From positions 1-28,174 of the IMG/VR virus record IMGVR_UViG_3300005512_000255: 28,174 bases of DNA. One strand, given 5' to 3'. This document shows, one piece after another, positions 1-28,174 of this stretch. Made by a program: the position numbers and the translations under genes. Numbering within the stretch: the stretch's first letter is position 1; the number at the start of each line of letters is the position of its first letter. The DNA comes from a virus. Taxonomy: Duplodnaviria > Caudoviricetes. Below the pieces are notes generated by a model, which ran no database searches, was not told the DNA's origin, and saw nothing but the letters and a program-made list of their open reading frames with translations.

Positions 1-1691
1 CTAAATAATTCTTTTTGGGGAGTATCAGAAATACTTAATGTTAATTTATTAAAAAATCCTTTAATACCCGATATATCTTCACCATAAATAATTTCATTTC
101 TTTGTGGCAAAGATTGATTCATTATAGATGAATAGTATTTATTATTTTTCTTTTTAAATCCAGACACGATTAAATCTTGCCATGTATTTTCTATTTCAGC
201 ACTTGTTGTTAAGTATGCATCAATAGGTTTAGCAGTATCGCTGTCAGTTAGCATAGAGGTTATTTCCCAACCTGTACTACCTTCATAATTAATTGTTTTA
301 AAATATTTATTAATTGAAGGTGGTTGATTCATAATAACTTCAACTGTTGAAGCGTTTGAAGCGCTGCCATAAAAAGAATTTCTATTTGCAGTTAAATCAT
401 AATGCTTGTATAAATCATTACTTTCTGCATATGTATAAAAATCTGCATCTAAACTTCCACCAAATATTGGTTTATAAGTAAAGAAAGAGCTCCAACCATT
501 TATTTCTTCATCATAACATAATGTTTTAAAACCTCCCGCAAAATCTCTTAAATAAACAGTTATTGTATCTTGTGAAGCTGGTGCGTTTGTAAACGTAACA
601 ACACCTGTAGACGCATTATATGTATAATCAATATTTGGAGTTAATGCATTTGCCCCACTAGCAATTGTAAATATTTCAATTTGCGATATACTTGTTGGAT
701 CTGGCAAATTAATGGTATTAAAATCTTTATCTACTATAGTAAATGCTAATGAAAAAGCAACATCACTTCCATTGCCAACAAATGTATTTACAATATCAGT
801 TTCTTGTAAAGATAATGTATATTTTTTCTTTTGATTATCCCAAAGCCCTATAAGAGTATCTGCTAATTTTAAATTAGATTTAAAATAATCACGCATTCCA
901 TAATTAGATATTTCAGTAATACCATCTCTTGATAATCTTAAAACACTACCATTGTTTTTATCTGCAAAATATTTTCTACCTGCATAAACAGCAAAACTTT
1001 CAGGGTTTTTACCAATACCATAATTACCAGCATATGCTACAACTTGGCCTAATACCTGATCAGATGCTGTTACTTGAGCATCTCCTTCTGCTGTAAAAAT
1101 AATATCTTTATCTATAAGTATATTATTTACTTTACTTTCTTGAAATACTATTAGGTTATTATCTTCGGCATATAATTTTTGTATAGAGCCAAATGCTGAA
1201 TCAATTGATTTTGTATTTGGAAGCGAAGGATTGAATTGATTTATTTCATTTGTTCTTGTTCTTCCATTATATATACCAGAATATATAAGTGATGCTTCTC
1301 TTGTTTCTTCAGCATATTCAGGATCTGTTATAGAAGCTCTTACCCCAAAATCAACAGTTTTGCCATTAAAAGACCCTTTTATTCTTGATTCTTCTATATG
1401 CCAGTTTTTTACTACTACTAGTATTTCTTTGTTAGCAGGGGGTGGAGATGTAAAAGTTATTTCTCGAATTCTATTTTTATACACATATCCCGTAGCGGAT
1501 TGAAGTTCATTATCAAAATAAACCTGAAAATCTGCAATTGAATTTGGAACAGCATATATAGTATTACCACTTGACTCTGCAATAGTAAATGAAGCTGTAG
1601 CTCCATTGCCCGTACCAATTACTTGATGTGTAACCTCCGAACTCTTTATAACAAAGGTATTAAAGTATTTTATTTCTAATGTTACACTCAT
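1..1691 (-). CDS. Tail muzzle/stabilization protein, C-terminal-half gene (P22 gp10-like family of crAss-like phages); runs off the window edge
   Basis: Absent from the ORF track because it has no stop in the window. Translated by hand from ATG 1691: MSVTLEIKYFNTF...WHIEESRIKGSFNG...ASLIYSGIYNGRTRTNEINQF...FGSIQKLYAEDNNLIVFQESKV...YGIGKNPESFAVY...VLRLSRDGITEISNYGMRDYF...GWSSFFTYKP...FKTINYEGS...PQKELF, open to position 3. Confidence 0.8.
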   Translation of the reverse strand, partial: MSVTLEIKYFNTFVIKSSEVTHQVIGTGNGATASFTIAESSGNTIYAVPNSIADFQVYFDNELQSATGYVYKNRIREITFTSPPPANKEILVVVKNWHIEESRIKGSFNGKTVDFGVRASITDPEYAEETREASLIYSGIYNGRTRTNEINQFNPSLPNTKSIDSAFGSIQKLYAEDNNLIVFQESKVNNILIDKDIIFTAEGDAQVTASDQVLGQVVAYAGNYGIGKNPESFAVYAGRKYFADKNNGSVLRLSRDGITEISNYGMRDYFKSNLKLADTLIGLWDNQKKKYTLSLQETDIVNTFVGNGSDVAFSLAFTIVDKDFNTINLPDPTSISQIEIFTIASGANALTPNIDYTYNASTGVVTFTNAPASQDTITVYLRDFAGGFKTLCYDEEINGWSSFFTYKPIFGGSLDADFYTYAESNDLYKHYDLTANRNSFYGSASNASTVEVIMNQPPSINKYFKTINYEGSTGWEITSMLTDSDTAKPIDAYLTTSAEIENTWQDLIVSGFKKKNNKYYSSIMNQSLPQRNEIIYGEDISGIKGFFNKLTLSISDTPQKELF

Positions 1692-1721
1692 AGTATTATT
1701 ATTACATTTATTATTAAAATA

Positions 1722-4700
1722 TTAAGGACAAGTATATTTACCTGTTATAGTCCCCGCCGAATCAATTTGATAAGCTGTTTTAGTGCTACCTATAGTTATA
1801 TAAGCAGTTCCATTAAAATATTGTTGTTGTGTTACATACCAATTACCATCTCCAACAAACACTCCGCCTTGGTCCCCAACTCCACCTTTTGCTGCTTCGT
1901 CGCTCGCATATAATTTATCTCCTATGTTATTATCAGCTGTAGTTGCATAAAATGCATACGTACTGCCTATTGACGCGCTACACGCAGCTGTTTCACTGGA
2001 TGCGGAGCTATTCGCCATTATGAGCCTATACATAGAACCTAAACCTAAAATTTGTCTATCATGAGTAACACTTACTGTCCAAGCGGTACCCCCTGTTGGT
2101 GTAGCTATGAAGTCAAATGACCCGCTAGACGCGATAGATGGTATTGAAACCGTTACTGTTGCACTTCCGTTTGAAGTAAATGGACTTAGGCTTAATGTTA
2201 CACCTCCCATGCTACTTACATTAGCAAGAGAATAACTAATAGCACCAGTTGCAGCGACTACAAAAGTTACAGGAGATTCAACACCATTTATGCTATAATG
2301 AGTATGTGTACTAGTTGTTGAGTTTTTTTGTACACCCCCTACTGTTATACCATTAACTTGATTAGTAACTCCCGCCGGTACTAATACTACATTTGCATAT
2401 CCGCTTGTATCTCCAGATAATATATTTGCATTTCCACTAATATTTATTTTTGTATTATCATTTGGATCTATTCCTGCAGTTAATGTAAAAGGATTACCAC
2501 TTGAGTGGCTTGTTAATTGTATATAATTTGGAACAATTGGATTATCTCCTTGATAATATACTATAGGAGTAGATGTAAAATTACCCGCCGATGCAGTTAT
2601 CACGGAGGTATCCATAGGTACATTATTTGTATTAGCGGCTCCTGATGCACTAATTACACTTTGGCTTGCCGTATACCCTGCATTTGACATTGTTAATCCA
2701 ACAGCAGATACATAATTTACAGATGTAGTAATAGTTATATTAAAAGAATAATTAATATTATTATTTGCGGATTGATTTGGATTTGTTCCACTAAAACCTA
2801 TTGTTATACTATTATCACCATTTTCTGTTACTACATATGAAAATCCACCTGTATTACTTACAGAAGACACCATTCCTGAAGTTAAGTTAATACTTGCGTG
2901 GGTAAAAGTAAATTGCATTTGATTTGTAAATGAACTACCTATAGCTGATGTATTATATGTATATGTTTTAGAAGAAGCGCTTGAAAGCGAAACACCTGAC
3001 GCTAAATTAGAACCACCAGAATTAAAAGACATTGTAAGACTAGCTGTTGGTGACGCGCAGGCTGTTACTGATAAATTAACTGTTTCAGAAAACGAATCTG
3101 TACCCGCTTCTGTTGGTGATACCGCTGCAGTACTTCCAGCAACACTTCCATCTGTTACAGCCTTCTCATTATAAGCTTTTATCACAATACTTCCTGCGGA
3201 TGTAGTACCCGATATATCAGTACAAGAACCCTGTCCTATAAGTTGTAATTGGTAGTTATTAATAATAGAAGCGCTAATTAAAGAGCTTGTTGCATTATTA
3301 GATGTAATTTCAAAAAACTTACCTGATGTATTGCTATAATAATTTCTTAAATCAATTGTTTGTGATGAATTTATTACAGTTGACTGGTTAGGTATTCCTG
3401 TGCTTACTACCTCTCTACTTGGTTGTACAATATTAAATGGAAAATCAGCGGCTAAAGGGTTTGTAAAATTTCCACCTGGGGTTATATTTAAAATTAAAGT
3501 TCTTAAAGTTGCTGAATTTACAACTGGTATATTGGTTGATTGGCCATCAGTCAAAGGATTCCCAAGTAAAGAAACACTATTTAAAGAATCACCTTGTTGA
3601 ATTGTTCCTATTGTAAATACCCCTGTTGGCGAAATGCTAAATCCACTTGGAACAGCATGCTGCTCTATTGTATAAGTTCCTCCTGTCGAAGCTGGTTGTG
3701 TTACTGTTCTTACTGCTGTATATAAATATACATTTGCTCCTGAATTTGTATATCCTGAAGTAGGCACCTGAATTCTTATAGTATTGCTAGCTGAACTGTA
3801 TGTTTGGGCTGTTCCATCTGATCTACCTAATGTTACTTGAACTGTATCTGTCTGACTTGGATTTGGAGAAACCGTACCTTGGTATAATACTTCTGGTGAA
3901 TTACCTGCAACTGTTGTCACAGTTCCATTTGAAGCAACACTAATTGTTCCTGTCCATTCTGCAACTGTAAATTCACCTAATTCAGGTGTTGTTACTTCAA
4001 TAGGTCCCTGTACATTTGTTCCTACTGAATTTGTTGCCCATGCCCAAACATAATATAAACTATTTATGCTTGCGTCTGCTTTAGTATGTGTATATGTGCC
4101 TATACCACCACTTGGGTCTGTAATAAGATCCGCATCTCCATAAACATTAGTTGTACCTATTCTAAATCCTCTCGCTGTAACTACAGCATTTCCATTATTA
4201 CTAATTGTAGCTGAAACTTCTAAAGATGCATTTGATCCGCCTGTTGCCGTAGTTGAAACTAAAGATAAATCAGAAAATAATGGTACAGTAATATTTAATC
4301 CAGGTGTAGCGTCTTGTTGAACAGTAGTTGAAATAATTATATTTGTGCCTGCATTTGTATACCCATTAGGAGCTGTAATAGTTAATTTAGCTATTCTATT
4401 TGTATTTGTACTTACAGCAAAATATCTAAAATCAGTATCTGCTGCAGCATCTGGAACTGCGTTTACATATTCAACAGATTGTAATGAGCCAACATTTATT
4501 GATGGCGCTGTTATTTCACCATCTTGAGCAACAGCAAAATTTGATATTGTAACATTTGCTGAAGTAAATTCACCTGTTTCTAAAGCATTTAATTCATTAA
4601 TTTTTCCAGAAGTAGATGTTTCATAAAATATATCAATTGTACTTTCTACAGGCAAAGTTTCAAATACAGCTAAATCAATATATTTACCTCTTTTTATATA

Positions 4701-7301
4701 CGAAGTAACAGATAAATCTGGTTTTACAGTATTGTCAGTTGCTGTATCATCGGTAAACAACATTCTAACTCCTAACGCGTCAGATCTATTTGAAGTTATA
4801 TCATAAGGTGGCAATTGAGCAATTAAATGATTATTTTGGCTTTGATAAAAAGGACCACCTGCATCATCATATATTTGTGAACTTCTAGTAAATTCTTGAA
4901 TTCTATCTATAGTTATAGAATTAAAATCAGATAATTTACCTATACCTAATATTGGTATTTCATCAATATCTACTAAACTCTGTGCTAATTTGATTGAATT
5001 AAATTCAATAGTTTTTATTATTTGGCCAGAAGACGGGTCTGTAAATTCTATTTCAGAGTAACCTGTTGCCGCATTAACATCTTGTACTTTATTAAAAGTT
5101 AATTGGGTAATTTCTAAAAATCCTACATCAGCATTAGCATTTAATTCTGGGAATGTTAAAGACCATACTTTTTGTTTTTTGCCCGCTTCTAATGAAACAC
5201 TAACCGCAGAAGAAACAAGATCTCCTGCGCTAGCAATAGTGCTGGTACATGGAACATATGTAAATGTTCTTGCGCTGCTTGTGTCTCTATTAAATATTTG
5301 ATATTGATTACAAGAATAAACCATTGCTGAAGTAGTAGCGGTAGTTCCACCTGTAGCTGCACTTCTTGTTCCTGTTGTTGAAGTTGTTGTTGTATAAAAA
5401 GCTGTGTTTATTATTTTAGGATATAATAGCACGTCTGATTTAGCTATTGACGTTTCTCCTATTGTTTCTGATAATCTTGGAACTTTATTAATATTATCTC
5501 CAAATAAAGTTATATATGAATTATTATCAACTATTGTTGCTCCTGGTGTATAAACATTATAATAATCTTGCTCTAGTTGTTTAACAACTATTTTATAAGA
5601 ATACCAACCATAAGGATTATATGTTGCATATATACCACTAGATAATTCATTTGAATAAACATTATCGTCAGGAATTAATTTACCATTTTGAGCATTAAAA
5701 GTAATTTTTAAATTATCACCAATCCAACTATTAAATTCCGCGGCCGTGCCTCTTGCTGGAACGGTAATAATACTATCTGAAACTGTTGTAGGTAATAATA
5801 CTGGGGATTGTCTTCCAAATATATCAGCAAGTACAACTCCAACTTGATATGTACGTCTTTGTTTTAAAGAGCTATCAGGATATTCATGATTTGCTAATAC
5901 AATTGTAATTACAGCTCCGTTTGCTGGGGCTGTATTAAAAGTAATAACGCCTGTAGTGCCATCATAACCATATTCCGTACTTGCTAAAAGCACGTCATTT
6001 ATGTATACATTAAATTGATTAGTGTTATTTGGTATTAAATTTTGATCAGGGGTGACAGGTGATTTTATTGTTAAAGTAAATTCGGTTTCTATAGCATCAC
6101 CAGTAAAAGTTTGTGTTCCTTTTGCTCCATATGAAACATTGTAATCTAATGTAGGTATTTCAATATTTTGAGAATAATTACCAAATACTAATCTGTTCCC
6201 AACTATATCTAAAGCTTTTGCTTTTGTAGGTACATTATCAAAAACCCTAGTTATTTGATTTTCAGGTAAAGCGTTTTGAGGAGTGTCTGATTTATAAGTG
6301 TAATTATAAAAAGTAGATAAAATATTAGCATCTGTTAAAGTTTTTGTTTCTAATACTCTTGCAACAGTGCTATCAGATTCTTTAATTATAAATTCAATTT
6401 CTTTTATTTCAAAATCTGCATTAGGATTTATAGAAGGTAATTCAACACCAATAATAACTTTATTAGTATTATTAATCATTCCATCTAATTCAGTTGACTC
6501 ATAAGCTCTAATTTCTGCAGCTTCGTCAAATTCACCGTATTCGCTTCCTGGTTTATATGAATGTTTAAATGCTATTTGGGAAAAAGGAGCTAATACAGAA
6601 TATTCATTATCATTAAATTTAAACCTATATGAAAAACGTACAAATTCTTCTTCAATGTAATCATTATCAATATTAGCATCATTAGTCATTGTTGAAGTTG
6701 CTGAAATTCCCGTATCAGTCATTAATATAGGAGCAGTATAAGGAGCGTATTTAGCTAAACTAATTTTTAATTCATTATTATAAAACGAAGGATTTGAAAT
6801 AGCTTTTACAACATTTATACGTCTTGGTTGATTTTTATTGTCTGTCCAAAACAATAAATCATCAATCATAGCAATTCCTGTGATTTTATATTTTTTACTA
6901 AATTTTAAAAATCTCCCTCCTACAATTTCTTTTGCAGTTTTATACGTGTTACTTGAAGGATCGGCGTCATAATAATAAATTGCATGAAATCTATTTTGTG
7001 TTAATGCGGAATTTATATACCAATCATTTTCATATAAATCATTATTATCAGTTAAAAACCAATATATACGTTTATTTTTTTCATCAAAATACGTGCCTAT
7101 AACATCAATATCAGTAGATAAATTTAATGCAGTATGTGCTAATGAATTTCCTGCCGCATTTTGAAGCACGCCTACATTTGCTCCATCTGTTTTTAAAACC
7201 TCAATATTTTGCGCATCCCTATATTCTCCTGGCGGCAATAATCTGTCATCAAGGTCTTTATTCATTTTCCCTTTCAGGAAATTGTTTTTAATTTCAGGCA
7301 T
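1722..7301 (-). CDS. Tail muzzle/stabilization protein, N-terminal-half gene, with about 950 aa of C-terminal Ser/Thr-rich beta-domain extension
   Basis: 1859 aa. Motifs KNNFLKGKMNKDLDDRLLPPGEYRDAQNI, LFWTDNKNQPRRINV, VRFSYRFKF, RVFDNVPTKAKA, GNRLVFGNY, SLKQRRTYQVGVVLADIFGRQSPV and VFETLPVES..IFYETS; position after the ring proteins. Confidence 0.8.
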   Translation of the reverse strand: MPEIKNNFLKGKMNKDLDDRLLPPGEYRDAQNIEVLKTDGANVGVLQNAAGNSLAHTALNLSTDIDVIGTYFDEKNKRIYWFLTDNNDLYENDWYINSALTQNRFHAIYYYDADPSSNTYKTAKEIVGGRFLKFSKKYKITGIAMIDDLLFWTDNKNQPRRINVVKAISNPSFYNNELKISLAKYAPYTAPILMTDTGISATSTMTNDANIDNDYIEEEFVRFSYRFKFNDNEYSVLAPFSQIAFKHSYKPGSEYGEFDEAAEIRAYESTELDGMINNTNKVIIGVELPSINPNADFEIKEIEFIIKESDSTVARVLETKTLTDANILSTFYNYTYKSDTPQNALPENQITRVFDNVPTKAKALDIVGNRLVFGNYSQNIEIPTLDYNVSYGAKGTQTFTGDAIETEFTLTIKSPVTPDQNLIPNNTNQFNVYINDVLLASTEYGYDGTTGVITFNTAPANGAVITIVLANHEYPDSSLKQRRTYQVGVVLADIFGRQSPVLLPTTVSDSIITVPARGTAAEFNSWIGDNLKITFNAQNGKLIPDDNVYSNELSSGIYATYNPYGWYSYKIVVKQLEQDYYNVYTPGATIVDNNSYITLFGDNINKVPRLSETIGETSIAKSDVLLYPKIINTAFYTTTTSTTGTRSAATGGTTATTSAMVYSCNQYQIFNRDTSSARTFTYVPCTSTIASAGDLVSSAVSVSLEAGKKQKVWSLTFPELNANADVGFLEITQLTFNKVQDVNAATGYSEIEFTDPSSGQIIKTIEFNSIKLAQSLVDIDEIPILGIGKLSDFNSITIDRIQEFTRSSQIYDDAGGPFYQSQNNHLIAQLPPYDITSNRSDALGVRMLFTDDTATDNTVKPDLSVTSYIKRGKYIDLAVFETLPVESTIDIFYETSTSGKINELNALETGEFTSANVTISNFAVAQDGEITAPSINVGSLQSVEYVNAVPDAAADTDFRYFAVSTNTNRIAKLTITAPNGYTNAGTNIIISTTVQQDATPGLNITVPLFSDLSLVSTTATGGSNASLEVSATISNNGNAVVTARGFRIGTTNVYGDADLITDPSGGIGTYTHTKADASINSLYYVWAWATNSVGTNVQGPIEVTTPELGEFTVAEWTGTISVASNGTVTTVAGNSPEVLYQGTVSPNPSQTDTVQVTLGRSDGTAQTYSSASNTIRIQVPTSGYTNSGANVYLYTAVRTVTQPASTGGTYTIEQHAVPSGFSISPTGVFTIGTIQQGDSLNSVSLLGNPLTDGQSTNIPVVNSATLRTLILNITPGGNFTNPLAADFPFNIVQPSREVVSTGIPNQSTVINSSQTIDLRNYYSNTSGKFFEITSNNATSSLISASIINNYQLQLIGQGSCTDISGTTSAGSIVIKAYNEKAVTDGSVAGSTAAVSPTEAGTDSFSETVNLSVTACASPTASLTMSFNSGGSNLASGVSLSSASSKTYTYNTSAIGSSFTNQMQFTFTHASINLTSGMVSSVSNTGGFSYVVTENGDNSITIGFSGTNPNQSANNNINYSFNITITTSVNYVSAVGLTMSNAGYTASQSVISASGAANTNNVPMDTSVITASAGNFTSTPIVYYQGDNPIVPNYIQLTSHSSGNPFTLTAGIDPNDNTKINISGNANILSGDTSGYANVVLVPAGVTNQVNGITVGGVQKNSTTSTHTHYSINGVESPVTFVVAATGAISYSLANVSSMGGVTLSLSPFTSNGSATVTVSIPSIASSGSFDFIATPTGGTAWTVSVTHDRQILGLGSMYRLIMANSSASSETAACSASIGSTYAFYATTADNNIGDKLYASDEAAKGGVGDQGGVFVGDGNWYVTQQQYFNGTAYITIGSTKTAYQIDSAGTITGKYTCP

Positions 7302-7304
7302 TTA

Positions 7305-8408
7305 TTAATGTTTTATCTGTTTAGATTTACCTCTCATTATTTGAGTAAGCTCTCTTAATTTAATATTTGATAATCTAAGTTTTGCATTTCGCATTGCAGC
7401 TCTTCTTTCTCTTCTATACCTATTTACTATGTATTCAGGAATATTTGATTTAGTTGATAAAATAGCATATGCAATATATTTATATAATGCTTCTTCTGCT
7501 AATTTATGTATTTGCATTTCAGCATCTGTGCCAAGCCCATCTGAAACATAATGAATAGTTAATATTTTTTCTGCAAGATTACTGCTAAACCCAAACTGCC
7601 CGTTTACTTCATCATGCACAAATACCCCATTTACTTGCAAGTGCTCAGGTGTGCTTCCGTATCTTCTACCATATCCTATTATACTATCACTATAATCTGA
7701 ATTATGTGTAAAATAATCATTTGCACTTGCTGAACCTAAAGCTGCATTAGTTTCAATTCCTTGAAATAATCTTGAAGTTTCAGAAGTACCTAATAATAAA
7801 GAATTATCATTATCATATAAGTAATCACCTTGTGAGTCTTGTAGTATTGATTGAGAAGGTCTTGATGTTTGATTTGTAGGATATATAATTCTTTCTAATC
7901 CGTTATCATCAATCCAAGAAAGCTTTACATAATTTACGTAATCCTGGGGCATTGGTACTACCAGTGTAGAGGGTATTTGCACTTCTTGTATTTTTTCAAC
8001 CCTTGTAATATCATAACTAAATTCTTGTATAGCTCTTTTTGCATGAAATAAAACGTCTTGCTTTCTAGCATGGTCAATTATTTTACCATCCCCTATATAT
8101 GATATTATAAAATTATTTATTATATCTGCAAGAGGAATATATCTATAATTTCCTGTATTTGGACTGTCAAGTAAAATTTTAATAGCAGCATTATTTGCAG
8201 GTGCTGTTGTAAATGTAACAACCCCTGTTGAGCTATTATAAGAATGTAAATCATTATCAATTTCATCTCCATTTATAAATACTCTAAATTCTGATTCAGC
8301 TGAGGGAAGTGGGATAAATGTTAAAGTAAAAGTTGTAGTAGACCCGTCCCCTGTAAATAGCTGATGCCCTTCGTAATATTCTCTAGCTGTTTGTGTTATT
8401 AGTCCCAT
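7305..8408 (-). CDS. Tail ring/tubular structural protein with an N-proximal inserted beta-domain
   Basis: 367 aa. DVLFHAKRAIQEFSYD, MPQDYVNYVKLSWID, LHYVSDGL-like segment and RNAKLRLSNIKL..LTQIMRGKSKQIKH end; synteny between capsid genes and muzzle. Confidence 0.65.
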   Translation of the reverse strand: MGLITQTAREYYEGHQLFTGDGSTTTFTLTFIPLPSAESEFRVFINGDEIDNDLHSYNSSTGVVTFTTAPANNAAIKILLDSPNTGNYRYIPLADIINNFIISYIGDGKIIDHARKQDVLFHAKRAIQEFSYDITRVEKIQEVQIPSTLVVPMPQDYVNYVKLSWIDDNGLERIIYPTNQTSRPSQSILQDSQGDYLYDNDNSLLLGTSETSRLFQGIETNAALGSASANDYFTHNSDYSDSIIGYGRRYGSTPEHLQVNGVFVHDEVNGQFGFSSNLAEKILTIHYVSDGLGTDAEMQIHKLAEEALYKYIAYAILSTKSNIPEYIVNRYRRERRAAMRNAKLRLSNIKLRELTQIMRGKSKQIKH

Positions 8409-8411
8409 TTA

Positions 8412-9113
8412 TTAAGAATTTTCTTGATTTATTTTTTGAATTTCTTCTTGTTTAACCACCTGAACAACATTAGGATCTTTTATAGTAACTCCTGCTAAAA
8501 GCAGTATTTTTGTAATTAATGCAACTTCTTCAGAATCATGTAAACTAAAATTTACAGAACTTATACTTGAATATTGCATGTCCCCATATGTTGCTCCTGA
8601 TGTAAACGCCCATATTGGGTCAGATGGTTTAAATATATAATCTATAGTAGCGGAAGATATAGTGCTTGGTAATATATAAAAAAAACTTCCTTGTTTATAA
8701 TAAATTGGATACGAAACACTTGGTGTTGTAAGTTTTGATGAAGTTATATATGGTAAATCTGATTTTTGTATTTCTTCAACCTCTATAGCCCTTGAACCCG
8801 TGCTAACCATTATGCATTTATATAAATTTGTAGGAACTGATGCAACTCCATTTGTAAAATTTAATGTAGCTGATATTGAAAATACATCAATTTTTTGTTT
8901 TGTATTTTTAGCAAGATTTGCATATTCATCATTAATGCTTCCTGTTTCTTTTCTTGTTAAGTAGCGATTATAATCTAAAAAAGCCTTATCTAATAAATCA
9001 AGTTGTGCCATTCTGGCAAACCTATTATATTGATCCGGCGTTAAAAATCCTCGTTGCTCTCTATTTAATAGTGATAGAACGGTTCTATAAACAGTATTTA
9101 CATTAATGGCCAT
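8412..9113 (-). CDS. Tail ring / head-tail adaptor protein (tail tubular protein A / P22 gp4-like role inferred)
   Basis: 233 aa. VYRTVLSLLNREQRGFLTPDQYNRFARMAQL N-terminus and LHDSEEVALITKILLLAGVTIKD C-terminus; synteny. Confidence 0.6.
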   Translation of the reverse strand: MAINVNTVYRTVLSLLNREQRGFLTPDQYNRFARMAQLDLLDKAFLDYNRYLTRKETGSINDEYANLAKNTKQKIDVFSISATLNFTNGVASVPTNLYKCIMVSTGSRAIEVEEIQKSDLPYITSSKLTTPSVSYPIYYKQGSFFYILPSTISSATIDYIFKPSDPIWAFTSGATYGDMQYSSISSVNFSLHDSEEVALITKILLLAGVTIKDPNVVQVVKQEEIQKINQENS

Positions 9114-9125
9114 ATTATATCTTTT

Positions 9126-9156
9126 ATAGCCGTTGGCCCCGAAGGGCCTTAGCTAT
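9126..9156 (-). other. Stable RNA hairpin with a C(UUCG)G tetraloop in an intergenic region, lacking a U-tract
   Basis: Minus strand ATAGCT-AA-GGCCC-TTCG-GGGCC-AAC-GGCTAT, followed by AAAAG; it ends 12 nt before the ATG at 9113. Confidence 0.65.
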
Positions 9157-9162
9157 TATTAA

Positions 9163-9987
9163 TTATTTTAATCTTTTTTCAATCGCATCATACACGTCTA
9201 CTCCTTCATCTGTTTTAAAGAATTGTGTAAGTGCTGAATATGGGTTTTCTTCATATGGTACAGTAACTAATTTTTTATTAGTTGATGCCCAAGTAAAAGT
9301 TCTTTGATCGTCAGATAATTTTATAATACCTGCCTCAACAGCTCTAATACCCATATTTCTAATATTTATATTTTCGTCATTTGCTAATTCTAAGAACAAA
9401 ACTGGATTTTGCTTAGCCATTTTAATCAAATCACGTTTAAGCTCACTAGAGCTCATCTTAGATGCTCTAGAACCAGCCTCAACACGCACTATTGCTTCCA
9501 TATGATCAATATCCATGCTCATTGCTAAATTTAAAGCTTCAACTTCTAATTCAATCATATCTAATTCATCCTCTGCAACAGCTTCTGGATCAAATTCAAA
9601 AAATAATGCATTTCTTTGTGGGTGATATAATGATAAAAGTTTTTGTAATGTTTGTTTTTCTTTTGGAACATTTAAAGTCCCATCTGTAAATGTAATGTGT
9701 GCTAATTGAGCGTCACCTTTAAATTCATCTACAAAAGGTGTTCTTTGATTTACAGTATATTTAAGTTCTCTTTCATAACCTTTTTCTTCATCAAAGTAAT
9801 ATATGTTAGAGCTTTTTATAGTATATGTTAATGGCGCTAAACCATCTTTTAGTGCATATACTCTATCTTTTATAACCCAGCCTGTATTTTTTGGCGTAGG
9901 TTTTGGTTCTTTTTTTATTTTTACTTGAGTAGGTGTATCCACAACTATCTCATTTTCGCTCTTTTGAGCTTTTGCTTTTTTTGTCAT
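9163..9987 (-). CDS. Conserved protein immediately downstream of the major capsid gene (probably virion or head associated)
   Basis: 274 aa. Basic flexible N-terminus, YFDEEKGYERELKY, helical C-terminal half; position only, function unknown. Confidence 0.55.
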   Translation of the reverse strand: MTKKAKAQKSENEIVVDTPTQVKIKKEPKPTPKNTGWVIKDRVYALKDGLAPLTYTIKSSNIYYFDEEKGYERELKYTVNQRTPFVDEFKGDAQLAHITFTDGTLNVPKEKQTLQKLLSLYHPQRNALFFEFDPEAVAEDELDMIELEVEALNLAMSMDIDHMEAIVRVEAGSRASKMSSSELKRDLIKMAKQNPVLFLELANDENINIRNMGIRAVEAGIIKLSDDQRTFTWASTNKKLVTVPYEENPYSALTQFFKTDEGVDVYDAIEKRLK

Positions 9988-10009
9988 GATATAATATAAT
10001 ATAAATTAA

Positions 10010-10051
10010 TAAAAAGTAAAGCTAGGGCGATAAAACACGCCCTGCTCTACT
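10010..10051 (-). terminator. Rho-independent terminator after the major capsid gene
   Basis: Minus strand AGTAGAGC-AGGGCG-TGTTTTAT-CGCCCT-A-GCTTTACT then TTTTATT, starting 8 nt after the MCP stop. Confidence 0.8.
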
Positions 10052-10059
10052 GTGAAAAA

Positions 10060-11508
10060 TTAAGAAGTTAATAACATAAAGTTGTTAGCACCTTGTGTAA
10101 TTAAACATCTTTCTGATAGGTAGTGAACCTCCATCGCATCTAGGTCAGAGCTAAAGTTTCCTCCAACTGAACCAGTTGTCCAAGATTTCATTTTTCTATC
10201 ATCAGCTTGTGAAGCTCTATATCTAACGTGTAAGAAAGGTCTCTTAATGTTTTTACCAAGAATTTGGTCATAAACAGTAGAAGTACCAGCTGGCACAATT
10301 ACCCCTCTAATATCGTTTTCAATAATACCTCTTGTTGAGCCGTCATTTAAGTATTTCCAGTCAGTTTTGTAAAAGTCATAAGAACCTCTTCTAAATCCTG
10401 AAAACCCTAAGTTAAGCGCCATATCTTCGCTGTTAGAAAATACACCATAAGATGTACCGCCTGAACCATACGAATTTTGTGCTGCTAGCATATCATCAAT
10501 TGCTAATGACACTGATCTATTAATGAATAACATATTTTCTTCAATAGCACCTTGTGCATCGAATTTTTTAAGTATTTCATCAAATGAACCTAAATCATCA
10601 GAAGTTGAAGAACCTGCAATACCTGTTGTAACGTGACCTCTTGCAGTTACAGCTGCAAAAAGACCTTCAGTACCTGCTGTGTCATCAGCTGCTGCAGTTC
10701 CTAATAAAGAATCTACACCACCAGTTGCTTTAGCAAATTCACCTTCAACCATTGCCATTTCAAGGTTATCTTCAAATCTTTGTCTTGTGTCACCTTCAGC
10801 TTTTAAGTACCATAAGTAACCAGTTTGACCTTGTTCTCCTGTTACCTCAACCCAACCAATTTGAGAAGCGTCAGATCCTGATACTTCGTATTTATCTTTA
10901 ATGATAATTGGTTTGTTAGTTAAAGAAGCAAAAGAAGGCTGAACTGAATTAGTCATACCTGCTGTTCCTTTTTTGAATTCAGAACCAAAAACGAAGAAAT
11001 CACAAGTGTTTGCTGCGTTGTCAGTTGCTGTATCAAATCCTGTTACCGCACCAACTGTTGCACCTCCTGAGTAAGGAATAACTGTTAATGTAGTATTGTC
11101 ACTTGCAACCGCAGACACATACGCTTTAATAACAGTTGGAGTAGCTTGATTGTCGCTAAGAACAATAGTTTGTCCAACTCTTACTGCGTGAGTTCCCGCA
11201 TTTGCAATTGTAATTACACCAGCGTCTGTTATTGCTGCGCCTTTGTAGTGTAAATGTAATCTACCTTGCTCTGACCAAACAACTTGATCAGAAGTCATAG
11301 GCATTTCAGCACCTACCATTCTTAAGAAAGAAGCAACTGATCTGTTTCCAAATACTTCTACTTCTTGCTCATATAAATCTGGTAAATACTGCTGAGACCA
11401 ATCATTAGAACCACCTGTAAATGATAGGTAGTTTGATGATAGAGTTTGTTTAACTGGAGCTGGAGTAGAATTTAAACTACCACCAGCTACAGGAGTTACT
11501 GCTGCCAT
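10060..11508 (-). CDS. Major capsid protein
   Basis: 482 aa. QQYLPDLYEQEVEVFGNR, VVWSEQGRLH, NKPIIIKDKYEVSGSD, YLWYLKAE, GTEGLFAA and GFSGFRRGSYDFYKTDWKYLND; follows portal and scaffold and precedes a terminator. Confidence 0.9.
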   Translation of the reverse strand: MAAVTPVAGGSLNSTPAPVKQTLSSNYLSFTGGSNDWSQQYLPDLYEQEVEVFGNRSVASFLRMVGAEMPMTSDQVVWSEQGRLHLHYKGAAITDAGVITIANAGTHAVRVGQTIVLSDNQATPTVIKAYVSAVASDNTTLTVIPYSGGATVGAVTGFDTATDNAANTCDFFVFGSEFKKGTAGMTNSVQPSFASLTNKPIIIKDKYEVSGSDASQIGWVEVTGEQGQTGYLWYLKAEGDTRQRFEDNLEMAMVEGEFAKATGGVDSLLGTAAADDTAGTEGLFAAVTARGHVTTGIAGSSTSDDLGSFDEILKKFDAQGAIEENMLFINRSVSLAIDDMLAAQNSYGSGGTSYGVFSNSEDMALNLGFSGFRRGSYDFYKTDWKYLNDGSTRGIIENDIRGVIVPAGTSTVYDQILGKNIKRPFLHVRYRASQADDRKMKSWTTGSVGGNFSSDLDAMEVHYLSERCLITQGANNFMLLTS

Positions 11509-11532
11509 TTTAATTTATATTTTTAATTATTA

Positions 11533-12741
11533 TTATTTTTTAAGTTTTATACGTAGTTTTGAACTATCGTCACCGGATATTGCTCTTACTTTTATACCAC
11601 CTGATTCAACAACACCTGAACTTGTTTGTCTTGGATCCATATTTATATTTTTGGATTCAGACGAAATTTCTTTTATGGCTTCTGTTTTACCAAGCTGATA
11701 AAAATGATTTGCAATATTATCAGCGTTTTTAGCGGCAAATAATGCTTTATGATAACCATACCCGTCGCTTAGTTTATTATTATCATCGAGGTAACTACCC
11801 ACAATATTCATAATATCCATTTGAGTATTTTTAACATTTTCAACATCTTTAAGATTGTACCTAAATTTTTTATCATTAACTTTGAAATCAAAACCTTTGA
11901 ATTCCTGATTAAAAACTTCATTAGTTTTCATCTTAAATTGATTTGTCGCCTGTGCTTGTTGTTGAGCAATTTCTTGTTGCTCAGTATTGTATCTATTAAA
12001 AAAGTCAATAGCTTTTTGCTGTTCTTTGCTTAAGCTACCATTTATTTTTACTTCTTTATAGTATTTATTTTTTTGTTCCTCAAGATATTTTTTTGCTTCA
12101 GCTATTTGCTCTTTATAAGCAACTTGCTTTCTTTTTATTTCTTTAGGATCATCCATTTCTTCATCATATGAAAATTTATCTTCTATTAAAAAATTTATTT
12201 CCTCTGAATCTAAGTGAGGTTTTGTTTTATTATAATATTCTTTAATAATTTGATTATTATCATATGAAGCATAATCTTTATTTAAATTTACAAAATCTTC
12301 TATTGTACCACCTGTTTCATTCATAAATTGTACTAGATCATGTATATTATCTGGTATATTTACTTCATCGTATTTTTCAACTTCAGGAGTAATTTTTTCT
12401 TCCTTTATTTTTTCTTCCACTTTTTCTTTAGGCTCTTCCTTAGCTTCTTCTTCAATTACTTCTTCTAAAGTCAGCTGATTTTCTTCTTGCTGTACTTCTT
12501 GCAATTCCACTTTGGTTTCTTCCCCTGCTTTTTCATCCGTGCCGCTTCCGCGTAACACGCTTTCATCTGTGCTTTGTTCTTGAACGGCATCTGTTTCTTC
12601 TTTTAAAGGTTTTCTTAAATCTACTTTAGTAATAGTATCATTACCAATATCAGCACCTATTTTTTTAAGTACTTTTGTTTCTTTTTCAGCTACAGATGGA
12701 TTTTCATCTTCTATAACTTTTGCTTTTATTTCTTCTGACAT
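11533..12741 (-). CDS. Putative capsid scaffolding/assembly protein
   Basis: 402 aa. Highly acidic low-complexity N-terminus and coiled-coil core (LVQFMNETGGTIEDF, YHKALFAAKNAD.IANHFY); lies between portal and MCP. Confidence 0.7.
   Translation of the reverse strand: MSEEIKAKVIEDENPSVAEKETKVLKKIGADIGNDTITKVDLRKPLKEETDAVQEQSTDESVLRGSGTDEKAGEETKVELQEVQQEENQLTLEEVIEEEAKEEPKEKVEEKIKEEKITPEVEKYDEVNIPDNIHDLVQFMNETGGTIEDFVNLNKDYASYDNNQIIKEYYNKTKPHLDSEEINFLIEDKFSYDEEMDDPKEIKRKQVAYKEQIAEAKKYLEEQKNKYYKEVKINGSLSKEQQKAIDFFNRYNTEQQEIAQQQAQATNQFKMKTNEVFNQEFKGFDFKVNDKKFRYNLKDVENVKNTQMDIMNIVGSYLDDNNKLSDGYGYHKALFAAKNADNIANHFYQLGKTEAIKEISSESKNINMDPRQTSSGVVESGGIKVRAISGDDSSKLRIKLKK
12471..12590 (-). CDS. Putative overprinted 39-aa basic peptide in the +1 frame of the scaffold gene
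   Basis: ATG 12590 to TGA 12473-12471: MPFKNKAQMKACYAEAARMKKQGKKPKWNCKKYSKKKIS. GC is about 46% over 12481-12600 versus about 25% over 12601-12720. A-rich upstream context. Confidence 0.55.
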   Translation of the reverse strand: MPFKNKAQMKACYAEAARMKKQGKKPKWNCKKYSKKKIS

Positions 12742-12782
12742 AATATAATATAATTAATTAACTTTATTTAAGGTCAAAGTTT

Positions 12783-15206
12783 TTACCTTGGTTCAAATTG
12801 TTCTAAACCAAATCCGCCTAACGTATCAAATCCTGATGATTCAAAATCTTTTGGAGGCGTATTATTTTTTCTTTGTTCTATAAGCTCGGACTGTTGAGAA
12901 GCTTGGATTTTAGTCCTTTTATCTTTTCTGTCTTCACGGTACTTTTCTTTATCATTAATTACTCGTAAATCCATTTCTTTAAGCTTTACGTTTAGCTGAA
13001 ACTCATGCAACATAAGCTCTTTTTTAATTGCAGCTTCTCTTTCTAATTTTTGTATATCAAACTGAACTTGAGCTTGATTCATTTTAACTTTATTTTCAGT
13101 TAAAATAGTATTTTTTTGAATATCTACTGCTGCTGCTGCTTCAGCTGCTTTTGCGTTTGATTCAGATTGTAACTCTATATTCCTTGCTGATATAGCTTGA
13201 TCTTGTTCTAATTTTTTTCTTCTTCTTACTTTTAATAATTCATTAGCAAGCTTTAGATTTTTTACATTTCTAATATCAATTGCATCTTCTAAATTTATTT
13301 GATCTTTTTGTAATGATGCTTGTATATTATTTTCAAGAAGTTGTTTTTCTTCTTCATCAGGAGTTAGCTCTAAAAATATACCAAAATCATGAAGATGTAA
13401 CTCCGCTACTTCTTTTAAATTAGCTACATTAAATCTCCCTAATGAATTTATAAATGAATTGTTTGTATTTCCATATTCTAATACATCTGATATTCTTAAA
13501 GAAATAGCTTCTGCTGTTTTAAGAGTAAGGTATAATCCACCTTGTAAAACATGCCTTGTTGCTGTATTTGAATTTGCTGCTGCAATTTTTTGTAATCCCA
13601 CTAATGCATTTTTATCAGGTGCTGAGCCATCTCTTGCTTCATTTAAACCTGTTACATCCCGCATATTTTGTAAATAATAATTGTATGCAGTAATTAATGA
13701 ATTAATTTTTGCTCCTCCACTATTTGTTTGTAGCTCTTGTATTGGCACTCTTCCATTATTAAATTCACCATCTTGAGTCATTGATCTACCAATAACAGAA
13801 CCTGTTTGGAAATACATATTTAACGCTTCTTGTGGGTTGTAATTTGTTCCATTACCTAAATCTACTTCCGCTATACCATCTGCATCTAAAAATACACCGT
13901 CTGGAACCATTCTAGCTAATACTTGTTGTAGCTTTAAATGCGTTAATTGAATCATATCAGCAAATGTTGTCATTCTACTAACAAGCGATTCTAATCTCCC
14001 TTTATATACTCTAGGTGCTACAATATTATATGACATTTCAACTTTTGTAGTATCAGACTTAGGCCTTGTCATATTTTCAGCAAGCTTCCATTCTAATAAA
14101 TTTTGGCTGCCTATTATTTTTGCACCAGTATATAAAACTTCAATTGCTCTATTTACTTTTTCAAATCTAGCTCTTTGATCTGCAGGAGGATTAAAACTGT
14201 CATCTTTTTTAATTGCTTTTTTACCGCCTGATACAGTATCTTTAATTTTATAAATTTGATTTTTGTAAGTTTTATATTCAAAATATAATACATACACAAA
14301 TCCTTCATCATCGCCGTCTATTGCACCATATGATTTATTATATAATAAATGACCCGATCCTAATCCATTTTTTTCTATCGTAGCAATTTCGTCATCTGTA
14401 ATATTAGGATATTGTTTTTTAAGTTCAACAATGCTTATTTTTTTAATTTCACCCACATAATATAAATCATCAAAATATGGAGATTCTGTAAAAGAATAAA
14501 CAATATCAGCAGGATCAACATAATTAATTTTAATTCCTTCTGATTTATTAAAACCGTTTCTTACACAAGCCATTCCAATAACAGCTATATCGTAATCAAG
14601 TCTTTTCTTTATTAATTCATACTTGTTTTTGTCTAAAACATTATTAATAGCTTCTTCTTGAGCAATTTCAATACCTTGCTTATATTCCATTTGCATGTGA
14701 ACACCCAGTTCATTTTCATCCATTGGAAGCTTTGTAGGGTCTGTTTTAAAAGTATCAATACCTAAAGTACCTTTTATTTCTTCAATGTATTCTTTAGCCT
14801 GCATATCTCTTAAAATATTATCCATATAATCTGTTCTTTTCTTAACAGAAGACGGATCTTGAGAATATGCTTTTATATCATACATTCTTTCAGCAATACC
14901 ATTTACTACTATATCTACAAATTTTGGTATAATAGGTACAGGTTTCCAATCTAAATTTAAATAAGATAAATCACCATTTATAGATAATTCATCTTTATAT
15001 TTTTGTATTGACTGCTCTCCTCTTGCATAAAGTCTTAACCTATGAAAATTTTCTCTATTTGATTGATATCTTGATGTACCAGAATCTCTTTTAAACCATT
15101 CTGATTCAATAGCTATTCCAACTTTAGTTCCATACTCTAAACTTGCTTTTTCTGCGTCAGATACTGCTTGACTCGGAAATAATCCTGTTGGGTGTGTTTT
15201 TGCCAT
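12783..15206 (-). CDS. Portal protein
   Basis: 807 aa directly after terL. RLRLYARGEQS, DLSYLNLDWKPVPIIPKFVDIVVNG, RDVTGLNEARDGS and a coiled-coil C-terminal barrel. Confidence 0.88.
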   Translation of the reverse strand: MAKTHPTGLFPSQAVSDAEKASLEYGTKVGIAIESEWFKRDSGTSRYQSNRENFHRLRLYARGEQSIQKYKDELSINGDLSYLNLDWKPVPIIPKFVDIVVNGIAERMYDIKAYSQDPSSVKKRTDYMDNILRDMQAKEYIEEIKGTLGIDTFKTDPTKLPMDENELGVHMQMEYKQGIEIAQEEAINNVLDKNKYELIKKRLDYDIAVIGMACVRNGFNKSEGIKINYVDPADIVYSFTESPYFDDLYYVGEIKKISIVELKKQYPNITDDEIATIEKNGLGSGHLLYNKSYGAIDGDDEGFVYVLYFEYKTYKNQIYKIKDTVSGGKKAIKKDDSFNPPADQRARFEKVNRAIEVLYTGAKIIGSQNLLEWKLAENMTRPKSDTTKVEMSYNIVAPRVYKGRLESLVSRMTTFADMIQLTHLKLQQVLARMVPDGVFLDADGIAEVDLGNGTNYNPQEALNMYFQTGSVIGRSMTQDGEFNNGRVPIQELQTNSGGAKINSLITAYNYYLQNMRDVTGLNEARDGSAPDKNALVGLQKIAAANSNTATRHVLQGGLYLTLKTAEAISLRISDVLEYGNTNNSFINSLGRFNVANLKEVAELHLHDFGIFLELTPDEEEKQLLENNIQASLQKDQINLEDAIDIRNVKNLKLANELLKVRRRKKLEQDQAISARNIELQSESNAKAAEAAAAVDIQKNTILTENKVKMNQAQVQFDIQKLEREAAIKKELMLHEFQLNVKLKEMDLRVINDKEKYREDRKDKRTKIQASQQSELIEQRKNNTPPKDFESSGFDTLGGFGLEQFEPR

Positions 15207-17417
15207 TTACTTTAATATTTTGGATATTATTCCTTTATTATTATATTTTTTAAAACCAAATTCTAATTTTTTAGTTGTTCTTTGCCCTGTTGGCGCATAC
15301 ATATTTTTGTTGCAAGCCATTATTGCTAAACCTGAGCTAATAGCTGCATCATATTTTGTTCTTTTGTTTATATCAAAACCAGCCCAATCATTTAATGTTT
15401 TATTAAAATATAAATCACCATATGAACCATCTTCTTTTAATCCTACATATTTATCAATATATGATTCAATTGCAGCTGCATGTGCTTGTCTAATATCTTC
15501 AGATGAGTTTGGTATTCCACCTATCTCTCTTTCTGCTACAGATAATTTATTATAAAGTTTATCAGGTCTATTCATTGAATAACCTCTATACCCTCTTCTT
15601 TTTAAATAATATAGAAGTCTTGGTTTGTTGTTTTCTGCAAGAAGCGGCATGCCATAAAAAACTAATGACATCAAAACATCTTCAAAAAACATTTCTGCAG
15701 TTTGTGGTCTTGAAATGTATTCTAAAAAAAAGCTATTAGACGGCGCTTCGTCTAAACTAAATTTTGTTAATCCATGCAATGACCCCTTTGAACCTTTTCC
15801 GTCAGTTGTACCTGATATATCATAAGAGTCACATCCAAAAGCGCCTATATGCTCATTAGCAGGATATTTTAAACCATTTTTTAATATCATCCTATTCTGC
15901 ATATGCACAGGTGGGACCCAGGTTATATTAAATCTTCCATTATTATTTGGCAGAAACAATACTTTTGTATCTTTAACGCCGTGTTCCCATGAAAAATTAC
16001 CTCTAGCTATAAATTTATTTTGATTAATATCAGTATTATAATCTATTTGTTCGTATATTTTTTGTAAATTAAATATACTATTTTTTGTTTCATCCCTAAA
16101 TGCATGTTCTTCTGTACGTGGAAACTGTCTATAAAATTCATTTAAAGCATCTTGATCGTCTCTAAGACCATCTGCTTCATTTTCCCAGTGCTCTATAATT
16201 CCAATATCGATTGGATCCCCGTATGGCCCTTCAACTGGAGCTGCGGGTGTATCGAATACAGGTATTCCATAAGAATCAATGAATCCTTCGTAGTTCCATT
16301 CCATAGGTATGAACAAACTATATAATCCCGAACTAGTCTGTCCATTTCTGTTTCTTTTTGTAACGTCTGAGCCATTATATAATTTTTTAAAGTTATCTCC
16401 ACCTTTATCTAAGGTGTTTGAAGTAGATCCCATCATACATTTACCTATTATTCTACTTCCTAATCTCAGCGTTGTTTTTGTTACACGCCAGTTGTTTAAA
16501 ATATTATCTGGTCTTTCCCATTTACCAGACTCATCGTGTACTAATAATTTTAATTTCTCACCATCATACGAGTTATCACCTGTGTTTTTCCAATCTATTG
16601 TTGTATCGAGCCCTTCAAGCGCTTCTCTTTGATCGGTGCTGGTGATAGACTTCCTTGTGAGTTTGGACGCGGGTACTCTATATGCGAGTTCGGTTTTGGG
16701 TCTATCCATTCCGTCTTGTATTGGTTTGAAGAAGAATGGGTAGTGTACAGATATTGGGACGACCTTATCTGTAAACATCTTCTTTGCATCAGCACCAGTC
16801 TTTGATAATATTCCGAATCTAGCATCGGAACTGATAGTAGCTTGGTTAACTGTTTCTGCGGACGACATGAAACTAAATCCAGACCGTCTATTTTTGAGGT
16901 AGCATATTCCATAGCATCTTTTATCTGCCTTGCATGCCTCCCAGAATATGAAGAATAATCTGTTTGCTTCTCTAAACTCTGGTTGCCCAACATCAATTTT
17001 GGACCACTGCAGGTACATATAATGAGAGCCAGTAATATAAGTGCCACAACCTTTGTTGCGAAACCAAAAGCCTTCTTCGCGTCTGGTAAATTCTCTATCA
17101 ATGTATGCATGCCACTTTTCTTTAAATTCAGCTGGATACGCTTGCCAGTTGAATATGGTTTTAATGTTTCTTAATTCTTTTGGGTATTCTTCAGGTGTCC
17201 ACTTATCATATTTGCTATACACGTTTTCTTCAAGCGGCAAAGCAATCTTTAGATTTTGTATTTCATATATATCACCTATTTTACCTGATTTGCTAATAAC
17301 AACTACATCGTGTTCTGCATTATACCCATACTTCCAAGCTTTCTTTTTATTCAGTCTATGTATTGTTGTTCGCTTAATTGGTTCAACAATTTTATATAAA
17401 GTTTGTTGATAACTCAT
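15207..17417 (-). CDS. terL: Terminase large subunit
   Basis: 736 aa. Walker A-type LKNRRSGFS, Walker B LLVHDESGKW, coupling motif MMGSTSN, RQFPRTEEHAF, nuclease motifs FGCDSYD and YDAAISSGLA. Confidence 0.95.
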   Translation of the reverse strand: MSYQQTLYKIVEPIKRTTIHRLNKKKAWKYGYNAEHDVVVISKSGKIGDIYEIQNLKIALPLEENVYSKYDKWTPEEYPKELRNIKTIFNWQAYPAEFKEKWHAYIDREFTRREEGFWFRNKGCGTYITGSHYMYLQWSKIDVGQPEFREANRLFFIFWEACKADKRCYGICYLKNRRSGFSFMSSAETVNQATISSDARFGILSKTGADAKKMFTDKVVPISVHYPFFFKPIQDGMDRPKTELAYRVPASKLTRKSITSTDQREALEGLDTTIDWKNTGDNSYDGEKLKLLVHDESGKWERPDNILNNWRVTKTTLRLGSRIIGKCMMGSTSNTLDKGGDNFKKLYNGSDVTKRNRNGQTSSGLYSLFIPMEWNYEGFIDSYGIPVFDTPAAPVEGPYGDPIDIGIIEHWENEADGLRDDQDALNEFYRQFPRTEEHAFRDETKNSIFNLQKIYEQIDYNTDINQNKFIARGNFSWEHGVKDTKVLFLPNNNGRFNITWVPPVHMQNRMILKNGLKYPANEHIGAFGCDSYDISGTTDGKGSKGSLHGLTKFSLDEAPSNSFFLEYISRPQTAEMFFEDVLMSLVFYGMPLLAENNKPRLLYYLKRRGYRGYSMNRPDKLYNKLSVAEREIGGIPNSSEDIRQAHAAAIESYIDKYVGLKEDGSYGDLYFNKTLNDWAGFDINKRTKYDAAISSGLAIMACNKNMYAPTGQRTTKKLEFGFKKYNNKGIISKILK
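16193..16375 (-). CDS. Putative overprinted 60-aa protein in the +1 frame of terL
   Basis: ATG 16375 preceded by TTTAAAAAATTATATA. MAQTLQKETEMDRLVRDYIVCSYLWNG...ILEL, ending in TAG. GC about 41% over 16201-16380 versus about 31% over 16381-16560. Confidence 0.4.
   Translation of the reverse strand: MAQTLQKETEMDRLVRDYIVCSYLWNGTTKDSLILMEYLYSIHPQLQLKGHTGIQSILEL
16595..17110 (-). CDS. Putative overprinted 171-aa membrane-anchored or lipoprotein-like protein in the +1 frame of terL
   Basis: 171 stop-free codons. N-terminal KK..K followed by VVALILLALII-CTC. GC about 42% versus about 30% elsewhere in terL. Stop-avoiding CTC/GTC/ATC codons in the terL frame. Confidence 0.55.
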   Translation of the reverse strand: MHTLIENLPDAKKAFGFATKVVALILLALIICTCSGPKLMLGNQSLEKQTDYSSYSGRHARQIKDAMEYATSKIDGLDLVSCRPQKQLTKLLSVPMLDSEYYQRLVLMQRRCLQIRSSQYLYTTHSSSNQYKTEWIDPKPNSHIEYPRPNSQGSLSPAPIKEKRLKGSIQQ

Positions 17418-17689
17418 TATCTAGACCTTTTTTCTGCAAAACCACTAAAAGCTTCTTTCTTATCTTCTATTGGTTTATTATTTAACATAGCTTCTTCAGC
17501 TTGTATTCTATTTAATATTTCAAATGCATCAAATATAGCTAGCTTTTTTGTAGCCGCTGCATTTTTTAATCTATCAGCTGAAACGTCATCATCAGTCTCA
17601 ACTATAGGTTCTTTAGCAACTTTAACAAGTTCGTCAACTGCTCTATACCCAGCTTGGATTATACTCTGCTTCTTCTTTTTTATATCCAT
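17417..17689 (-). CDS. Putative terminase small subunit
   Basis: 90-aa helical protein (ADRLKNAAATKKLAIFDAFEILNRI) whose stop overlaps the terL start (TAATG). Function inferred from position. Confidence 0.5.
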   Translation of the reverse strand: MDIKKKKQSIIQAGYRAVDELVKVAKEPIVETDDDVSADRLKNAAATKKLAIFDAFEILNRIQAEEAMLNNKPIEDKKEAFSGFAEKRSR

Positions 17690-18230
17690 AATTAATAGAT
17701 ATTTCTTTTGTCATTATTCTATATAGCTTTTCATCGTTTATAATAAACTCATATTCACTATAAGGAGTAAATCCGATTTTTTGATTTAATTTAACAATAT
17801 TTGAATTATCTGTATATTTTACAATCCCTGTTAATGGTTTTTCTTTATCAGTAGAAAATTGATCTTGATTAAGCAATGGTTTTACAAAACAAAATCCTTC
17901 GCTTGCTTTCCAATCTTCTTTATACTTATATAAAAATATTTGATCAGGTTCGCAAAAATATAAATTATTTTTAAAATAGCTTTTGCTATTTCTTTCAATA
18001 CCCCTAACATCATGCCATCTTCTAAATATATTATGATGCACAATAATAGTATCCCCTTTCTTAATATTTGTATTACATATAATAGGTGTTTCGCAAACTA
18101 TAGCTTCTCTGCTTATAAATTTGTGATCAGATATATCCGTGTTTAAAATTAATTCTGTATCACCTATTTTTTTCTTATTATTGTATCTATTATTTTTGGG
18201 TTTTATTAAATACGTATATAAGGGTTTCAT
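17643..18230 (-). CDS. GroES-like co-chaperonin with two tandem GroES-like units
   Basis: 195 aa. Unit 1: MKPLYTYLIKP...LIL...AIVCETP...IKKGDTIIV. Unit 2: FCFVKP...GIVKY...VKLNQKIGF..YSEYEFIINDEKLYRIMTKEI. Confidence 0.55.
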   Translation of the reverse strand: MKPLYTYLIKPKNNRYNNKKKIGDTELILNTDISDHKFISREAIVCETPIICNTNIKKGDTIIVHHNIFRRWHDVRGIERNSKSYFKNNLYFCEPDQIFLYKYKEDWKASEGFCFVKPLLNQDQFSTDKEKPLTGIVKYTDNSNIVKLNQKIGFTPYSEYEFIINDEKLYRIMTKEISINYGYKKEEAEYNPSWV

Positions 18231-18451
18231 TAATATTCTAAATTATATTCTACGCTTATAGCCATATTTTTATTAAAACTTTTCCAAGGAAGTATATCGT
18301 TTTTCTTTTTTATATATATAGAATATTTTTCTTTATCTTCTATTATATCGCTTATAATATGCCCGCCATATACTTCTTGCCCAACAGCATAATGCATTGC
18401 GTCAGTTTTGTAATCTTTACCAACACTAATTTTTCTTATCAATTTGCTCAT
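18230..18451 (-). CDS. Small conserved hypothetical phage protein
   Basis: 73 aa, IRKISVGKDYKTDAMHYAVGQEVYGGH; coupled to both neighbours by overlaps. Confidence 0.7.
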   Translation of the reverse strand: MSKLIRKISVGKDYKTDAMHYAVGQEVYGGHIISDIIEDKEKYSIYIKKKNDILPWKSFNKNMAISVEYNLEY

Positions 18452-18686
18452 CTGCTTCTTCTATTTTTTTAATGCTACCATCGTTTACATCAATACTAAC
18501 ACCCCCATAAACTTCTTTAAGAGCTAACTGTAAAGTTTTTAATTCTGTTTTTGCAACATCATAAGATTGTAATACTTTGCTTTTTTCAATCTCTAATGCT
18601 CCTAATTTATATTGAAGATTATTTATATTAATAACTTTAGCTTGAAGGTCTTCAAGCTCTTCTTTTTTAATTTTATTTTTTGCCAT
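18426..18686 (-). CDS. Small coiled-coil hypothetical protein
   Basis: 86 aa with heptad pattern followed by YGGVSIDVNDGSI; A-rich start context. Confidence 0.7.
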   Translation of the reverse strand: MAKNKIKKEELEDLQAKVININNLQYKLGALEIEKSKVLQSYDVAKTELKTLQLALKEVYGGVSIDVNDGSIKKIEEADEQIDKKN

Positions 18687-18741
18687 TTTATTTAATTTAT
18701 TGAATTTGATTTAATTATATTTTTTATATATTACGCATTAT

Positions 18742-18764
18742 ATGAATGGTTCAAATCCATTCAT
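18742..18764. repeat. Perfect 8-bp inverted repeat immediately after the fibre gene stop
   Basis: ATGAATGG-TTCAAAT-CCATTCAT. Confidence 0.55.
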
Positions 18765-18765
18765 T

Positions 18766-21700
18766 TTAATTTATTTTAAATGCCATATATATATAAGTGT
18801 CGCCATTAAAATTAACTGAATCACTTGTTGAAGTTGATGGAAATGTAAATCCATCTGATGTAAAGTTTACGGTTACTAATGTGTTGCTTCCTTCCGATGC
18901 TGATAAATCTGGTATTAAATATTTATCTCCACCTCTAACAGAATCATAAAGAACCCAAACACCTGTACCGCTTGTTCGTTTTACTAATAAAAAGTCAGGT
19001 TGGAAACCAAGTCCTGTAATACTATTAGTTGTACCTGTCCCAGTATAACTTCCAATCTTGCTATATCCAGATACTGAATGGAAACAGTAATTTATATAAT
19101 CAATACCACTTTCATTAGCACTTCTTTCTGCTGTACCTGAAACATAAAATTTAGTTGCATCAGGTTGTGTATTTCCCCATTCGTTACTATTAGTTGCAAC
19201 AGCATTAGTTAAATTTAAATACATATATTTACCAGCACCCCCTAAAACAGTTCCACCAATTCTCCAATTACTCGTACCATAAGTTGAAGGATTGGTAATA
19301 GATTTTTGAATAATAAGTTCTGGAGCGGCTGATAATCCGTGTCCAATACTTGTTAAAGATGTTAAACCATCTCCAATATATTTCACTATACTAAATCCTG
19401 CATTAGCATTTGCACTAACTATTGAATCTATAGTACCTTCTGTGTTTATTGTCGGTTCATTATCATCAGCTTTCCACGCCCAAGCTACTAAATCATCATT
19501 ATTAAAATTAACAGAAGCCCCTGTACCTAAACTAAAACCATTAGAGTCAAAAGAAGTTATTTCAGTAGAAGCTATGGTTTCTGCATTTGTTAAATTTGAA
19601 CGAAGTATGCTATTAGAACCCCTTACAGAATCTGATAAAGTATGATTAATTGGGAAAGGAAGATTTGTTCTTGACTTTATCCAAACTAAAGAAGGACTAA
19701 ATCCTAATCCATCAATAGACCTTGCTGAACCAGTACCTGTATAAGCTACTGTAGTAAAACTTTTTGCTACTGTTGGTGCTTCTGTGTCAGGGTCTGCAGC
19801 AAATGCCATATAGATAAATGTTTCACCGCTTTTATTTTCACTATTACTTGTGTGTACTTGAAAACCATTTGACAAAAATGTAACAAGAGGATTAGCAGTT
19901 GGACCTCCCTCTGCTGCACTTGAATTTGCAATTAAATAATTTTTACCACTTCTTTTCTTATCATATAACATCCAATCTGTTATAAAAGATGTACCTTTAA
20001 TTAACAAAAATTCCACTTCGAATCCAGTTTCTATACTTTGTGTTGTTCCTGTACCTGTGTATGAGCCAAACTTTGAGAAATTTTCGACTTCTGCAAAACA
20101 ATATGCTATAAATGTCCCCCCAACATTAAGAGTCCAACCATCAGTAATAGAAAAAACTGATGATGTAGGTGCAGAATTACCCCAAACTTCAGATGATGTT
20201 GCTTTTGCATTACTATTATTTAAGATTAAATAATCTTGAGCAGTATTAGAAAAACTTTGATGCCACACAGGCCAACCAGCAATACCATTTGTTTGCTTTA
20301 TTATAATTAGAGCAGGTGTTGTACCAAGACCGTGACCAAAACTATTAACAGTAGGATAACCACCTGAAGATGTCCCTTGAACAATACTAAAACCCGCTTG
20401 CTCGTTGACTTGTACTGTACTTGTATTACTTCCATCAGTATTGGTGCTTGTAGTTCCTCCGTTTGCTTTTAGACACCAAGCAACATAATCAGTACCAGTA
20501 TCATTTGTTTCATTGTTATTAGCTAAAGTAAAACCACCTGCATCAAATGATGTAAATCTTGTACTTGTGAATTCTGCACCAGTACTATTTGAAGCTATAA
20601 CTTTATTCGTTCCTCTTGTACTATCAATCCAGTTGTGATTTTCAGCTAAAGGCCCTCTTTCTTTAATCCAAACTAAATCAGGAGTAAAGTTTAATCCGTA
20701 TTCGTATGAAACATTACTTGCAGTACCATCATAATTTCTTGTATCATCATTTGCATTTCCTTCAAATCTATAAGAAGCTACAAGTGAGTTTTCATTATAT
20801 AATGTAGTTACTTCACTTGCTGATATTGCTTTGTTAAATACTCTTAATTGGTCTATTTTAACATTCCAATAATCTGTATTAGATGAACGAGGAACACCTA
20901 CTGTCATTTCATTAAAAGCAGCAATATTTGAAGCAGCTCTACTTGAAGTTCCTGTATTAACTACATTATCAATATAAAGTTTTACAGCATTAGTTGTAGT
21001 ACTTCCATCCCAAGAAAATGCTACGTGATGCCAATTACCATCATTTAAACCTGTTGTAGAATGAGTAAAATTAAACTTATATCCAGCAAACCCTGAAGAA
21101 CCATCAGTAGTATCATATATTGCACAAGCAATAGCTCCACTTGCTTGGGTGTTAATAAAAAAGTTTGGGTCTGATGTACCATCGCTTAATCCAAAATGTG
21201 ACGTATAAAGTGTTGATTCAGTATATTTTGTCCAAAAAGAAACACTAAATGCTTGTTGTGAAACAGGATTAGTTGCTGTTAAATATGAAGAATCCCCTGA
21301 TGCTCCAGTAATATGAACACCTTGACCATATCTTCCTGCTGCATATTGAACACCACCAACGCTTGTAAAGTCATAGTTACCACTTAAATCTGTTTCATCA
21401 TTTTCAAATCTATAAGTAGCAATACAAGAACTATCTCCAAGTACTTGTAGTGTGTCTGTTGTATCTTCTGATAATGGGTCTAATGATTCTGGTGCTGTTT
21501 CTGCATATAGTGTTGAAACTTCTGATGAGGATAATTCTTTATAAAATACTCTTGCTTGGTCTAATTTACCCTCAAATAAATGATATGTAGGACCTGGACC
21601 TCCAAAATTATTTGCTCCACCTGGATTAATAGTACTTGTTTGAGTTGTAGTAAAAGTGCCACTTGCAACTTGAGAACCATTTAAATATATTTTAGCTGAA

Positions 21701-22140
21701 TTTCCTCCAGTATAAGTAAATACACAATGATTCCAAGTGTTTGCACTCATTTGTACTGATGATGTAATTGCTCCACCATCATTTGAATTTCTTGCAAATT
21801 TTAAATAACCATCATTAATACTACTAAACATTAAAGCTGTTATGTTTCCTGCTGCCGCATCAGCTCCAACTGAAAATATCCAAAAATCTGTATTATCCCA
21901 AGAGTTAGAACTAAAATTAGCAGCATTAACCCATATAGAAAGACTCATTTCTGTAGGCCCTGACAAACCGTGAGTTATAACATTTCCAGATTGATAATAA
22001 ACAGCTGCACCAAACTTACCTCCGTTAATAGAATGTGATGATGTACCATCTCCTTCGTATAATACTACTCCAAAGTGTTCTGATGGTGTAATTCCTCCCG
22101 CTCCTGGTGGTTTAACCAATAATCTTTTATTAATTGCCAT
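18766..22140 (-). CDS. Tail fibre / receptor-binding protein with two LamG (concanavalin A-like) domains and two repeated beta-rich units
   Basis: 1124 aa. LamG motifs SLSIWVN...NTWNHCVFTY...KIYLNG...GKLDQARVFYKELS and FSVSFWTK...DGNWHHVAFSWDG...IDQLRVFNKAIS. Repeats of PDLVWIK.R...YVAWC/W.A...AGFSIV...HGL..P...YCF..V...SKFGSYTG...G.T.IYMAF. Confidence 0.8.
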   Translation of the reverse strand: MAINKRLLVKPPGAGGITPSEHFGVVLYEGDGTSSHSINGGKFGAAVYYQSGNVITHGLSGPTEMSLSIWVNAANFSSNSWDNTDFWIFSVGADAAAGNITALMFSSINDGYLKFARNSNDGGAITSSVQMSANTWNHCVFTYTGGNSAKIYLNGSQVASGTFTTTQTSTINPGGANNFGGPGPTYHLFEGKLDQARVFYKELSSSEVSTLYAETAPESLDPLSEDTTDTLQVLGDSSCIATYRFENDETDLSGNYDFTSVGGVQYAAGRYGQGVHITGASGDSSYLTATNPVSQQAFSVSFWTKYTESTLYTSHFGLSDGTSDPNFFINTQASGAIACAIYDTTDGSSGFAGYKFNFTHSTTGLNDGNWHHVAFSWDGSTTTNAVKLYIDNVVNTGTSSRAASNIAAFNEMTVGVPRSSNTDYWNVKIDQLRVFNKAISASEVTTLYNENSLVASYRFEGNANDDTRNYDGTASNVSYEYGLNFTPDLVWIKERGPLAENHNWIDSTRGTNKVIASNSTGAEFTSTRFTSFDAGGFTLANNNETNDTGTDYVAWCLKANGGTTSTNTDGSNTSTVQVNEQAGFSIVQGTSSGGYPTVNSFGHGLGTTPALIIIKQTNGIAGWPVWHQSFSNTAQDYLILNNSNAKATSSEVWGNSAPTSSVFSITDGWTLNVGGTFIAYCFAEVENFSKFGSYTGTGTTQSIETGFEVEFLLIKGTSFITDWMLYDKKRSGKNYLIANSSAAEGGPTANPLVTFLSNGFQVHTSNSENKSGETFIYMAFAADPDTEAPTVAKSFTTVAYTGTGSARSIDGLGFSPSLVWIKSRTNLPFPINHTLSDSVRGSNSILRSNLTNAETIASTEITSFDSNGFSLGTGASVNFNNDDLVAWAWKADDNEPTINTEGTIDSIVSANANAGFSIVKYIGDGLTSLTSIGHGLSAAPELIIQKSITNPSTYGTSNWRIGGTVLGGAGKYMYLNLTNAVATNSNEWGNTQPDATKFYVSGTAERSANESGIDYINYCFHSVSGYSKIGSYTGTGTTNSITGLGFQPDFLLVKRTSGTGVWVLYDSVRGGDKYLIPDLSASEGSNTLVTVNFTSDGFTFPSTSTSDSVNFNGDTYIYMAFKIN

Positions 22141-22622
22141 TAATCAATGTTTGGAAAATCATACCTTACAACCGCTTTCTTAGTTGTGAGCGCATTGATT
22201 TCTGTTTCTACTGTATCTAATTGTGCTAATAAGCCTGCTCTAGCATCTTGTACTTCTTGTGGTATATCAATACTTCTTTCTACTTTTCTAGTTACATACC
22301 AGTCAGTAACTGTAAGTTTGCTCCCTATTTGACCTTTAAAATTATTGATTGCTCTTTCTTTTAATTCTGTTAAAGTTTCACTCCAAGTAATATCTTCTGC
22401 ATCTTTTCTAAATACTGAAGCTGCTGAATCAAAATATATTTCTCCAAGTGTGTGTATTCTTGAATCATAATTCTCATCTATGATTACATCAAATAAACCA
22501 GCATTGCGAAGTTCATCCGCAGTCATTCCTCTTGCGTTTAAGTGATAACCTGTTGATGACCTAAATTTTGCAGGTACATCTGGGTAAGTTGTGATAATTC
22601 CGTTGTTATTTACTGCTTTCAT
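22140..22622 (-). CDS. Putative tail fibre assembly chaperone (Tfa-like)
   Basis: 160 aa from ATG 22622 (MKAVNNNG...), just after the upstream stop at 22624. C-terminal LTVTDWYVTRKVERSIDIPQEVQDARAGL resembles the Tfa-type DW motif; TAATG-coupled to the fibre gene. Confidence 0.55.
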   Translation of the reverse strand: MKAVNNNGIITTYPDVPAKFRSSTGYHLNARGMTADELRNAGLFDVIIDENYDSRIHTLGEIYFDSAASVFRKDAEDITWSETLTELKERAINNFKGQIGSKLTVTDWYVTRKVERSIDIPQEVQDARAGLLAQLDTVETEINALTTKKAVVRYDFPNID

Positions 22623-22623
22623 A

Positions 22624-23178
22624 TTATACTGCTTCTTGAGATATTGTTGCCCATTGTTCTGTAGAACCATTAGTTGATACTACTTGAATTAAATTAGAAA
22701 CTGTACCATCGTACGTTCCTGTAATTTCTTTTACACTCGCTGGCAATGTTAAAGTATAATTACCAGTAATTACTAAATCTATTACCATACCAGTTGATAC
22801 ATTAGAAAACGTAAGTGTGGTGTTTGCGGTTAATGTTTTAGTATGCACCGCTGCTGTTGACCAATCTACATCACTTGCTGATATTGCTGCTGCTGTTGTA
22901 AATTCTGCACCTAATTTTGCATAAGTAATTTGGTCATCTGCTATATGCACTGTGTCTATTGCTCCATCAGCTATTTTATCTGAATCTACTGCATCATTAG
23001 CAATTGTAACTGCTCCGGCTGACATAGATATATCTCCAGTTATTGATAATGTAGAACCATCACCTAATAAGGAATACAACTCATTAGTGTTGTCATTTAT
23101 TTTATCAGCTCCGTCTCTTAGTGTATCACCAGTGCCGTCGTTTGCCGCACTACCTATATTTATTGTTTGTTTTGCCAT
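22624..23178 (-). CDS. Short fibre/adapter protein with a T4 gp9/gp10-like N-terminus
   Basis: 184 aa. KQTINIGSAANDGTGDTLRDGADKINDNTNELYSLLGDG, three 10-aa ADxAI/V repeats, and an AEFTT...ANTT C-terminal domain paralogous to 25866..26375. Confidence 0.7.
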   Translation of the reverse strand: MAKQTINIGSAANDGTGDTLRDGADKINDNTNELYSLLGDGSTLSITGDISMSAGAVTIANDAVDSDKIADGAIDTVHIADDQITYAKLGAEFTTAAAISASDVDWSTAAVHTKTLTANTTLTFSNVSTGMVIDLVITGNYTLTLPASVKEITGTYDGTVSNLIQVVSTNGSTEQWATISQEAV

Positions 23179-23188
23179 TACTTAATTA

Positions 23189-23449
23189 TTAATATTGTGT
23201 TGCATCCATTGTTAATGCATTACTATCAAATGTTTTTAAAGAACTGTCTAATGTAAGCGGATAATCTGGTCCTACATCAATCCAGCTTGTTCCATCATAT
23301 GCTTCTAATTTTGTAGTTGTTGTATTAAACCTAATATAACCAGCTGAAGCGCTTCCAGGTCTTTGCGCAGTAGTCCCTGTAGGAATTTGCAAATAATCTG
23401 TAGCTTCCGTAAACTTTAATAATCCTTGCTCTATCTTAGTTTGTGCCAT
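23189..23449 (-). CDS. Mini fibre-domain protein (PTGTTAQRP motif), copy 2, with C-terminal extension
   Basis: 86 aa. IPTGTTAQRP...GYIRFNTTTTKLEAYDGTSW plus LTLDSSLKTFDSNALTMDA. Confidence 0.75.
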   Translation of the reverse strand: MAQTKIEQGLLKFTEATDYLQIPTGTTAQRPGSASAGYIRFNTTTTKLEAYDGTSWIDVGPDYPLTLDSSLKTFDSNALTMDATQY

Positions 23450-23456
23450 TGTTCAA

Positions 23457-23636
23457 TTATATATTAAACCAGCCTGTACCATTATATATTTCTAGTTTGG
23501 CTGTAGTTGTATTAAATCTAATATTTCCTGCACTTGGCGAACTAGGTCTTTGAGCTGTTGTGCCAGTTGGTATTTTTAAATAATCAGTTGCTTCTGTAAA
23601 TTTTAATAAACCTTGTTCTATCTTAGTTTGTGCCAT
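23457..23636 (-). CDS. Mini fibre-domain protein (PTGTTAQRP motif), copy 1; missed by the ORF track
   Basis: 59 aa: MAQTKIEQGLLKFTEATDYLKIPTGTTAQRPSSPSAGNIRFNTTTAKLEIYNGTGWFNI. First 20 aa identical to copy 2, with synonymous differences. Confidence 0.8.
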   Translation of the reverse strand: MAQTKIEQGLLKFTEATDYLKIPTGTTAQRPSSPSAGNIRFNTTTAKLEIYNGTGWFNI

Positions 23637-23647
23637 TTATTAATTAT

Positions 23648-24034
23648 TTAACTTGGTTCTATTATTTCGTAAGGATCTTTTTCAATCCAATTTGTATTTT
23701 CTTCGTCCCATTCATATACTATTGTAGTATCACTTGGATAAGGCACAGGCGGTTGCCATTCATAATTTTCATCTAACACCCAACTTGCAAAAGGTTGTGG
23801 CTCATAAAAAGCGTCATTTTCACTATCCCATATATAACCTTTACCTGCATAATTATATCTAAAATTTCCATTATATGATGTTTGTACAAAATTTCGATGA
23901 CCATATAAACTTTCACAAAAATCTATACCTTTTATTTCTTGTTCATTATTATCTGTGTCTAATAATTCGTTATTATTTATTACAATTACCTGTACTACTA
24001 TATTATTATCGTTTATTTCTGCAAAATGCGCCAT
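23648..24034 (-). CDS. MAHF/Y-family acidic protein accompanying a Gly-rich fibre (putative chaperone or partner), copy B
   Basis: 128 aa. MAHFAEI...QTSYNGNFRYNYAGKGYIWDSENDAFYEPQPFASWVLDE..WQPPVPYP; paralog of 26961..27326. Confidence 0.7.
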   Translation of the reverse strand: MAHFAEINDNNIVVQVIVINNNELLDTDNNEQEIKGIDFCESLYGHRNFVQTSYNGNFRYNYAGKGYIWDSENDAFYEPQPFASWVLDENYEWQPPVPYPSDTTIVYEWDEENTNWIEKDPYEIIEPS

Positions 24035-24056
24035 TTTAATTTATTTTTATTTATTA

Positions 24057-24064
24057 CAAATTTA
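24057..24064 (-). promoter_or_regulatory. Possible Bacteroidota-type -7 promoter element (TAnnTTTG)
   Basis: Intergenic TAAATTTG, 22 nt before ATG 24034. No clear -33 TTTG element, so weak. Confidence 0.25.
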
Positions 24065-24072
24065 TTTAATTT

Positions 24073-25866
24073 TTAACTATGCACGTATGTACCACTTCCT
24101 GTAAATTTTATTATTGTATCACTACCTGATGTTGTAACGGTTGGTGAACCTGTTGTTGTACCGCTGTATGAACTTGTTGGCATTCTAAGTATTACTACCC
24201 CTGAGCCACCATTTCCACCTGCATAAAAACCTCCGTTATATGATGAAGCTCCTCCTCCTGCACCAGTATTAGCTGTAGCTGCAGAACCTGCATTTCCATT
24301 ACCTGATGCAGTTCCTCCGTTACCTCCTCCATATGCTCCAGTTCCAGCTGTCCCACTACCTCCAGCAAAGTTAGCGCCACCACCACCTCCACCTGCGTAA
24401 TTTACAGATGAGCCTGTGATAGATGAAGCTAAACCAGTACCACCATTACCAGCACCACTTGATGTTGCGTTTGAACCATTAGCAGTAGCACCTCCACCTC
24501 CTCCACCATGTTCAGTACCTGATGCTCCTGCACCACCATTATAACCTTGATTTACCATACCATATCTTGCGTCACCACCATAACTGTTTCCACCACCTGA
24601 ACCTCCGTTGTTTTCTACAACTTTACCTGATGCAACATAAGCAGAATCTTCAAAATATACACCACCACCTCCTCCAATACATTGAATTATCGGTGAATTA
24701 CTATATACAATTTTTGACTCATTTCCTCTTGTACCATTTTTTGTGCTTCCTGTTGTAGTCGTGTTTGTTGCTCCTGCACCTACTGTAATTGTATATGTAC
24801 CAGATTGTAAAGCAAATTTAGCTTCAACACCTGAATTACCACCTGTTGCAGTTGAACCATAAGATGTTCGACAGCCCCCTGCACCACCACCCCCTCCGTG
24901 CCCTGTTGCTCCTGAACCACCACCAGCTATAACAAGATAGTCAAAATATGTAGGTGTAATTCCATATGCAAATGAACCACTTGTATTAAATTTTAATACT
25001 GTATCTGTTCCGTCTGTAGTTACTGTTGTGCTACCTGTTGTAACAACGTGAGAATGGTTTTCAGTTGGGTATCTGAATATACATACTCCGTGACCACCAC
25101 GTCTACCTGCACCATCAGTAGCTTTTACACCACCTGCTCCACCACCTTTACCATCTGTACCGTCTTGATTTTTATCTCCACCACCGTCACCTACACCTGC
25201 AGAACTACTGTAATTATAACCTACACCATAACCACCATTACCACCTCCTGCATAACCAACACTAGAACCTGTTATTGACACGTGAACACCTGCACCACCT
25301 TGTACGTCGTTTCCAGGTGAAGCGCCAGCACCTCCCCCACCACCAGTTTTGTATGTTACTGGAAAGTTACCACCTTGACCTGATGTCATATAACCACCAG
25401 CATAACCTTGACCCGATGTACCAGCACCGGCATCTGATGAAGTTTGATCATATCCGGACCCACCACCACAACCACCGTCTAATCCAGGTGTTCCGGGGTT
25501 AGATGAGTGGGTTAATGATTCACCTTGACCACTTCCTCCTCCACCTAATACATTATAACTATTTGGGCCTGTAAAAGCTGATGATAAACCATTTAATCCT
25601 TGTGTGTATTTACCTTTATTTCTACCTCCACCAAAACCTACATTTATATTATATACATCATTTGGTTGTATTGTAATGTCAGTTTCTGCACTAGCACCAC
25701 CGCCTGATGTACTTCCGTATGATGTACGTAGACCACCAGCGCCTCCTCCACCTCCACCAGTTGGCCCTGATGATGAACCACCACCACCACCTACAATTAA
25801 CCACTCCATAGTAAACTGTGTAATTGTTTCAGCTAATAATCCAAAATTTATACCTTGTCCAAACAT
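24073..25866 (-). CDS. Glycine-rich fibre/spike protein with two tandem Gly-rich domains
   Basis: 597 aa. Two units starting EWLIVGGGGG...GGGAGGLRTSYG and DYLVIAGGG...GGGAGGCRTSYG, each ending GGxGVxIxR(Y/M)PT...TDT(V/I)(L/I)KF. Confidence 0.8.
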   Translation of the reverse strand: MFGQGINFGLLAETITQFTMEWLIVGGGGGSSSGPTGGGGGGAGGLRTSYGSTSGGGASAETDITIQPNDVYNINVGFGGGRNKGKYTQGLNGLSSAFTGPNSYNVLGGGGSGQGESLTHSSNPGTPGLDGGCGGGSGYDQTSSDAGAGTSGQGYAGGYMTSGQGGNFPVTYKTGGGGGAGASPGNDVQGGAGVHVSITGSSVGYAGGGNGGYGVGYNYSSSAGVGDGGGDKNQDGTDGKGGGAGGVKATDGAGRRGGHGVCIFRYPTENHSHVVTTGSTTVTTDGTDTVLKFNTSGSFAYGITPTYFDYLVIAGGGSGATGHGGGGGAGGCRTSYGSTATGGNSGVEAKFALQSGTYTITVGAGATNTTTTGSTKNGTRGNESKIVYSNSPIIQCIGGGGGVYFEDSAYVASGKVVENNGGSGGGNSYGGDARYGMVNQGYNGGAGASGTEHGGGGGGATANGSNATSSGAGNGGTGLASSITGSSVNYAGGGGGGANFAGGSGTAGTGAYGGGNGGTASGNGNAGSAATANTGAGGGASSYNGGFYAGGNGGSGVVILRMPTSSYSGTTTGSPTVTTSGSDTIIKFTGSGTYVHS

Positions 25867-26375
25867 TAACTTGCTATTTGACTAATACTATACCAAAATT
25901 CAGTTGCACCTACACATGTTATTTGATAAAAATTCTTTTTAGAACTAGTATCGTCATATGTACCTGCTATTTTATTAAACGTTCCACTCGAACCACCTAC
26001 TGTCCATGTATCCGCTGTATAACTACTTCCCGCTCCTGTTACTATCATTGTTTTTGTAATTCCTATTTTAGGGTTGGTTATGTTAAAAGTAGTATTCGCA
26101 TTAGGTGTTAAAGTAAATACTTGTGCTGAATCAAAATCTACATCTACAGTAGCACCTGCTGTTAACGCGCTACTTGTAGTAAATTCTGCATCTACTTTTT
26201 CAAAACTTACTGCATCATCTGCAAGTTTAGCTGCTGTAATGTTTGCATCCGTTATTTTAGCTGTAGTTACTGCATCATCTGCTAATTTAGCTGTTGCTAT
26301 TGCACCATCTGCAATACTCGATGCTGATACTGCATTATCTGCTAATACGTTTGCTGTTACTTTTGTTATTGGCAT
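25866..26375 (-). CDS. Short fibre/adapter protein with 10-aa repeats
   Basis: 169 aa. Five ADxAV/I..xK(L/I) decamers, then AEFTT...DVDF...ANTTFNITN...WYSISQ; TAATG-coupled to the Gly-rich gene. Confidence 0.7.
   Translation of the reverse strand: MPITKVTANVLADNAVSASSIADGAIATAKLADDAVTTAKITDANITAAKLADDAVSFEKVDAEFTTSSALTAGATVDVDFDSAQVFTLTPNANTTFNITNPKIGITKTMIVTGAGSSYTADTWTVGGSSGTFNKIAGTYDDTSSKKNFYQITCVGATEFWYSISQIAS
26201..26345. repeat. Degenerate 30-bp coding tandem repeat (about 5 units)
   Basis: tgcatcatctgc at 26211 and 26271, tgcaccatctgc at 26301, tgcattatctgc at 26331; encodes the ADDAV decamers. Confidence 0.7.
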
Positions 26376-26950
26376 AATGTTTTATTTAAAGTTTTATAAT
26401 CATCAAAATATATCATATTCGTTTTGTTAGGATATTGATTTCTTAAAAATCTACCTAAGTGACGGGAACTATAATCCGTGTCTATAGAAGCTTCTTTTGC
26501 GTTTTTATATATTTTCATGGTTTTTGTATTAATCACTTTTTTAGATTTTGATATACTTATTTTTTCTTTTATTTCATTTGTTTTTTTTACCCCATACATA
26601 TATGATTTTTCTCCTTTATTATTATTGCTAATCTTTTTTTTATGTCCTTCAGTTAAAAAAATGCTACCCCCTTTTAAACAGGAATCACCCCCGTCAGTAA
26701 GATTACATAAAATACCAGTACCAATATCCTTTCTTCCATATAATTTTATAAACTCTATTTCTTTTTTTTTAGCAAAATCTTCATCAATATCATCAAATAG
26801 TATTTCAACCTCGTAATCTGTTAGATTTACAATATTATTCCAATAATCATTTCTACCATGCCTTGTATATGGTCTTCTATTATTTTTACTTATACCTATA
26901 TAAAACGGTATATTTTTATCTAATCTTATATGTCTATAAACGCAAGCTAT
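26366..26950 (-). CDS. Free-standing GIY-YIG homing endonuclease with NUMOD-type DNA-binding tail; starts with ATA (non-canonical start or start-codon loss)
   Basis: The frame of the track ORF 26366..26599 is open up to ATA 26950 (in-frame TAA at 26959-26957): (I)ACVYRHIRLDKNIPFYIGISKNNRRPY...KEIEFIKLYGRKDIGTGILCNLTDGGD...TEGHKKKIS...KGEKSYMYG.KKTNEIKEKIS...KKVINTKTMKIYKNAKEAS; 194 aa. Confidence 0.8.
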   Translation of the reverse strand: MACVYRHIRLDKNIPFYIGISKNNRRPYTRHGRNDYWNNIVNLTDYEVEILFDDIDEDFAKKKEIEFIKLYGRKDIGTGILCNLTDGGDSCLKGGSIFLTEGHKKKISNNNKGEKSYMYGVKKTNEIKEKISISKSKKVINTKTMKIYKNAKEASIDTDYSSRHLGRFLRNQYPNKTNMIYFDDYKTLNKTLCQ

Positions 26951-26960
26951 TTTTGTTTAT

Positions 26961-27326
26961 TTATTCTAATTCCCAATTTTGTAAATTTTCATTCCAAATA
27001 TATTCTTGATTATCATTTGGATATTCTACGGGTGCTTCCCATAAACAGCTATCTTCATTTAATATCCAGCTATCATATGGTTTTGGTGGTATAAACGCAT
27101 CTCTTGTGCTATCATACGTATATCCTATACCCGCAAAATTTTTTCTAAAAGGTACATCTCCATTTTTATGTACGCCTCCTATTGTGTTACAGGATGTTCT
27201 TTTGCATATTTGAGTTTTTATATTTTGATAATATAATTCCCAATTTGTATTGGTATCATTTTCATTTCTCCCTTCTATAACTTCGGTTACGATATTATCC
27301 ATATTTAAAAATGCGTAATGTGCCAT
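26961..27326 (-). CDS. MAHF/Y-family protein accompanying a Gly-rich fibre, copy A
   Basis: 121 aa. MAHYAFL...FRKNFAGIGYTYDSTRDAFIPPKPYDSWILNEDSCLWEAPVEYP. Confidence 0.7.
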   Translation of the reverse strand: MAHYAFLNMDNIVTEVIEGRNENDTNTNWELYYQNIKTQICKRTSCNTIGGVHKNGDVPFRKNFAGIGYTYDSTRDAFIPPKPYDSWILNEDSCLWEAPVEYPNDNQEYIWNENLQNWELE

Positions 27327-27327
27327 A

Positions 27328-28174
27328 TTAATTAAAAATTATTGAATCTGTTCCTGCTGTAAATGTTGTTATTTTATTATTACCAGATGTTGTCGTTGAA
27401 CTTGTCAATCCTCCTCCTACTGAAATGGTATATGTATTTGGATATACAATTACAATTATACCTGAACTTCCGTCTTGTGAGGCAGAACCACCTCCTATTC
27501 CGCCGTTTCCTGTATTAGCGGCTTGTGTAGATGTTGGATTTGGTCCCCCAGTTCCTGTTGTACCGCCTCCTGCGGCATATGTTACAGCAGATCCTGTAAT
27601 AGAAACTGATAAGCCTGACCCTGGAGTTGCATTACTACCAGCACTTCCAGCGCCACCACCACCACCACCAAAATTACCAGATTCACTACCATTTCCACCT
27701 TGATGGCCTTGACCTGTTGTACCTGCTGCTCCAATACCATCGCTTTCTTTACCACCACCACCAGATCCACCTGTATTTGGATCTATACTGTTAGCTCCTC
27801 CACCTCCGCCTCCTATAGAGGTTATAGTTGCGAAAACAGAATTTGATCCATTATTCCCTATTGCATTACCTCCTGACTTAGCAGGCCCCCCTGCTCCTAC
27901 TGTAACCGTGTAATTTGTTGCTGGAGATAAAGTTAATGCGCTTTCTGCAGTTGCTCCACCACCAGATACTCCACCATAAGAGGTACGGAGTCCGCCTGCT
28001 CCACCTCCTCCACCAGAAGCAGTACCTCCAACACAGGTTCCCCCACTACCGCCCCCAGCTACTACTAAATAATCTACATTTATTTGTGGAATAGCTATTG
28101 CTGATGTGCCCTCATTTGCGGCTGTTTTTACTTTCCATCCTTTTGTTGCATCTGTATATATTAAAATAACAGAA
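27328..28174 (-). CDS. Glycine-rich fibre protein, 5'-truncated by the window edge
   Basis: Not in the track (no start in the window). Open from 28173: SVILIYTDATKGWKV...VDYLVVAGGGSGG...GGGAGGLRTSYGG...YTVTVGAGG...SSGIIVIVYPN...FTAGTDSIIFN, stop TAA 27330-27328. Confidence 0.8.
   Translation of the reverse strand, partial: SVILIYTDATKGWKVKTAANEGTSAIAIPQINVDYLVVAGGGSGGTCVGGTASGGGGGAGGLRTSYGGVSGGGATAESALTLSPATNYTVTVGAGGPAKSGGNAIGNNGSNSVFATITSIGGGGGGANSIDPNTGGSGGGGKESDGIGAAGTTGQGHQGGNGSESGNFGGGGGGAGSAGSNATPGSGLSVSITGSAVTYAAGGGTTGTGGPNPTSTQAANTGNGGIGGGSASQDGSSGIIVIVYPNTYTISVGGGLTSSTTTSGNNKITTFTAGTDSIIFN

Follow-up and report, generated by a model that had tools for sequence, protein, structure and literature searches.

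A putative lipoprotein gene overprinted on the terminase large subunit gene of a podophage-type virus

Overprinted lipoprotein genes and the terL locus

As a working analogy, the gene described here (ORF1) is most like Rz1. According to the available part of a spanin survey, Rz1 is an unstructured lipoprotein encoded in the +1 frame, and odd lipoboxes occur among spanins; that part makes no mention of terminase (PMC6139136). ORF1 shares with lambda Rz1 and the embedded o-spanins the arrangement of a predicted lipoprotein gene lying out of frame inside a late phage gene, with a mature part predicted to be unstructured. Unlike Rz1, however, ORF1 lies in a terminase gene rather than in an i-spanin gene and has no adjacent partner gene, its mature part of ~90-185 residues has a variable C-terminal end and no penta-proline stretch, and about half of its close relatives have lost it. 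When the layout of o-spanin genes was used as a test, ORF1 was neither in, overlapping nor next to an i-spanin gene, and no match to an o-spanin family was found in PHROG or Pfam at an E value of 0.1.

Other small phage and viral proteins resemble ORF1 in part. The T1 gp11-type u-spanins, as far as the available text describes them (PMC6139136), have an N-terminal lipoprotein signal in common with ORF1, but ORF1 lacks a C-terminal transmembrane segment (the best 19-residue hydropathy window was 1.32 in 40 homologues). Like the predicted ORF1 product, T5 Llp/Cor is a small accessory phage lipoprotein, probably facing the periplasm (PMC9586334, in the portion available). Llp is folded and encoded by a receptor-binding gene, whereas the ORF1 product is predicted to be disordered (mean pLDDT 46.7) and is overprinted on terL, so we do not place it with Llp/Cor. 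The disruptin gp28 of phiKT is likewise cationic and membrane-associated and represents a non-spanin route to outer-membrane disruption (10.1101/515445, available part). It is a 56-aa amphipathic helix in that account, whereas the 171-aa product of ORF1 has a leader for export and a long tail that is not amphipathic, and therefore falls outside the disruptins. De novo overprinted accessory proteins of viruses share with ORF1 a restricted distribution, an accessory nature and a bias toward disorder-promoting residues. The available part of the survey on them (PMC8227390) covers small eukaryotic viruses and includes neither terminase nor Rz1, whereas ORF1 is a long overlap in the packaging ATPase gene of a dsDNA phage, with carriers beside non-carriers.

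The window, by which we mean the whole stretch of 28,174 nucleotides analyzed here, is the entire record IMGVR_UViG_3300005512_000255. Its 28 kb carry the late genes of a virus of podophage type, among them a virion structural protein gene, all on the minus strand. The features needed below are as follows ('open' and 'closed' refer to terL genes without and with stops in the +1 frame).

12783..15206, minus strand: portal gene, downstream of terL (PHROG 6547)
15207..17417, minus strand: terL, host gene of the overlap, 736 aa (PHROG 6681, E 4e-159)
16193..16408, minus strand: ORF2, a second +1-frame stretch of 71 codons without a leader, kept open in groups A and B of relatives
16595..17110, minus strand: ORF1, overprinted, 171 aa from an ATG at 17110 to a stop ending at 16595, +1 frame, terL codons 103-274
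16598..16945, minus strand: hydrophilic, basic tail of ORF1, of variable length and predicted to be disordered
16872..16895, minus strand: KNRRSGFS of terL, codons 175-182, which we take to be Walker-A-like, overlapped by ORF1
16946..17008, minus strand: SGPKLMLGNQSLEKQTDY, the most conserved mature segment of ORF1 among relatives, without an acidic export signal
17009..17017, minus strand: Cys-Thr-Cys, conserved in Cys and Thr; lipidation is predicted at the second Cys (residue 34), with a non-canonical Thr at -1
17018..17050, minus strand: h-region VVALILLALII, 11 residues (mean hydropathy 2.81 in open versus 0.75 in closed genes)
17051..17110, minus strand: start ATG and n-region ending in Lys, residues 1-20 (start kept in 102 of 102 open genes)
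17417..18230, minus strand: 90-aa gene without a family match, presumably terS from its position, and a GroES-like gene, upstream of terL

About 14,000 stored stretches match the terL of the window. Its identity to isolates of Pachyviridae, Pervagoviridae and Elemovirus is 32-46%, and the nearest isolates by terL are phages of Flavobacteriaceae. Many of the closer relatives are in Bacteroidota bins and others in unrelated bins, the latter probably by mis-binning; the host would be a member of the Bacteroidota. A sequence search of the PDB with TerL gave no useful match. The related isolate families are described without such an overprinted gene in the available part of PMC8776804, and searches of the open-licence literature brought up no description of any gene overlapping terminase in this way.

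Selection on the +1 frame of terL

The 171-codon ORF of the original prediction is present in the +1 frame of terL at 16595-17110, and the stop-free stretch around it comprises 191 codons, being open from 17170. The GC island described with it was also recovered, at 41.9% GC (16621-17100) compared with 29.8% and 30.0% in two control stretches (15241-15720 and 17161-17280). All seven quoted pairs of rare terL codons fall within ORF1, and CTC occurs four times inside ORF1 and not at all outside. Synonymous shuffling of the codons of this terL produced stop-free +1 stretches of 171 codons or more in 6 of 20,000 shuffles and of 191 codons or more in 0 of 20,000. The overlap had been placed across the ATPase core; it does cover the Walker-A-like motif but stops short of LLVHDE (codons 291-296), presumably the Walker-B-like motif.

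We compared the window with 80 relatives from IMG/VR; removal of four duplicates and of four genes short of codon 100 left 73 genes. No +1 stop was present over codons 107-257 in 41 of these 73 non-redundant genes, while 0.002 were expected in all from each gene's own codon usage. Among the Leu, Ile and Val codons of the 41 open genes, NTA was used at 0 of 403 sites before a purine, which is true by definition of the open class, and at 250 of 411 sites before a pyrimidine, which is not. Since a GC-rich patch would deplete NTA before purines and pyrimidines alike, the avoidance is specific to stops. At four-fold degenerate third positions the share of T in open genes was 84% in the leader and 21-23% in the tail, with ~43% outside, whereas it was flat at 47-52% in closed genes. 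In 14 long versions of ORF1, which extend to codons 317-319, the codon shift runs along to codon 315. The shift thus tracks the ends of the ORF and reverses its polarity between leader and tail, unlike a recombined GC island with boundaries of its own.

Addition of loci from genome bins and from three further scans gave 287 non-redundant terL genes covering the region. In group A, to which the window belongs (n = 188), 102 genes are open to codon 220, 83 have at least two stops and 3 have one stop. The frame is open to codon 218 or beyond in 16 of 16 group B genes, 13 of which reach codon 257, and in none of the 78 group C or five distant terL genes (0/83 together). The five closest full relatives and roughly half of the group have an intact ORF1, which is therefore not interrupted in most close homologues. 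A start codon (ATG, TTG or GTG) at terL codons 102-111 is found in all 102 open group A genes, as ATG in 90 of them, compared with 33 of 83 closed genes. On a tree of the non-overlapping half of terL from the 73 genes, open and closed genes are interleaved with 11 changes, at least six of them forced, compared with 24 when labels were shuffled. This interleaving indicates repeated loss or exchange of ORF1. One gene (L121) switches group between the two halves of terL, from which we infer that recombination contributes.

A profile search of 1.8 billion proteins yielded 146 matches. Of the 139 that were new, 137 are the +1 frame of terL (44 of these are frame hybrids, probably assembly errors) and the remaining two are repeat-rich; no free-standing homologue of ORF1 was found among these proteins, as expected for a gene that arose de novo. 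Family searches with ORF1 in PHROGs and Pfam (both at E 0.1) and in Atlas also gave no match. As in other overprinted genes, the distribution of ORF1 is narrower than that of its host gene and its frame is open beyond chance in a stop-specific manner. Comparison of the relatives shows that selection in the +1 frame acts on stops and start codon, on the hydrophobic leader and the Cys, and on the hydrophilic tail. An overprinted gene, as first proposed, is strongly supported by the stop-specific codon avoidance and by the retention of start codon, leader and Cys in relatives, and we consider it highly probable that ORF1 is a real gene that is translated.

In 4 of the 22 runs listed, assembled RNA contigs span the region piecewise; such contigs carry no signal of strand, level or translation. 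Word shares for the RNA runs were 0.17-0.22, from which no habitat claim is drawn. A scan for sigma-70-type promoters returned 24 sites, with 16.1 ± 4.2 expected by chance.

ORF2, over codons 337-390, is open in 86 of 99 open group A genes (13.8 expected), 67 of 74 closed group A genes (12.0 expected), all 16 group B genes (2.2 expected) and 19 of 77 group C genes (17.1 expected), a signal that rests on about three informative sites. This stretch could represent either a short gene or an element that acts at the nucleotide level.

Predicted leader, lipobox and mature part

Group A genes have the order Lys/Arg, eleven apolar residues and C-T-C-S-G. Lys or Arg is present at codon 122 in 79 of 102 open genes and in 18 of 83 closed genes. 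Of the 102 open genes, 95 retain the second Cys and 97 the Thr before it, compared with 25 and 30 of the 83 closed genes; seven of the 102 open genes have lost the Cys. Most ORF1 members have two Cys, of which the first is dispensable and the second conserved. The lipobox was predicted to be non-canonical, and this is true for group A: with Ala, Gly or Ser at -1, which we take to be the canonical PROSITE pattern, a lipobox is present in 1 of 102 genes, and with Thr also allowed in 98. Thr is the best lipobox residue that can be reached at -1, because Tyr135 of TerL permits only Thr or Ile there, and Thr is the smaller of the two.

Group B lacks this leader (hydropathy -0.20) and has another one at codons 107-120, ending in G-S-C, without a long hydrophobic segment. 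Its lipobox lies 16 codons upstream of the group A Cys (codon 120 versus 136), fits the PROSITE-type pattern in 15 of 16 genes and needs the rare codon TTC for Phe119, which is used in 15 of 16 genes against a background of 0.13. TerL residues 120-121 are Met-Cys/Arg in group B, a change that permits the lipobox, whereas they are mostly Met-Asn in group C, which creates a +1 stop. Because a leader ending in Cys occurs at two placements, the lipid anchor itself appears to be the selected trait. The two placements may represent two origins, or one origin with a leader that moved; the tree of groups A, B and C carries a long-branch warning and gives no reliable root.

ORF1 has the basic n-region, short h-region and conserved Cys that characterize lipoproteins, and on this sequence evidence its product is probably a lipoprotein. 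The 11-residue h-region after Lys, the conserved Thr-Cys and the group B lipobox support the original proposal of an envelope-targeted product. The same features favor a lipoprotein over a type II membrane anchor, which had been regarded as equally possible: the Thr-Cys is selected and the group B lipobox is canonical.

The mature part has a GRAVY of -0.89 and a net charge of +8, and hardly any acidic residues follow the Cys. The low-confidence AlphaFold model is mostly coil, with pLDDT above 70 only in the leader helix and a single helix drawn over residues 8-34; the helical middle that had been suggested appears only at low confidence (residues 99-118, pLDDT ~44). Among relatives the C-terminal end varies between terL codons 224 and 319, a spread of 95 codons, and the tail sequence is poorly conserved. 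The Bacteroidota O-glycosylation motif, in the form we assume for it, is not enriched in ORF1 (0.02-0.17 per sequence). The surface export signal of Bacteroidota lipoproteins is acidic. Since no acidic export signal follows the Cys of ORF1, the product would be expected to face the periplasm. The dependence of surface export on the residues that follow the lipoprotein Cys is described in the available parts of two reports (10.1101/2023.03.17.533168; PMC11885536). According to the second of these, the Lol systems of Flavobacterium and E. coli cannot replace one another.

Lysis genes and candidate functions

We read 28 longer records of relatives for lysis genes, using for lipoproteins crude pattern scans that consider ATG starts only and can miss genes. 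Open and closed genomes alike encode a holin (PHROG 3427) and endolysin candidates of the M15 or another type, frequently together with an N-anchored coiled-coil protein, and one member of the coiled-coil family had a weak match to an Rz-like spanin (E 0.01). In the complete open genome G001, which has a holin, an M15 endolysin and the coiled-coil protein, ORF1 is the sole lipoprotein-like ORF in the scan, and an i-spanin-shaped gene lies ~29 kb away from it. The closed genomes G009 and G011 have a stand-alone 145-aa lipoprotein beside the lysis genes, with a tail composition similar to that of ORF1, and closed G014 has a u-spanin-shaped gene beside the endolysin. Stand-alone lipoproteins are also found beside lysis genes in MW202828 and in an Elemovirus record. 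In five near-complete closed genomes (G013, G021-G024) the pattern scan found neither ORF1 nor a lipoprotein candidate, and two of the five also lack the coiled-coil protein.

The stand-alone lipoprotein of the lysis module (G011 and G055 types) shares with ORF1 a lipobox and a basic, acid-poor tail of S/T/P/N/G, and adjoins a lysis-module gene at 28 of 28 loci. In contrast to ORF1 it has a conserved domain after its Cys; there is no sequence homology between the two, and they can co-occur. Subfamily 1 was found on 28 contigs, 25 with terL, of which 23 are non-redundant and cover the overlap. None of these 23 has a full-length ORF1 frame, although two keep the leader to codon 190, and on the tree the carriers occupy dispersed positions between open genes (12 changes, at least seven forced). 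For subfamily 2 (49 loci), 31 longer records were searched and 19 had terL; four without the leader region, two duplicates and three with weak matches to other proteins were dropped. It co-occurs with open ORF1 in 8 of 10 contigs, or 9 of 11 with G055; several of these contigs are closely related, and one lacks the Cys. A general rule that a genome has either ORF1 or the stand-alone lipoprotein, and never both, therefore fails and holds for subfamily 1 only. Because of the co-occurrence with subfamily 2, the two are not simple substitutes.

ORF1 is accessory, and lineages lose it repeatedly. Our best guess at its function, offered tentatively, is an optional role in lysis, with exclusion as the second choice. 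ORF1 would be translated by internal initiation on the late terS-terL-portal message, and its product would leave the cytoplasm through Sec, receive a lipid at Cys34, be processed by signal peptidase II and end up facing the periplasm. In the least certain step, the long basic, acid-poor tail might do what the flexible part does in an o-spanin or in the stand-alone lysis-module lipoproteins, possibly together with the N-anchored coiled-coil protein, as an optional aid in breaking the outer membrane. The company of ORF1 in G001, the weak Rz-like match in the coiled-coil family, the similar lysis-module lipoprotein, the 0/23 result for subfamily 1 and the precedent of Rz1 are consistent with this role. 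The co-occurrence with subfamily 2, the five closed genomes with neither protein and the distance of ORF1 from the lysis genes argue against it, as do the spread of the C-terminal end and the poorly conserved tail, which are unlike a defined interaction surface. The Thr at -1 of the group A lipobox and the seven open genes without the Cys also weigh against the proposed scheme. As a family assignment, the spanin-like protein of the original prediction was not borne out: ORF1 has no neighboring i-spanin gene and no C-terminal membrane segment, its end ranges over codons 224-319, and at least five near-complete relatives have neither ORF1 nor a lipoprotein candidate.

Exclusion or receptor masking is a possible though unlikely alternative to a lysis helper. 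The same lipoprotein would block or jam an outer-membrane receptor, stopping rivals and the loss of progeny on debris, as T5 Llp does; small phage lipoproteins act in this way from the periplasmic side in the available part of PMC9586334. The patchy presence and repeated loss (11 changes on 73 genes) would suit a host-specific accessory trait, and the co-occurrence with a lysis-module lipoprotein would suit a separate role. However, Llp is folded and adjoins a receptor-binding gene, whereas ORF1 is predicted to be disordered with a poorly conserved tail and is tied to a late packaging gene, which is late for exclusion.

In a bolder reading, which we consider unlikely, two lineages independently carved a lipoprotein gene from the same +1 frame of terL and reshaped TerL residues for anchors at different places; the product would be a sequence-free outer-membrane disruptor, defined by composition only, that replaces the stand-alone lysis lipoprotein, and with a second small gene following, terL would be a repeated gene nursery.

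It is rather improbable that the product is exported but not lipidated, either as an uncleaved type II inner-membrane anchor or as a substrate of signal peptidase I, with disulphides at Cys-Thr-Cys and an i-spanin-like or lysis-timing role. The Thr at -1 in group A is outside the usual lipobox, the AlphaFold helix covers residues 8-34 and most members have two Cys, all of which would fit. Only 11 apolar residues follow the conserved Lys, however, and group B combines a canonical lipobox with the lack of a long hydrophobic segment; the dispensable first Cys beside a conserved second one and the lack of an evident coiled coil also speak against this reading.

Still more doubtful is a lipoprotein with another role in the envelope, such as stabilizing the envelope of the infected cell or delaying lysis during packaging. 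Co-transcription with terL would couple its dose to packaging, and selection seems to act on composition rather than sequence, but ORF1 has no family match in Pfam, PHROGs or Atlas.

That ORF1 is not a gene, its frame being free of stops only as a by-product of an RNA structure, a DNA site or a recombined patch richer in GC, is very improbable: the halves of terL do recombine (L121) and codons 120-149 have a mild folding excess (mean z -1.07), but patch, RNA structure and chance are rejected by avoidance confined to stop-making contexts, the kept start codons and Cys, T enriched in the leader and depleted in the tail, the shuffles, a second group with its own leader and the lack of an Rfam match.

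A hidden gene has left its footprint in terL as an anomaly of GC and codon use. Standard annotation overlooks this putative envelope gene in a highly abundant group of podophages of Bacteroidota type, and in some of these no spanin can be recognized. The birth of genes by overprinting has mostly been deduced from a handful of examples. Among the hundreds of public terL sequences, some have an intact second frame and others a truncated, lengthened or interrupted one, and the export signal lies at either of two places; the cost, the order of steps and the loss can therefore be measured. ORF1 and terL thus provide a natural model of a new gene born atop an essential gene.

Leaders and open frames in the +1 frame of terL

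In the group B phages, one of three sets of relatives (A, B and C) compared for their terminase large subunit gene (terL), a canonical lipoprotein leader is encoded at terL codons 103-120, in the same +1 frame as in the window but 16 codons upstream of the window's leader. We located this leader at loci L133, L147, L152, L167-L178 and L180, and the TerL proteins of group B carry amino-acid changes that match it.

A second +1-frame stretch was also observed in terL:

16193-16408, minus strand: ORF2, within terL, open frame kept in groups A (the window's own) and B

The genes with this open frame include some that lack ORF1, the overprinted predicted lipoprotein gene; group C does not keep it open. 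Synonymous sites are conserved at terL codons 361-390, in the ORF2 region. The stretch has no leader, and both an Rfam match and a folding signal were absent.

Variant terL genes and other features of the window

A more distant terL lineage, possibly a third open one, encodes long +1-frame products of 178 aa (P0373) and 151 aa (P0381), neither with a hydrophobic leader. The terL of L121 groups with A in its N-terminal half and with C in its C-terminal half, the result of recombination within the gene. In two relatives (G016:C1:16602-18747 and L152) terL is apparently split over two frames or truncated, reflecting either a sequencing error or a real break.

Elsewhere in the window, two mutually related, glycine-rich putative tail fibre genes (24073-25866 and 27328-28173) lie in regions of up to 49% GC, each followed by a similar gene of 121-128 aa. 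Two intergenic perfect hairpins (18639-18658 and 18742-18764) have T runs on the plus strand.

Lysis genes of the relatives

Two complete relatives, G022 and G023 (L403-L410), contain holin and endolysin candidates, and pattern scans of them yielded no lipoprotein, coiled-coil or overprinted candidate; their lysis is possibly spanin-less. An endolysin-adjacent envelope cassette recurs in relatives (L088:9861-11781, L099:272-1977, L399:1542-3458 and others) and comprises three genes:

Secreted protein, 340-430 aa, no family match
N-anchored coiled-coil protein, about 95 aa
Secreted thioredoxin-like protein

At L374:4807-5313, directly after an M15 endolysin, a 169-aa lipoprotein without a family name has a membrane segment at its C-terminal end; its topology is that of a u-spanin. 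A set of lysis-module lipoproteins forms a large unannotated family, with more than 230 homologues for each of two queries (L365:11104-11538 and L480:1501-1887). Its members combine a short conserved domain with a stretch rich in Tyr and Trp and a disordered tail of basic character.
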